Shown here: piece after piece, positions 1-63,372 of the stretch
Layout: each line of letters opens with the position of its first letter
Position numbering within the stretch: position 1 is the first letter of the stretch
Assembly (NCBI GenBank): GCA_027858745.1
Contig: JAQICB010000106.1
Span: 1-63,372, forward strand
Direction of reading: 5' to 3'
DNA: 63,372 nt
Source: Bacteroidales bacterium
GTDB lineage: Bacteria; Bacteroidota; Bacteroidia; Bacteroidales; UBA1715
Made by a program: the position numbers and the translations under genes
The notes under the pieces: generated by a model
Seen by the model: the letters and a program-made list of their open reading frames with translations, nothing else
The model's database searches: none
Told to the model about the DNA's origin: nothing

Positions 1-114
1 TCCTTAATTGTGAATTGTGTAATTTAGAAGTTTGTGTCAATCCATTTTACGTCTGTCTGAATTGATGGTTTGCGTATTGAAATCACCTGAAACCCAATAT
101 TGTGGTGTGCTATT

Positions 115-411
115 CTAAATGAATCGCAACTGTCGTCTATTTGATAAAAATTTGATGGGCAGTTGTTTATTATCATGATTTCCGGCAATCATAAATGTTC
201 GTTGGGGAATTATTTTAAGTTGTGTAGCTATGTGTGAATATATATATTCACTTCCCTCGGAATATGCCAAATCGCCACCAATTACTAATGCATCAAATTC
301 ATATTTATTGATGTGAGAGAGGAGATGCGTAAGATTTTTTCGAGTGTTTATATTATGAGTAAATTCTGTTTCTTCTCCTATATGCAAATCGGAAATGTGA
401 ATAATATTCAT
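115..411 (-). CDS. metallophosphoesterase, N-terminal 98 aa only (probably interrupted or pseudogenised)
   Basis: ISDLHIG, GGDLA and AGNHDN are the first three calcineurin-like phosphoesterase motifs. The ORF ends at an in-frame TAG (115-117), before the expected later His motifs. Its start abuts the pepF stop. Confidence 0.6.
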   Translation of the reverse strand: MNIIHISDLHIGEETEFTHNINTRKNLTHLLSHINKYEFDALVIGGDLAYSEGSEYIYSHIATQLKIIPQRTFMIAGNHDNKQLPIKFLSNRRQLRFI

Positions 412-412
412 T

Positions 413-2143
413 TTATAGTTCTTCTAATTCGCTTTGTACAAAATGTATTAAATCTTGAATATATTGTTTGTCAAACGAAAATGTGATACCGGCTTCTGCA
501 TATATTTCGGGAATTGTTTTCGTATATCCGACTGTGAGGAATTTTTCGTATGAATTGAGTGTTTGCTCCGGATTGGTTTTGTAATTTTTCCAGAGTGCAA
601 TAGCTCCTAATTGGGCAATGCCATATTCGATATAATAAAATGGAACTTCATAAATATGTAACTGTCGTTGCCAGGTACTTTTTTGAATATGGTGCAATTC
701 TGACCAATCAATAATTCCGGTATCGTATAATGATAGTATTTGTAACCATGATGCTTCTCGAGCTTCAACAGAATGACTGGGATTTTCGTATAACCAATGC
801 TGAAATGCATCAACAATGGCAACCCATGCGAGGGTTGCAAGGATTTGTTCTAATTGTGAGCGTTTTGCCCGATTCAAATCTTCTGTGTTAGCAAAAAAGT
901 GATGCCAGTGTTCCATGGAAATTAATTCCATACTCATTGATGCTAATTCTGCAACTTCTGAGGGCATACTTTTGAATTCTATAAGAGGCAATTCTGCTGT
1001 TAAACATGAATGAATTGCATGACCGCTTTCGTGTAGCAGGGTTTCTACATCACGTAACGATCCGCTTGCATTCATGAAAATGAATGGAATGTTGCTTTCG
1101 TACAGCGGATAATTAAATCCTCCCGGAGCCTTTCCTATTCGTGATTCTAAATCCATATATCCTTCATCTGCCATTGTTTTGATGAAAGAAGCATATTTCG
1201 GACGAATTTCGTGTAAACAATTAAGTGTTTTTTGTACTAATTCTTCGGCAGAATTAAATGGTTTAACCGGCGGTTTATTTTCCGGATCAACATCTAAATC
1301 CCATGGTTTTAAAACCGACAAGCTAAGTGACTCTTTTCGTTTTTTGTGTATTTTTTTGACCGCAGCAGGAATTGTTTGTTGAATGGATGTGTGAAAAGCA
1401 AAACAATCTTCTTTTGTGTAATCAAACCGACCTAAATCTTTCAACTTGTAATCACGGTAATTTTCAAAATCTGCCTGAATTGCACATTGATGCCTTTTTT
1501 CGATTAATCTCGAAAGAAGATTGTTTAATGCTGCTTCGTCTTCTAATCGCCGTGAGTGAATGGCTCGAAATATTTGTTCTCTGAATGTTCTGTCGGTTTC
1601 TTTTAAAAACAATCCTGCTTGTTGAAGGGTGTATTCTCTTTCGTGTATGGTAATGGTCATTTTTGATGCGATAGAACCATATTCTTGCTCCATTCGTTGG
1701 AGCTCCGAAAGAATAGGAATGTTTTCTTTGCGAAAAACACTGTGTCTGTTTTTTAAACTACGAATTAAGAGGTGAAATTTTTGTGTGTCAATAAGGTCTT
1801 TTTCTATTAATTCGAGAACTGTATCATCAAGTTTGTTTGAGTATTCAGCAATGTGAGGTTCTATATGTTCCACAAAATGATTAAAAGCTGAAGAATATTC
1901 ACTGTTTTGAGTGTCGCAACTCATGCGAATATAGAGCCACGCCATTTCTTCTTCTATTACTGCTTCTAATTCAGAACGTTTTATTAACCATTGCTCGCTC
2001 TCTTGCCGAGTAGAAATGTGTTCGTGTAATAATTCTTCAAAAAAAGGTAGAATATCTTCCCATTTTTGTATTTCTAAATCTACCGGAACAAATTGTCGTT
2101 TTTGTTTTGCCTGATGATACAAATTTTGCATATGCACTGTCAA
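413..2143 (-). CDS. pepF: oligoendopeptidase F (M3B zinc metallopeptidase)
   Basis: 576 aa with an HESGHAIH (HExxH) zinc site. Length and layout are typical of the PepF family. Confidence 0.9.
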   Translation of the reverse strand: MTVHMQNLYHQAKQKRQFVPVDLEIQKWEDILPFFEELLHEHISTRQESEQWLIKRSELEAVIEEEMAWLYIRMSCDTQNSEYSSAFNHFVEHIEPHIAEYSNKLDDTVLELIEKDLIDTQKFHLLIRSLKNRHSVFRKENIPILSELQRMEQEYGSIASKMTITIHEREYTLQQAGLFLKETDRTFREQIFRAIHSRRLEDEAALNNLLSRLIEKRHQCAIQADFENYRDYKLKDLGRFDYTKEDCFAFHTSIQQTIPAAVKKIHKKRKESLSLSVLKPWDLDVDPENKPPVKPFNSAEELVQKTLNCLHEIRPKYASFIKTMADEGYMDLESRIGKAPGGFNYPLYESNIPFIFMNASGSLRDVETLLHESGHAIHSCLTAELPLIEFKSMPSEVAELASMSMELISMEHWHHFFANTEDLNRAKRSQLEQILATLAWVAIVDAFQHWLYENPSHSVEAREASWLQILSLYDTGIIDWSELHHIQKSTWQRQLHIYEVPFYYIEYGIAQLGAIALWKNYKTNPEQTLNSYEKFLTVGYTKTIPEIYAEAGITFSFDKQYIQDLIHFVQSELEEL

Positions 2144-2146
2144 TTA

Positions 2147-2647
2147 TTATTTCTCTTCTGTTTTCTTTTCGACTTTTTCTTTTTTCGTGTCTTTCACTTC
2201 TTTTTCTTCCTTTTGAGCAGCTTTTTTAGCTTCTTTCTTTTGTTCTTTTTCTTCTTCCGAAATAATAGGTTCTAATACTTTAGTATCGATTAGAATATTA
2301 TACCAAGAAATAACTTTTTTCATGTCAGAAACATATACGCGTTCTTTGTCATAATCGGGAAGAATATCTTCAAAATAGTCTTTTATATCATCAGTAGATT
2401 CTTTATGACTTACCGAAGTTTTTGATTTATTTTCAATTGAAAATATTTTCTTAAACACTTCGTATAGTGGAACTTCTTCGTCTTCTGTGTAAATTGCAAT
2501 ATCGTCCAAAGCACTTACTTTTGTTGTTTGATATACCGGAATACGTTTTTCTGTTTGCAGGTTTTCGACAATAATACTTTTTTGCGATTGTGCTACAAGT
2601 TTAAATAGACCGGGTTGTCCTGAAATTGATAAGATGTCTTTAAGCAT
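2147..2647 (-). CDS. DUF5606-like protein with Lys/Glu-rich C-terminal tail
   Basis: The N-terminus MLKDILSISGQPGLFKLVAQ resembles the Bacteroidota DUF5606 family as I remember it. The tail is low-complexity EEKEQKKEAKK... Confidence 0.65.
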   Translation of the reverse strand: MLKDILSISGQPGLFKLVAQSQKSIIVENLQTEKRIPVYQTTKVSALDDIAIYTEDEEVPLYEVFKKIFSIENKSKTSVSHKESTDDIKDYFEDILPDYDKERVYVSDMKKVISWYNILIDTKVLEPIISEEEKEQKKEAKKAAQKEEKEVKDTKKEKVEKKTEEK

Positions 2648-2663
2648 AAATTGAATTTAATGG

Positions 2664-3395
2664 TTATTTAATATTACGTTGTTTTTTAATTTGTTCGTAT
2701 GCTTTGTTTACTTTCTGAAATTTTTCGGTTGCAGATTTCTGCACCTCTTCTCCTAAATGACTTACTTTATCGGGATGAAATTTAAGAGCCATTTTTTTGT
2801 ATGCTTTTCGTACGTCATCGTCGCTCGCATTTTCTTCTATTTCGAGAATTTTATAGGCACTTTCAATATCATTTTTGAATGTTGCCAATATTGAATGCAT
2901 ATCGGTTTGTGTGATACCAAGTAAAGAGCTTATTTGATGAATAGTGTTTTGTTCAGAAGTATGAAGACTACCATCAGTTACCGCCAGTTTAAATAAAAAA
3001 TGCACCAGCTCGAGTCGCGCTGCGTATGGCATATTATATTTAATTTGTTGACAAACATCAACAAGCGGAATGTCTTTTTTAAGAACATCTCGCAGCATAA
3101 TTATAAGTTCAGATGCTTTTTGATCGCCGTATGCCTGCACTAAATATCGTTTTACAAAATCCAGTTCCGAACGAGAAACTTTTCCGTCTGATTTCATAAC
3201 TACAGCGATAAGTGCGATGAGGCTGATAGCAAAATCAGTAGGGGTTATTCGTTGTCCGTATCCTCGTTGAGATGAGTGAGCCTGCACGCTTGTGTTGTCG
3301 AACATTGAGCCGATTGCAAAACCAAATAAAGCTCCAATTGGACCGCCAAATACAAATCCGGCGGCAGCGCCTATAAATTTTCCCAATTTAGCCAT
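2664..3395 (-). CDS. TerB-like membrane protein with C-terminal J domain (DjlA-like co-chaperone)
   Basis: Gly-rich N-terminal TM segment. The C-terminal YKILEIEENASDDDVRKAYKKMALKFHPDK is a J domain with the HPD motif. Confidence 0.75.
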   Translation of the reverse strand: MAKLGKFIGAAAGFVFGGPIGALFGFAIGSMFDNTSVQAHSSQRGYGQRITPTDFAISLIALIAVVMKSDGKVSRSELDFVKRYLVQAYGDQKASELIIMLRDVLKKDIPLVDVCQQIKYNMPYAARLELVHFLFKLAVTDGSLHTSEQNTIHQISSLLGITQTDMHSILATFKNDIESAYKILEIEENASDDDVRKAYKKMALKFHPDKVSHLGEEVQKSATEKFQKVNKAYEQIKKQRNIK

Positions 3396-3978
3396 GAATT
3401 GTTTGTTTTATAGTTGAATAAATCTGTGTTATATGTGGAATTATTAATTCCGTATTGTCGTTATGAATAACAAAATCAGCTTTTTTTATGCATTCATTAT
3501 CCTGTGCTTGTGCAGACATTCGTTGTCGTATTTCTTGTTCAGATATATTGTCTCGTTGTGCAATCCGAGCAATCCGAATATTTTCAGGACAAAAAACATA
3601 TATACTTTTGTCGAACTCCGTATATGTATTACGTGCAAACATAAGAGCATTTTCGTGTATTACAAATGCTCCCTTTTGTTTTGAAACCCATGATTTGTAG
3701 TCTTTTTTAACAGATTTGTGCACACACGATTCTATTTTTTTTCGTTTTTCAGTGTCGGAAAAAATCTGTTTTGCAATATATTGTTTGTTGATTTTTTTAT
3801 TCACATATGCTTGAGAGCCAAGTATTGATATTATTTCCGAAATTAAAATTGGATCGGAATTCATTATTTTTTTTGCTTCTATATCTGCGTAATAAATCGG
3901 TATTCCTAAGTTTTTGAATACTTTTGAAACACTTGTTTTACCACTTCCTATTCCACCGCTTAATCCAACTTCAATCAT
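3388..3978 (-). CDS. coaE: dephospho-CoA kinase
   Basis: P-loop GLSGGIGSGKTSVSKVF at the N-terminus; 196 aa. Confidence 0.9.
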   Translation of the reverse strand: MIEVGLSGGIGSGKTSVSKVFKNLGIPIYYADIEAKKIMNSDPILISEIISILGSQAYVNKKINKQYIAKQIFSDTEKRKKIESCVHKSVKKDYKSWVSKQKGAFVIHENALMFARNTYTEFDKSIYVFCPENIRIARIAQRDNISEQEIRQRMSAQAQDNECIKKADFVIHNDNTELIIPHITQIYSTIKQTIHG

Positions 3979-4964
3979 TTTTCAATTTTTAAATATAGCA
4001 ATTCAGATGGTTGTACAGAAAGTATGGTAACATGTTCCGGAATGTTTGAAAGTGATACCGGAATTGTTTTTTGTTTTTGAGATTGTTGTGCATATTGTGC
4101 AACAGCATGAATAGTTGTATCAATATTGGAATTATAGTGTGCAGAGAATATTTCATACGAAACAATTACCTCTGATTCAGAAATACGTTGCCGTTCTTCT
4201 TTAGGAACCTGACTAAAATCAATAGGTATTTCAATAATGTGTAGCAGTTTTTTGTCGACATCGGCACTTAATTCAACATTCGATTCATATAATCGAATGC
4301 CGGGAACCGGTTTAATATTAAGCGAAACCGAAAATATAGAAGTTACATCGGTTTTTTCGAAAAAATCTGTTTCAATATATTGTAGTGTGTCGAGTATAAC
4401 TTGTGCTCCTTCGAGCATGATAGAATCAGGATTAACACTGAGACTGTCGACAAAACTATAATTTTTTGCACATAAAATATTCACATTTGCCAGAACGGGA
4501 ATTTTTTGTTTGGTAATTATTGAAATTGTATTTTCTAATTTTTCGGGACTAATAGATAGAATTGTTGTTGCCGATGGCGAGAGGTTATTTTCTGCAAATT
4601 CTTGTGTTTCAATTTCTATCTGATGAATTTTTCTGCTTGTATCGTCAATATAATTTCGAGAATCAACCGGGATAACGAAAAATGAATCAAACATATAATA
4701 TTTGAGAAACATATATCCGGATCCTTTCATAGTAACCATTATTTGCTGTTGAGCTGATTTTACAGTCGTGAAATTTTTCGGAATATTTTGATATTCTATA
4801 GTGTAAGGTACGGTAAGTGTATAAATTTTTGCAAAGGCATTCAGAAACCAAAAGAATGATGCAATGGCGAAGAAAATGGCAAAAACAATATAGTTTGGAC
4901 GGTTTTTACGTAACCATAACCAATTAGAACGAATATAATGTGCTATTTTTTTTAAATGAATCAT
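3975..4964 (-). CDS. YbbR-like (CdaR-like) domain protein
   Basis: N-terminal TM anchor and repeated beta-rich units. It sits in the conserved Bacteroidota block nusB/DUF1573/yajC/YbbR-like/coaE. Confidence 0.65.
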   Translation of the reverse strand: MIHLKKIAHYIRSNWLWLRKNRPNYIVFAIFFAIASFFWFLNAFAKIYTLTVPYTIEYQNIPKNFTTVKSAQQQIMVTMKGSGYMFLKYYMFDSFFVIPVDSRNYIDDTSRKIHQIEIETQEFAENNLSPSATTILSISPEKLENTISIITKQKIPVLANVNILCAKNYSFVDSLSVNPDSIMLEGAQVILDTLQYIETDFFEKTDVTSIFSVSLNIKPVPGIRLYESNVELSADVDKKLLHIIEIPIDFSQVPKEERQRISESEVIVSYEIFSAHYNSNIDTTIHAVAQYAQQSQKQKTIPVSLSNIPEHVTILSVQPSELLYLKIEK

Positions 4965-5011
4965 ATTAAAAAATACGGAAAGGATATTCCTTTCCGTATG
5001 TGTAAAAATAA

Positions 5012-5338
5012 TTATTTTCCTCCTTGTACTAATGCTTCAGGGCTTTGTACAAGAGCCGATTTGTCAACTTTTATATGTACGTCTTTTGCTATTTCTAAAA
5101 CAATTATATTGTTTTCTTTAATTTCAATAACTTTTGCATGAATACCTCCTAAGGTTAAGACTTTATCGCCTTTTTGTAATGCCTCGCGAAATTTTCTAGT
5201 TTCTTTTTGTCGTTTCATTTGTGGACGAATGATGAATAAAAAGAAAATAACCATTATACCGATAAGTAAAATAAAACTTCCGGTTCCTCCACCTGCTCCG
5301 GGGGCCGGTGTTTGTAATAAAATGTCTAACATGTTCAT
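5012..5338 (-). CDS. yajC: preprotein translocase subunit YajC
   Basis: 108 aa with a single TM followed by RPQMKRQKE...GDKVLTLGGIHAKV, the YajC signature. Confidence 0.85.
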   Translation of the reverse strand: MNMLDILLQTPAPGAGGGTGSFILLIGIMVIFFLFIIRPQMKRQKETRKFREALQKGDKVLTLGGIHAKVIEIKENNIIVLEIAKDVHIKVDKSALVQSPEALVQGGK

Positions 5339-5357
5339 AGTTTTTAATATATAATTA

Positions 5358-5789
5358 TTAATTTGATTCTGGTTCTATTACCGCAACAAAGCGTAATGTT
5401 GTGGCTTGGGGAACGGTATTTGTAATGACTGTTACTGTTTTTGATTGTTTATCTCGTCTACCTTTCGTGTCAAATGTGATGCTGACATATCCTTTTTCTC
5501 CGGGTTTAACAGGCTCTTTTGAATAATCTGTAGACGTACATCCACATGATGTTCGTATAGACGATATGAGCAAGTCGTTATCTCCCGTATTGGTAAATGT
5601 GAATGTGTTGGTTACTACTTCACCACTTGTAAGTGTGCCTAAGTCTAATGTTTCTTCGTCAAATGAAATACTTGTTTTCGAAGCAACAGATGTTTGAGTT
5701 TTTTGTTGCGTTTCTTCTTTCTTGTTTGTGTTTGACGAACATGCATGCAACATAAATGCCGTGCTGAGCAAAATAAATAATTGTTTCAT
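5358..5789 (-). CDS. DUF1573 domain lipoprotein
   Basis: Signal peptide with lipobox (LHAC). FTFTNTGDNDLLI...SCGCT motif typical of DUF1573. Confidence 0.8.
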   Translation of the reverse strand: MKQLFILLSTAFMLHACSSNTNKKEETQQKTQTSVASKTSISFDEETLDLGTLTSGEVVTNTFTFTNTGDNDLLISSIRTSCGCTSTDYSKEPVKPGEKGYVSITFDTKGRRDKQSKTVTVITNTVPQATTLRFVAVIEPESN

Positions 5790-5801
5790 AATTAATAAGT
5801 T

Positions 5802-6743
5802 TTATGATTGTAATCCACGTCCTGTTTTAATAATAATTTTTTCTTTTTGTAAATCTTCACACATTTTATGTAATAAACCATTTATAAAAACATTACTTTT
5901 ATCAGTACTGTATTTTTTTGATATTTCAATACATTCATTTAAAGTGACCCGAATAGGAATTTCTTTAAAATGAATTGCTTCGCTAATTGCCAAGTGCATG
6001 ATAATTAAATCTGTTTCTGCAACACGTTCCAATTCCCAATTCTTTAAACGATCAATTATGTATGTATTGTATTGACTCCAATTTTTAATAGTTGCGGTTA
6101 ATAGTTCTTTTACAAATCTCTCGGCATCGTCATCGTTGTACATATGAGAAATTGAACCTCCATTTTCGTTCGTTTCTTCAAATTTATTAATTGTTTTATA
6201 TGCCATTGATATAATTTGATCGACCTCGTCGTTCCAAAAAATTGATTGTTCTTCGATGAAATTGAAAAAACTTTCAGATGCACTGATTACCGAATGTAAA
6301 ATGTATTTAATCATTTTTTTTTCAGCCTTATATGTGTGGTTTGATTCCGAGAAGTTTTTGTACTTTTCTGTTTCAATAATGAAGTTAAATAATTCTTTTA
6401 TAATTTCTTGATGAGGATGCCAAGAAATTTTTTCTCGAGAAACAATTTTTTGTAATTCTTTGTTTTGTTCAAGTTGAGATAAGATTTTAATTTCAGAAAA
6501 GGGAAGGAGTTTTTCCCATTCTTTTTCGTTTTTCACAACACGTGTTTGTATTTGTTCAATACGCATGTCGGAATATTGTTTTAACTCAATGAGAAATTGG
6601 AGTATATGTATATATAAAAGATATGATTTTTCAATGCTTCGTTCCAACTCAGTATATGCAGATGCAAAATTGTTGTCATTCGATTTTCTGTAACTGTAGA
6701 TGGTTTGAAAAACTTTAATTCGTAATAAATGCCTATTTAACAT
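5802..6743 (-). CDS. nusB: transcription antitermination factor NusB (long Bacteroidota form)
   Basis: C-terminal NusB fold motifs (ERVAETDLIIMHLAISE...FINGLLHKM); 313 aa. Confidence 0.85.
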   Translation of the reverse strand: MLNRHLLRIKVFQTIYSYRKSNDNNFASAYTELERSIEKSYLLYIHILQFLIELKQYSDMRIEQIQTRVVKNEKEWEKLLPFSEIKILSQLEQNKELQKIVSREKISWHPHQEIIKELFNFIIETEKYKNFSESNHTYKAEKKMIKYILHSVISASESFFNFIEEQSIFWNDEVDQIISMAYKTINKFEETNENGGSISHMYNDDDAERFVKELLTATIKNWSQYNTYIIDRLKNWELERVAETDLIIMHLAISEAIHFKEIPIRVTLNECIEISKKYSTDKSNVFINGLLHKMCEDLQKEKIIIKTGRGLQS

Positions 6744-6986
6744 GTCAATGATCTTTCTATATTCATATTTGATACAAAAGTAACAAAAGATTTAGAAATT
6801 AACGTTACATTCTGACTTCAAATATAGAGAAAGTTTGTGAGATTTTTATATAAAATCAGTTTCACTCTATTTTCACGTTCAGATTCTTCACAAAGTTTTG
6901 TATGTTGTTCTTTTCTCCAAATTTCTCCTGCATAACCTTTGGTTATCCGCTGCTGCTGAATACTCTGTGATAGGGCGTGATTATAA

Positions 6987-7128
6987 ACTAGAGTTCGACG
7001 TGATTTTTCGAGTTCAGATTAGCTCCGCTGAGCTTGTCCTTTGTCCTCGGTTGATATAAAAAGCTGTTTATCAAGGCGAATTATTGAATAATAGCGAGCT
7101 GTTGTGAAATAATTTAACGCAGAAAAAA
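6987..7128 (-). repeat. MITE-like element, truncated copy 1 (right TIR + core + module C + TTTAACGCAGAAAAA piece; no left TIR)
   Basis: Hand alignment to copy 2 in reverse complement gives 10 mismatches in ~141 nt. Shares the core GAGGACAAAGGAC.AGCTCAGCGGAGCTAATCTGAACTCG with copies 2, 4, 5 and 6. Confidence 0.85.
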
Positions 7129-7141
7129 TGTTATATATCAA

Positions 7142-7750
7142 TTAGATATCACGAAAGAATTTTCGTTGAAAGATTATCAAATAAAATACACCAACAGTTA
7201 TAGCAGAGTCTGCAATGTTGAAAATCGGTTTAAAAAATGTAAATGGTTCTCCTGCCCAAAACGGAAACCAATCAGGATAAGTTCCACGTAAAACCGGACA
7301 ATAAATCATATCAACAACATGCCCTTGCAAAAACGGGGCGTACCCACCACCTTCGGGTAAAAATTCGGCAACAGAACCAAATGTGCTTTTGCCAAATAAT
7401 ATACCATAAAAAGCACTATCAATAATATTTCCTAATGCACCGGCAAGAATAACGGATAAACCTATAATAACATCAAGCGGTGCATTTTTTTTAATGAGTG
7501 TGCGAATATAATAGATGATAAATCCGGAAGCAATAAGACGAAAAATGGTTAAAAATAATTTACCCCAATTGCCTCCAAATTCAAAACCAAAAGCCATCCC
7601 CGGATTTTCTACAAAATAGATAAAAACTCGATCGCTGATTAATGGTATCATTTCATCAGCGTGCATAGATGTTTTTACTAAAATTTTAGTTAATTGATCT
7701 GCAAGAAGAATAACTAAAACAAGAAGAATTGACCAGTGACTTTTTTTCAT
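7142..7750 (-). CDS. lspA: lipoprotein signal peptidase II
   Basis: NPGMAFGF, NIIDSAFYG and FNIADSAI motifs. I prefer the start at MKKSHW (7750), which leaves 1 nt after the upstream stop; the ORF track extends to 7780. Confidence 0.85.
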   Translation of the reverse strand: MKKSHWSILLVLVILLADQLTKILVKTSMHADEMIPLISDRVFIYFVENPGMAFGFEFGGNWGKLFLTIFRLIASGFIIYYIRTLIKKNAPLDVIIGLSVILAGALGNIIDSAFYGILFGKSTFGSVAEFLPEGGGYAPFLQGHVVDMIYCPVLRGTYPDWFPFWAGEPFTFFKPIFNIADSAITVGVFYLIIFQRKFFRDI

Positions 7751-7751
7751 C

Positions 7752-8153
7752 TTATTTTGTTCCTGAATTTTTTGCGTCAATACTTAATGTTGCATGAGGT
7801 ACTGCACGAAGTCGTTCTTTGCTAATTAATTTTCCTGTAGCTCGACATATTCCATATGTTTTATTTTCTATTCGAATAAGTGCTGCACGCAAATGCGATA
7901 TGAATTTTTTTTGACGTTCTGCTAGTTTGCCGGTTTCTTCTTTTGATAAAACAGCTGCTCCTTCTTCAAATATTTTGAATGTTGGAGACGTGTCCTGAAT
8001 ATCATTACCATCCAAATGTCTAATAGATCTGCAGAGCTCTTCGTAATCAGCTAAAGCTTTTTCTAATTTACCATTGATGATTTCTTTAAATTCTTGTAAT
8101 TCAGCATCTGAATATCTGTTTTTTTCTGTTGCTCCCATAGTGTGTTCCTCCAT
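7752..8153 (-). CDS. DksA/TraR-family zinc-finger-like regulator
   Basis: C-terminal YGICRATGKLISKERLRAVPHATLSIDAK. It holds the conserved position between ileS and lspA in Bacteroidota. Confidence 0.75.
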   Translation of the reverse strand: MEEHTMGATEKNRYSDAELQEFKEIINGKLEKALADYEELCRSIRHLDGNDIQDTSPTFKIFEEGAAVLSKEETGKLAERQKKFISHLRAALIRIENKTYGICRATGKLISKERLRAVPHATLSIDAKNSGTK

Positions 8154-8156
8154 ATT

Positions 8157-11100
8157 TTATGATTTTGAAATAGCAATAACCGTAGAAATGGTATTATCAA
8201 TTTCTACGTCCTTTTGTAGCTTTTGTTTGGGTTTCGGTACTAAATTAATTGATGCACACAGCGTTTCTGTTGCAATGTACTCTTTATATTGTTCAATTGC
8301 AGTTGTTAAGTTCGCATGTTCTTGTATCTCAAGGTGAATTTTGTCCGTCACGTCTAATCCGGATTCTTTTCTAAAATTTTGAATGCGGTTTACAAATTCA
8401 CGTGCAATTCCTTCGTTTTGAAGTTCCGGAGAAATTTTCACATCAAGGGCAACTGTAATGTTTTCTTCGTGTGCAACTTGCCATCCCGGAATATCTTCCG
8501 AATATATCTCTACATCTTCGAGTTGTAGGGTGACGTTTTCAGAATTAACTTCAATAGTGTATGTTTGATTTTTTTCAAATGCAACAATTTCGGCATTATC
8601 CATTTCTCCAATTTTCACCGCAAGTTGTTTCATTATTTTACCATGTTTTGGTCCTAAAACTTTAAAATTCGGTTTTATTTTCTTAACCAAAACATCTGAG
8701 GCATCGGTAATTATTTCTATTTCTTTAATATTTACTTCAGCTTTAATAATGTCTGTTACAGCACGTATGTCTTGCTCGAATTCTTTATTCAAAGCAGGGA
8801 TAAGTATTTTTTGTAATGGCTGACGAACTTTAATTGATACTTTTCGTCGTAATGATAAAATCATTGATGAAATTATTTGTGCATACTTCATCTGTTTTTC
8901 AAGACGAGTATTAATATATGATTCATCTGCTATTGGAAAGTTAACCAAGTGAACGGATTCTGCTTTGTGCTGTTGAGTTGCAGAATTTAAGTCAGTAAAT
9001 AGTTTATCTGCATAAAATGGAGCTATTGGAGCCATAAGCTGTGATACCGTTTCCAAACAGGTATATAATGTTTGATATGCAGAAATTTTATCGTCTGTCA
9101 TTTCTCCTTTCCAGTAGCGTTTGCGAGATAGTCGCACAAACCAATTGCTTACATTATCAATAACAAAATCTTGTATTGCTCGTCCGGCTTTTGTCGGCTC
9201 GTAGTCTTCGTAATACTGAGTTACATCTTGTGTGAGTGAATGTAATAATGAGAGTATCCATTTGTCGATTTCCGGGCGTTTTTCTTTTGCAATAGGTTCA
9301 TATTGCATAGTAAATGAATCGAGATTTGCATACAGAGCAAAGAATGAATAAGTATTATATAATGTCCCAAAGAATTTTCTTTTCACCTCGTCAATGCCTG
9401 CTGAATCATATTTAAGATTGTCCCACGGAGACGAATTGGTAATCATATACCAACGAACAGCGTCTGAGCCTTTTGTTTTAATTTCTTTAAACGGATCTAC
9501 CGCATTACCGAGACGTTTCGACATTTTGTTCCCGTTTTTGTCAAGAACCAATCCATTTGAAATTACATTTTTAAACGCTACACTGTCGAATAACATGGTT
9601 GCAATTGCATGCAAGGTAAAAAACCATCCTCTTGTTTGGTCTACACCTTCGGCTATAAAGTCGGCAGGGTAAATTGACGGGAAAGTATCTTTGTTTTCGA
9701 AGGGATAATGTAATTGAGCATATGGCATTGAGCCGGAATCAAACCAGACATCAATGAGGTCGGTTTCTCGATGCATTTTTTTGCCGTTTGGCGATGCCAA
9801 TATTATTCTATCAACATATGGTCGGTGGAGGTCAAATACCGAATAATTTTCTTTTGAGAAATCGCCCGGTTTAAAATCCTGAAGAGGATTTGTATCCATA
9901 AAACCAGCCTGAACCGATTTTTCAATTTCTTGTTTGAGTTCTTCAATAGAACCTATACAAATGCGTTCGGAACAGTCTTCACTCATCCATATTGGGAGCG
10001 GTGTGCCCCAAAATCGTGACCGCGATAGATTCCAATCTTGTAAATTTTCAAGCCATTTTTCAAATCGTCCGGTACCTGTTGAACTTGGTTTCCAGTTGAT
10101 TTCTTTATTATGACTTAAAAGTTTGTCTTTGAAAGCAGGTGTTTTAACAAACCAAGAATCTAAAGGGTAATAAAGAATTGGTTTGTCTGTTCGCCAACAG
10201 TGTGGATAATTGTGTATGTGCTTCTCAATTTTAAATGCCCGATTCGACATTTTTAATTCAACTGCAATATCAACATCGAGAGTAGGTGCATTTGCATCTA
10301 TTGTTTCGTCGTATTCATTTTTCACATATCTGCCACCGAATTGTGTGTATAAATCGATGTTTACATAGTGTTCAACAAAATCCCCATCAAGTTCGTCAAT
10401 AGAATAGATTTTTCCTTGTTTGTTTACCAAAGGAGATTCGTTACCGTAAATATCTATTACGTAGAGACCTGAAATCTTATGTTGCTTTGCAACAAAAGCA
10501 TCGTCTGCACCAAAAGTGGGGGCTATATGAACTATACCGGTTCCATCTTCTGTTGTCACAAAGTCTCCGGTAATTATTTCAAATGCTTTGCCTTGTGGTT
10601 GCACCCATGGAAGCAATTGTTCGTATTGTAATCCCGCAATATCTTTCCCGGTACATTCAGCAACAATTCGGTATGGAATAACTTTATTGTCGGTTGTATA
10701 GGAATCGAAGGGCATATCTTTTCCTTTTTTTGAAAGGTATGCAGAGATGCGGTCTCGTGCCATAATTACCGCAATTGGTTCGCCGGTGTATTGATTGTAT
10801 GTCTCAATTAATACATATGTAACATTTGGCCCAACACAGAGAGCTGTATTAGAGGGGAGTGTCCACGGAGTAGTAGTCCATGCAAGTGTGAATACGTCAA
10901 GCGAAGTTTTGTCAAACAGCCATGAAAAAGAATCGTCAACTTTGAGTTTAAACTGTGCCGTACAGGTTGTGTCTTTCACATCTTTGTAGCACCCCGGTTG
11001 GTTAAGTTCATGTGAACTTAATCCTGTTCCTGCTGCCGGTGAATATGGTTGGATTGTATACCCTTTGTACAATAAATTTTTTTCGAATAACTTTTTTAGT

Positions 11101-11591
11101 AAGTACCACACCGATTCTACGTATGTGTTTTCGTAGGTAACGTATGGTTTATCCATATCTACCCAATAGCCGATTTTTTCAGTCAGTTGTTCCCACTCTT
11201 CGGTGTATTTCATGACATTTGCTCGGCATGCTTTATTGTAGTCTTCAACAGATATTTTGGTACCAATGTCTTCTTTTGAAATGCCAAGTTCTTTTTCTAC
11301 GCTCAATTCAACCGGTAAGCCATGAGTATCCCATCCTGCTTTTCGATGAACTTGAAAACCTTGCATTGTTTTATATCTGCAAATAATGTCTTTAATAGTT
11401 CGGGACATTACATGATGAATTCCCGGTAAGCCATTTGCAGATGGAGGACCTTCGTAAAAAATAAATTTTTTGTTTCCTTCACGTAATTCTATGCTTTTCT
11501 TAAACGTGTTTTTTGTTTTCCACTGTTTAAGAACCTCTTCGTTTATGTGTGATAAATCTAATTGTGAATATTCTGTAAAACAATTACTCAT
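8157..11591 (-). CDS. ileS: isoleucine--tRNA ligase (type 2, 1144 aa)
   Basis: HIGH-like PGIHHV and KMSKRLGN (KMSKS) motifs, plus an editing-domain-sized insertion. Confidence 0.95.
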   Translation of the reverse strand: MSNCFTEYSQLDLSHINEEVLKQWKTKNTFKKSIELREGNKKFIFYEGPPSANGLPGIHHVMSRTIKDIICRYKTMQGFQVHRKAGWDTHGLPVELSVEKELGISKEDIGTKISVEDYNKACRANVMKYTEEWEQLTEKIGYWVDMDKPYVTYENTYVESVWYLLKKLFEKNLLYKGYTIQPYSPAAGTGLSSHELNQPGCYKDVKDTTCTAQFKLKVDDSFSWLFDKTSLDVFTLAWTTTPWTLPSNTALCVGPNVTYVLIETYNQYTGEPIAVIMARDRISAYLSKKGKDMPFDSYTTDNKVIPYRIVAECTGKDIAGLQYEQLLPWVQPQGKAFEIITGDFVTTEDGTGIVHIAPTFGADDAFVAKQHKISGLYVIDIYGNESPLVNKQGKIYSIDELDGDFVEHYVNIDLYTQFGGRYVKNEYDETIDANAPTLDVDIAVELKMSNRAFKIEKHIHNYPHCWRTDKPILYYPLDSWFVKTPAFKDKLLSHNKEINWKPSSTGTGRFEKWLENLQDWNLSRSRFWGTPLPIWMSEDCSERICIGSIEELKQEIEKSVQAGFMDTNPLQDFKPGDFSKENYSVFDLHRPYVDRIILASPNGKKMHRETDLIDVWFDSGSMPYAQLHYPFENKDTFPSIYPADFIAEGVDQTRGWFFTLHAIATMLFDSVAFKNVISNGLVLDKNGNKMSKRLGNAVDPFKEIKTKGSDAVRWYMITNSSPWDNLKYDSAGIDEVKRKFFGTLYNTYSFFALYANLDSFTMQYEPIAKEKRPEIDKWILSLLHSLTQDVTQYYEDYEPTKAGRAIQDFVIDNVSNWFVRLSRKRYWKGEMTDDKISAYQTLYTCLETVSQLMAPIAPFYADKLFTDLNSATQQHKAESVHLVNFPIADESYINTRLEKQMKYAQIISSMILSLRRKVSIKVRQPLQKILIPALNKEFEQDIRAVTDIIKAEVNIKEIEIITDASDVLVKKIKPNFKVLGPKHGKIMKQLAVKIGEMDNAEIVAFEKNQTYTIEVNSENVTLQLEDVEIYSEDIPGWQVAHEENITVALDVKISPELQNEGIAREFVNRIQNFRKESGLDVTDKIHLEIQEHANLTTAIEQYKEYIATETLCASINLVPKPKQKLQKDVEIDNTISTVIAISKS

Positions 11592-11844
11592 GTTTATAGT
11601 ATGAAATAAGTGTATGTTTGAATTTTTGGCAAATATAATGTTTTTTTAGAATGAAGCATTGTTATGAGAATGAAACTTATAAAGAAAAATTAAATTCGCT
11701 TATGACGGTGCTTTTGGGCACTTGATAATTAGGGCAGATGAATATTTACATGCTTTTTAAAACGCTCATTTTCTAAAGCAAACGATGAGGAATGACGAGT
11801 ACACGCACATAATTAAAAATATAAAAAGGGTGCATAAAAAACAG

Positions 11845-11985
11845 TTTTTCTGCGTTAAATTATTTCACAATAGCTCGCTATTATTCAATAATTCACCTTA
11901 ACAAACAGCTTTTTATATCAACCAAGGACAAAGGACGAGTTCAGCGGAGCTAATCTGAACTCGAAAAATCATGTCGAACTCGGGT
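11845..11985 (+). repeat. MITE-like element, truncated copy 2 (sister of copy 1, opposite orientation)
   Basis: Same architecture as copy 1. Ends with ...GAACTCGAAAAATCATGTCGAACTCGGGT (right TIR). Confidence 0.85.
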
Positions 11986-12318
11986 GCTGATTATAAAGTA
12001 ATTATTTTTCACTTTGTCAGGACGAGATAACACAGATCTGTTCCGCTTTTTGCGAATTCGCAAGTTTATCGGAGCGTAACTTGTGGAGTAGCTCAGTTTA
12101 TTTAGTAACATGTATAGCACAATTTATACTTTAACTCGTACAATTATAAAATGCAACTGATTTTATAATCCGATATGCTACAAGTTGCGAATTTACAGTT
12201 GCGAATTTGTTACTGAAGTGCAGTATCTCATTGCCGCATGGTTTTGGAGTGTGCAAAAAAACATATCGAACTGAACTTAATATAATAAGATATTTGGATA
12301 GGATAGAGGGAGGGGAGC

Positions 12319-12352
12319 AAAAAAAAAGCTGTTTCGATTGAAACAGCTTTTT
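12319..12352 (-). terminator. rho-independent terminator of rpmB-rpmG-DUF4295
   Basis: AAAGCTGTTTC / GATT loop / GAAACAGCTTT. The stem is followed on the minus strand by a run of about 9 U. Confidence 0.8.
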
Positions 12353-12356
12353 GTAT

Positions 12357-12509
12357 TTATTTTTTTAAGTATTCCTCGACCAGTGCGTTGGATACCATTT
12401 CCGATTTAAAGCTATATGCTCCACTTTTTTCTGAAACAACAGGTTTTATTACTTTCGTAAATTCTTTGCCTATACCTTTTTGAATTGATGCTACTACCTT
12501 TTTTGCCAT
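12357..12509 (-). CDS. DUF4295 small protein (50 aa), not in the supplied ORF track
   Basis: Hand translation: MAKKVVASIQKGIGKEFTKVIKPVVSEKSGAYSFKSEMVSNALVEEYLKK. It lies 8 nt downstream of rpmG, the standard Bacteroidota rpmB-rpmG-DUF4295 arrangement. Confidence 0.7.
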   Translation of the reverse strand: MAKKVVASIQKGIGKEFTKVIKPVVSEKSGAYSFKSEMVSNALVEEYLKK

Positions 12510-12517
12510 ACCAGTAA

Positions 12518-12700
12518 TTATTTAATTTCTCTATGAATTGTCATTTTTCGAAGAATTGGATTGTATTTTTTCAATTCTAATCGTTCCGGTTTGTTTTTTC
12601 TGTTTTTTGTCGTGATATATCGTGACATACCCGACATGCCGCTGTTTTTATGTTCGGTACATTCTAAAATAACCTGAACCCTATTTCCTTTTTTTGCCAT
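12518..12700 (-). CDS. rpmG: 50S ribosomal protein L33
   Basis: 60 aa: [18 protein letters not shown]...YITTKNRKN. Confidence 0.9.
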
Positions 12701-12712
12701 TGTAAACTATTT

Positions 12713-12955
12713 TTAATACTTAGTAATGAAACCTTTAGCTTTTGCATCTTTTAATGCACCGTTTAAACCTTTTTTACTGATAGTTCTAATACCATTTGCG
12801 GATACACGAAGAGATATCCATCGGTCTTCTTCCGGCAAATAGAATTTTTTATCGAATAAATTCGGTTTAAATTGTCTTTTGGTTTTCTTATGTGAGTGTG
12901 ATACGTTGTTTCCAACAATCACTTTCTTTCCTGTAATCTGACAAACTCGTGACAT
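12713..12955 (-). CDS. rpmB: 50S ribosomal protein L28
   Basis: 80 aa: MSRVCQITGKKVIVGNNVSHSHKKTKR. Confidence 0.9.
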   Translation of the reverse strand: MSRVCQITGKKVIVGNNVSHSHKKTKRQFKPNLFDKKFYLPEEDRWISLRVSANGIRTISKKGLNGALKDAKAKGFITKY

Positions 12956-13068
12956 CAGTATAATTATTTAATGTTATCTTGTATAAATTTCGAGGTGCAA
13001 AATACGTGAATTTTACACAAACAAAAAAATATTTTTTCTGTTTTTTTTAATTTATTCTCAAAGAGACT

Positions 13069-13098
13069 TAAAAAAGGGGGATTTTTTATGCTCCCCCT
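13069..13098 (-). terminator. rho-independent terminator after rocD
   Basis: AGGGGGA / 10-nt loop / TCCCCCT, followed by UUUUU on the minus strand. Confidence 0.65.
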
Positions 13099-13113
13099 AC
13101 CTTATTCGTGCTA

Positions 13114-14322
13114 TTAAAAGTCTGAAAATGTTTTTTTGATAATATCGATTGACTCCATTATTTGTTCTTTTGTAATAACAAGTGGAGGAGCAAAACGAAT
13201 AATATTTTCATGGGTTGGTTTTGCCAACAAACCGTTTCCTTTTAGTGCTACACAAAAATCCCAGGCAGTTTTTCCGTCATGGGGTTTTATAACAATAGCA
13301 TTTAATAAGCCTTTTCCCCGAACTAACTCTTTTGCAGGATGATTAATTTTTTCTAATTCACTACGAAATAATTCTCCTAATTCCTGTGATTTTTCGCACA
13401 ATTTTTCATCTTTTAATACTTCAAGAGCTGCTATTGCTACTTTTCCTGCTATGGGATTGCCACCGTATGTCGAGCCGTGCTCTCCGGGTTTTATGCACAA
13501 CATAATGTCGTCATCAGCTAATACACATGATACCGGATAAACTCCGCCGCTCAATGCTTTACCAAGGATTAAAACGTCGGGACGAACACCTTCGTGGTCA
13601 CAGGCAAGCATTTTTCCCGTACGTGCAAGTCCGGTTTGTACTTCGTCTGCAATGAATAATACATTTTTTGCCTTACATATATCATATGCTTTTTTTAAAT
13701 AGCCGTCTTCCGGAACATACACACCGGCTTCTCCTTGAATGGGCTCAACTAAAAAGCCTGCAACATTCGGGTCTTCGAGTGCTTTTTCTAATGCGGGGAT
13801 GTCGTTGTAAGGAACCACTTCAAATCCGGGTGTGTACGGACCATATCCTTTATATGAATCAGGATCGGTTGACATAGAGATAATCGTAATTGTTCGTCCG
13901 TGGAAGTTCCCTTCACAGACAACAATTTTCGCTTTGCCGTCTTCAATACCTTTTTTCTCATATGCCCATTTTCTGCATAATTTCAGTGCCGTCTCATCCG
14001 CTTCAGCACCGGTATTCATCGGTAATAATTTGTCGTATCCGAAAAATTTTGTTATGTATTCTTCAAAATCTCCTAACACATCATTGTAAAATGCACGAGA
14101 TGTTAATGTTAATTTTTGTGCTTGTTGTACTAATGCGTCAATAATTTTTGGGTGACAATGTCCTTGATTTACTGCTGAATAAGCAGATAAAAAATCAAAA
14201 TATTTATTGCCTTCAACATCCCATACGTGCACTCCTTTGCCTTTAGCTAACACTACCGGTAGCGGGTGATAGTTGTGTGCTCCGAATGTGTCTTCTTTGT
14301 TTATATAATCTTGAGAATTCAT
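13114..14322 (-). CDS. rocD: ornithine--oxo-acid aminotransferase
   Basis: [19 protein letters not shown] and class-III aminotransferase motifs. The likely start is [10 protein letters not shown] (14322); the ORF track extends to 14391. Confidence 0.85.
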
Positions 14323-14420
14323 GTTATAAATCTTAAATGTTAAATCTGTAAAACGAGTGCCAAAAGTATACATTTCGTTTTGAGTATGCAATATTCTGTT
14401 CTTTTTTTATATGGCAATCT

Positions 14421-16565
14421 TTATTTTTTTATAAATGATTCTGCATAGAGTAGTTTTGAATTTTGCAATAATTGTATGGTATAGATACCTGCGGTAATAT
14501 TTTTAATCGGAAAGGTGTACATATATTCTCCTGCTTGCGCTGTGTTTGTTGTAAATGATGTAATCGTCTTTCCGGTATTATTTGTAATAATAATTGAGAT
14601 GTCTTTCCCGGATTCGAGCTCTGCAGATATTGATACAAATGATTCGCATGGATTAGGGAATACTTTTGCCGTATATTTTTCTGTTTTTGGTTTTTGAATC
14701 TGTGTTGGGGTATAGGTGTACGGATAATAGATTGATTCTATATTTTCATCTATCCACGTCGCTCTGTCTGTTAGCCAACTTTTTATCAAATCAATATCTT
14801 CATTATATGTCGCTGTTATGTATTGTCCCCATACATTCATTATGTAGCTGTTTTCTTGTAGCCATACCTTATTGTTAGTTACAATTGCCGGTGCGGTTAA
14901 TTGAATTAATGAGTCAATAGTTTGTTGAATAGTGTCGGGATGGAGCACCCCGTTGCGTAACTCAAACCATCTGTTTGCAAATGCTTCTACCAATGTAGAG
15001 TCCTTAAACAGTCTTTTATGATACAAATACCCGTTTGTTCGTTCGGCAAATTGCCAACCGGTTAATCTATCTGCATTTTGAAAGGTACTATTGCCAAATG
15101 CAAGGTCAAAATCCCAGACCGGACCGTAAAATGTTTTATGAGAGTAGTCGTCCGATTTTTTATACATATAAGTACTATATAAGTATGCATCAGGATTTCG
15201 GCAGAGTTCGTTGATTATAGTAAAATCGAGATATGACGGTATATCGGTATATTTTTTATACCCTCGTTCAGTTAACAAAACAGAGTCGTGTAGGGCACGT
15301 TTGAAGTCGTTGAAATAGTTTGTTATATATTCTTTTTGTTCGGGGGTTATATTGTCTTCTTTCGGGTATTCTATTTGAATTTGCCCGGTTGTTCCACCTT
15401 TGTCGTATTTAACTATATAACCACCGGTAATGTTCACTTTATCTTCGGGGGTAAGTTTACGAATATCAACTCTGTTATTGTCTCGTTTTATGCGTTCCAT
15501 AAATACATACAAACCCATGTATTCTCCATTTAGAAATAATTCACACATCTGTGTTCGGGGGGCATATAAGCCAATTTGATTGCTGAGCGTGTATGCTAAT
15601 GCATTTCTAATCTGGCTTCGGTCTGCAAAAGGACCGTGTAGCACCCAATCGCTTTCTTTGGGCATTCCTAAAACGGCAACACTTGAATCTTCACCTATTT
15701 CGTTTCGAAATTCGATGCTGTAATTGTTTTTCGGCCAATGTAAAGATGATTGCCCTCGAGGTTCAATACCTATAAGACCTTTGTAATTGTATACTGAATC
15801 ATTGTAATGGTTGTGTTCTTGAGCAGGAATGTCGATTATTTCTATTTCTGCAGTCGTTTTTTCTGAACAATCGTAGATTCCTTTTTCGTCGGTAATTATT
15901 TTTATGATTGGCAATGTCGTAGAATCAACTTCAATTTGATTGATTGCTTTAAAACTATAATTATACGGACTATACTGTGTGGTAGAAATGTTAAATAAAC
16001 TAAAGTCAAAACCTATATTACTATCGGCTACCGAGTCGTTGTGTACTTGAATTGCTAATATGTTTTCTCCTTCTAGTAGGCAGTTTTGTAAAGTGTTCTC
16101 GTCAATAAAATATCCCATAAGCGGATTGCACTGGTATCTGCTCGAAAGCATATCGCGAGAACGTGTTGCAAGTTCGTTATGTGCGACCTCTGTGTTAGGT
16201 TCTCCCATATTGACACGGAGGATTTCTATGCCATTTATATACGCAATGTAACCATCGCTATAGTCTGCCATCAGATTGAATTTTGTGATATTATCAAGAC
16301 TTTCAATTTCAAATGGCAATCTAATATATATCGATGTGCAGGTGTCAATTTTTGTGGTGTCGTTATGGTTGCCGTAGCCAATAACACTATATGCTGTTTT
16401 CCACGAATTGTCGTCGAAAGAGAGACTGTTCCAATCTGCCGGTGGTTGCGATTCGCCAATAAAATAATTGTAGGTCGAATCACCTAATTGCACTTGAGAA
16501 AATACCTGTGTCATCATAAAGCAATATGCTAAGCACAGGCTTATTTTTATACTATATGTATTCAT
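14421..16565 (-). CDS. CotH-family (atypical kinase fold) secreted protein with T9SS C-terminal sorting domain
   Basis: Signal peptide. CotH-type motif GPVWDFDLAFGN. The last ~80 aa (KVFPNPCESFVSI...IQLLQNSKLLYAESFIKK) look like a Por-secretion tail. Confidence 0.8.
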   Translation of the reverse strand: MNTYSIKISLCLAYCFMMTQVFSQVQLGDSTYNYFIGESQPPADWNSLSFDDNSWKTAYSVIGYGNHNDTTKIDTCTSIYIRLPFEIESLDNITKFNLMADYSDGYIAYINGIEILRVNMGEPNTEVAHNELATRSRDMLSSRYQCNPLMGYFIDENTLQNCLLEGENILAIQVHNDSVADSNIGFDFSLFNISTTQYSPYNYSFKAINQIEVDSTTLPIIKIITDEKGIYDCSEKTTAEIEIIDIPAQEHNHYNDSVYNYKGLIGIEPRGQSSLHWPKNNYSIEFRNEIGEDSSVAVLGMPKESDWVLHGPFADRSQIRNALAYTLSNQIGLYAPRTQMCELFLNGEYMGLYVFMERIKRDNNRVDIRKLTPEDKVNITGGYIVKYDKGGTTGQIQIEYPKEDNITPEQKEYITNYFNDFKRALHDSVLLTERGYKKYTDIPSYLDFTIINELCRNPDAYLYSTYMYKKSDDYSHKTFYGPVWDFDLAFGNSTFQNADRLTGWQFAERTNGYLYHKRLFKDSTLVEAFANRWFELRNGVLHPDTIQQTIDSLIQLTAPAIVTNNKVWLQENSYIMNVWGQYITATYNEDIDLIKSWLTDRATWIDENIESIYYPYTYTPTQIQKPKTEKYTAKVFPNPCESFVSISAELESGKDISIIITNNTGKTITSFTTNTAQAGEYMYTFPIKNITAGIYTIQLLQNSKLLYAESFIKK

Positions 16566-16659
16566 ATAAGAAGATTATTTTGGTTACTATATTATTTAGA
16601 ATACAAAAATAGTTTTTTTATTCATATATGTCTGATTGTGTTTCTTTTATTTTTGTGTG

Positions 16660-16712
16660 CTGATAAAAGCTGTTAACTTGAGTTCGATGTGATTTTTTAA
16701 GTTTAGAATATT
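16660..16712 (+). repeat. MITE-like element fragment (copy 3: short core-end piece plus a solo left TIR)
   Basis: TGATAAAAGCTGTT followed by ACTTGAGTTCGATGTGATTTTTTAAGTTTAGAATA. This matches the left TIR ACCTGAGTTCGATATAATTTTTTAGGTTCAGAAT. Confidence 0.7.
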
Positions 16713-16800
16713 CTTCTTGAAAACATATTGATTTATCCCGATAATACAGAGTGTATTTTCAATTGAATCGTATCATTTATTTGAGCTCTGAACCGAAAAA

Positions 16801-17289
16801 TTATATCGAAATTACGTTATCTGCCAAGCAGATATCAATTTTTTCAGGTTTCGTAAATGGTGAGAAACGTTTTATAGGTTTCCCTTCACTGTTAATAAGA
16901 AACTTGGTAAAATTCCATTTTATTTTGCTACTGAAGAAGCCTCCTAAATTCTTTTTGAGAAAGGTGTATATTTCGTGAGTATGTGGACCATTAACATCAA
17001 TTTTTGCAAACATGGGAAAGCTTACTCCGTAATTCAGCAAACAGCCTTCAGAAATTGATTTTTCATCTCCCGGTTCCTGATTTGCAAACTGATTGCAGGG
17101 AAAACCAAGGATTACAAAACCTTTGTCTTTATATTTTTGATACAGCTTTTCTAAGCCTTCAAACTGTGGGGTGAGACCGCATTTGCTTGCTGTGTTTACA
17201 ATCAAAATTGTTTTCCCTCTAAACTCATCCATACCCACATCTTTTCCGTGAATATTTTGTGCGGTAAAATTATAAAACTCAGCACTCAT
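16801..17289 (-). CDS. glutathione peroxidase
   Basis: NTASKCGLTPQ active-site Cys motif, LGFPCNQF, WNFTKFL. Confidence 0.9.
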   Translation of the reverse strand: MSAEFYNFTAQNIHGKDVGMDEFRGKTILIVNTASKCGLTPQFEGLEKLYQKYKDKGFVILGFPCNQFANQEPGDEKSISEGCLLNYGVSFPMFAKIDVNGPHTHEIYTFLKKNLGGFFSSKIKWNFTKFLINSEGKPIKRFSPFTKPEKIDICLADNVISI

Positions 17290-17365
17290 ATTACTATTTT
17301 TTTATATTATCGTAACAGATACTATTATTCGTGGATAAAAAAAGCTTTTGTTCTAAACTTTAGTT

Positions 17366-18319
17366 TTATTCTCCAAATAGAGAGTCAACAAATTCCTTTT
17401 TACGAAAGATTTGCAGGTCTTCTATTTTTTCGCCGATACCGATATATTTAACGGGGATTTTGAATTGGTCGGATATGCCGATAACCACGCCGCCTTTTGC
17501 GGTTCCGTCAAGTTTCGTGAGTGCCAAAGCATTCACTTCGGTTGCTTTGGTAAATTGTTTTGCTTGTTCAAAGGCATTTTGACCGGTAGATGCATCTAGT
17601 ACAAGGAGAATTTCGTGAGGAGCGTCGGGAGAAATTTTTTGCATTACTCGTTTTATTTTCGACAACTCATTCATGAGGTTTATTTTGTTGTGTAATCGCC
17701 CGGCTGTGTCAATAATAACAATATCTGCCCCGGTTTTTTTTGCGGATGCTAATGTGTCATATGCCACGGCAGCTGGGTCTGCACCCATTTTTTGTTTGAT
17801 AATTGGAACATCAACTCGTTCCGCCCAAATGCAGAGCTGTTCAACTGCCGCAGCTCGGAATGTGTCTGCTGCGCCCAAAACAACCGATTTGCCGGCATTT
17901 TTAAATAAGTGAGCAAGTTTGCCAATGGTAGTTGTTTTACCAACACCGTTAACACCCACAACCATTATTACATAGGGGGCTTCTTTGGTTGAGTTGAGGA
18001 AATCATCTGAAACTTCATTGTCATTTTCAGCTAAAAGAAGGGTTATTTCTTCTTGGAGAATGTTTTGTAATTCATTCGAGTCAAGAAATTTATCTTTTTC
18101 AACTCGGTTTTCTATGCGTTCTATAATTTTGAGTGTTGTTTCTACCCCAACGTCTGAAGTTATGAGAATCTCCTCCAGTTCATCTAAAAAATTATCGTCT
18201 ATTTTTGATTTTCCAATAAAAGATCGTGATAATTTTTTAAATACAGATTCTTTTGTTTTTTCTAAACCTTTGTCAAGAGTTTCTTTTTTTTCTTTTGTAA
18301 AAAAATTAAACAAGCCCAT
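17366..18319 (-). CDS. ftsY: signal recognition particle receptor FtsY
   Basis: GVNGVGKTTTIGKLA, DTAGRL and TKLDGTAKGG GTPase motifs. The likely start is MGLFNFF (18319). Confidence 0.9.
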   Translation of the reverse strand: MGLFNFFTKEKKETLDKGLEKTKESVFKKLSRSFIGKSKIDDNFLDELEEILITSDVGVETTLKIIERIENRVEKDKFLDSNELQNILQEEITLLLAENDNEVSDDFLNSTKEAPYVIMVVGVNGVGKTTTIGKLAHLFKNAGKSVVLGAADTFRAAAVEQLCIWAERVDVPIIKQKMGADPAAVAYDTLASAKKTGADIVIIDTAGRLHNKINLMNELSKIKRVMQKISPDAPHEILLVLDASTGQNAFEQAKQFTKATEVNALALTKLDGTAKGGVVIGISDQFKIPVKYIGIGEKIEDLQIFRKKEFVDSLFGE

Positions 18320-18390
18320 AATACCCTTTTTTTTAATGGTGCAATATATCAATTTTATATATTTTTTTAGTAAGAATAGAATATATAAAA

Positions 18391-20271
18391 TTACTTTTTA
18401 CTGATAATTTTTTGAGAGTATGGAGTTTGAATGATGTAGGAGCCGGCAGCAACGTTTGAAAAGTCTATTTCAAATGTGAGGGAGTCTATTTGTGTGATTG
18501 GTGTGAGTGGACTTATATCTTTGCCGGTAGTTGTACGAATGTAAATATCTGAAATAGAAAGATTATTGCCGGTAATTGTGACAATATTGTTTTTCACATA
18601 ACAAAACACTCGAATATTTTGACCGTGTTCGAAATTAGTTTGTATAGATTTTACTTTTGAAAAAGTAAATGTTCCATCATAATCTATCTGTTTGAGTCGA
18701 TAATAAGAGATTCCGGTGTATGGGTTTTCGTCAATTTCGTGATAATGCACGTACGATGAGGAATTTCCGGCACCGGGTACTGATACATATTTTTCCCAAT
18801 TGATTCCATCTTGCGATCGTTCAATGATAAACTTATTGTTGTTTGTTTCCGTGGCTGTTGTCCAAGAAAGCTGAACGTAATTACCCAAATATTGTATATC
18901 CCATCGAGTGAGTTCTATAGGTAATGGGGCGCCAAGTAAACTAAAGCTAAATGATTTGAGGTTGTTGTCTTCGTAGCCGTTCCACCAAGTGTTAATGGTT
19001 CGCTCATTTCCAAAACCATCAATTTCATCCGGAAAATTATGACCGTTTGTGTCAGCCATTACACCTTCAAATTCTGTTGTTCCGCCAATTTGAGAATCAT
19101 CCCAATAGAGATTTACCCGTGCCGAGTCCGGTAAAATACTGTGAACAATGTAGCCGTTCGGGTGGTATTCGGGGTCATAGAGGGGGAGGTGAGTAACTCC
19201 GGTAGAAAATCGCGATGAAATACCCACAATGACTTCTCCTTCTACGTAATCGCCATTACCGTCTTTGCCGTCCCAAATAACTGTGTCGCCACCCGGTTCT
19301 ATGTTTTGCACAAGCACAATATCTTCGCCATCTGCCTGATAACCAGTCGTGCCGTCTAAATCTAAAAATATTTCCACCGTTCCTCCTTTATCCATATTCA
19401 AATAAAAAAGAACTTCTTCGAATCTTTCGGGTTCGCCCAAAACTTTTAAATCTTCTACCATTGTTGGTTTTTCTGCTATTTCGTATACAGTTGTATCCGG
19501 CATATTTAGGAAAACTTTAAATTCAGGATATGTTGAGTTTCCTTCTACCGATTGTCTGTCTTCAAATAAAGTTCCGGTGTTTGCGGTTCCGGTACTGTTT
19601 GCGGAAATAACAAATCCCCAGGGTTGTATCCCGTTCATGTCAACAGAAGAGACGTATTGGTCTGTTGTGTAAATAAAAAATGTTGTGTACATTTCATTAT
19701 TAGAACCGCGTGTGCTTAAGTCCCAGGCGTATGACCACAATCTGCCTAAAATCGGGTCATTTGAATTGTCAACTACGGTAATGTCAAAAAGGTCGAAATG
19801 GTAGGTGCCGGAAAGGCTTGTTGTAAATTCAATATAAAAATCCCCGGTAGTTGTGGGCGTGTATGATAATGGTGTATACCCATCTGCCGGAGCTCCGCTA
19901 ATTTTTGGCCCGGCACATGCCTCGTCGTATGTTTCAATATAGCCGTTTCCACTACTTACCGGTACATTTTCTCTGTCTCCCGAAGCCGGGTAAACAATAT
20001 TTCCGCTTGGGTCTTTTATGCGAAATGTTCCAGTACCTGCTGTTTTGTCGTTTGGTTGAAAACCAAAATATATTGTTTCAGAAACATCTGCAATATTAAT
20101 GTAAAGTCTATGGAGTGGGTCTGTGTTTGACTCTAATGCAAAAGATCTGCCTTGGTCATTTATTTCGACATTTCCCCAGTCACTTGTGGTGGGACGTAGC
20201 TCTTTTGTTCCTTCGCTAAAGACAGGGAGCGAAAAAATAATAAGAGACAATGTTGAGAAAAATCGAAGCAT
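18391..20271 (-). CDS. secreted protein of unknown function with T9SS C-terminal sorting domain
   Basis: Signal peptide, a beta-rich body, an Fn3-like module (NNKFIIERSQDGINWEKY...YYRLKQIDYDGTFTFS) and a terminal Por-secretion-tail-like ~80 aa. Confidence 0.7.
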   Translation of the reverse strand: MLRFFSTLSLIIFSLPVFSEGTKELRPTTSDWGNVEINDQGRSFALESNTDPLHRLYINIADVSETIYFGFQPNDKTAGTGTFRIKDPSGNIVYPASGDRENVPVSSGNGYIETYDEACAGPKISGAPADGYTPLSYTPTTTGDFYIEFTTSLSGTYHFDLFDITVVDNSNDPILGRLWSYAWDLSTRGSNNEMYTTFFIYTTDQYVSSVDMNGIQPWGFVISANSTGTANTGTLFEDRQSVEGNSTYPEFKVFLNMPDTTVYEIAEKPTMVEDLKVLGEPERFEEVLFYLNMDKGGTVEIFLDLDGTTGYQADGEDIVLVQNIEPGGDTVIWDGKDGNGDYVEGEVIVGISSRFSTGVTHLPLYDPEYHPNGYIVHSILPDSARVNLYWDDSQIGGTTEFEGVMADTNGHNFPDEIDGFGNERTINTWWNGYEDNNLKSFSFSLLGAPLPIELTRWDIQYLGNYVQLSWTTATETNNNKFIIERSQDGINWEKYVSVPGAGNSSSYVHYHEIDENPYTGISYYRLKQIDYDGTFTFSKVKSIQTNFEHGQNIRVFCYVKNNIVTITGNNLSISDIYIRTTTGKDISPLTPITQIDSLTFEIDFSNVAAGSYIIQTPYSQKIISKK

Positions 20272-20290
20272 AGCATCGTTATTTGTTTTT

Positions 20291-20350
20291 ATAAAGATAT
20301 ACTTAAATATACAAAGATATACTTAAATGTACGAATATATACATAAAAAG
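20291..20350 (-). promoter_or_regulatory. 2.7 tandem copies of a 20-bp unit upstream of the 18391-20271 gene, carrying a Bacteroides-type -7 box
   Basis: Units are ATAAAGATATACTTAAATAT, ACAAAGATATACTTAAATGT and a degenerate ACGAATATATACATAAAAAG. The minus strand reads TATCTTTG (TAnnTTTG) about 40-48 nt before the ATG. Confidence 0.3.
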
Positions 20351-20363
20351 ATACGAAAGTTAA

Positions 20364-20498
20364 TCAAAAATCTCGTTTCTCAAAGTCTTCTTTCTTTCTG
20401 TCTTTCAATCTTTTACGTACAAGATATATACATAGAACAATGAAGATGATAAATCCAACTAAATAACCAATTCCTATGAGGTATGGTATGATTTCCAT
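20364..20498 (-). CDS. possible 44-aa single-TM small protein (speculative)
   Basis: Hand translation: MEIIPYLIGIGYLVGFIIFIVLCIYLVRKRLKDRKKEDFEKRDF. A hydrophobic helix is followed by a basic tail. It starts 11 nt after the epimerase stop on the same strand. Confidence 0.25.
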   Translation of the reverse strand: MEIIPYLIGIGYLVGFIIFIVLCIYLVRKRLKDRKKEDFEKRDF

Positions 20499-20509
20499 GT
20501 TTGTTATTA

Positions 20510-21718
20510 TTATGATATAAGTGAGTTTATTTTTGTGATTATTCTCATAAGTGCTCTAGAATTATGATATGGCCCCTTCCATGGACCTGCTTTTTGATCA
20601 TTGGTGTATGGTATGTTTTTCTCGGATACTCGCCAAAACCATTCACCTTTTTGTGTATCAATAATATGAGCGTATACATAGTCCCAAATTTTAAAAGCTG
20701 TTTGCATGTATGAATCGTCCTGTGTCAGTGCATATGCATTGGCAAGTCCTTCCATTGCTTCTACTTGAACCCACCAGTGTCGGTCGCTGTCAAGATGTTT
20801 GGTGAGGGTATTATATTCATATAATACACAATTATTTGTTGCATCGTACCCTTCTTGTAAAAAGCTGCCTACCATATTGATAATAAATGGCTTGTATGTG
20901 TTTTTGAGTTCTTCGTTTTGTGTTATGCAGATGGCTTCCCACAATAACCACGATGATTCAATATCATGCCCATATGATATTTCATGTGTTTGTGGCTGCC
21001 AATCTTCGGAAAAGAAAATGGTAACATGATGTTTTGAATCAATAATCTTGTTGCTAAATACATCAATTAATTTTTCGAGGGAAGATAAAACAACCGGATT
21101 TTTTGATGCTTCGTACAAACAAGTATATGCTTCGAGAATGTGAAGGTTTGTATTCATTCCTTTTGGTTCGTTTAAATCTCTCTCGCTGAGGCGCACATCA
21201 TCAAGTTTTTCCCATGAATCTGAAAAGGCTTCAAAATAGCCACCGTATTGGTTGTCACAACAATGATTTTCAATGCAATAAAATAAGCTCATTGCACGCG
21301 CAAGAGCATGCTGATCATCTGTTGCACGATAATACTCGGCATATGCATATATCACAAAAGCTTGGGCATATACTTGTTTTTTTGTAATTGTGGGCGTGCC
21401 TTTGTGATTAACTTCCCAGAAATAGCCATCATGTTTTGTATCAAAAAAGTGTGATTCAATAAAGGACTTCGCAATATCTGCTGTTTTGATGTATTCCGGA
21501 TTTTTGTAGAATCGTGCTGCTGCCGAGAATGTCCACATAATACGGGAATACATGATAATTCCTTTTGGTGCATCTTCGATAGGTACACCTTCACCGGTTA
21601 TTTTCCCATAAAATTGTTGTGATTTTGGGTCAATAGCTGTTGTTTCCCAAAATGTAAGAATGTTAAATAATTCTGTTTGTAATTGTCCTCTATAATGAAT
21701 AAGTTGTTCGGAATTCAT
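20510..21718 (-). CDS. N-acylglucosamine 2-epimerase family protein, cellobiose/mannobiose 2-epimerase-like
   Basis: 402 aa with AGE-superfamily (alpha/alpha)6 barrel pattern. Last gene of the GH130 mannan operon, as in the Bacteroides fragilis BF0771-0774 locus. Confidence 0.8.
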   Translation of the reverse strand: MNSEQLIHYRGQLQTELFNILTFWETTAIDPKSQQFYGKITGEGVPIEDAPKGIIMYSRIMWTFSAAARFYKNPEYIKTADIAKSFIESHFFDTKHDGYFWEVNHKGTPTITKKQVYAQAFVIYAYAEYYRATDDQHALARAMSLFYCIENHCCDNQYGGYFEAFSDSWEKLDDVRLSERDLNEPKGMNTNLHILEAYTCLYEASKNPVVLSSLEKLIDVFSNKIIDSKHHVTIFFSEDWQPQTHEISYGHDIESSWLLWEAICITQNEELKNTYKPFIINMVGSFLQEGYDATNNCVLYEYNTLTKHLDSDRHWWVQVEAMEGLANAYALTQDDSYMQTAFKIWDYVYAHIIDTQKGEWFWRVSEKNIPYTNDQKAGPWKGPYHNSRALMRIITKINSLIS

Positions 21719-21724
21719 GGTTTT

Positions 21725-22915
21725 TTATATATATTTTGCGTTTTTTGATGTTAAGGTATTGATTTTTTCTACAGATTTATTGGTAAATAAATCATCTTGT
21801 GGTGTGTGTAGACAATAATCAACGAGTCGTTTGATGCTTGATACTGCGACATGTGTGCGTGTATCCGATGATGCATAATATATATACACGCTACCATCAT
21901 CATTTGCAATCCAACCGTTTGCAAAAACCACATTTGAAACATCACCAATTCTTTCGTCATCTTGTGGTGCAAGGAAATATCCACCCGGGCAGGCAATGAT
22001 TTTTTCAGGATTGTGTAAATCAGTCATAAACATATACAAGACATAACGGAGTCCTGCGGCGGTATTTCGAACGCCATGAGCCAAATGAAGCCAGCCTTTT
22101 TCTGTTTTGAGTGGAGCAGGACCTAATCCGTTTTTCAACTCATATACTGTGTGATATTGTTTGTTGTGAATGATATGTTCTTTTTCAATTATTGGATTGG
22201 TAATGTCTGAAATGTACCCAACGCCAATACCACCTCCGGAACCGACTTCAATAAATCCGTCTTGCGGACGTGTATAGAGCATATATTTTCCGTCTACAAA
22301 ATGAGGGTGCATAACCACATTGCGTTGTTGTCCGCTTTGTGAAATAAGATCGGGAAGTCGTTCCCATTGTTTTAAATTTTTTGTTCGAATTATGCCTGCA
22401 TTTGCTATTGCTGAACTCGTATCGCCACTTGGTGTATTGGGGGTTTTTCGTTCTGTACAAAAAATCCCGTAAATATACCCGTCATCGTGCTGTGTGAGAC
22501 GCATGTCATAAACGTTAACATCGGGTTCTTCAGTTTGTGGGAGCAGAATTGGGGAGTCCCAAAAGCGAAACGTATCTATGCCGTTAGAACTTTCTGCTAT
22601 TGCAAAAAAAGATTTTCTGTCCCAGCCTTCGATACGGGCACACAGATAATAGGTGTCGTTCAATTTTATTGCCCCGGCATTAAATACCGCATTTATACCA
22701 ATGCGTTGGAGCATAAACGGATTATCTTGGAGGTTAAAATCAAATTTCCACTGTACCGGAATATGTTTGTCAGTGAGCACCGGATAGGTGAAACGTCGAT
22801 AAATTCCATTGTATTCATCTGTTGGGATGTTTGGTTGTTTTATTAACGCTTCATATTCTTGCATTAATTTTTGAATAAGTTCTTCAGGTTTTTGAGAAAA
22901 GTAATCCATATTCAA
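21725..22915 (-). CDS. GH130 4-O-beta-D-mannosyl-D-glucose phosphorylase-like
   Basis: 396 aa. The long N-terminal helix region plus NGIYRRFTYPVLTDKHIPVQW... resembles GH130 subfamily-1 enzymes. Confidence 0.8.
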   Translation of the reverse strand: MNMDYFSQKPEELIQKLMQEYEALIKQPNIPTDEYNGIYRRFTYPVLTDKHIPVQWKFDFNLQDNPFMLQRIGINAVFNAGAIKLNDTYYLCARIEGWDRKSFFAIAESSNGIDTFRFWDSPILLPQTEEPDVNVYDMRLTQHDDGYIYGIFCTERKTPNTPSGDTSSAIANAGIIRTKNLKQWERLPDLISQSGQQRNVVMHPHFVDGKYMLYTRPQDGFIEVGSGGGIGVGYISDITNPIIEKEHIIHNKQYHTVYELKNGLGPAPLKTEKGWLHLAHGVRNTAAGLRYVLYMFMTDLHNPEKIIACPGGYFLAPQDDERIGDVSNVVFANGWIANDDGSVYIYYASSDTRTHVAVSSIKRLVDYCLHTPQDDLFTNKSVEKINTLTSKNAKYI

Positions 22916-22930
22916 ATGAGTATAAAAAAA

Positions 22931-23920
22931 TTAAAAAACTTCAGAATGTTCCTTCATGTATGCCACTAATTCATCAACTTGACAAAAAGCAATTGCTGTA
23001 TATGTGTCAGCCGCACCATAATATATGGCAATTCGTCCGGTTTCGGCATCGTATATATTTGCACACGGAAATGCAACATTGGGTACAAATCCCACTGTTT
23101 CGTATTCTTTTTCGGGCGTCAGTAAATAATCGCGGGTACGGTATAGTACTTTTCTCGGATTATCTCTGTCTAACAATACTGCTCCAATGCTGTATACAAA
23201 ACCATTGCATGTTCCCGAAACACCGTGATAGAACATGAGCCAACCTTCATTTGTTTCAATAGGCACGGGACCTGCACCAATTTTTGTTCCTTGCCACCAG
23301 CCTTCGCCACCGTTTCCCATTAAAAAAGAATGATGTCCCCAGTGAATTAAATCGGGGCTTTCACTTATAAAAATGTTACCAAAAGGTGTGTGCCCGGTAT
23401 CACTTGGACGACTTAATAAAAAATAATTCCCGTTAATTTTTCTCGGAAAAAGAACACCATTTCTGTTGTATGGCATAAGTGGGTTTGGTATTCGTGTAAA
23501 GGTTTTGAAGTCAGTTGTTTTTCCTAAACCAATAGACGGACCTTTCATATCGTCGCACCAGGTAATATAATAAATGCCGTCAATTTCTAATACTCGAGGG
23601 TCGTACGAATAGCTTGTAGGAACAGGTTTTCCATTTTCGTCAAGCCATTCAATTGGTTCTGGAGCTAAATCAATTTGTATGCCGTCTGCACTAAAACCTG
23701 AAAATAAGGTTGCACGTCCGTTTCTTTGATCGCCGCGAAATACTCCTGCAAACCCCTCTTTGAATGGTACAATTGCACTATTATAGACCCGTGCAGCTTT
23801 CGGAATAGGATTCCATCCGATAATCGGATTTTTGGAAAATCGCCACATTACGTCTGTACAGCCGGAGGGTTTATCTTCCCACGGTATGTTCGGTGCATTT
23901 TTGCCAATAATTGTCTTCAT
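22931..23920 (-). CDS. GH130 beta-1,4-mannoside (mannooligosaccharide) phosphorylase-like, short form
   Basis: 329 aa, five-bladed propeller-type GH130 without the N-terminal extension. Substrate is not assignable by eye. Confidence 0.75.
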   Translation of the reverse strand: MKTIIGKNAPNIPWEDKPSGCTDVMWRFSKNPIIGWNPIPKAARVYNSAIVPFKEGFAGVFRGDQRNGRATLFSGFSADGIQIDLAPEPIEWLDENGKPVPTSYSYDPRVLEIDGIYYITWCDDMKGPSIGLGKTTDFKTFTRIPNPLMPYNRNGVLFPRKINGNYFLLSRPSDTGHTPFGNIFISESPDLIHWGHHSFLMGNGGEGWWQGTKIGAGPVPIETNEGWLMFYHGVSGTCNGFVYSIGAVLLDRDNPRKVLYRTRDYLLTPEKEYETVGFVPNVAFPCANIYDAETGRIAIYYGAADTYTAIAFCQVDELVAYMKEHSEVF

Positions 23921-23940
23921 ATTATCTAAAAAAAAATTTG

Positions 23941-26214
23941 TTAGGCATTTTCATCATCATTATCACCATCTCGGCGTGTCAATAGTTCCTGTTCAATTTC
24001 ATCAACACGAGAATCATTCAGTGGATAAAAGAGAATAATTATAATTGACACAATTCCAAGTCCTGCCGGAATAAGAGTAAACAAATTTAATAATCCTTTT
24101 GTTGACTCGGTGCTTTGCAATTGGTTTGGTTCAAATCCTACTTGAGCCATAAGTGTGAGAGCTAAATAAGCACCAACAGCCCATCCGATTTTTTGCGACA
24201 TTGTTGATGCGGAAAAAATAAGTCCTGTTGCACGTCCGCCATTTTTCCATTCCGAATAATCGGCAGTATCTGCATACATTGCCCACAATAAAACACTTAA
24301 TGGACCTCCGGTAAATGACCCGGTGACTTGTAAGAAATAAATAAGTCCCAAATTTTCGGCAGTTAAGAAATACACACTTGCAGTAGAAACAATTGCGATA
24401 ATGAAAAAGGCAATAAATGTTTTGATTTTTCCGAAATGTTTCGCAATCCATCCTACCGCAAATACACCGATTAAGGAAGAAACTTGTCCGGCAGTATTGT
24501 AAACAGATGTCAACACATTAAAATCCAATATTTTTTCACCCATAAAAGGGAGACTGATTGTTTGGTTACCAATAATATATTTAAAATAATGAACCGTAAC
24601 ACTTCCGCGAACAGCAACAAAAAGAATAAAAGTAATAGTGGTAAGTAAAAGAATAAGCCACGGTCCGTTTGTAATTAATTGTTTTAAGTCATTTTTAACC
24701 GATGTGTTTTGACCTTTTGGCGGTTGCACCCGTTCTTTGGTTCCTTTAAACGCAATTAAAAAGAAAATAATCGCGGCAGCACCAATTATCATAAAAAAGC
24801 GTGACCATCCCTTTGCTTCATTTATGACGGTTAATTCGTATGTGATATTTTTACTGTCAATGTCGTAAAAGAAGTCAGACAATGCAATTGCATGATTTGA
24901 AAATCCTTCTGAAACAGCAAATCCGGTTTCTTTGTTTATGACAAAAGGAGCATTGTTGCCCTCTGTATTATAAACAGTAAATTTAACATCGTGCTTTGTT
25001 CGTCCGCCTTTGTTATCAATTGCAGTGAGAGTAAGATGAGCAATGCCCGGATTTTTTTCAATAATTTGAATCAAAGAATCGGTTATAATTGGGTTAATAA
25101 CATCAGTATTGCTCGATTCCACAAAAAACATTAGTTCATCTTGTTTGTTGTCTGAAAAAATGTTGTTTAAATTAATGTTTTTTTCAGCAAATCCGCATTC
25201 TAACGTAATCGTTTTTGAAGAATCAACCAAAAGGGGAGCGGTATTATTGTGTGCAATAATATCTACCGGGAAATCAATTGATGTTTCACCCCACTTCTCA
25301 TCTTGTGCCGTAAGTGTTATTATTGAGCTACCCGCTTTAGTACTATTTTTTTCGGTAATAATAAGCGATGAATTTTCAATACGAGCATCACAGATTTCGT
25401 TGTTGATATTTTTTACACTATAGGTAAAATTATTATGTGTTGAACCGGTAAACACATTGGAAATATCTATAATATGTTTGTTGAAATTTTGTTCGAGACT
25501 TATATTTGAAATAGGATCTTGAATTTTTGGTTTGTTGTTTTCGGAAGGTTCAACCGTGAATCTAATTTCATGAACTGCTAAATTTCCTTCAGAATCGAGA
25601 GCTTGAATTTCAAATGTAGAAACACCTCGTTTTCGTTCGTTAATAATTAATGAATCATTGTTAATTTCGGCAGCCATGATAGTATCATCACCTTCTCCCA
25701 GTTTTTGGGTCATGGGAAGTAATGTTGCTGAAATAATGATACCCGCAGCAAATGCAAAAATAAATTTTACCGAGGAAACTGTTGTTCGTTCTGCAGAATT
25801 TGGAGAAATAACTCCTAAAAGAGAGGTGTACGGGATATTAATAACCGTATAGAGAACCATGATAAGCATGAATGTGGTATACGCCCAAATAATTTTACCT
25901 TCGTGTCCGAAGTCAGGAACGGTAAATGTGAGAACACCAATTACAGCAAAGGGGACACAGAACCATAATAAATAGGGTCTAAACTTTCCCCACCGAGTTT
26001 TTGTGCGGTCTGCAATTATTCCCATTATTGGGTCGTTGAAACCGTCTACAAGTCGCGATACTAAAAACATTGTGGCGGCAGCTGCGGCGGGCATTAGAAA
26101 TATATCGGTATAAAAATAGGTGAAATACAGCATAAATGTTTGCCAATATAAAACAGATGCCAAGTCGCCAAAACCGTACGAAATTTTTTCTCTAAAGGGA
26201 AGATAATTTTTCAT
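23941..26214 (-). CDS. glycoside-pentoside-hexuronide (GPH/MFS) sugar:cation symporter with a ~295-aa Ig/cadherin-like insertion in the TM5-TM6 loop
   Basis: The N-half (GFGDLAS...DGFNDPIMGIIADRTKTRWGKFRP) and the GW...TKERV junction are canonical GPH. Residues ~174-468 are hydrophilic tandem repeats. Confidence 0.85.
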   Translation of the reverse strand: MKNYLPFREKISYGFGDLASVLYWQTFMLYFTYFYTDIFLMPAAAAATMFLVSRLVDGFNDPIMGIIADRTKTRWGKFRPYLLWFCVPFAVIGVLTFTVPDFGHEGKIIWAYTTFMLIMVLYTVINIPYTSLLGVISPNSAERTTVSSVKFIFAFAAGIIISATLLPMTQKLGEGDDTIMAAEINNDSLIINERKRGVSTFEIQALDSEGNLAVHEIRFTVEPSENNKPKIQDPISNISLEQNFNKHIIDISNVFTGSTHNNFTYSVKNINNEICDARIENSSLIITEKNSTKAGSSIITLTAQDEKWGETSIDFPVDIIAHNNTAPLLVDSSKTITLECGFAEKNINLNNIFSDNKQDELMFFVESSNTDVINPIITDSLIQIIEKNPGIAHLTLTAIDNKGGRTKHDVKFTVYNTEGNNAPFVINKETGFAVSEGFSNHAIALSDFFYDIDSKNITYELTVINEAKGWSRFFMIIGAAAIIFFLIAFKGTKERVQPPKGQNTSVKNDLKQLITNGPWLILLLTTITFILFVAVRGSVTVHYFKYIIGNQTISLPFMGEKILDFNVLTSVYNTAGQVSSLIGVFAVGWIAKHFGKIKTFIAFFIIAIVSTASVYFLTAENLGLIYFLQVTGSFTGGPLSVLLWAMYADTADYSEWKNGGRATGLIFSASTMSQKIGWAVGAYLALTLMAQVGFEPNQLQSTESTKGLLNLFTLIPAGLGIVSIIIILFYPLNDSRVDEIEQELLTRRDGDNDDENA

Positions 26215-26251
26215 TATAGTTTCTTTTTATAAATGAATATGTATGGTAGTA

Positions 26252-27370
26252 TTATTTTTTAGCATGAATAAGCTGTGGATATTTGTTTGCAAAATAGCGA
26301 GCTCCGTCACCAAATGTTTTGAAACTTCCAAAATCTCCAATTCCCGCATCATTTGATGTCCATAACATGACCCCGGAATATCCTAATGTATATGGGTTTT
26401 CAAATATTTCCTTATATGAAATATCAAAACCATATAAAGTATTTCGTCCCGGTGTTTCACCTATTACAACCGGTTTATCGTCTAAATTATAAAACGCAGG
26501 GTCTTTTTCGAACGGACTGCTGAAATGTTCCCGAATCCATCCGTAGTAATGAATGTGCCAATAATCCATATATGCAAGAGTGTCGTTGTGGGTATATTTT
26601 TGTAAACTATCGTCACTCCATATATTTCCTTCGTATTTGCTGCTTCCCCATTTTGTCGCGGCAGAACCGATAGAAACTAAAATAGGACTCTCTGTTTTAT
26701 GAATTGCAGCAGCAGTAATACCCGCAAATTCTTGTAAATAATGCCAAGCTAATTGTCCACATTCTTCATTTTCGTGAATCCATTCGGGTTCGTTACAAAT
26801 ATCTATTGAAAATAAATAGGGATTATCTTTATATCGATTTACAAGTGGAATAACAAATTTCTCATTATATGTGTGTATGTTTTCGGTGTTGGTAAGCATA
26901 TTTCTCCACCCTATGTGGTTTTTATTAGGTTCCTTAAAATGGTCGAAAGACGTAATTGACGCCATTATAAAAATACCATTTTTTTTGGCGTGATGCAGTA
27001 GATGATCCATATGCTGCCAAAATAATTCAGTTGGAGCCGAAGCTTTTCCGGTTGAATCTACAAAGGGTTGTCCTTTCCCATCACAGCTAATCCATATGCG
27101 GGTTGAATTCATACCGTGTTCTGCTAACTGTTGCATTTCTTTTTCCCAAAAAACACTGTCGTATTCTCCGCCAAAGTCATTCCAATTATCCCAGGGTGTG
27201 TTTGCTCCGTTTAAATATATTTCGGAACCATTAAACAGTAATGTGTTGCCCTCAACATAAATGTGTGTTGGTTTTACTGATGATTCATCTTGTGATGTGT
27301 TTTGCTGACACGAAAAAAGCATCACACTACAAAAAAGGCTAAGACTAATAAGAATGTTTGAATGCTTCAT
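26252..27370 (-). CDS. GH5-like endo-beta-1,4-mannanase lipoprotein
   Basis: Signal peptide with lipobox (MLFSC). Candidate acid/base in ICNEPEW and nucleophile in VVIGETPG. First gene of the mannan operon. Confidence 0.7.
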   Translation of the reverse strand: MKHSNILISLSLFCSVMLFSCQQNTSQDESSVKPTHIYVEGNTLLFNGSEIYLNGANTPWDNWNDFGGEYDSVFWEKEMQQLAEHGMNSTRIWISCDGKGQPFVDSTGKASAPTELFWQHMDHLLHHAKKNGIFIMASITSFDHFKEPNKNHIGWRNMLTNTENIHTYNEKFVIPLVNRYKDNPYLFSIDICNEPEWIHENEECGQLAWHYLQEFAGITAAAIHKTESPILVSIGSAATKWGSSKYEGNIWSDDSLQKYTHNDTLAYMDYWHIHYYGWIREHFSSPFEKDPAFYNLDDKPVVIGETPGRNTLYGFDISYKEIFENPYTLGYSGVMLWTSNDAGIGDFGSFKTFGDGARYFANKYPQLIHAKK

Positions 27371-27395
27371 AATATGTAGAATTTTATTTTAATCC

Positions 27396-27436
27396 GAAAT
27401 ATACACTTTTTACCGAAAGTAAAAAGTGTATATTTC
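27396..27436. terminator. perfect 17-bp hairpin between trpF and the mannanase gene
   Basis: GAAATATACACTTTTTA / CCGAAAG / TAAAAAGTGTATATTTC. The T-run is clearer on the plus strand than on the minus strand, so its function as a minus-strand terminator is uncertain. Confidence 0.45.
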
Positions 27437-27448
27437 TGATATTTTTAA

Positions 27449-28090
27449 TTAATTGGTATTTCTTATTTTGTGTATAAATTCAGAAACAGTTTGCTCATCT
27501 TTATATCCCGGTTCTATTTCGAATTTCGAATTAATGTCAATGCCAAACAGTTGCGGGTGTTCATAACTTAGAATTCGTATTGCGTCATCGGAGGTGATGC
27601 CCCCGCTCAAGAAAAAAGGTGTTTCTAGATTGTATGACTCCAGTACCGACCACGAAAACTGTTCTCCCGAACCGCCGTATGATGAGGTATAGGTGTCAAA
27701 TAAAAATATATCGCAATATGGCTCAAATTGTTTCATAATTTCGAAATTCGTATCCTCTGAAATGCGAAATGCTTTTATAATTTTTGCTGATGAATTCTTG
27801 CGAAGGTCTCTGCAATATTCCGGATTTTCGTTGCCATGTAATTGAATATAATCTAAGGCATATTTTTTTTGAATAGAGTCAACATCAGAAAGCTCTTCGT
27901 TTACAAAAACACCTGCTTTTTTAACTGAAGGAGGTATTGTGCTGAGATTTATTTTAGGGAAATCTGAACCAACATATCGGGGCGATTTCGGATAAAATAT
28001 AAATCCCAAAATATTTATGGGTAGTTGAGATACTATTTTGATATTATCGGCATCTCGCATTCCGCATACTTTTATGTGTAGATTACTCAT
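27449..28090 (-). CDS. trpF: phosphoribosylanthranilate isomerase
   Basis: 213 aa, KVCGM start motif, TIM-barrel TrpF pattern. It directly follows trpC. Confidence 0.85.
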   Translation of the reverse strand: MSNLHIKVCGMRDADNIKIVSQLPINILGFIFYPKSPRYVGSDFPKINLSTIPPSVKKAGVFVNEELSDVDSIQKKYALDYIQLHGNENPEYCRDLRKNSSAKIIKAFRISEDTNFEIMKQFEPYCDIFLFDTYTSSYGGSGEQFSWSVLESYNLETPFFLSGGITSDDAIRILSYEHPQLFGIDINSKFEIEPGYKDEQTVSEFIHKIRNTN

Positions 28091-28094
28091 TTGT

Positions 28095-28883
28095 CTATAA
28101 TAATTGTGATTCAGAAATAAATTCGCGACAAGCTTCCCCTGGATTGCTGTGTTTCATGAAATTTCCCCCCATTAAAAATCCTTGAAAACCTTTCGATTTC
28201 AATAGCTTCACGGTTTCCGGTTGAGATATGCCACTTTCGGAAATGCGAACAAACGATGTAGGGATTTTTTCAAGAAGACGGATTGAGTGTTCAATATCTA
28301 CCGAAAAATCTTTAAGGTTACGATTGTTTACGCCTATAATGTCAATTTCGGGAACACATTTCTCTAATTCTTCCTCTTCGTGAATTTCGCATAAAACCTC
28401 TAAATGTAATGAGTGTGCCATGCGAGTGTAAGTTTGAATTTCTTGTTTTGATAAGCAGGCGGCAATGAGCAAAATAAAATCGGCACCTATAGATTTTGCT
28501 TCAATTATTTGATACTCATCAACTATAAATTCTTTACGAAGTATAGGAATAGAAACCACATCGCGAATGCTTGAAATATCTTCGCTCGAACCCTTAAAAA
28601 AATGGGGCTCTGTTAAAATTGAAATACACGATGCTCCTGCATTTTCGTAAGCGGTAACAACTTCAGCAAGAATCGCAGTATTGTTTATTATTCCTTTTGA
28701 TGGTGATGCCCGTTTGTGTTCGGCAATAATGCCGGATTTTTCAGGTGAAAGGATGTATTCCTTTGCAGACATAACCGGTCTTTCGAAAAAAGCAGAACGT
28801 TCAAGTTTCGATATAGGGTTTAGATATTGTAATATAGAAACATCTTGTTTCCTTTGTTCGATTATTTTATCTAATATGGTCAT
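28095..28883 (-). CDS. trpC: indole-3-glycerol phosphate synthase
   Basis: IIAEHKRASPSKG motif; 262 aa. Confidence 0.9.
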   Translation of the reverse strand: MTILDKIIEQRKQDVSILQYLNPISKLERSAFFERPVMSAKEYILSPEKSGIIAEHKRASPSKGIINNTAILAEVVTAYENAGASCISILTEPHFFKGSSEDISSIRDVVSIPILRKEFIVDEYQIIEAKSIGADFILLIAACLSKQEIQTYTRMAHSLHLEVLCEIHEEEELEKCVPEIDIIGVNNRNLKDFSVDIEHSIRLLEKIPTSFVRISESGISQPETVKLLKSKGFQGFLMGGNFMKHSNPGEACREFISESQLL

Positions 28884-28937
28884 TTTTTTGTATTAAGTTT
28901 CGACAAAAATAGTAAATATTTACGGAAATATGTAGAT

Positions 28938-29831
28938 TTGATTATGAGAACAAAATTATATGCAAATTTAGCTATTTTAGGAGCGAACTTACTGTATGGA
29001 GTAAATTATATTGCGGTGAAAGAAATTCTTCCCGAACATGCTTCGTGGCAAGCACTTGCCTTGTTACGCGGAGTAGGAGCTTTGGTCTTGTTTTCTCTCG
29101 GTTCATTCTTTATAAACACCGACACAATAGAGCGAAAAGATATGTGGAAATTGGCAATAGCCGGTTTTTTGGGTGTTACGGTCAATCAGTCTCTGCTGGT
29201 GTGGGGAATTGAATTGTCGAGTCCGGTAAATGCGTCGATTATTATGACTTTGAATCCTTTGTTTGTTATGATAATGTCCGCAATAGTATTACAATATCCT
29301 ATTACCCGTCAAAAAATCGCAGGTATTATTTTGGGTGGTTTGGGAGCTGTTATGTTAATTGTTACTTCTCGATACAATGAATTTACCGGTGCACATATTG
29401 CCGGCGATTTGATTATTTTATCGAACGCTATTATGTATGGCCTCTATCTTGTGTGGACAAAACCCTTGATGAAAAAATATGGATCCTTTACGGTTCTTAA
29501 ATATATGTTTATGTTTGGTGTTGTTCCTGTCTTTTTTTATGGTGGTCCCGGTGTGTTGCAAATTGACATTGCTTCTTTGTCGCCAGTTGTAATTGGTGCT
29601 TTTGTTTTTGTTATTGTAGGAGCTACATTTCTTACCTATATGCTCAATATTATTGGATTGAAGCATGTAAACCCAACCACTGTGAGTATTTACATTTATA
29701 TTCAACCGATAGTGGCCACTATTATTTCTGTTTTTTTAGGACAGGATTTTTTTTCCTGGTATAAAGTCCTTTCGATGGTCCTTGTATTTGTGGGGGTATA
29801 TTTGGTAACTCAAACAAATAAAGGAAGCTGA
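28938..29831 (+). CDS. EamA/DMT-family transporter
   Basis: About 10 TM segments in two EamA-like halves. Confidence 0.8.
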   Translation: MIMRTKLYANLAILGANLLYGVNYIAVKEILPEHASWQALALLRGVGALVLFSLGSFFINTDTIERKDMWKLAIAGFLGVTVNQSLLVWGIELSSPVNASIIMTLNPLFVMIMSAIVLQYPITRQKIAGIILGGLGAVMLIVTSRYNEFTGAHIAGDLIILSNAIMYGLYLVWTKPLMKKYGSFTVLKYMFMFGVVPVFFYGGPGVLQIDIASLSPVVIGAFVFVIVGATFLTYMLNIIGLKHVNPTTVSIYIYIQPIVATIISVFLGQDFFSWYKVLSMVLVFVGVYLVTQTNKGS

Positions 29832-29834
29832 TTT

Positions 29835-30204
29835 TTATGTGTGGGCAATAGCAGAAATCTCAATAATAGCATTGAGAGGAAGTGCCGAAACTTCTATGAC
29901 TTGTCGAGCCGGGAACGGTTTTGAAAAGTACTGAGCATACACCGTATTTACTTCGGTGAATTTCGATTACGAAAATAGTGCAAAAGCTAATATTCGTAAA
30001 ATCCATATGATCTGCTCGAAGAATAGCTTCAATATTTTCCATTACTTGTTTTGTTGCCAAACTAAAGTCGGAGTTTACCAAAAAATCTTGTTCAACATTC
30101 AATGGTAATTGTCCTGAAATATAGAGTGTCTTGTCTTTTTTTATTGCCTGACTGTATGGTCCGATAGGTTTTGGGGCTTGTGACGATTCAATAGCAGTTT
30201 TCAT
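29835..30204 (-). pseudogene. ridA: RidA/YjgF-family deaminase, frameshifted near 29960-29968
   Basis: The frame from 30204 gives PIGPYSQAI...SGQLPL, then nonsense after TIFVIE. A second frame, continuing from about 29960 to the stop at 29835, gives FTEVNTVYAQYFSKPFPARQVIEVSALPLNAIIEISAIAHT, the canonical RidA C-terminus. The span is 370 nt, not a multiple of 3. Confidence 0.7.
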
Positions 30205-30215
30205 AAAATAATGTT

Positions 30216-32801
30216 TTAGAAATATTGGGTAGAACTTTGCATGTCTAATTTTAAGTCTTTAAGCATATCAGCTTTTACGCGGAGCGTAAAATCCCAGCGT
30301 TGTCTCAAGCCGATAGGAGTCCAGTTGAAACTCATTTCCCAACAGTGAAGGTCACGATAAATGTCTAATTGTAGGCGTGAAATAGCTTTTTGCGTAAAAT
30401 CCCAGCCTGTTCCGTAACTGATATTCCAGTTTTTTGTGAGTTTTAAACTTCCGCTTATACCCATGGTTTGAATAATTTTATTCGAAACCGAGTCAAGTTC
30501 GTTGTGTTTATTGTAATAATAGGTGCGGGGAACGCTAATAGAATATGAGACGTTTAAGTTCCACGGCATTTCCCAGTAATTGAATTCCGACGTTTTAGGC
30601 ACTGTCTCTTTTGTCGGAATCGGACCAAATTTATAATTAAATGAAGTTTGCCATTTTTCATTTTGTTTTCTCCATAAGCGCCCGTATCGATCAATCATGT
30701 ATGAGTTTGAACGAACCAAGTTTTTCGCACCTGGTGTTTCTGCTGCAAGTACATAGGGATCGAATGATGCTGAATATGTAATATCAAATCGATTAAATAA
30801 TTCCGTCTTTCCTGACACCGAAATATAGCTCATTTTAAGAGAATCTGCGGCGAAATTATAATCTCCCGAGAGGGTTAATTGTTTAATAAGCGAAATTTTT
30901 CTGTAGCCCGTAACGGTATCTTCTGCATCGCGAATTTTTGCCTCAACATTATTCCCTATAGTAAAGTTAAGAGAACTTTGTTTATGATTGTTCGGTCTGC
31001 CATAGATACCATCTTCAAAATAGGAATATTCAGCCATATCACCCTCATTGTTTTTTTGAACGGTATCATAGTAATGATACCTGTTTTCTGAAAAATCTGG
31101 TGTTAAATTGTACGAAATACTTGGAGTAATAATATGACGGATAGCCCGAAGGTGTTGTGAGCGAAACTGATACATTCCGTAAACCATTGTACGAACGCTC
31201 ACGCCTGTACTGTAATTCCAAACGCGGTTGAATTCCGATATTTTTGTTTCAGTAACATCGCCATAAGTTGTGTCGCTGTTTGAAATGTTCATGAGTGAAT
31301 TGTCCCATGATTTTTCTAATTTGTCAAAATACCAACGTTCTTGATAATTAAAAGACGGCGAAATCGTAAAATATTTTAAGAGATTGAAGCTTGTGCGAAT
31401 AGGAATTTTGTGGTTTATGCCTTTTTCGAAAGCATCCAGTGTTTTCTGTGAATAAAAGGTGGAATCCAGTTTTGCATTTTTGAGTGAGTTTTGCATTTCC
31501 CCATTATACGAAATGGTAATTTTATTGTAAAATCGTTGTTTTGATTTTTTTGAGGTAAACGGCGTAATTGAATTCATGTTCCAATTAAGTTGTGGAATAG
31601 TAAGCGAAATGATACTGTCAATGTTGTTTTGGTTATGTAAAAAAGAAGATGAAAACCCAAAAGGTGTTCCCGTAAATTGTTTGCTGTATGATATACTTGA
31701 GCTGATACGGTTATTATAAATATCCTCCTCGTTGAAGGAATTTTGACGTGCAAACCCAGCCGAACCGTAATTTACGTTTGCACTAAAATTGCCACCATTC
31801 ATAGATTTAGGGTCTTGTGAGTGAGTCCATCGAACATTGAATTGAGGAGTTTGTTGTATTTCATCGGAAACTAAACTTGAATATGAGACTGAAAAGTTAC
31901 CGTTAAATGTGTATCTTTTTTTATAGTATGAGCTAAGGTTTGTACGCCATGAACCTAAGGTGTACAGATCGGCAGTCCATCTGAGATCAACGTAATCACT
32001 AAATCCTAAATAAACACCCATATCCCGAAAATAAAATCCTTTTGAAACCTCTTCGCCGACTTTCGGTATTAAAATGCCGTTTGTTTGTCCTTTTTTATTC
32101 GGAAAAAAACCAAAAGGAATAACAAGAGGAATTGGTATTTCATCAATAATAAGCCATGCCGGACCAAAAAGAATTTTGTCATTCGGTATTAATTTCCCTT
32201 TTGTAATGTGAATATAAAAATGTGGGGGATCAGCATCGCAAGTTGTATATTTTCCTTGTTTGATGTGAATTTCTTTGTTCGGGAAAATTTTCGTGGTTTT
32301 TCCGTGTAAATATGCTTCATCTTCTTCGGTTATAACATCATAGACCAAACCCTTTTTTGTTTTAAAGTTGTATTTCATCGAGTCCGAATCAAACGCATTT
32401 GAATTGTCGGTGTAGGAGGGGGTGCCAAATTGTGTGTTTGTTGAATCGATTGAACCTTTTGCGAAAATTTCACTTTTTGATAAATCCATATTGATAAAAT
32501 CGGAGTTGAGTTTGATAGATTCATACTCAATCTGTGCTTCACCAAACGAAATGACATGTTTTTTTGAAATATCAAAAATAATGGAATCGTTTGAAGAATA
32601 TATAACTTGTGCATCTATTGCCTGATTGGACTTTGACGAATCGGCAGGTTCAATGGAAACAATTGTGTCGACACGAATAGAATCCACTGCAAGGCTGTCT
32701 GCATGTTCGATGATTCCATCTGTGTTTTGGGCAAACACAGTTGTCATGCAACAGAAAATGTGAATGATGATAAAAAAATATGTTCTATTTAGTATTTGCA
32801 A
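30216..32801 (-). CDS. large outer-membrane beta-barrel protein, LptD-like (Bacteroidota 'putative LPS assembly protein LptD' family)
   Basis: 861 aa with a signal peptide, beta-rich, aromatic C-terminus (...STQYF). Family assignment is from memory only. Confidence 0.6.
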   Translation of the reverse strand: MQILNRTYFFIIIHIFCCMTTVFAQNTDGIIEHADSLAVDSIRVDTIVSIEPADSSKSNQAIDAQVIYSSNDSIIFDISKKHVISFGEAQIEYESIKLNSDFINMDLSKSEIFAKGSIDSTNTQFGTPSYTDNSNAFDSDSMKYNFKTKKGLVYDVITEEDEAYLHGKTTKIFPNKEIHIKQGKYTTCDADPPHFYIHITKGKLIPNDKILFGPAWLIIDEIPIPLVIPFGFFPNKKGQTNGILIPKVGEEVSKGFYFRDMGVYLGFSDYVDLRWTADLYTLGSWRTNLSSYYKKRYTFNGNFSVSYSSLVSDEIQQTPQFNVRWTHSQDPKSMNGGNFSANVNYGSAGFARQNSFNEEDIYNNRISSSISYSKQFTGTPFGFSSSFLHNQNNIDSIISLTIPQLNWNMNSITPFTSKKSKQRFYNKITISYNGEMQNSLKNAKLDSTFYSQKTLDAFEKGINHKIPIRTSFNLLKYFTISPSFNYQERWYFDKLEKSWDNSLMNISNSDTTYGDVTETKISEFNRVWNYSTGVSVRTMVYGMYQFRSQHLRAIRHIITPSISYNLTPDFSENRYHYYDTVQKNNEGDMAEYSYFEDGIYGRPNNHKQSSLNFTIGNNVEAKIRDAEDTVTGYRKISLIKQLTLSGDYNFAADSLKMSYISVSGKTELFNRFDITYSASFDPYVLAAETPGAKNLVRSNSYMIDRYGRLWRKQNEKWQTSFNYKFGPIPTKETVPKTSEFNYWEMPWNLNVSYSISVPRTYYYNKHNELDSVSNKIIQTMGISGSLKLTKNWNISYGTGWDFTQKAISRLQLDIYRDLHCWEMSFNWTPIGLRQRWDFTLRVKADMLKDLKLDMQSSTQYF

Positions 32802-32929
32802 ATGTTTTAATGCTATTTTTGTAAATAAAATAAATTGTTAGAATTTGTTGCCAAAAATAATTAGAAATTTTTATCATATACTAAAAACTGAAGACTATTC
32901 GTAAATATTATATAGTTTTTACTTGAGAA

Positions 32930-34051
32930 ATGAATAAACGACAACATATATTATATAGTATACAAGTATTATTTTTAATGTTTTTTTCTGTTTGTGGCGT
33001 CGCACAAGAAAATTCGTATAAAATTAAAACAGTAGTTATTGATGCTGGGCATGGTGGAAAAGATCCGGGAGCTGTCGGTTCTAAAGCAAAAGAGAAAGAT
33101 ATTACATTAGCGATAGCACTAAAGACAGGTGAGTTAATCGAGAAATATTTGCCCAATGTAAAAGTTATTTATACTCGTTCGACCGATGTGTTTGTCGAAT
33201 TGCATAAGCGAGCAGATATAGCTAATAAAAATTATGCTGATCTTTTCATATCTATTCACGTAAATGCAAATAGAAATAAATCTGCATATGGTGCCGATTC
33301 TTGGGTCATGGGATTGCATAAGTCGCAAGCAAATTTAGAAGTTGCAAAACTCGAGAATAAAGTAATTAGTATTGAAGATAATTATGAAACCAGATATGAG
33401 GGAATGTCTGCTCAAAATACTGATGCAATTATAATACATACAATGATGCAGAGTGCAAATTTGGAATTGAGTGCAACTTTAGCATCATTTGTTCAAGATC
33501 AATTTAGAGAGCGAGTAGGGCGCAGAGACCGAGGTGTTCGTTCTGCCCCCTTTCTTGTGTTGTGGAAAACCACCATGCCGAGTGTTTTAATCGAAACCGG
33601 ATTTATTACCAACGAAGTAGAACAAGCATTTTTGATGACTGAATTAGGGCAAGAATATATGGCTTCAGCTGTATTTCGTGCTTTTCGTGATTATAAAAAT
33701 ATGATTGAGCGAAAAACAAATTTTGATGTTGATACCGCATTTATTAATCAACAAGAAATGATTCAAAACGCTCTGGTAATTGACACGACTAAGCAATTGT
33801 TTTTCTCTGTTCAGATTGCTTCATCAAAAAATAAAATTGAAACCATTCCGCAAAATTTTAAAGGTTTAGAAAATGTTTTTATATTGCAAGAAAATAAGGT
33901 GTATAAATATCTTGTACACAAAGAAACTGATTATGAAAAGCTAAAGTCTGAACTTTCTCGGATACAAGAACTGTACTCGTCAGCATATATAGTTGCTGTG
34001 CAGAATAATAAACGTATAGATTTACAGAAAGCATTAAAACAAACACAGTAA
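32930..34051 (+). CDS. N-acetylmuramoyl-L-alanine amidase (Amidase_3) with C-terminal SPOR-like domain
   Basis: VVIDAGHGGKDPGA, ISIHVNA and a C-terminal FFSVQIASSKNK... SPOR-like segment. Confidence 0.85.
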   Translation: MNKRQHILYSIQVLFLMFFSVCGVAQENSYKIKTVVIDAGHGGKDPGAVGSKAKEKDITLAIALKTGELIEKYLPNVKVIYTRSTDVFVELHKRADIANKNYADLFISIHVNANRNKSAYGADSWVMGLHKSQANLEVAKLENKVISIEDNYETRYEGMSAQNTDAIIIHTMMQSANLELSATLASFVQDQFRERVGRRDRGVRSAPFLVLWKTTMPSVLIETGFITNEVEQAFLMTELGQEYMASAVFRAFRDYKNMIERKTNFDVDTAFINQQEMIQNALVIDTTKQLFFSVQIASSKNKIETIPQNFKGLENVFILQENKVYKYLVHKETDYEKLKSELSRIQELYSSAYIVAVQNNKRIDLQKALKQTQ

Positions 34052-34064
34052 AAATAAAAATATC

Positions 34065-35048
34065 GTGGAAAAAGATAAAATTATTAAAATAGGATTAATT
34101 GTAGTATTAACAGTGGTGTTTTTTTATTGGGGATTTAATTTCTTAAAAGGAAAAAATGTATTCACTCAAACAAATACATATTATGCCCATTATGAACGAA
34201 CAGACGGGTTGCAGAAAAATGCAGCTGTGTTGATGCGCGGACATAAAATCGGGCAGGTTTCAGACATTACATTTACCACAAGTCGATATGAGAGTTTAAC
34301 GGTAGAAATGACAATTGATAAATCAATTCAATTACCTGAATATACAATTTCCCGCATTTTTAGTTCCGATATAATGGGAACAAAATCTGTTGATTTAATT
34401 TTACCCGATACTGAAGACAATGTCTATGAAGTAATGAAAGAGGGTGATTTTTTTGTGAGTGAAATAGAAGGTAGTCTGCAAGATCAAGTAAGACTACAAA
34501 TGGCTCCTTTGAAAAAACAAGCAGAAGATTTAATAGAACAAACATCTGTTGCTATAGAGCAAGTGAAATATGTGCTTAACGAAAGTACGGGAAAACACCT
34601 TAAGGAAAGCTTTATCAAAATTCAAAAGGCAGTTGATGCAATTCATAATTCGAGTGTTACTATCGATACTATATTAACCAATGGGAATACAAATATTCAA
34701 CGAACATTAAGTCATGTTGAGAAAATCACCAAAGTTGTAAGTGATAAAGATAAGGAAATAGGACGTATTATTGAGAGTTTTGCCTCAATAAGCGATTCCT
34801 TGGCTCAATCTAATGTAAAAGAGACTATTATGTTGACAGATAGTGTGATGACTGAATTAAATGGCATAATTGCAAAAATAAATGCAGGTGAAGGATCGAT
34901 GGGAGCACTTATACAAAACAAAGATTTATATGATAATTTGGAAGCAAGTTCTCAAAAATTAGATGCTCTTTTACAAGATATCAATGAAAATCCGAAACGG
35001 TATGTTTCATTTCCATTAATTAGTTTCCCTAAAAAATCAAAAAAATAA
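34065..35048 (+). CDS. MlaD/MCE-family protein
   Basis: N-terminal TM, an MCE domain (VLMRGHKIGQVSDI) and a helical C-terminal region. Confidence 0.75.
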   Translation: MEKDKIIKIGLIVVLTVVFFYWGFNFLKGKNVFTQTNTYYAHYERTDGLQKNAAVLMRGHKIGQVSDITFTTSRYESLTVEMTIDKSIQLPEYTISRIFSSDIMGTKSVDLILPDTEDNVYEVMKEGDFFVSEIEGSLQDQVRLQMAPLKKQAEDLIEQTSVAIEQVKYVLNESTGKHLKESFIKIQKAVDAIHNSSVTIDTILTNGNTNIQRTLSHVEKITKVVSDKDKEIGRIIESFASISDSLAQSNVKETIMLTDSVMTELNGIIAKINAGEGSMGALIQNKDLYDNLEASSQKLDALLQDINENPKRYVSFPLISFPKKSKK

Positions 35049-35304
35049 ATTCGTATACTCACGTAGCCCAATATTGACCAATGTTGCACCTGTTTTTCTT
35101 CGTAAATCATTGTATGTTAGTGTTTTGAATATTTTTTTATTTTTTTTTCAAAAAGTGTAATTTTTAACTGATTGACTTTAAAATCCATACATATTTTTTT
35201 TAAAAAGCAAGTTTAAAAGCTGTTTTTTTTTCAAAAAATTATCATCATTTTTGTTGAAGAATAAAAATCGAAAAATTAATTAACGCACTTATTAAAATTA
35301 TACA

Positions 35305-36744
35305 ATGGAGGTACAACACGAAACTCTATGGGAGAAATGTTTGGACATTATTAAAGATAATTTAGATTCTAAATTATCATTTGAAACATGGTTTAAACCA
35401 ATTAAACCATTGAAAATAGACAATAATGTTTTAACAATTCAAGTCCCTAGTCCTTTTTATTATGAATACATTGAGGCACATTACATAGACTTGTTAAGTA
35501 AAACTCTACGCAAAGTTTTAGGTGCCGAAGCTAAACTGGAGTATAGTGTGATAATGGAGCAACCAACACAAGCAGAGAAAACTCCTACAGCAGTGCAAAT
35601 GCCCGGTAAGTCAAATGTGAATCTTAACAACAAAATCTTTCACCAACCTTCATATTCTTCCGATAATAAGATTATTCGTAACCCATTTATTATCCCCGGA
35701 ATTAAAAATATTCATATAGATTCTCAGTTAAATCCTAATTATTCTTTTGATAATTTTATTGAAGGTGAATGTAATCGACTGGCTCGTTCTGCCGGTCTTA
35801 CTGTTGCCCAAAATAGCGGAAAAACTAATTTTAATCCCTTATTTATATATAGTAAACCGGGACTTGGAAAGTCTCACTTGGTGCAAGCTATTGGTATTGA
35901 AATTAAAGAGAAGTTTCCTAAAAAAACAGTTTTGTATCTTGATGCAGATACGTTCCAACGTCAATTTGCTGAGGCAACTATCAAAAATGAACGTAATGAT
36001 TTTATGCACTTTTATCAAATGATAGATGTGCTTATTATTGACGATGTGCAATGGTTTGCAGGAAAAGAGCGTACTCAAAATGCCTTTTTTCAAATATTTA
36101 ATTATTTGCATCAAAAAAACAAGCAAATAATTCTTACATCTGATCGCCCTCCTGTAGAAATTCAAGGTATTGAAGATAGATTATTGTCTCGTTTTAAATG
36201 GGGACTTTCTGCTGAATTAATGGTACCGGATTTTCAAACGCGTTTAGAAATACTCAAACGAAAAACATATACCGACGGTATTGATATTGATGAAGAAATT
36301 TTAGAGTATGTTGCAAACCATATTTCAACTAATATTCGAGAATTAGAGGGCATTTTGATATCATTACTTGCTCAATCAACAATCAATAATAAAGAAATCA
36401 CAGTTGATTTAGCGAAAGATATTGTCGAAAAATTAGTTAAAAATACCCAACAAGATATTTCAATCGATTTTATCAAAAAAACAGTCTGTGAGTATTTTAG
36501 CATCCCGTTAGAACAATTAAAATCAAAAACTCGCAAACGCGAAATTGTACAATCTCGTCAGGTGGCTATGTATTTTGCTAAAAGTTTTACGAAAAATTCT
36601 TTGGCAACAATAGGTGCTCAGATAGGTGGAAAAGATCACGCTACGGTTCTTCATGCCTGTAAAACAATCAACAATCTTGTTGAAACTGATAAACGCTTTA
36701 AACGATATGTATCTGATATTGAGAAACGTTTTAAAATGCAATAA
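35305..36744 (+). CDS. dnaA: chromosomal replication initiator DnaA
   Basis: Walker A GLGKSHL, sensor motifs and the C-terminal DNA-binding helix (GGKDHATVLHACK). Confidence 0.95.
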   Translation: MEVQHETLWEKCLDIIKDNLDSKLSFETWFKPIKPLKIDNNVLTIQVPSPFYYEYIEAHYIDLLSKTLRKVLGAEAKLEYSVIMEQPTQAEKTPTAVQMPGKSNVNLNNKIFHQPSYSSDNKIIRNPFIIPGIKNIHIDSQLNPNYSFDNFIEGECNRLARSAGLTVAQNSGKTNFNPLFIYSKPGLGKSHLVQAIGIEIKEKFPKKTVLYLDADTFQRQFAEATIKNERNDFMHFYQMIDVLIIDDVQWFAGKERTQNAFFQIFNYLHQKNKQIILTSDRPPVEIQGIEDRLLSRFKWGLSAELMVPDFQTRLEILKRKTYTDGIDIDEEILEYVANHISTNIRELEGILISLLAQSTINNKEITVDLAKDIVEKLVKNTQQDISIDFIKKTVCEYFSIPLEQLKSKTRKREIVQSRQVAMYFAKSFTKNSLATIGAQIGGKDHATVLHACKTINNLVETDKRFKRYVSDIEKRFKMQ

Positions 36745-36785
36745 GTAGAAAGGTTATATAAAAATGGTTTATAATTATATAATTA

Positions 36786-36824
36786 AAAAACCGAAGTCTT
36801 GTAAGATTTCGGTTTTTTTATTTT
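36786..36824 (+). terminator. rho-independent terminator after dnaA
   Basis: CCGAAGTC / TTGTAA / GATTTCGG, followed by TTTTTTTATTTT. Confidence 0.75.
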
Positions 36825-36880
36825 AAAATGTATTGTAATGCATTTTGAATTTTATACACTTTTGGGGATAGCATCTTTAA

Positions 36881-37003
36881 ACCTGAGTTCGATATAATTT
36901 TTTAGGTTCAGAATGCTTATAAACAGCTTTTTATATCAACAGAGAACAAAGGACGAGCTCAGCGGAGCTAATCTGAACTCGAAAAATTACGTCGAACTCG
37001 GGT
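36881..37003 (+). mobile_element. MITE-like element, complete copy 4 (123 bp)
   Basis: ~34-nt imperfect TIRs (ACCTGAGTTCGATATAATTTTTTAGGTTCAGAAT ... ATCTGAACTCGAAAAATTACGTCGAACTCGGGT). Flanked by TTTAA / TTCAA. Confidence 0.8.
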
Positions 37004-37082
37004 TTCAAGGAATGTGATAAATATGAACCACAGTACAATAATGTATTCGAGGATGTATATTTTGAACAGCACGTCAGAAAAA

Positions 37083-38018
37083 TTAAATCCCTGCACCATA
37101 TTCAAATTTTTCGTACCGTGCTTTAGATTGAACAATTCTTCCGCCGACAGGCACATCATTAGTTACCCACACGTTACCGCCAATAATAGCATCTTTTCCA
37201 ATAGTTATTCGTCCCAATATTGTTGCATTTGAATAAATGATAACATTATCCTCAACAATAGGATGCCGCGGAATACCTTTAATCGGATTTCCATGTTCGT
37301 CCAATGGAAAGCTCTTTGCACCAAGCGTAACCCCCTGATATATTTGAACATGTCTGCCAATAATACAAGTTGCACCAATTACAACACCGGTTCCGTGATC
37401 TATAGTGAAATATTCGCCAATTTCAGCTTCCGGATGAATATCAATACCCGTTTCTGAATGAGCCATTTCGGAAATAATTCTCGGAATAAGGGGCACCCCC
37501 AGTTTAATAAGCTGATGAGCTATTCGGTAGTTAATCAGTGTTTTGATTACCGGATAGCAAAATATAATTTCACCATATGATTTTGCCGCAGGATCACCAT
37601 TATAAGCCGCTTGAATATCTGTTGATAAAAGGCGACGAATTTCCGGTAAGGTTTCAATAAATTCTGCTGTAAATATTTCGGATTGACTGTCGCACACTTC
37701 ACATTTGCTGTAGTCAAAATGTTCATTGCTGCATGCAAAACAAAGTCCTCGACGAATTTGAATGGTTAATGATTGGTATAATTTGTCAATATTTACTCCG
37801 GTATAATATGAAATAGTTTCTTCTTTGAGCACATCATTGCCAAAATATCCCGGAAAAAGAACCTCCCGGAGAATATCTACTATTTTATGTAATTCTTTTA
37901 CCGATGGCATTGGCGAACCGTGGTTGGGCTCATGGTAAACCGAATTGTACGACTCAGGAGAAGATAAATTCTCTATTGATTTATGAAGTGAATCTTGAAT
38001 TTGTTTTGTTTTTTTCAT
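37083..38018 (-). CDS. cysE: serine O-acetyltransferase (long form)
   Basis: Left-handed beta-helix hexapeptide repeats (GTGVVIGATCIIGRHVQIYQGVTLG) and an N-terminal SATase helical domain. Confidence 0.8.
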   Translation of the reverse strand: MKKTKQIQDSLHKSIENLSSPESYNSVYHEPNHGSPMPSVKELHKIVDILREVLFPGYFGNDVLKEETISYYTGVNIDKLYQSLTIQIRRGLCFACSNEHFDYSKCEVCDSQSEIFTAEFIETLPEIRRLLSTDIQAAYNGDPAAKSYGEIIFCYPVIKTLINYRIAHQLIKLGVPLIPRIISEMAHSETGIDIHPEAEIGEYFTIDHGTGVVIGATCIIGRHVQIYQGVTLGAKSFPLDEHGNPIKGIPRHPIVEDNVIIYSNATILGRITIGKDAIIGGNVWVTNDVPVGGRIVQSKARYEKFEYGAGI

Positions 38019-38032
38019 GATAGATAGTATGT

Positions 38033-40171
38033 TTATTCTTCGGAATCAGCATCAGCTAATATAAAATCAAGTTGTCGTTTGATTAAGTCTGCCCTTACAA
38101 TTTTTATGGTAACAGTGTCACCAAGTGTGTAAATGTGATTATGAAATTTGCCGCGCAGACAGTAATTTTTGTCGTCGAAAATATATTGATCGTCGTCTAA
38201 ATCCCTAATAGAAACCATCCCCTCACATAAATTCTCCTTAATTTCAACGAACATTCCCCATTCAGTTACGCCCGAAACAACACCTTCAAAAACTTCTCCT
38301 AAATGATCTTTCATCCATTCTACTTGTTTGTATTTAATAGATGCTCGCTCGGCATTAGATGCAAGTAATTCTCGGCTTGAAGAGTGTTTACATAATTCCT
38401 CAAAAAATGTCACATCAGCAGATTTTTGTTCGTGCAGATATCGATTGAGAAGTCGGTGCACCATCATGTCCGGATATCGTCTGATGGGCGATGTGAAGTG
38501 AGTGTAGTGAGCAAAGGCTAAGCCGTAGTGCCCAATATTTTCGGTAGAATATGAAGCTTTTGCCATAGAACGAACGGCAAGCGTTTCAAAAACATTTTGT
38601 TCTTTTTTGTTCTTAATATCATCAAGAAGTTTGTTGATTGATTTTGATGTTGCACTGTCGCCTGAAGTATTAATTTTATATCCGAATTTTTTAATGAAAT
38701 TTGAAAAATCCATTAATTTAAATTCATCCGGTTTATCGTGAATCCTATACACAAACGTTGGATTTCCTTTTTTCTTGCTGATAAATTCGGCTACTTTTCT
38801 ATTTGCAAGTAACATAAATTCCTCAATCAGTTTGTTTGCATCTTTCGATTCTTTATAGTAAATACTGATTGGTTTTCCGTCTTTGTCTATATTAAATTTT
38901 ACTTCTTTTCGATCAAAAGCAATGGCACCGTTAGAAAATCGCTTTGCACGTAATTTTTTCGCAAGCGTATTCATTATTTCTAATTCCTGTGCAAGGTCGC
39001 CCTCTTTATTTTCAATGACTTGTTGGGCATCTTCGTATGAAAACCTTTTGTCAGAATTAATAATTGTTCTGCCAAACCATTCGGATAAAATTTCTGCATC
39101 TTCGTTAATTGTAAATACGGCAGAAAACGTAAGCTTATCTTCGTTTGGACGAAGAGAACACACTTTATTCGATAATTTTTCCGGGAGCATCGGCACAACA
39201 CGGTCAACTAAATAGACTGAGGTTGCTCGTGCTTGAGCTTCTTTTTCCAGTTTTGAATCTTCGGTAATGTAATGCGTAACATCTGCTATGTGAACCCCAA
39301 TTTCATAGGTGTTGTTTTCAAGAAACTGAATAGATAAGGCATCATCAAAATCTTTCGCATCGTGCGGGTCTATTGTAAATGTGGTAATGTTTCGAAAATC
39401 TTTTCGCGACTGTATTTCCGATTTAGAAATTTCTTCAGGAATATATTTTGCAGCATCTTCTATTTCTTGTGCAAATTTGTATGGTAGCTGAAACTCTGCA
39501 AGTATTGCGTGCATTTCAGTTTCATTATCGCCGACATTACCAAGTACAGTTGTAATTGTTCCAATTGGATTTTTAGCTTTTTTCGGCCATTCTGTAATTT
39601 TTACAACAACTTTTTGTCCATCTTGTGCTCCGCCTAAATCGTCGTGCGATACAAAAATATCATAAGGTGCTTTTTTATTATCGACAATGACAAATGCATA
39701 TTTATTGTTTTTTTCAACAATGCCAACAAATTCGCGACGACCTTTTTCTAAAATTTCAATAATCTCACCTTCAGGTCTTCTGCGAGATGTTTGGGCAAAT
39801 AAATATACTTTTACCGTGTCGCCATGAAGTGCATGATGAAGGTTTGGTGGTGCAATAAAGATGTCTTCTTCGGTTTCGGGAGAAATTATGTATGCCGTTC
39901 CGTATGGTGTCGAGTCAACTTTCCCAACTATATATCCCGATTGTGATTTTAATCGATACTTGCCTACATTTACCTCTTCAATTTCTTCTTTTTGACTGAG
40001 AATATTGAGGGTGTGATTAATCTTATTTTTTCCTTCTTCGTCGGTAATGTGCAGACGAGAACTTATTTGTTTTACATTATAGGGCTTTCGGGGAGATGAC
40101 CGAAAAATATGTAGTATTTTCGCAGTAAGATCTTGTTGTTGTGCCGGGGAATGTTTTTTTTTCTTTTTCAT
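38033..40171 (-). CDS. rnr: ribonuclease R
   Basis: 712 aa with RNB catalytic-domain motifs (DPHDAKDFDDALS) and a C-terminal S1 domain. Confidence 0.9.
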   Translation of the reverse strand: MKKKKKHSPAQQQDLTAKILHIFRSSPRKPYNVKQISSRLHITDEEGKNKINHTLNILSQKEEIEEVNVGKYRLKSQSGYIVGKVDSTPYGTAYIISPETEEDIFIAPPNLHHALHGDTVKVYLFAQTSRRRPEGEIIEILEKGRREFVGIVEKNNKYAFVIVDNKKAPYDIFVSHDDLGGAQDGQKVVVKITEWPKKAKNPIGTITTVLGNVGDNETEMHAILAEFQLPYKFAQEIEDAAKYIPEEISKSEIQSRKDFRNITTFTIDPHDAKDFDDALSIQFLENNTYEIGVHIADVTHYITEDSKLEKEAQARATSVYLVDRVVPMLPEKLSNKVCSLRPNEDKLTFSAVFTINEDAEILSEWFGRTIINSDKRFSYEDAQQVIENKEGDLAQELEIMNTLAKKLRAKRFSNGAIAFDRKEVKFNIDKDGKPISIYYKESKDANKLIEEFMLLANRKVAEFISKKKGNPTFVYRIHDKPDEFKLMDFSNFIKKFGYKINTSGDSATSKSINKLLDDIKNKKEQNVFETLAVRSMAKASYSTENIGHYGLAFAHYTHFTSPIRRYPDMMVHRLLNRYLHEQKSADVTFFEELCKHSSSRELLASNAERASIKYKQVEWMKDHLGEVFEGVVSGVTEWGMFVEIKENLCEGMVSIRDLDDDQYIFDDKNYCLRGKFHNHIYTLGDTVTIKIVRADLIKRQLDFILADADSEE

Positions 40172-40334
40172 ATGTTTTCTTTCTTTTTTTTAGTTACACC
40201 CGCCTATTTTGGAGGGGTATAGATAATAAATTAAGTTATGATTACACTTTTTATTATGCATGTTTTCAATATATATCTTATTATTACAAGTATACCAAAA
40301 AAAAAGTAATTAAACGATTCCTTTCCGTAAAGAT

Positions 40335-41048
40335 TTATTGTAATTGCGAACGATACATTTTGATTGTGTGTTCTAATCCAAAATATAAGGCATCAGAAAT
40401 TAAGGCATGTCCGATTGAAACTTCATCTAAAAAAGGAATGTTTGTATAAAAAAAGTGTAAATTTTCTAAATTTAAGTCGTGACCGGCATTTATGCCCAGA
40501 CCAATGGAGTGTGCAAATTTGGAAGCTTCTGCGAATTTTTGAATCGCAGAATTTTTATCCTCATTAAATTGGAGAGCATAAGGTTCGGTAAACAACTCTA
40601 TTCTATCAGCTCCCAGTTCGCGAGCATTTTTTATAAAAGATATATTGGGGTCAACAAATATTGAGACGCGAATATTCGCTGACTGTAGTTTTTTTGTGAC
40701 AGATTGTAAAAAATCTTTATGTTTTATGGTATCCCATCCCGTATTCGATGTGAGAGCTTCAGGAGGGTCGGGGACAAGAGTTACTTGTGCCGGTTTTACC
40801 GCGGTAACCATGTTTAAAAATGAATCCGATGGGTATCCTTCAACATTCAATTCTGAAGAAATATGTTGTTTTAATTCAGGCACATCAGCATATCGAATAT
40901 GCCGCTCGTCCGGACGAGGATGAACTGTAATTCCTTGTGCTCCATATTTTTCGCAATCAAGAGCAATTTGGAGAACATTGGGCATGTTGCCTCCTCGTGA
41001 GTTTCGAATTAATGCTATTTTATTTATGTTTACACTTAATGCTGTCAT
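40335..41048 (-). CDS. pdxJ: pyridoxine 5'-phosphate synthase
   Basis: LSVNINKIALIRNSRG start and GHDLN motifs; 237 aa. Confidence 0.9.
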   Translation of the reverse strand: MTALSVNINKIALIRNSRGGNMPNVLQIALDCEKYGAQGITVHPRPDERHIRYADVPELKQHISSELNVEGYPSDSFLNMVTAVKPAQVTLVPDPPEALTSNTGWDTIKHKDFLQSVTKKLQSANIRVSIFVDPNISFIKNARELGADRIELFTEPYALQFNEDKNSAIQKFAEASKFAHSIGLGINAGHDLNLENLHFFYTNIPFLDEVSIGHALISDALYFGLEHTIKMYRSQLQ

Positions 41049-41172
41049 TCTGTTTGTAATTTAATTTTAAGCGTGTAAATTTACAATATAATTCTTGTTG
41101 AGTTAAAAAAATAGTTGTATCTTTTTATAAACAGTTGATTTTTTTGTTTTATTTGTATCTTTAATTATAATT

Positions 41173-41838
41173 ATGATAGCACGAACACTTCTTGTTGATA
41201 CAATACAACCTCTTAAGGATACTATGACCGAAGAGGAGGCCTATGAACGTATGCGTTCTAATAAGCTGTTTCATTTACCGGTTGTTTCAAAAAACAACAA
41301 GTTATGTGGTTTAGTTTCAGAAGAAGATATATATATGGCACATAATGGTACTATTTTGGGAAAACATCCCGAAAAATTTAGTCCAATAAAAGTGTTCGCT
41401 CATCAGCACGTTTTTGAAGTTTCCGAATTGGTATTCAACCAAAATATTTCCTGTGTTCCAGTTGTTGAAGAAGCTGATGATTATATAGGCTTAATAACCG
41501 CGAATGAGTTAATGAAATTTTTTACACATCTTTATTCATATCATAGTAATGGTGCTATTATTGTTTTGTCTGTTTTAATTCAAGACTACAGTTTAAGTCA
41601 GATTTCTCGTATTATTGAAGAAAATAATGCTAAAATCTTGAATTTGTATACTGATATTAGCGAAGATTCTACAAGTATGGATGTTATCATAAAACTAAAT
41701 ACCCATGAAATAAGTTCTATTTTGCAGACATTTTCTCGGTTTGATTATATTGTAAAAACGTATTATGAAGGCTACGATAAGTTGCACGCTATGTACAAAG
41801 ATAGAATTGAGTCAGTATTGAATTATTTAAATATATAA
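41173..41838 (+). CDS. CBS-domain pair protein
   Basis: Two CBS-like units (HLPVV..., CVPVVEE...). Conserved partner upstream of nadK. Confidence 0.7.
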   Translation: MIARTLLVDTIQPLKDTMTEEEAYERMRSNKLFHLPVVSKNNKLCGLVSEEDIYMAHNGTILGKHPEKFSPIKVFAHQHVFEVSELVFNQNISCVPVVEEADDYIGLITANELMKFFTHLYSYHSNGAIIVLSVLIQDYSLSQISRIIEENNAKILNLYTDISEDSTSMDVIIKLNTHEISSILQTFSRFDYIVKTYYEGYDKLHAMYKDRIESVLNYLNI

Positions 41839-41840
41839 AC

Positions 41841-42713
41841 ATGTTGTCTGTTGCAATATATGGAGTTTCTATTTCTGCTAATCATTTTAAATCAATATAT
41901 TCCTTATTGCATTTAATTCATGAGAATAATATTCAGATTTATATTTATAAATCATTTCATACACATTTAGAATCCACAACTTTCACCTTCGATTTTCCGG
42001 TCTTTTCTCGTATAGACGAATATGAAGTCGACTATATTTTTAGTATAGGTGGAGATGGTACGTTTTTGAAATGTGCTCATTTATTTTATCAATACGAAAA
42101 ACCGATGTTGGGAATTAATTTTGGAAAACTCGGATTTCTGGCAGATGTTACGCCGAATAATATTCAAACAGTTATTCAAGATATTATTTCCCGACGATTT
42201 GATATTCAACCCCGCACATTATTGTCATACTCTTTACCAATAAATTCAGATACTGTTGAAGGTGTAGCCTTGAATGAAATATCTTTGCAAAAGAGTAATA
42301 TATTAAAACTTATAAAAATTAATATATCTATCGATAATTCATATTTTTGTTCTTTTTGGGCAGATGGTGTTATCGTGAGTACACCTACCGGTTCAACCGG
42401 ATATTCTTTAAGTTTGGGCGGTCCAATTATTGCCCCGAATAGTAATTCGTTTATTATATTGCCAATCGCACCACATACATTAAGTGTGAGACCGATTATA
42501 ATTTCGGATTCAAGCAAAATTGTTATTGAGGCAGAAGGGGAGTATACAAATTTTTTGTTGTCGAACGATCATAAAAGTTCGTTAATTAATGTGAAACCAC
42601 GTATAGAAATCAGAAAATCTACTATTAATGTTAATACAATACAGTTGCATTCGGAAACATTTTTTGACACCTTACGTAAAAAATTAAATTTGGGTTTAGA
42701 TTTAAGAAAGTAA
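41841..42713 (+). CDS. nadK: NAD(+) kinase
   Basis: GGDGTFL and STPTGSTGYSLS motifs. Confidence 0.9.
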   Translation: MLSVAIYGVSISANHFKSIYSLLHLIHENNIQIYIYKSFHTHLESTTFTFDFPVFSRIDEYEVDYIFSIGGDGTFLKCAHLFYQYEKPMLGINFGKLGFLADVTPNNIQTVIQDIISRRFDIQPRTLLSYSLPINSDTVEGVALNEISLQKSNILKLIKINISIDNSYFCSFWADGVIVSTPTGSTGYSLSLGGPIIAPNSNSFIILPIAPHTLSVRPIIISDSSKIVIEAEGEYTNFLLSNDHKSSLINVKPRIEIRKSTINVNTIQLHSETFFDTLRKKLNLGLDLRK

Positions 42714-42772
42714 GAATACTATACTTTTTTTTGTTTTAATTAAATATAGGTTATATTTTTACGGTAAATTTT

Positions 42773-43729
42773 TTGTTAATGAGTAAATTATATACATTTT
42801 TATTTCTTATAGGTTTTTTTCTTTTATCAAATCCTTATAAGGGGCACTCTCAGGCTGATTGGGTTCGGTATAGATATGAAATAAACGGTGGTATTGGTCC
42901 TTCATTTTTTCTCGGCGAGTTAGGCGGGAATAATGGTATTGGTCAGAATAATATTCTCGACCTTGATTGGGGAGCAACAAGAATTGGCGGGCATATTGGC
43001 GGTCGTTATTTTATTCAACAACGACTTGCGGTACAAGCTTCATTCACGTTTGGTCTCATTCACGGGAGTGATGAAAATACGGAAGAGTTTTACCGAAATT
43101 ATCGCAATGTTTCGTTTCGAAGCCCTATTTATGAGTTTCATACGCGAATTGAGTATAAAATTAGACAAGAACGTTCCGGGCACAGATATGATTTAAAAGG
43201 TGTTCGCGGACGACGTGCTGTGAAATTAGTTACTTATGCTTTTGTGGGAGTAGGTGTTTTCTATTTTAATCCGCAAGCAAAAATTGATGATACATGGATT
43301 AATCTCCGTCCTATAGGAACAGAAGGACAGAATTTTATGGAAACACGTAAGCCGTATTCTCGTGTTGCGATGTCAATTCCATGTGGACTTCAGGTGAAAT
43401 ATTTAGCGAACAGATACTGGTCTTTTTCTTTTGAAGTTGGACCACGCTTTCTTTTTACCGATTATTTAGATGACGTGAGTTCGACGTATGCAAGTCCCGA
43501 TTTAATAGCTGACAATCAAAATGTGGTGCCCGATTATATAGCAAAATTACTTGCAGATCCTGCCTACGAAAGTAATATGCGACCAACTCCTCAGGGAGGG
43601 CTTACGTACGGATATTATAACGAACAAAGAGGAGACCCGTATGATAATGATTTCTATATGTTTGCAATGATTACAGTTCACTATAAGTTGAAAGCAAATA
43701 GAAACGGATGGCCTACTTTTCAAAAATAA
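42773..43729 (+). CDS. outer-membrane beta-barrel protein, DUF6089-like
   Basis: Signal peptide and alternating beta-strand pattern. It holds the position upstream of uppS-bamA, as in other Bacteroidota. Confidence 0.6.
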   Translation: MLMSKLYTFLFLIGFFLLSNPYKGHSQADWVRYRYEINGGIGPSFFLGELGGNNGIGQNNILDLDWGATRIGGHIGGRYFIQQRLAVQASFTFGLIHGSDENTEEFYRNYRNVSFRSPIYEFHTRIEYKIRQERSGHRYDLKGVRGRRAVKLVTYAFVGVGVFYFNPQAKIDDTWINLRPIGTEGQNFMETRKPYSRVAMSIPCGLQVKYLANRYWSFSFEVGPRFLFTDYLDDVSSTYASPDLIADNQNVVPDYIAKLLADPAYESNMRPTPQGGLTYGYYNEQRGDPYDNDFYMFAMITVHYKLKANRNGWPTFQK

Positions 43730-43835
43730 ATTTCTATTTGAATAATTTTGCGGTGTTTCTCTCGTTAATTTGGCAACTTATTTCATGCAAAATATTATTT
43801 TTGCATTGAAAAATAAAGAAATAGTTGTCTCAATC

Positions 43836-44549
43836 ATGTTTTTATCAACCAAAAGATTATTACTATGTTTGCTGATTATTCTTCCCGCTGTGCATATTTG
43901 TGCACAAACGAAGGAGTTTAATATCGGTTTTTTTGTCGGCACCTCACAATACAATGGTGATGTTAATATGACAAAAGCATATTATTCGCCACATATTTCC
44001 GGCGGAATTTTTGCAAAACAAGTGTATAATTATCATTATTCTGCCCGATATGCTATTACATATGGTGAGTTAAAAGGCTTTGATTCTGATTTTAAAAATT
44101 TATATCAATACCATAGAGGGCACTCATTTCGTGATAATAATTTGTATGAATTTTCTGCCGTATGTGAGTTTAATTTTTTTGAAGTAAACCCCGATAGAGA
44201 CGAGAAAAATGTGTCTCCCTATGTTATTGGTGGGGTAGCAATGTTTTTTATAGATGATTTGGAATGGTATCAAGTTTTTAATTTTCCCATGGGATTAGGA
44301 ATGAAATTTCGAATTGCAACGCGTACAGAATTAAGTGTCGAGTGGGTGTTTCGAAAAACATTTACCGATAGATTAGATAAAATGGAATCATCTGGATTAG
44401 GATATAAGAATTTCAAACAATACTCTTTCGATAATACCAAAGATTGGTATTCTATCGCATCGGTATCGTTGTCATTTTGTTTTCTCAATCCACAAAGTTC
44501 TTGTCCTGTATATTATAAAAAACCATATGAACTTAGACGAAATAGATAA
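43836..44549 (+). CDS. outer-membrane beta-barrel protein, DUF6089-like paralogue
   Basis: The likely start is MFLSTKRLLLCLLIILPAVHICAQ (signal peptide); the ORF track starts at 43770. It shares GG..Y.GD / F...F motifs with the upstream gene. Confidence 0.55.
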   Translation: MFLSTKRLLLCLLIILPAVHICAQTKEFNIGFFVGTSQYNGDVNMTKAYYSPHISGGIFAKQVYNYHYSARYAITYGELKGFDSDFKNLYQYHRGHSFRDNNLYEFSAVCEFNFFEVNPDRDEKNVSPYVIGGVAMFFIDDLEWYQVFNFPMGLGMKFRIATRTELSVEWVFRKTFTDRLDKMESSGLGYKNFKQYSFDNTKDWYSIASVSLSFCFLNPQSSCPVYYKKPYELRRNR

Positions 44550-45267
44550 AAATAAACTGCCATCCCATGTCGCTATTATTATGGATGGTAATGGAAGGTG
44601 GGCAAAAAATAAGTCTAAATCTCGACTTGTTGGTCATCAAAAAGGTGCAGAAACCGTTGATGAAATAGTTACAGTAGCAGCTGAACTACAAATATCGTAT
44701 ATGACGTTGTATGCTTTTTCTACCGAAAATTGGCACCGACCACAACCGGAAGTTTCCGGATTAATGGATTTGTTGGTTAATATGTTAAATAAGTATATTA
44801 AAAAACTACACGATAATAATATTCGTTTGTTAGTTATTGGTGAAACCGACAGTCTTCCCCCAAAAACAAGAAAGAAATTAGCAGATTCTATTAAAAAATT
44901 ACAGCAAAATACAGGATTAACTCTTATACTTGCACTCAGTTATAGTTCTCGTTGGGAAATAACTGAAATGGTAAAATCTGTAGCTCAAGAATGTCTTGAT
45001 TCTCAGATGAATGTGAAAGATATTAATCAGCATGTTGTGTCCCAATTTTTGTGCACAAAAAATATTCCCGATCCGGAATTATTAATACGCACAAGTGGGG
45101 AATATAGAATAAGTAATTTTCTGTTATGGCAGTTAGCATATACCGAATTTTATTTTACCGATGTGTTGTGGCCCGATTTTAATCGCCAGGATTTTTTGAA
45201 AGCTATTGTAGATTTTCAAAAGCGTGAAAGAAGATTTGGTAAGACAGGAGAACAGTTGAATAAATAA
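44527..45267 (+). CDS. uppS: isoprenyl transferase (undecaprenyl diphosphate synthase)
   Basis: HVAIIMDGNGRWA and ELLIRTSGEYRISNFLLWQ motifs. Confidence 0.9.
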   Translation: MNLDEIDKNKLPSHVAIIMDGNGRWAKNKSKSRLVGHQKGAETVDEIVTVAAELQISYMTLYAFSTENWHRPQPEVSGLMDLLVNMLNKYIKKLHDNNIRLLVIGETDSLPPKTRKKLADSIKKLQQNTGLTLILALSYSSRWEITEMVKSVAQECLDSQMNVKDINQHVVSQFLCTKNIPDPELLIRTSGEYRISNFLLWQLAYTEFYFTDVLWPDFNRQDFLKAIVDFQKRERRFGKTGEQLNK

Positions 45268-45356
45268 TACACAATCCCGATTACGCCAGGTGTAAAATAT
45301 GTTTTGAGTGCATAATTGGGAAGATATAATAAATAATTTTAGTATAAAATATACAT

Positions 45357-47822
45357 ATGAAGTATTTAAAAAGAATTTTTGTTTTTGTTACGATAATTAG
45401 TGTTGCATCTTGTAATCTTTTTGCTCAGATTGATAAGTCTTTTATGGAGCCTCGTGAATATACTATAGCAGAATTAAAAGTCGAAGGGATTGAGTTTTTG
45501 CAACCTTTACCTATATTAAAAACTACCGGACTACGAGTAGGACAAAAAATAAAGATTCCGGGACCGGAAATTTCTCATGTTATTACAAAATTATGGAAAC
45601 AAGATTTGTTTTCAGATGTGAAAGTGTATGCGTCAAAAATTGAAGGCGATGAGGTGTATTTGACCATTTATTTGAAAGAACGTGCACGTTTGAATTCTTT
45701 AACTTTTACGGGTGTTAAGAAAGGTGAGGAGCAGGATTTGAGAGAAATAATTAATTTTAATTTGCATATGCAAGTTAATGAAAACAAAAAAAATATTGCT
45801 CGTAAAAAGATAGAAGACTATTTTTATGAAAAAGGATATTTTAATGTTGAGGTAAATATTAATGAAGAACTTGATACAGCTAAATTTAATCGCTCTAATG
45901 TATATGTTTCTATAACGAAACATGATCGGGTGAAAATTGAATCAATTTCATTTACCGGTAATACCGAGTTTAAAGAAACAAAGTTGAGACGTTTGATGAA
46001 AAATACGAAACGAAAAGCTTGGTTTATTTTGAAACGTTCAAAATATATTCCTAGATTATATGAAGACGATAAAGATAAAATAATAGAAAAGTATAAAGAA
46101 AACGGATATAGAGATGCTTCGATAGAACATGATACTGTCTATTTTATTGATTCAACATTGTTGAAAATAGAAATTGACATTAATGAAGGAAAAAAATACT
46201 TTTACCGTTCTATTACCTGGTTAGGTAATTCAAAATATCCTACTGAATTACTTTCTGCTCTGTTGTCTATAGAGTCGGGAGATGTGTATAATGAAGCATA
46301 TTTGCAAGAACGAATTTTTGGCATGGATGGAGTAAGTGCGGTATATTTAGATAATGGATATTTATTTTTTAATGCAGAACCCATTGAAACAAAAGTTGAG
46401 GGTGATTCGGTTGATATTCAAATACGAATTTATGAAGGGCCACAAGCTGTTATCAATAGAGTAATCGTAAAAGGTAACACCAAAACGAATGATCATGTTA
46501 TTTATCGCGAAATTCGCACAAAACCGGGCTCTTTATTTAGTCGTGCAGAGATTATTCGTACTCAAAGAGAGTTGGCGATGTTAGGTTATTTCGATCCTGA
46601 AAATATGGGTATTAATCCCAAACCAAACCCGGAAGATGGTACGGTTGATATAGAATATGTCTTGAAAGAAAAATCAAATGACCAAATTGAATTGTCAGGT
46701 GGTTGGAGTGGACAGTATGTGGTTGGGTCGGTACGTTTAGTTTTGAATAATTTTTCGGCTCGCAATATGTTTAACAAATCAGAATGGCGACCAATACCTT
46801 CCGGCGATGGTCAGCAGGTTTCATTGAGTGCTTCGGTTAATCCTCGTTGGTATCAGTCATTCAGTTTTTCATTTATGGAACCATGGTTGGGAGGCAAAAA
46901 GCCAAATGCTTTGAGTGTGTCTACATATTACTCAATTCGAGCAAATGGTCAGGAACGCGGAAGTGAAAATTTTGGTGATTGGCGAACCCTCGGTGTTACC
47001 GTAGGTATGCAACGCAGCCTTAAAAAACCGGATGATTATTTTACATTATATCATGATTTGAGTGTGAAACGCTATAAATTAAATCAATATTCGTATGGTT
47101 TACCGGCAGTATTTCCTGATAGCATTGTCAGTCGAAGTGTGTCACTCGGTACATCTTTTGGACGAAACTCTATTAATCAACCTTTATATCCCCGAAGAGG
47201 TTCTATGTTTTCCGTGAGAGTTGAATTGACACCGCCACATTCATACTTTAGAAATGATGATTCAGAGAATTTATCGGTACACGATAAATATAAGTGGATA
47301 GAATATCATAAGTGGACATTCAAATCAAAAATGTATACTGAATTAGCAGAAAAATTAGTGTTAGAAACCAAGATAAATATGGGGTTTTTAGCATATTATG
47401 ACAGAAATTTTCAATCACCTTTCGAAAGTTTTGATGTAGGGGGGGATGGTTTGTCCAATATTGTCCAATATGGTGTCGATGTCGTAACCCTTCGCGGGTA
47501 TTCAACGAGTGCATTAACTCCCGATGAGGGCGGTAATATGTATAATAAATTTTCACTCGAATTACGATACCCACTCACATTAAAACCGGAAGCTACCATT
47601 TATGGCTTAGTATTTGCTGAGGGTGGAAATGCGTGGACAGAATTTGAAAATTATAATCCATTCAATATAAAACGAAGTGCCGGTTTTGGTATTCGCGTTT
47701 TTATACCGATGATGGGCTTATTAGGATTTGACTTCGGGTATGGATTTGACCGATCAGATTCTAATCCAAATATCCCAATTGGAGGATGGCAACCAAGTTT
47801 TGTCCTTGGACAACAATTATAG
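45357..47822 (+). CDS. bamA: outer membrane protein assembly factor BamA
   Basis: 821 aa with POTRA-type N-terminal repeats and an Omp85 barrel. Followed by two skp/ompH genes. Confidence 0.9.
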   Translation: MKYLKRIFVFVTIISVASCNLFAQIDKSFMEPREYTIAELKVEGIEFLQPLPILKTTGLRVGQKIKIPGPEISHVITKLWKQDLFSDVKVYASKIEGDEVYLTIYLKERARLNSLTFTGVKKGEEQDLREIINFNLHMQVNENKKNIARKKIEDYFYEKGYFNVEVNINEELDTAKFNRSNVYVSITKHDRVKIESISFTGNTEFKETKLRRLMKNTKRKAWFILKRSKYIPRLYEDDKDKIIEKYKENGYRDASIEHDTVYFIDSTLLKIEIDINEGKKYFYRSITWLGNSKYPTELLSALLSIESGDVYNEAYLQERIFGMDGVSAVYLDNGYLFFNAEPIETKVEGDSVDIQIRIYEGPQAVINRVIVKGNTKTNDHVIYREIRTKPGSLFSRAEIIRTQRELAMLGYFDPENMGINPKPNPEDGTVDIEYVLKEKSNDQIELSGGWSGQYVVGSVRLVLNNFSARNMFNKSEWRPIPSGDGQQVSLSASVNPRWYQSFSFSFMEPWLGGKKPNALSVSTYYSIRANGQERGSENFGDWRTLGVTVGMQRSLKKPDDYFTLYHDLSVKRYKLNQYSYGLPAVFPDSIVSRSVSLGTSFGRNSINQPLYPRRGSMFSVRVELTPPHSYFRNDDSENLSVHDKYKWIEYHKWTFKSKMYTELAEKLVLETKINMGFLAYYDRNFQSPFESFDVGGDGLSNIVQYGVDVVTLRGYSTSALTPDEGGNMYNKFSLELRYPLTLKPEATIYGLVFAEGGNAWTEFENYNPFNIKRSAGFGIRVFIPMMGLLGFDFGYGFDRSDSNPNIPIGGWQPSFVLGQQL

Positions 47823-47845
47823 GTTAAACGTAAAATGTAAAAATT

Positions 47846-48361
47846 ATGAAAAAGTTTATTGTATTACTTAGTATTTTGTTTTTTTCGGTAGCTGCTTTAG
47901 CACAACGATCAGCGTATGTCGATACGGAATATATGTTGAATAAAATCCCGGCGTACAAAGAAGCTCAAGATCAGCTCGATAAATTAACAAAAGAATGGCA
48001 ACTTGAAATTCAAAAACAAATTGATTTGTTAGATGAAATGTATAAACAATATCAAGTTGATAAAGTTTTGCTATCAAACGACATGAGAGCAAAGCGTGAA
48101 CAACAAATTATTGAAAAAGAAAAAGAGGTAAAAGAATTGCAAAGAAGACGTTTTGGTCCCGAGGGTGACCGAATTGAAAAAGAGAAAGAACTGATCCAAC
48201 CGATTCAAGAAGAGGTTTTTACTGCAATTGAAACCTTTGCCAAAGATGGAAATTATGCATTTATTTTTGATGCTGCTTCAAGTACGATGACTATTATTTA
48301 CTCAGATAATAAATATGATATGAGTGATGAAATCTTAAAAAAATTGGGATATATAAAATAA
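47846..48361 (+). CDS. OmpH/Skp-family periplasmic chaperone
   Basis: Signal peptide and coiled-coil Lys/Glu/Gln-rich arms; 171 aa. Confidence 0.8.
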   Translation: MKKFIVLLSILFFSVAALAQRSAYVDTEYMLNKIPAYKEAQDQLDKLTKEWQLEIQKQIDLLDEMYKQYQVDKVLLSNDMRAKREQQIIEKEKEVKELQRRRFGPEGDRIEKEKELIQPIQEEVFTAIETFAKDGNYAFIFDAASSTMTIIYSDNKYDMSDEILKKLGYIK

Positions 48362-48419
48362 TAGTTATTTTTGTAAAAATTAATTTATAATCAAAACGTA
48401 AATAATAAAACCAAAAATT

Positions 48420-48935
48420 ATGAAAAACATTATCAAACTAATTATCGTTTTTTTCTTTATTTCAGGAGTAAGCTATGCGCAAAATCAAAAATTTGCTCAT
48501 GTCGATTTTGAAAAATTAGTAGAAGCAATGCCTGAAAAACAAGAAGCTCTTAATGCTTTACAAAAAGAGTATAAAGAAGCTCAGAATATGATAGAAGAAA
48601 TGAGTGTTGAGTTGAATCAAAAATATATGAATGCTCAAAAAAGTTATGATACTTTAAGTGATATGGGTAGACAAATGTTAGAAGAAGAGTTGATGTCACA
48701 ACAAAAACGAATTCAACAATATCAAACAAATGCTGAAGAAAAATTAATGCAAAGACGGGAAGCATTATTAAATCCGGTTATTGAAAAAGCACAACAAGCT
48801 ATTCAAGCTGTTGCCCTAGAAAAAGGATATGTTTATGTGTTTGATGTGAGTAAAGGTAGTCAGGTATTATATTTCTCCGGAAAAAGTGATGATATTTTGC
48901 CACTAGTAAAAAAACATCTTGGTATAGTCGAATAA
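48420..48935 (+). CDS. OmpH/Skp-family periplasmic chaperone (second copy)
   Basis: Same architecture as the upstream paralogue; 171 aa. Confidence 0.8.
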   Translation: MKNIIKLIIVFFFISGVSYAQNQKFAHVDFEKLVEAMPEKQEALNALQKEYKEAQNMIEEMSVELNQKYMNAQKSYDTLSDMGRQMLEEELMSQQKRIQQYQTNAEEKLMQRREALLNPVIEKAQQAIQAVALEKGYVYVFDVSKGSQVLYFSGKSDDILPLVKKHLGIVE

Positions 48936-48940
48936 ATATA

Positions 48941-48966
48941 AATGCCTCAAAAGAGGCATTTTTTTT
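48941..48966 (+). terminator. rho-independent terminator after the second skp gene
   Basis: AATGCCTC / AAAA / GAGGCATT followed by TTTTTT. It ends 3 nt before the murI ATG. Confidence 0.7.
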
Positions 48967-48969
48967 AGT

Positions 48970-49800
48970 ATGTTACCTCAATCAACATATAATATCGGAA
49001 TATTCGATTCCGGATATGGCGGTTTAACTATTCTTAAAGAAATTCTGTCTGTTGCTCCGCAATATAATTATGTATATCTCGGCGATAATGCTCGCGCTCC
49101 TTATGGAACTCGTTCATTCGAAACAGTGTATAAGTATACTCTCGAAGCGGTGCGGAAATTATTCGATCTCGATTGTAGTCTAATTATTATTGCCTGTAAT
49201 ACTGCTTCTGCAAAAGCATTACGAAGTATTCAACAACACGATTTACCATTACTTGCGCCCGAAAAACGAGTGCTTGGTGTCATTCGTCCCTGTACAGAGC
49301 AGGCAGACTCTTTTACTCATAATAAGAATCTTGGTATTTTTGCAACAAAAGGAACGGTGAATTCTCAATCGTATGAAATTGAGATTCGAAAATTTTCCCC
49401 CGATATTTCGGTAACATCACAGGCGTGTCCAATGTGGGTCCCACTCGTGGAAAATGGTGAAGCAGAATCTGAGGGAGCCGATTTCTTTGTTAAAAAAGAA
49501 ATAGCAGCATTGTTTTCTCAAAATAATTCAATTGATAGTGTGCTTTTAGGCTGCACTCATTATCCATTGCTTCTGTCTAAAATACAAGAATTTGTGCCGG
49601 CGGGAGTGCGTGTAATTAATCAAGGACATATTGTTGCTCAAAGTTTACACCGGTATTTAAATCGACATCAGGAGATTGAGCAATCTTTATTACAAGAGAG
49701 AAAACGTGTTTTTTACACAACCGACAGTTGTGAGCATTTTAATGCAATTGGCAGCACCTTTATTGGTGAGCCGATTTCTTCTCAAAAGATTTCATTGTAG
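48970..49800 (+). CDS. murI: glutamate racemase
   Basis: IGIFDSGYGGLT, ACNTAS and GCTHYP motifs. Confidence 0.9.
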   Translation: MLPQSTYNIGIFDSGYGGLTILKEILSVAPQYNYVYLGDNARAPYGTRSFETVYKYTLEAVRKLFDLDCSLIIIACNTASAKALRSIQQHDLPLLAPEKRVLGVIRPCTEQADSFTHNKNLGIFATKGTVNSQSYEIEIRKFSPDISVTSQACPMWVPLVENGEAESEGADFFVKKEIAALFSQNNSIDSVLLGCTHYPLLLSKIQEFVPAGVRVINQGHIVAQSLHRYLNRHQEIEQSLLQERKRVFYTTDSCEHFNAIGSTFIGEPISSQKISL

Positions 49801-49859
49801 TTTTTCTATGTACAAAGTCTCAAAGTTGTGGATAGAAATCGGTCAATTAAACGCTTAAA

Positions 49860-49971
49860 ACCTGAGTTCGATATAATTTAACGCAGAAAAACAGCTTTTT
49901 ATATCAACCGAGGACAAAGGACGAGCTCAGCGGAGCTAATCTGAACTCGAAAAATTACGTCGAACTCAGGT
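49860..49971 (+). mobile_element. MITE-like element, complete copy 5 (112 bp, shortest form)
   Basis: ACCTGAGTTCGATATAATTTAACGCAGAAAAA + core + right TIR. Flanked by TTAAA / TTAAA. Confidence 0.8.
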
Positions 49972-50007
49972 TTAAAATAACCCTACCCATAAGAAACGTA
50001 TTCATTC

Positions 50008-50520
50008 TTATTTGTACCAGCCGGAATACATCAAATAATTCTCTGAAATACCAATAATCATTTCGCGGGTTTGATCGGGGTCAATATCTTTCACTTTTTT
50101 TGCCGGAACTCCTGCATAAATACTGTTTGGTTCGAGAATTTCGCCACTTCGCACGAGAGAATTTGCTGCAATAATTGTGTTTTCATTAATAACCGCATCA
50201 TCCAAAATAGTTGCTCCCATACCAACCAACACATAATTCTGTATAATGGCACCATGAATCGTTACATTATGTCCGATTGAAACATTGTTGCCAATACGTA
50301 TTTTTGTTTTTTGATATAATGTGTGAAGAACGGCACCATCCTGAATGTTGACTTTATTGCCAATAGAAATTGAATTAACATCACCTCGAATTACCGCATT
50401 AAACCACACACTGCAATCGTTACCAATTTGTACATCTCCAATAATTGTTGCATTTTCTGCAAAAAAACAATTTTTTCCTATCTGAGGAGTAAATCCTCTC
50501 ACTGATTTAATGAGTGCCAT
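50008..50520 (-). CDS. gamma-carbonic-anhydrase-family hexapeptide-repeat protein
   Basis: 170 aa left-handed beta-helix repeats, with IGNDCSVWFNAVIRGD typical of the YrdA/PaaY-like family. Confidence 0.8.
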   Translation of the reverse strand: MALIKSVRGFTPQIGKNCFFAENATIIGDVQIGNDCSVWFNAVIRGDVNSISIGNKVNIQDGAVLHTLYQKTKIRIGNNVSIGHNVTIHGAIIQNYVLVGMGATILDDAVINENTIIAANSLVRSGEILEPNSIYAGVPAKKVKDIDPDQTREMIIGISENYLMYSGWYK

Positions 50521-50557
50521 ACCTAATTTTTTTTATCAAAAGTAGTAAAAAATGACA

Positions 50558-50595
50558 TAAAAAAAGCCATATACATTTTTTGTATATGGCTTTTC
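50558..50595 (-). terminator. rho-independent terminator after rplS
   Basis: GCCATATACA / TTTTT / TGTATATGGC with an A/T extension. About 7 U follow on the minus strand. Confidence 0.75.
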
Positions 50596-50621
50596 TCTAT
50601 TTTGAATAGATAACTATACTA

Positions 50622-50969
50622 TTAGTATCTTTTTTCTTTAATACGTGCTTTTTTACCGGTAAGTTCGCGTATGTAGAAAATACGTGCTCGTCGAACTTTA
50701 CCTTTTTTATTCACTTCAATTTTTTCAATCATTGGTGAATTTACCGGAATAATACGTTCAACACCAACATTACCAGACATTTTGCGAATAGTAAATGTTT
50801 CAGTATCATTTTCATTTCTGCGTTGTAAAACTACTCCACGGAAAAGCTGAATACGTTCTTTTTCACCCTCTTTAATTTTATAGTGAACAGTAATTGTGTC
50901 ACCACTTTTAAACTCAGGCCAGTCTTTTTTTTCTGTAATTTCTTTTTTTACTTCGTCTAATAAATTCAT
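50622..50969 (-). CDS. rplS: 50S ribosomal protein L19
   Basis: 115 aa: FKSGDTITVHYKIKEGEKERIQLFRGVV. Confidence 0.95.
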   Translation of the reverse strand: MNLLDEVKKEITEKKDWPEFKSGDTITVHYKIKEGEKERIQLFRGVVLQRRNENDTETFTIRKMSGNVGVERIIPVNSPMIEKIEVNKKGKVRRARIFYIRELTGKKARIKEKRY

Positions 50970-51063
50970 CGTATATAAATTTTATTTCCTTCGATTTAAA
51001 TGGCTGCAAAGATAAAACTTAATTTTTCAATTCAAATATTTTTTGCAAAAAAACATCTAATTT

Positions 51064-51927
51064 TTACAAAATAATTTTTTGGTTCAATATTTCTTGTGTC
51101 AGAATAATACTTTCTTTTGCTTCTTTCACATCATGAACGCGGAGAATAGAAGCACCGTTTAAAACACTAATTGTATGCAAAACACTTGTGCCATTAAGTG
51201 CTTCATGTGGCGTGCAATTTAATTTTTTGTATATCATGGATTTTCGTGAAACACCTATAAGAATGGGCTTTTGTAATGATTTGAAATAATCAATATTACG
51301 TAACACAAAATAATTTTGCTCCAGTGTTTTGCTAAATCCCAATCCGGGATCGAGTATGATATGAGGGACTGAATATGCTTGAGCCTGTTTTATTTTTTCT
51401 TGAAAAAAATCTTTAATCTCTGCGAGAATATTTGAATATTCTGTATGGTTTTGCATCGTTTGGGGAGTTCCTCTCATATGCATGCAAATGTATGGTAATT
51501 GCAATTTTCCGCAGGTTTTAATCATTTCAGAATCAAAATTTCCGCCCGAAATGTCATTTACGATTATCGGACCAATTGCTTCATATATTTTTTTGATAAC
51601 CGAGCTGCGAAAACTGTCAATTGAAATAGGAATGTGTGGGTAGTTTTTTCGAATAGCAATACAATTTTTTTTGAGACGTTCACATTCTTCGTTTTCATCT
51701 ATAGAATCAGCTCCGGGTCTCGATGAATATGCACCTATATCTATAATATCTGCCCCCTCACGAAGCATTTTCTCGACGTGTTGTAATAGTTCTTTTTCGC
51801 AGGTATGTTTACCACCATCATAAAATGAATCGGGGGTAATGTTTACAATTCCCATGATGACAGGACTTTTTAGTGAGTTGAAATTAATATGCTTTGGCAT
51901 TTTATTATTATTTTTTCTCTTTATCAA
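51064..51927 (-). CDS. folP: dihydropteroate synthase
   Basis: GIVNITPDSFYDGG and DPGLGFSK motifs. The start may be the internal MPKHINF. Confidence 0.9.
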   Translation of the reverse strand: MIKRKNNNKMPKHINFNSLKSPVIMGIVNITPDSFYDGGKHTCEKELLQHVEKMLREGADIIDIGAYSSRPGADSIDENEECERLKKNCIAIRKNYPHIPISIDSFRSSVIKKIYEAIGPIIVNDISGGNFDSEMIKTCGKLQLPYICMHMRGTPQTMQNHTEYSNILAEIKDFFQEKIKQAQAYSVPHIILDPGLGFSKTLEQNYFVLRNIDYFKSLQKPILIGVSRKSMIYKKLNCTPHEALNGTSVLHTISVLNGASILRVHDVKEAKESIILTQEILNQKIIL

Positions 51928-51984
51928 ATCAATATATCTAATATATTTTTATTTTTGTACAAAAAAAGGAAAAAAATCAGTAAC

Positions 51985-52539
51985 ATGGGTAAAACTGAGG
52001 AACAGTTTAAATCTGTTAAAAAAATATGTGTAGATATTTTTGAGAAAAAATATGATGATTATGGTACTGCGTGGCGAATAATGCGCCCCGAATCCGTTAC
52101 TGATCAGATTTTTATAAAAGCTCAGAGAATTAAAAGTATTGACCTTGCCGGTGAATCGAAGGTAGATGAAGGTGCTATTTCTGAGTTTATTGGCATAGTA
52201 AATTATGGTATAATTGGCTTAATCCAGTTGGAATTACCGGATGATGAGCCTGTGGAGTTGGAAAAACAAAAAACTATACGTTTCTATTCAACATATTTTG
52301 ATAAAGCACAAAGTCTTATGTTAGATAAGAATCACGATTATGGCGAAGCATGGCGATCTATGAGAGTGAGTTCATATACTGACCTGATTCTTATGAAAGT
52401 GCACAGGACAAAGCAGATTGAAGATAATAAGGGCAAAACAAAAATTTCTGAAGGAATTGATGCCAATTATTATGACATGATTAATTATTCTGTGTTTGCT
52501 CTCATTAAACTTGTGTTGGAAGAAAGTATTAATAAATAA
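51985..52539 (+). CDS. DUF1599 protein (two tandem DUF1599-like units)
   Basis: The likely start is MGKTEEQ (51985); the ORF track start at 51889 overlaps the folP start. The unit K..DYG.AWR.MR..S.TD.I..K..R.K.I occurs twice. Confidence 0.7.
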   Translation: MGKTEEQFKSVKKICVDIFEKKYDDYGTAWRIMRPESVTDQIFIKAQRIKSIDLAGESKVDEGAISEFIGIVNYGIIGLIQLELPDDEPVELEKQKTIRFYSTYFDKAQSLMLDKNHDYGEAWRSMRVSSYTDLILMKVHRTKQIEDNKGKTKISEGIDANYYDMINYSVFALIKLVLEESINK

Positions 52540-52550
52540 AATCTAATCGT

Positions 52551-53906
52551 ATGGAAGCAAAAAAAAGAATATTTCATGTTTTAGGATTAATAGGTGTTTT
52601 TATTTCACTTTTTTTATTTAAATCCTTTTCTAATTTTGAAGATGCAATTTGGGGGAAGTTGTGGGTTTTTCTTGGTATGCTTCTCATAGCATCTGTCAGC
52701 TTTGCTTTTATTTTTAATAAACAGAAATATACCCTGCATGCTGCCCGAATTTTTTCGGGGATAGTATTTATTTTTTCCGGTTTTGTGAAAGCGGTTGATC
52801 CTCTTGGTTCTAAATATAAATTTATCGATTATTTTTCTGCCTGGGGGCTTGATTTTCTGGAGCCGACAGCCTTGACCTTCGGAATCATTTTGAGTACCAT
52901 AGAATTAGTTGTTGGCTTGATGTTGTTGTTCAAAATTTTTCCAAAAATATCGACTTTGCTTGCTCTTTTATTTATGCTTGGTTTTACCCCGATAACTTTA
53001 TACCTTGCTTTGCAAGAGAATATTACAGGTGCCGAATTGGTGCATGATTGTGGCTGTTTTGGCGATGCGTTGATTTTAACAAACTGGCAAACATTTGTGA
53101 AAAATCTGATAATTCTTCTGCCGATTGTATTTATCTTCTTTAAACGAAAATCATTTCCTAATCTTATAACATATGTAAAAACCGGAAAGCTTGTTGTTTT
53201 TTTGGTGATTATATCGTTGTTATTGTCGGTGTATGCTTTACGAAATTTGCCTCCAATAGATTTTAGACCGTACAAAATCGGTACTAAATTAGTGAGTGCA
53301 AACTGTACTGATGGATTGCAGAATTCTGTTGAAAAAATATTGTATGCAGAATTTGTTAATACAAAAACAGGTAAGCGAAAAGAATTTAATATTTCGACCG
53401 ATTATCCTCAATCTCCTGAGTGGGAATTTGATGTAGAAAAACCGGTTCGCGAAGTTGAAATTGATAATAAAAATTATAGTCTTGATTCTTTATTCCCCGG
53501 GCAAGATGTGTATAAAGTTGATAATTTTTTGTTTAGCAAAAATTCCGAAGAACGTACCTGCGATATTATTTCTGACACGAATTATGTGTTTTTGATAGTT
53601 GCTTACGACATCAAAACAACCAATAAAGACGCTATGAAACGAATAAATATGATTCATTTATGGGCATCGGAAAATGGCTATGCTTTTTATGGCGCAACCT
53701 CAAGTTTAGATGATGAGGTGCACAAGTTTAAAAAAGAAACGAATACCCAATTCACATTTTTAGATGGTGATGATATTCCATTTAAAACTATTGTACGAGC
53801 CAATCCCGGTATTGTATTGTTGAAAAACGGTGTTATTTTAGGTAAATGGCATTATAGAAATATTCCTTCTGTTGAGGAATTTGAAAAAAATGTAATTAAT
53901 AATTAA
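52551..53906 (+). CDS. BT_3928-like membrane protein (DoxX-like N-terminal TM domain + soluble C-terminal domain)
   Basis: About 5-6 TM helices, then a ~200-aa hydrophilic domain. Conserved position between DUF1599 and tpiA. Confidence 0.6.
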
Positions 53907-53920
53907 TAAATATAAATAAT

Positions 53921-54670
53921 ATGAGAAAAAAAGTAGTTGCAGGAAATTGGAAATGTAATACAAATTTGCAAGAAGGTATTGCTCTTGCAAAAGAGGTTAA
54001 TGATATTGTATCTGTAGATGATGTGGTGGTTGTATTAGGAACACCGTTTGTGCATATTACAGAGGTTGCAAAAACAGTAACGAACCCTGCTGTTTCTGTT
54101 TCGGCACAAAACTGTGCAGCAGAGCCTAAAGGTGCATTCACCGGTGAGGTGTCTGCCGAAATGATAGCGTCAACAGGTGCAAAATATGTGATTTTAGGAC
54201 ATAGCGAACGACGTGAGTATTATGGAGAAACAAGTGAGATACTCAATAAAAAATTAGCTTTAGTGTTAGAAAACAAATTGACACCAATTTATTGTTGTGG
54301 CGAGCCTTTAGAAATTCGCGAGGCTGGTACACAAAATGAGTATGTAATTAAGCAGTTGCAAGAAACTATTTTTACCTTGCCGGTAGAAGAGTTCAAAAAA
54401 TTGATTCTTGCATACGAACCAATATGGGCAATTGGTACAGGGAAAACAGCTACAACTGAACAAGCACAAGAAATACACAAAACTATTCGTGACGCTATTG
54501 CTGCGAAATTTGGACAAGATGTTGCTGATGAAATTTCTATTTTATATGGTGGAAGTTGTAATGCTAAAAATGCGAAAGAATTATTTGCAAATCCTGATGT
54601 AGACGGTGGTCTTATTGGCGGTGCTTCGCTTAAAGCCGAAGATTTCAATGCAATTATTACTTCATACTAA
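53921..54670 (+). CDS. tpiA: triose-phosphate isomerase
   Basis: [14 protein letters not shown] and [11 protein letters not shown] motifs. Confidence 0.95.
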
Positions 54671-54697
54671 GAATGAAGAATAGATAAAATAGTATAT

Positions 54698-54727
54698 AAA
54701 AGCAGAGATTATTCTCTGCTTTTTTTT
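54698..54727 (+). terminator. rho-independent terminator after tpiA
   Basis: AGCAGAGA / TTAT / TCTCTGCT followed by TTTTTTT. Confidence 0.75.
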
Positions 54728-54743
54728 GTACTGAAAACTTTAA

Positions 54744-54900
54744 ACCTGAGTTCGACGTAATTTTTCGAGTTCAGATTAGCTCCGCTGAGCTCGTCCTTTG
54801 TCCTCGGTTGATATAAAAAGCCGTTATTATTTCATTATTTTTGATTGAACTTTACTATTTATAAGCGTTATGAACCTAAAAAATTATATTGAACTCTGGT
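54744..54900 (-). mobile_element. MITE-like element, complete copy 6 (157 bp, reverse orientation, carries extra module X)
   Basis: ACCTGAGTTCGACGTAATTTTTCGAGTTCAGATT + core ... AACCTAAAAAATTATATTGAACTCTGGT. Flanked by TTTAA / TTTAA. Confidence 0.8.
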
Positions 54901-54974
54901 TTTAAGGTGATTTTTTCGTAGAGCTTCATATGAAGATAGAATTTTGAGCAACAAGACAGAAATTAAATAAACTA

Positions 54975-55817
54975 ATGAATAAAAACTATATCGAAATACA
55001 GATAAATGTTCAAGGCAAACAAGCCTATGCAAATGATATAATAGTAGCCTATTTATCTGAAATAGGATTTGATAGTTTTACGGAAGCCAATCGCATTGTC
55101 TCTTGCTATATACAAGAAACGAAATTTGATGAGGTGCAATTTAACGATACTATTGAATTGATAACAGCCATTCTTGGTGAGTGTGAATTCGAGAAAAAAA
55201 TCATTCCCTATACCAATTGGAACAAAGAATGGGAATCGCATTTTCAACCGGTGTTTGTCGACTCTTTTTGTGTTGTGCGAGCACCATTTCACGATAGTTT
55301 CGAAGGCTTTGATTATTCCGTTACCATAGAACCCAAAATGTCTTTTGGTACCGGACATCACGAAACCACATATCTTATTTTACAATACCTGTCGCAATTA
55401 GATTTGGTCGGGAAAACAGTTGCTGATTGTGGTTGTGGAACCGGTGTTCTGGGGATATTGGCATCAATGTGCGGTGCTCGTTCAGTCTTTGCATTCGACA
55501 ATGATGAGATATGTTATGAAAACACCATAGAAAATGCCAAACTCAATACGGTGAACAATATTACCGTTTCACACGGGGATGTGTCGGTTTTGTGCGATAC
55601 GTATGATATTATGCTTGCTAATATAAATAGAAATGTATTGACCACACACATGAAAAAAATAGCAAAATCTTTGAAATCAGGCGGATTGCTCATTATGAGT
55701 GGTTTTTATGAAAAAGATATAGCTATAATTTCTGAACAGGCATTGTTGAATAAATTAAAATTTGTATATTTCAACACTAAAAATAATTGGACAATAACAG
55801 TTTTTTCAAAAGAGTAA
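54975..55817 (+). CDS. prmA: ribosomal protein L11 methyltransferase
   Basis: FGTGHHETT and DCGCGTGVLGI SAM-binding motifs. Confidence 0.85.
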   Translation: MNKNYIEIQINVQGKQAYANDIIVAYLSEIGFDSFTEANRIVSCYIQETKFDEVQFNDTIELITAILGECEFEKKIIPYTNWNKEWESHFQPVFVDSFCVVRAPFHDSFEGFDYSVTIEPKMSFGTGHHETTYLILQYLSQLDLVGKTVADCGCGTGVLGILASMCGARSVFAFDNDEICYENTIENAKLNTVNNITVSHGDVSVLCDTYDIMLANINRNVLTTHMKKIAKSLKSGGLLIMSGFYEKDIAIISEQALLNKLKFVYFNTKNNWTITVFSKE

Positions 55818-55822
55818 TTATT

Positions 55823-58800
55823 ATGGTAAATTTTAAGCGAGGTACGGTTTTATTTTTAATATTTGTTATTTCACTTTCCGGGTTTTCTCAGGTGAAAGAG
55901 TTTGCTGAAAATAGAGAATTGTTTTTTGAACAGTTAGATGAAGTATTTAGTAATTCATCAAAATCAAAAGAATTAAATAAATTTCATAAAGATTTAGAAA
56001 AATATTGGGAGTCGGGTGCTGTTTCTGATGAGGAGCATAAACGCATTGTTGCTACGTCAAATGTGTTATTATCAAAACATGGACGAGCTTTTCCTCACTT
56101 TTTTCACTATCTCACAGCTGTTCGCTTGTTTTTTGAGACCGAACACAGTATGCCGAGTTATTATGAGTGGGATCAAGCATTACAGTATGTTGTTCTTAAT
56201 AAAGGAATGAATGCAACCGATCGTTTTTTGCAAAGTTCTATTATATTATTACAGGATAACAAATTATATGAATCTTCATCTTCAACTTGGCGAGCTGCTC
56301 GACTTCGTGCATTTGAATATTCATACAATGAAGAAAATCATGAAGTACGAATTACGTTTCCACCAACCGATTTGATTTGTGAATCTGCCGGAAATGAATT
56401 TATTTTATATCAAGCTGCCGGGTATTATTTGCCTTTCGAAAGTTTGTGGATTGGAGAAAGCGGAAAAGTGAGTTGGGAACGTGCCGGTTTTAATAGTGAG
56501 GCTGTGTTTGCCGATTTGTCAAGTTATGAGATTAATATGAAAAAGAGTAACTATGAGGCTGATTCTGTTTCGTTTACTAATAAGAATTATTTTGATGAAC
56601 CTCTGTTAGGGCATCTTTCCGAAAAAACAGTACACGTGAGAGATCCTAAGAGTGTTTCTTATCCTCGGTTTGAATCGTATCAGCAAATTTTTGAGATTCA
56701 AGATATTTATCCCGGCATTAATTATAAAGGTGGTTTGTCTATGTATGGGGCTCGTGTTATTGGTTCCGGTACAAAAGAAAATCCGGCGACCCTTCGGTTC
56801 GAACGAGGTGATTCTACTATTGTATTCTGTCGTTCAGAAGATTTTATTTTTAACCCGAAAGATGTTATTGGGAGAAATACGGAAATTAGTATTTATATCG
56901 CACAAGATTCTATTTATCATCCCGGTTTGTTATTCCGGTATAATGTCCCGAAATCTCAATTGGCACTTATTCGTAATGAAGATTCCGAGAACTTGTCGCG
57001 TGCTTTGTATACGAATTCCTATCATCAAATTAGTATGGATTTTCCACAGCTTACATGGAATATTAATGAGCTAACCATGAAAATGGGAGGGATGGAAGGT
57101 TCTTCGGTTAATAAAGCTAGTTTTGAGTCAGTAAATTATTTTAGAGCTGCTCTTTTTAATGAATTGGGAATGTATGACAGAACGCATCCTTTGATTGCCT
57201 TGGTGAAGATGGAAAAACAAATGGGTTCGAAGCAGTTTACCTTAATAGATTTTTCGAATTACCTTCGCATTCAGCCGGTCGCGGTTGAACAAATGTGTTT
57301 GAATTTATTTTATAAGGGTTTTATCGATTATGATGTGGACGATAAGACAATTGAAATTAGCCCTAAAGTCGAAAAATTTATTCGTTCGCGTATGGGGCAA
57401 ATTGATTATGACGTTATTCGGTTTAATTCGGAACATGATGTGCGAGATTTGCATAATGGATTGTTAGATTTATCAACATTTGATCTTGAAATGAATGGGG
57501 TGTCTGAAATTCAGGTAAGTGACTCGCAAAATGTGATTTTCTATCCTCGCGGTAGTCAAATTACCATGACCAAAAATAGAAATTTTACCTTTGATGGAAT
57601 TATAGAATCGGGTCTGTTTACGTATTACGGACGTGGATTTGACTTTAATTATGAGGACTTTAAAATTGGTTTGAAAAATGTTGATTCGCTTAAAATAAAA
57701 GTTCGAACGTTTAAGGTAAATGAATATGGAATTCAACCTCTTGTTAACATTAAAAATGCAATTCAGAATGTGACCGGTGAAATTCTTATTGATGATCCGG
57801 ATAATAAATCTTCGGTGAAAGATTTTCCTGAATATCCTATTTTCGATAGTAAAAAGCACTCTTTTGTGTATTATGATTATCCTGCTATATATAAAGGTGT
57901 ATATGAACGAGAAGATTTCTACTTTAAGGTCGATCCGTATGTGATTGATAGTATCAATAGTTTTTCTACTGAAGGGCTGTTTTTTGATGGTGAGTTTAAG
58001 TCTGCCGACATTTTTGAAACTATGCGTGAGAAAATTGTGGTGCAACAAGATTATTCTTTTGGTTTCACTCGTGTTACTGGTGCGGGAGGATATCCTGTTT
58101 ACAAAGGGAAGGGTACATTTACCGATACTATTAATTTAAGTTTTAAGGGGCTTCGCGGATTTGGTCGAATTGATTACTTAAACACCTTTGCTGAATCTTC
58201 ACAAGGAATTACTTTTTTCCCCGATTCGGCAAAAGGATTGGCTGATAAATATCATATAGAACGACGTTCGAAATCGCAAGGTGCCGAATATCCTGAAGTG
58301 AACGGTGAACAAATTAATATTACCTGGATGCCGTATGAAGACCGATGGGTTTCTGAAGAAACCGGGAAGGCATTCAAAATGTATGGCGATACCACATTCC
58401 TTACCGGTGGTTTGATTTATACACCTACCGGCTTATCAGGATGGGGCCGATATGTCTTTAGTGAGGCGGTTCTGAATTCGAAAGAATATAATTTTAAGGA
58501 AAAAGAGGTGCTTGCCGATCATTCAAGTTTTGATTTATCGTCGGGCGGAAAACTCGAAGATATGGCGTTTCAGACAGAAAACGTTAAGACCTACGTGAAT
58601 TTTGAAACGAAAAAGGCAAACTTTAAGGCAAACGATGATTTAACTATCGTTAAATTTCCACAAAATAAATATATCTGTTACTTGAATCAATTTACCTGGG
58701 ATATGGTAACCAAACAAATTGAGTTGGGTGACCCGAAAGCATTAACGCAAGATGTGCCGGCAGGTTTGCACTTCTATTCTCGCTTAATGAGTCAGGATAC

Positions 58801-60508
58801 CATTAATTTTCAAGCTCCGTATGCAAAATATGATTTGAATAATCATATAATTGATGCATATAAAGTACCTCATATTGATGTTGCTGATTCTCGAATTTTT
58901 CCTCATCAGGATAGTATTATTCAAATTCGAAAAGAGGCTGATATGAGAACAATTCGAAATGCGACTTTTGTGGCAAACCGAGAAAATCAATATCATAAAA
59001 TTTACGATGCAACATTTAATGTTAATGGTAAACTCGACTACTCCGGTAGTGGTTATTATGATTATATTGACGAAACAAAACAAAAACAAACAGTATTGTT
59101 CTCCTACATTGGTGTTGATAGTGTCTATAGAACATATGCTACCGGACGAATAGCGGAAAGTGATGAGTTTACGCTTTCTCCTAATTATAACTATTATGGT
59201 GATGTGCAGATGAACGCATGGCGTGAGTATCTATCCTTTACCGGAACAGCTCTTATTGTAAATGAGTGTGCTGAAATTGAACCGCATTGGTTCCGATTCG
59301 ATAGTGAAATAAATCCGGATGAAATTTATATCCCAATATCGCAAAAACCGGTATCTCGTAATGATGATACATTAGGTATATCTATTTATATTAATAACAG
59401 ACCAACTCATTTTTATACTGCATTTTTATCGCCTATGAAATCGGAGTATGATGCACGTGTTGTTGATGCGTCGGGGTATTTGTTTTTTGATAAAAATGAT
59501 AGTCGATATAAAATTGGATCGAAAGAGAAAATTCAAAATAATGCTTTACAAGGTAATTTGTTGACCTATCATAAATCATTCTGTACCACATATGGTGAGG
59601 GAGCATTGAATTTTGCAGCAGATCTTGGTCAAGTAAATGTTGATGCCTATGGTACGATAAATCATAATATTCGGTCAAATCGTGTAACAATGGAAACATT
59701 CTTGACCCTTGATTTTATGTTTGATTCGAAAATTTTAGGTTCTGTTGCCGATACTCTTATAAATAGTCCCGTGGTTGCTCAATCTGATGTGAATTCGGAA
59801 TCGTTCAAAAAAGGTATTACCGAAATGTTAGGCGATGAAGCTGCACAAGAAATCCAATCTGAATTGCAGTTGTATGGTGAGATACGAAAATCTCCGGAAG
59901 AATTAGAACGCTCTCTCATATTTTCTGATGTTGATTTTGTGTGGGATACTGTTGCGTCTGCGTATCGTTCTGTGGGACAGTTAGAAATATATAGTATTCT
60001 GGGCAAGGTAATCAACAAGAAAGTTGACGGCTATGTTGAGATTGCAAAATTGTATGCCGGAGATATGTTGACTATCTATTTTAAATTTGGCGAAAAATGG
60101 TTCTTCTTTCATTACGATAGAGAAGCAATGCAATTTGTGTCTTCTGAAAATGATTTCAACCTCGAGCTTGAGGCAGTTAAAGAGAAAGATAGAATAATGA
60201 ATGTCTCTCGTCGTGAGGCACAATACAAATATCATTTATCTTCGGTTGCGGTTAAAAACAACTTTGTGGGCAAATTCGAATCGGGAGAAGGGTATACTAA
60301 TACTGCTCCTCCGCAAATACCTATTCCAGGAGTGCCGGAACCTAGTGCACAAGACGACGATGCTCCACAAACTGACGATGCTCCACAAACAGAAGAGGGA
60401 ACGCCTGAAACTAATATTGAGGGCAGTGGTGAGAGCAATGCCGAAGAAAATGCAGATGAAGGATATGACGATTACGAAGATGATTATGATGATGGAGGAG
60501 ACTGGTAG
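55823..60508 (+). CDS. very large (1561 aa) secreted or envelope protein of unknown function with acidic C-terminal tail
   Basis: The likely start is MVNFKRGTVLFLIFVISLSGFSQ (signal peptide), 5 nt after the prmA stop; the ORF track starts at 55787. I recognise no catalytic or repeat motif. The last ~70 aa are Asp/Glu/Pro-rich. Confidence 0.8.
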   Translation: MVNFKRGTVLFLIFVISLSGFSQVKEFAENRELFFEQLDEVFSNSSKSKELNKFHKDLEKYWESGAVSDEEHKRIVATSNVLLSKHGRAFPHFFHYLTAVRLFFETEHSMPSYYEWDQALQYVVLNKGMNATDRFLQSSIILLQDNKLYESSSSTWRAARLRAFEYSYNEENHEVRITFPPTDLICESAGNEFILYQAAGYYLPFESLWIGESGKVSWERAGFNSEAVFADLSSYEINMKKSNYEADSVSFTNKNYFDEPLLGHLSEKTVHVRDPKSVSYPRFESYQQIFEIQDIYPGINYKGGLSMYGARVIGSGTKENPATLRFERGDSTIVFCRSEDFIFNPKDVIGRNTEISIYIAQDSIYHPGLLFRYNVPKSQLALIRNEDSENLSRALYTNSYHQISMDFPQLTWNINELTMKMGGMEGSSVNKASFESVNYFRAALFNELGMYDRTHPLIALVKMEKQMGSKQFTLIDFSNYLRIQPVAVEQMCLNLFYKGFIDYDVDDKTIEISPKVEKFIRSRMGQIDYDVIRFNSEHDVRDLHNGLLDLSTFDLEMNGVSEIQVSDSQNVIFYPRGSQITMTKNRNFTFDGIIESGLFTYYGRGFDFNYEDFKIGLKNVDSLKIKVRTFKVNEYGIQPLVNIKNAIQNVTGEILIDDPDNKSSVKDFPEYPIFDSKKHSFVYYDYPAIYKGVYEREDFYFKVDPYVIDSINSFSTEGLFFDGEFKSADIFETMREKIVVQQDYSFGFTRVTGAGGYPVYKGKGTFTDTINLSFKGLRGFGRIDYLNTFAESSQGITFFPDSAKGLADKYHIERRSKSQGAEYPEVNGEQINITWMPYEDRWVSEETGKAFKMYGDTTFLTGGLIYTPTGLSGWGRYVFSEAVLNSKEYNFKEKEVLADHSSFDLSSGGKLEDMAFQTENVKTYVNFETKKANFKANDDLTIVKFPQNKYICYLNQFTWDMVTKQIELGDPKALTQDVPAGLHFYSRLMSQDTINFQAPYAKYDLNNHIIDAYKVPHIDVADSRIFPHQDSIIQIRKEADMRTIRNATFVANRENQYHKIYDATFNVNGKLDYSGSGYYDYIDETKQKQTVLFSYIGVDSVYRTYATGRIAESDEFTLSPNYNYYGDVQMNAWREYLSFTGTALIVNECAEIEPHWFRFDSEINPDEIYIPISQKPVSRNDDTLGISIYINNRPTHFYTAFLSPMKSEYDARVVDASGYLFFDKNDSRYKIGSKEKIQNNALQGNLLTYHKSFCTTYGEGALNFAADLGQVNVDAYGTINHNIRSNRVTMETFLTLDFMFDSKILGSVADTLINSPVVAQSDVNSESFKKGITEMLGDEAAQEIQSELQLYGEIRKSPEELERSLIFSDVDFVWDTVASAYRSVGQLEIYSILGKVINKKVDGYVEIAKLYAGDMLTIYFKFGEKWFFFHYDREAMQFVSSENDFNLELEAVKEKDRIMNVSRREAQYKYHLSSVAVKNNFVGKFESGEGYTNTAPPQIPIPGVPEPSAQDDDAPQTDDAPQTEEGTPETNIEGSGESNAEENADEGYDDYEDDYDDGGDW

Positions 60509-60541
60509 AGAATAATTATTTATCAGGACATATAAATGATA

Positions 60542-60590
60542 AAAACCCCACACATGGTTTCAATAAAACAATGTGTGGGGTTTTAATTTA
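60542..60590 (+). terminator. rho-independent terminator after the 1561-aa gene
   Basis: AAAACCCCACACAT / 15-nt loop / ATGTGTGGGGTTTT, followed by a T-rich run. Confidence 0.7.
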
Positions 60591-60656
60591 TTACAGATTC
60601 AATATGCTGTATGGTTTTTTAAATATGTTTGGGCAAGGGTATGTGGCATACTAAGA

Positions 60657-60813
60657 ACCTGAGTTTGATATAATTTTTTAGATTCAGAACGCTTATAAAT
60701 AGTGAGATTTAATTAAAAATAATGAAATAACAGCTCGCTATTATTCAATAATTTGCCTTGATAAACAGCTTTTTATATCAACCTGAACTCGAAAAATTAC
60801 GTCGAACTCAGGT
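60657..60813 (+). mobile_element. MITE-like element, complete copy 7 (157 bp; extra modules X and C, 32-nt GC-rich core deleted)
   Basis: Both TIRs are present. Flanked by the non-palindromic direct repeat TAAGA / TAAGA (60652-60656 and 60814-60818). Confidence 0.85.
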
Positions 60814-60858
60814 TAAGAAGGCGGATGATTTTATTCAATCTGAATTAATAACCTGAGG

Positions 60859-61902
60859 TTAATATCCTTCCTGATTCAGCCATCTTTGGTATTTTCGTGC
60901 ATTTCGTAGATGTTCGGGGTAATTTTTTGCGAATGCATGTAAGCCCGAATAATCGGGTTTTGCACAAAAATAAAGATATGAATGTGTTTCATAGTTTAAC
61001 ACCGCATCAATACTTGTTTTGCTTGGGGTACAAATAGGTCCGGGGGGTAACCCAGTGTATTTGTATGTGTTGTAACGGGAATCTATAGCTGTATGTTTAG
61101 AGCGTATCCGTTTGAGTTCAAAATCACCTATAGCATATTTTACTGTTGGGTCTGCTTGAAGTGGCATATTAATTCGTAATCGGTTGAGGTATACACCTGC
61201 AATTCGCGGTTTCTCGATGTTTTGATTTGTTTCTTGTTCAACAATCGAAGCCAGTGTCGTTACTTCTGTAGGAGTAAGCCCAATTTTTTGTGCTTTCTGT
61301 AATCGTTCGGTATTCCAAAAAATATGATGTTCTTTGTTCATACGTTCAAAAAATTCTCGGGCAGATGTGTTCCAATGGAAAAAATATGTGTCTTGTAAAA
61401 ACATACTGATAATGGTATATCTGCTAAAACCTAAAGAATCAATATATGATTCAGTAGTTAATAGCTTCATTAAGTCATCATATTTAGCCTCAATTAAGGG
61501 GGCTATGTCTTGTATAATGTCGCGTGCAAAACGACTAAACGGTATTTGCAATCGTACACTTTTTCGTTTTCCCGAACGAAATAATAATATGATATCTTTA
61601 TTACTCATATTGTCGTGCAAAGTGTATAATCCCGGGTAAATGTGACTGTCGAGATTGAGGAATTGTGCTAATAATGTAAAGTCGTGTATGTTGCGAACAG
61701 ACACTTCGTCCGAAAGTTTTGTGCTTACCGAATTGAGTGTAGACTGAGAAGGTATCGTGAAATCGTACGTTGATTCTGGTAATGAAATATTCGTCCGAAA
61801 GATTATGGAATAGGTTTTCCACGAAAAAATAATAATCAGAAGGGTGATTATTATAAGAATATATCTAAGGGTTTTTCTGTTCTTTTTTGAATGTCTGTTC
61901 AT
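60859..61902 (-). CDS. mltG: endolytic murein transglycosylase MltG (YceG-like)
   Basis: N-terminal TM anchor starting MNRHSKKNRK (preferred start 61902; the ORF track extends to 62025). YLNRL...PLQADPTV and GLPPGPI motifs. Confidence 0.85.
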   Translation of the reverse strand: MNRHSKKNRKTLRYILIIITLLIIIFSWKTYSIIFRTNISLPESTYDFTIPSQSTLNSVSTKLSDEVSVRNIHDFTLLAQFLNLDSHIYPGLYTLHDNMSNKDIILLFRSGKRKSVRLQIPFSRFARDIIQDIAPLIEAKYDDLMKLLTTESYIDSLGFSRYTIISMFLQDTYFFHWNTSAREFFERMNKEHHIFWNTERLQKAQKIGLTPTEVTTLASIVEQETNQNIEKPRIAGVYLNRLRINMPLQADPTVKYAIGDFELKRIRSKHTAIDSRYNTYKYTGLPPGPICTPSKTSIDAVLNYETHSYLYFCAKPDYSGLHAFAKNYPEHLRNARKYQRWLNQEGY

Positions 61903-62015
61903 ATTAAATAGTTCTTTTTTCTGCAAATATAAAAAATGTTCGTGTATTTCAGTTTTATTTTTTTTGACTATAATAAAACTACTTGTTTTATTATATTTGC
62001 CTAAAACGATAAGAT

Positions 62016-63236
62016 ATGTATCCAATAGATAAAATAAAGAATGATTTTCCGATACTTTCCCAGAAAGTACACAATCATGATTATATATACTTTGACTCGG
62101 CTGCTACAACACAAAAACCTCAGTGTGTTATAGATGCAATTGTGTATTCATACACTCATACAAATAGTAATATTCATCGTGGTATACATACATTAAGTCG
62201 GTTGTCTACTGACATGTATGAAAATGCACGTACGATAGTGCAACAATTTATAAATGCTCCTAAAAAGGAAGAAGTGATTTTTACGAAAGGGGCGACTGAA
62301 TCAATTAATCTTGTTGCCTCATCCTTTGGCGAAATTGCCATACATGAAGGTGATGAAATTATTATTTCAGCTATGGAACATCATTCTAATTTGGTTCCTT
62401 GGCAAATTTTATGTGAAAAAAAACAGGCAAAACTGCGAATTATTCCCTTTACCGACGATGGGGTTCTTGATATGGCGGTCTATCGAGGATTGCTTTCTGA
62501 AAAAACAAAATTAGTTTCGATTGTTCATGTATCCAATACGCTGGGAACAATAAACCCTATAGAGGAAATTATCGACATAGCACATAGTTATGATGTGCCG
62601 GTTTTAGTTGACGGTTCCCAATCTATTCAGCACACACCAATAAATGTGCAAAAAATTGGCTGCGATTTTTTTGTGTTTTCTGGTCATAAAGTGTATGCAC
62701 CCAACGGAATAGGTGTGTTGTGGGCAAAAGAAGAATATTTGGAAAAAATGCCTCCTTATCAAAGTGGGGGTGATATGATAGAAACGGTTACTCTCGAAAA
62801 AACCACATATAATGTGTTGCCTTTTAAATTTGAAGCTGGAACAACAAATTATGTTGGTGCGTATGCCTTATCAGTTGCTTTAGAGTATCTGTCAGAAATT
62901 GGTGTCGCTCGCATAGCTCAACACGAACACGAATTGATGCAGTATGCCTTGCAGAAAATAACAGATATGCAGCATATTCAAATAATTGGCACATCTCTTG
63001 TTAAGGCCGGGGCACTTTCTTTTATGGTAGATAATGCACACCCTGCAGATATCGGTATGATTCTCGACAAACAAGGAATTGCAATACGCACCGGCACACA
63101 TTGTACCGAACCTATTATGCAATTTTACAATATCCCGGGAACGGTACGAATTTCATTTGGTCTTTACAATTCAATTGAAGAAATAGATTATTTCCTTGAA
63201 ACAATTAAAAAAGTTATTCCAATGTTTAATGCATAG
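62016..63236 (+). CDS. sufS: cysteine desulfurase, SufS-like (class V aminotransferase)
   Basis: HHSNLVPWQ, SGHKVYAPNGIGVL (PLP lysine) and RTGTHC active-site Cys loop. Confidence 0.9.
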   Translation: MYPIDKIKNDFPILSQKVHNHDYIYFDSAATTQKPQCVIDAIVYSYTHTNSNIHRGIHTLSRLSTDMYENARTIVQQFINAPKKEEVIFTKGATESINLVASSFGEIAIHEGDEIIISAMEHHSNLVPWQILCEKKQAKLRIIPFTDDGVLDMAVYRGLLSEKTKLVSIVHVSNTLGTINPIEEIIDIAHSYDVPVLVDGSQSIQHTPINVQKIGCDFFVFSGHKVYAPNGIGVLWAKEEYLEKMPPYQSGGDMIETVTLEKTTYNVLPFKFEAGTTNYVGAYALSVALEYLSEIGVARIAQHEHELMQYALQKITDMQHIQIIGTSLVKAGALSFMVDNAHPADIGMILDKQGIAIRTGTHCTEPIMQFYNIPGTVRISFGLYNSIEEIDYFLETIKKVIPMFNA

Positions 63237-63259
63237 TTTTTACATATTATGCTTTATGA

Positions 63260-63372
63260 TTATCCGTGTTTGTACCTAAATTCATTTTTATTACTAACAG
63301 CAGCCACTAAAAGCCTACCAAATAAGGCTTCTTTAAAGTATCTGCGATTGAACTTATAACAGAATTCATCCA
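63260..63372 (-). mobile_element. IS1595-family transposase gene, 3-prime end only (runs off the window)
   Basis: Hand translation of the minus strand: DEFCYKFNRRYFKEALFGRLLVAAVSNKNEFRYKHG*. (L)DEFCYxFNRR is the characteristic C-terminal motif of ISXO2-like/IS1595 transposases. Confidence 0.5.

Follow-up and report, generated by a model that had tools for sequence, protein, structure and literature searches.

The non-coding repeat that recurs between the genes of the window (the whole stretch of 63,372 nucleotides of DNA analysed here, from an uncultured saline-spring Bacteroidales bacterium) is very probably a MITE that is moved in trans by a DDE transposase. This reading, which enlarges on the MITE-like element of the original prediction, is borne out by the features observed here. 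They comprise a repeat family with terminal inverted repeats (TIRs) and a modular structure, direct 5-bp duplications at a preferred target, a high copy number, differing insertion sites in several lineages, absence from the orthologous junctions of relatives and the decay of an old copy. The mobilisation in trans, the family of the transposase and any current activity of the element are what we infer from these features. On the two points on which the original prediction had staked itself, a flanking duplication was found to recur among the complete copies, and no RNA family or named repeat was matched.

Ends, target duplications and copies in the window

The element is bounded by ACCTGAGTTCGA...TCGAACTCAGGT and is present in the window in seven copies of 112-157 bp each. 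Its end motif, ACCTGAGTTCGAYRTAATTT, gives 12 matches in 63 kb compared with 0.06 expected (at most three mismatches; dinucleotide shuffles), and a repeat finder places the window copies and their inverted arms in families that are 84-98% alike. The TIRs are imperfect and about 33 nt long, with 29 of 36 positions identical in the copy at 36881-37003. The element is non-coding, as had been claimed, the longest stop-free stretch in any copy being 56 codons. When long ORFs are taken as genes, an element copy is held by seven of the nine intergenic gaps longer than 200 bp; the original prediction had counted the occupied gaps correctly but had put the total at roughly ten. Copies are found in both orientations relative to the neighbouring genes, and most of those in the window lie just beyond gene 3' ends, in agreement with the earlier description. 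A 16-nt TIR-like match at 43473 falls inside a conserved coding stretch and was set aside as a coincidence.

Flanking repeats were assessed by pairing ends that lie within 30-700 bp and comparing their outer 5-mers, the same comparison displaced by 5 nt serving as the control. Perfect direct 5-bp repeats flank 6 of 12 complete copies from the window and related genomes: TTAAA, TTTAA and TAAGA in the window, TAAAA at locus L009, TATTA at L019 and TATAA at L016, a mini element of 40 nt. Two other copies, that at 36881 in the window and that at L007, match at four of five positions, and the displaced flanks match at 0-3 of five, never above three. The flanks of L021 and L037 agree only once the comparison is shifted by 2 nt, past the TA beside the left end, and matching flanks are absent from several copies (L028, L014 and that at 16676 in the window). 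The original prediction had raised the concern that the AT-rich 5-mers might be an extension of the TIRs. The odd length of the 5-mers removes this concern, since the central base shows whether a repeat is direct or inverted, and all of the perfect pairs prove to be direct.

In the flanks of 47 ends, position -5 is T in 87% and position -1 is A in 94%; between them stand A at -4 (62%), either T or A at -3, and T at -2 (66%), and from -6 outward the composition is that of the background. Because the bias is confined to positions -5 to -1, the target is a 5-bp TAWTA/TTWAA-like site that is duplicated. A duplication of TA, as in Correia-like or IS630-Tc1-type elements, does not describe these copies, since the left flanks of the TTTAA, TTAAA and TAAGA copies end in AA or GA.

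A scan for the end motif, with one genome per species, yielded at least 30 loci, mostly in MAGs of Bacteroidales, Prolixibacteraceae, Marinilabiliaceae and Saccharicrinis. The longest typical copies (L009 with 295 bp; L007 and L019 with 262 bp) show the full design, which is made up in order of the left TIR, hairpin H1 (~92 nt), a short linker, hairpin H2 (~93 nt), hairpin H3 (~31 nt) and the right TIR. The left TIR is ACCTGAGTTCGATATAATTTTTTAGGTTCAGAA and the reverse complement of the right TIR is ACCTGAGTTCGACGTAATTTTTCGAGTTCAGAT, with two GAGTTC boxes per end that lie 19 nt apart. The two ends are consistently unlike, having TA versus CG after GA and TAG versus CGA before GTTCAG, and this difference resembles that between the IRL and IRR of a transposon. 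Lengths within the family run from ~35 to 424 bp, including mini forms at L016 (40 nt) and L025 (~35 nt) and a 424-bp form at L037 with extra DNA inside H1. Five loci (L001, L005, L020, L021 and L027) combine the same ends with unrelated or tandem-repeat cargo, and many one-ended 'solo' ends exist. The copies in the window are internal-deletion derivatives of the ~295-bp form, from which modules have been lost in different combinations while the ends were kept. The modular three-hairpin make-up had been missed by the earlier reading of this DNA, as had the spread over several genera and the resemblance to ISEcp1-like IS1380 elements.

Four complete copies, read directly, have the positions, the ends and the 5-bp flanks that the original prediction had given them. 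The copy at 36881-37003 (123 bp, forward strand) consists of the left TIR, a fused H1/H2 remnant, H3 and the right TIR. It is situated where dnaA and a hexapeptide-repeat gene converge with their 3' ends, and its flanks, TTTAA (36876-36880) and TTCAA (37004-37008), agree at four of five positions. Its predicted fold has an energy of -45.3 kcal/mol (z -7.8). An oriC function of this dnaA-adjacent copy was considered and rejected, there being just one DnaA-box-like site nearby. The copy at 49860-49971 (112 bp, forward strand) retains the first 20 nt of the left TIR, an H2 arm, H3 and the right TIR, and is enclosed by a perfect TTAAA duplication (49855-49859 and 49972-49976) between the convergent murI and gamma-carbonic-anhydrase-like genes. 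On the reverse strand, the 157-bp copy at 54744-54900 reads from the left as right TIR, H3, part of H2, part of H1 and left TIR; it lies past the tpiA terminator and upstream of prmA, within a perfect TTTAA duplication (54739-54743 and 54901-54905). The other 157-bp copy, at 60657-60813 on the forward strand, combines the left TIR, the left half of H1, the right half of H2 and the right TIR, without H3. It has a perfect and non-palindromic duplication, TAAGA (60652-60656 and 60814-60818), a fold with z -6.2 and a position between a 1573-aa gene and a yceG/mltG-like gene that converge upon it. Young copies are also present, the segments 49887-49976 and 54739-54828 being 98% complementary.

The truncated and degenerate copies of the original prediction also exist, but their coordinates required revision. 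More specifically, the two truncated copies, first given as 6987-7128 and 11845-11985, extend over 6987-7138 and 11834-11985, and the degenerate copy, first placed at 16660-16712, is in fact an old two-ended copy at 16676-16817. The copy at 6987-7138 (reverse strand) abuts the lspA stop codon and is one-ended, with the right TIR, H3 and H2 but without the linker, H1 and the left TIR; the copy at 11834-11985 (forward strand), likewise one-ended, comprises H2, H3 and the right TIR and lies upstream of ileS. These two copies are 93% complementary over 148 nt, are cut at the same internal point and, as an inverted pair, bracket the ileS-dksA-like-lspA operon. A composite transposon built from the pair was rejected, as its cargo would be this housekeeping operon. 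The old copy at 16676-16817 (142 bp, listed without strand) has an ortholog in a sister species, and its flanks, TGTTA and TATCT, do not match now. A glutathione-peroxidase gene takes its last five codons and its TAA stop from the terminal 17 nt of this copy, and in both species the C-terminal end of the protein comes from the element (NVISI and NLSSI, each followed by the stop). Thus, the earlier statement that the element lies always outside coding sequence holds for most of the copies, with this one as the exception.

Host lineages, orthologous junctions and abundance

The window carries a series of housekeeping genes (dnaA at 35305-36744, tpiA, prmA, murI, bamA, ileS and rpmB), and its TIM protein shares 78-79% identity with the TIM proteins of Mangrovibacterium, Roseimarinus and Gaoshiqia, which we take to be Prolixibacteraceae. 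Genes identical to those of the window were found only in one JGI metagenome and in the Logan assemblies of one saline-spring study. A sister species is represented by the MAG GCA_964558075.1 (CAZLCY01), with 86.7% identity across 8 kb in which synteny is shared. The repeat family itself is found at unrelated loci in MAGs of Bacteroidales, Prolixibacteraceae, Marinilabiliaceae and Saccharicrinis, and it occurs in several lineages of Marinilabiliales.

At two junctions where the window holds a copy, relatives lack the element. Between tpiA and prmA, the genomes of L034 and L037, with TIM proteins that are 86% identical, have gaps of 35 and 74 bp that contain a terminator only, and that of L033 has 326 bp of unrelated DNA. 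The junction between murI and the gamma-carbonic-anhydrase-like (hexapeptide) gene is a 2-bp gap in L033 and a 10-bp overlap in L044, compared with 207 bp in the window. For L040, the sister species, alignment of the tpiA-prmA spacer with that of the window breaks exactly at both element ends, and the site becomes colinear with L040 once the element and one TTTAA are removed from the window. These interspecies comparisons of empty sites involve sequences that are too diverged or sites that hold other DNA (L033 and L040). An exact empty allele at near-identical sequence was not seen among the contigs aligned to the window, where Logan contigs drop rare variants. Contigs with identical DnaA, TIM and L19 all represent one and the same population and stop inside the element, and a metagenome scan with PrmA found no relative. 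The spot between tpiA and prmA in L040 holds a different and unique insert of ~140 bp.

The sister species (L022) shares the degenerate copy at 16676-16817, which it has at the orthologous site. As counted from the alignment, its interior is ~60-65% identical between the two species, compared with ~93% for the adjoining intergenic DNA. With a shared site and an interior that has diverged beyond its flanks, this copy must predate the split of the two species and is decaying.

In Logan contigs from two saline-spring DNA runs the best-conserved k-mers of the element have a depth of 3700-5600, compared with ~20 for unique window DNA; by this crude contig depth there are ~160-270 copies per genome equivalent, summed over all carriers in that community. 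Both JGI and Logan contigs end inside element copies. In one metatranscriptome a depth of 240-416 is attained by the element k-mers; most neighbouring gene bins have ~2-15, and in several of these bins RNA is absent altogether. A crude figure from strandless contig depth puts the RNA/DNA ratio of the element at ~0.05-0.09, lower than the ratio of most neighbouring gene bins. Strandless contig depth gave no evidence of an abundant small RNA or of high expression of the element.

Candidate transposase and possible relation to ISEcp1

The search for an autonomous element bounded by the same ends was negative in the window, as the original prediction had reported, and in the at least 30 genome loci. 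The ORFs beside solo or odd-cargo ends at 11 loci are ordinary genes, with no transposase gene adjoining, and a scan of viral contigs for an autonomous partner gave no matches. A high-copy IS at the end of the window was rejected as the partner, its end (ATGATTATCCGTG...) being unrelated.

The sequence of the ends points, tentatively, to derivation from an ISEcp1-like (IS1380) partner, a proposal that we hold to have a substantial chance of being right but would not yet favour outright. A likeness of the element end to ISEcp1 was our assumption at the outset, before the ends were compared. Over 14 nt, the right end CCTGAGTTCGACGT matches the ISEcp1 IRL CCTAGATTCTACGT at 10 of 14 positions, in a comparison directed at this one family. 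The right end also fits CCTNNNTTCNACGT, the pattern common to the IRL and IRR of ISEcp1, but the element has one more A/T pair beyond the CC...GG with which IS1380 ends begin. The published IRL of ISEcp1 is accompanied by 5-bp AT-rich repeats such as ACTCA, TAATA and TAAGA (PMC6061673). On plasmid pC15-1a the ISEcp1 ends are CCTAGATTCTACGT and, reverse-complemented, CCTAAATTCCACGT, and IS1678 of Enterococcus has the ends CCTGAATAATTCATA and the duplication TTCTA. The 5-bp T-N-N-N-A duplication of the element fits the 4-5-bp duplication by which the IS1380 family is recognised.

Eighty IS1380-family loci from metagenomes all have ends other than those of the element, most of them reading CCTGAAT[AT]ATTCAT, and perfect 5-bp duplications are present at seven of these loci. 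ISEcp1-like transposases that share 80% identity or more with the one from Labilibaculum (a Marinilabiliales MAG) are widespread, and the Labilibaculum IRL, CCGCATTCCACGT, is a close variant of the CCTNNNTTCNACGT pattern. The ISEcp1-like loci of Labilibaculum and others have ISEcp1-type ends, none with the ends of the element among the matches listed, and no element pairing a DDE_Tnp_1_4 transposase with these ends was found among the IS1380-family and ISEcp1-like loci listed. Thus, membership in IS1380 is what we infer rather than observe, no IS1380-family element with these exact ends having been found.

The element is like ISEcp1 and IS1380 elements in having ends that fit the CCTNNNTTCNACGT pattern (CCTGAGTTCGACGT, beside CCTAGATTCTACGT for the IRL and CCTAAATTCCACGT for the IRR of ISEcp1), in its 5-bp AT-rich duplications, which are often T...A, and in the frequency of one-ended and variable-cargo forms; IS1678-like ends begin CCTGA, which is likewise similar to the ends of the element. 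It is unlike them in having no transposase gene, in its extra outer A/T pair, in the presence of copies in the hundreds and in its longer TIR (33 nt) with a second GAGTTC box. On the MITE reading, a DDE transposase would bind both ends of the element and insert it by a 5-bp staggered cut into AT-rich T-N-N-N-A sites, mostly TAWTA/TTWAA, and repair of the staggered cut would give the 5-bp duplication. The most likely source of this transposase would be an ISEcp1-like member of the IS1380 family. Copies would accumulate where insertion is tolerated, in intergenic DNA and mainly at gene 3' ends, and would then decay neutrally.

Internal hairpins, alternative readings and significance

Intact copies fold far better than shuffles (z -6.2 to -10), in line with the original proposal that the whole element would fold as a long hairpin. 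In H1, compared across four copies from four lineages, 96.6% of the cells of 37 pairs are paired, and 11 of the 37 pairs are changed on both sides and none on one side only; these values are reached by none of 500 shuffles, and slid controls give at most one. H2 (nine copies) has 29 pairs, 13 of them with double changes. These compensatory changes in H1 and H2 indicate that the palindromes are maintained, and a transposon that is merely selfish and in decay would not be expected to show them. Their upkeep could come from selection at the level of transposition, where only structured copies leave descendants, from an RNA-level role of co-transcribed copies, or from arm-to-arm template-switch correction, a process that is known to occur in quasi-palindromic DNA. 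That modules are freely lost and that the old copy is decaying both speak against most copies having a function for the host.

The same hairpins raise the alternative that the element is a structured RNA or cis-acting RNA module, such as a 3'-UTR stabiliser, a processing site or a terminator-like hairpin, whose spread would be secondary. The very stable folds, the compensatory changes in H1 and H2, the position of most copies just past gene 3' ends and the presence of element k-mers in a metatranscriptome are consistent with such a module. Nevertheless, we consider it improbable, because copies lie in both orientations relative to their neighbouring genes, modules are freely deleted while the ends are kept, and the insertions show 5-bp duplications and a target preference. 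In addition, the element has a lower RNA/DNA ratio than most neighbouring gene bins, divergence is faster in the orthologous old copy than in its flanks, and apparent covariation can arise when DNA palindromes undergo template switching from arm to arm. The Rfam scan proposed with the original prediction turned up no known RNA family, giving no matches at the gathering score over the whole window and, at E<=1 for the full-length element and a window copy, only a chance match to a plant-miRNA hairpin. No tRNA or tmRNA that might point to a tRNA-derived origin was found in the window.

Other mobile or recombining systems account for parts of the pattern. Tn3-type transposases generate 5-bp AT-rich duplications and have IRs of ~38 bp that start GGGG and typically contain an inner TAAG box. 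A Tn3-family-derived miniature element (TIME), mobilised by such a transposase, would agree with the 5-bp AT-rich duplication and the long ~33-nt TIRs seen here, and TIMEs are described as building mosaic non-autonomous elements (PMC4133298). However, the element ends start ACCTGAG rather than GGGG and have no inner TAAG box, and no Tn3-type transposase is present in any locus seen, which makes this origin very improbable. Comparably little credence, and if anything less, is due to a REP/BIME-like mosaic of palindromes spread by recombination or by a RAYT (an IS200/IS605-type tyrosine transposase). Mosaic modules that are each a hairpin, intergenic placement and high copy number recall such repeats; yet insertion of the RAYT/IS200 type leaves no duplication, whereas direct 5-bp repeats are present here, and the element has no GTAG/CGTC head. 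Its units moreover have a pair of 33-nt TIRs at their borders and are not single palindromes of 20-40 nt, and the window contains no RAYT gene. Variable-length imperfect inverted repeats after gene 3' ends would also be expected of the recombination sites of a site-specific system (integron attC-like or Xer/dif-like), but these are scarcely credible given neighbours that are housekeeping genes syntenic with relatives (dnaA, tpiA, prmA, murI, ileS and bamA), copies in both orientations, the lack of an integrase in the window and the presence of direct 5-bp duplications. The preferred reading is a MITE that depends on a DDE transposase acting in trans.

Among known MITEs, the Correia elements (CREE/NEMIS) of Neisseria are intergenic, ~100-160 bp long and present in hundreds, with long TIRs, internal-deletion size classes and long hairpins, and they are often co-transcribed with their neighbours. 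The element is similar to them as a high-copy intergenic MITE with internal-deletion size classes and long-hairpin folding. Correia elements differ in duplicating TA and in their unrelated ends, whereas the element duplicates 5 bp, has three separable hairpin modules and occurs in several genera. Repeats of the BOX/RUP/BIME type are modular, structured and intergenic (PMC3049150), and the element shares with them modules that are present or absent in combinations, strong secondary structure and intergenic placement; unlike BOX and BIME, which are without TIR-plus-TSD framing, its modules always lie within one TIR pair. The Porphyromonas gingivalis MITEs BrickBuilt and MITE239/464/700 have TIRs of the AAGACCTTTGCA type that match IS5-family ISPg elements (PMC4596501). 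They come from the same phylum, are intergenic and in some cases have internal repeats (PMC4596501), but their AAGACCTTTGCA TIRs are unrelated to those of the element and they number 10-20 copies compared with ~200. Automated censuses include tens of thousands of Bacteroidota MITEs (PMC11602168), and the family may therefore already sit unnamed in their tables. A literature search with the end sequence gave chance primer matches only and found no published description of the family, and to that extent the element is a previously undescribed member of a well-known kind of MITE.

The interest of the element lies in its copy number, its modular covarying hairpins and a possible link to ISEcp1. 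Its hundreds of copies break short-read MAG assemblies, contigs ending inside the element in three independent assemblies, and copies can be mistaken for regulatory RNAs in annotation. At least once the element has rewritten the 3' end of a gene (gpx), and the inverted pair around the essential ileS-dksA-like-lspA operon is a substrate for inversion. ISEcp1 is clinically important and mobilises neighbouring genes via loosely defined ends; a natural relative that is non-autonomous and highly amplified, and whose 33-nt two-box end is well defined, would inform how such transposases recognise ends. The covarying internal hairpins offer a test case for whether MITE palindromes are kept by selection or by template-switch repair. 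It is a more far-reaching and doubtful proposal, though one with some chance of being correct, that this is the first described high-copy ISEcp1-like (IS1380) MITE family, with hairpins under structural constraint and horizontal spread across Marinilabiliales. If so, the fact that H1 and H2 are almost always changed on both sides would point to a step that depends on structure, which may be the recognition of single-stranded or cruciform DNA in mobilisation or an RNA-level role of co-transcribed copies, and horizontal moves would have left the solo ends in Flavobacteriaceae and in a Thioploca MAG.

MITE copies beside genes and at a gene end

Two truncated MITE copies (6987-7138 and 11834-11985) share the same truncation, are 93% alike and form an inverted pair, with their right terminal inverted repeats (TIRs) pointing outward and the ileS-dksA-like-lspA operon enclosed between them. 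The outer flanks of the pair have in common a 9-bp direct repeat, TGATTATAA, which on the right-hand side is shifted by 2 nt. This arrangement may represent an inversion substrate, or it may be the trace of a composite-type event. Within the spacer of approximately 730 bp that separates the second of these copies from rpmB (L28) (window 11986-12712), no ORF of at least 80 amino acids, no tRNA and no Rfam match was found.

The old MITE copy at 16676-16817 contains the end of a gene. More specifically, the glutathione-peroxidase gene terminates within the copy (window 16801-16817; 1231-1244 in the sister species locus L022), and in the window and the sister species alike the gene's final five residues and its stop codon are encoded by the terminal AAC(C/G)T(G/A)A(G/T)TTCGATATAA. 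At 43473-43488, inside an ORF, 16 nt also match the right TIR (ACGTGAGTTCGACGTA). Because the orthologue in the relative L044 conserves the peptide encoded there, DDVSSTYASPDL, this match was rejected as a MITE end and attributed to coding coincidence.

Other insertions at MITE sites

In the sister species (locus L040), the tpiA-prmA spacer holds an unrelated insert of approximately 140 bp (GGGTCTGCTTTC...CACTTAAAC, 720-860) at exactly the site occupied in the window by the 157-bp MITE copy. The insert is flanked by TTT/TTT, and no second copy of it was found among all sequences compared. Either this site is a hot spot that was struck twice, or one insert displaced the other.

The window itself stops inside a different, high-copy repeat (63256-63372). 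The depth of metagenome contigs placed over this repeat is approximately 1000-1075 versus 20-25 in neighbouring unique sequence, and this ratio implies approximately 45-50 copies. The outer end of the repeat has the sequence ATGATTATCCGTGTTTGTACCTAAATTCATT, a minus-strand ORF terminates ...WMNSVISSIADTLKKPYLVGF*, and position 63256 is the exact end of one metatranscriptome contig of 1359 nt. A 7.6-kb contig from sequencing run X2 continues beyond 63255 into other sequence and looks like an empty-site allele of the repeat, which is probably an active IS. Junction contigs reveal that this repeat or its derivatives have inserted both within and next to MITE copies (joints 49879>63253/63255 and 54904>63255).

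ISEcp1-like transposases and unusual MITE ends

ISEcp1-like (IS1380 family) transposases that share at least 80% identity (L134-L138, L133 and L049) occur, with their ends unchanged, on very different environmental contigs, two of which bear the labels of a Labilibaculum MAG and an ANME-2 archaeon MAG. All five P0352 loci listed (L134-L138) have the same PNPOx-like gene after the IRR, a placement resembling that of a one-ended transposition unit.

Some elements with the MITE end contain internal tandem repeats, with three units of approximately 46 nt in L020 (~2400-2730) and units of approximately 60 nt in L027 (~500-770), and in a Flavobacteriaceae MAG (L010, 6538-6579) the end itself has its first 11 nt in three tandem copies. 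Solo MITE ends of 22-25 nt (L006 5926, L012 5825, L002 5061 and L019 527) retain the usual TNNNA flank and have no recognisable second end; their hosts include a freshwater Bacteroidetes MAG and a Thioploca MAG, among others. Each solo end may be either a remnant or a one-ended insertion, and together these ends suggest that the transposase partner has spread horizontally.
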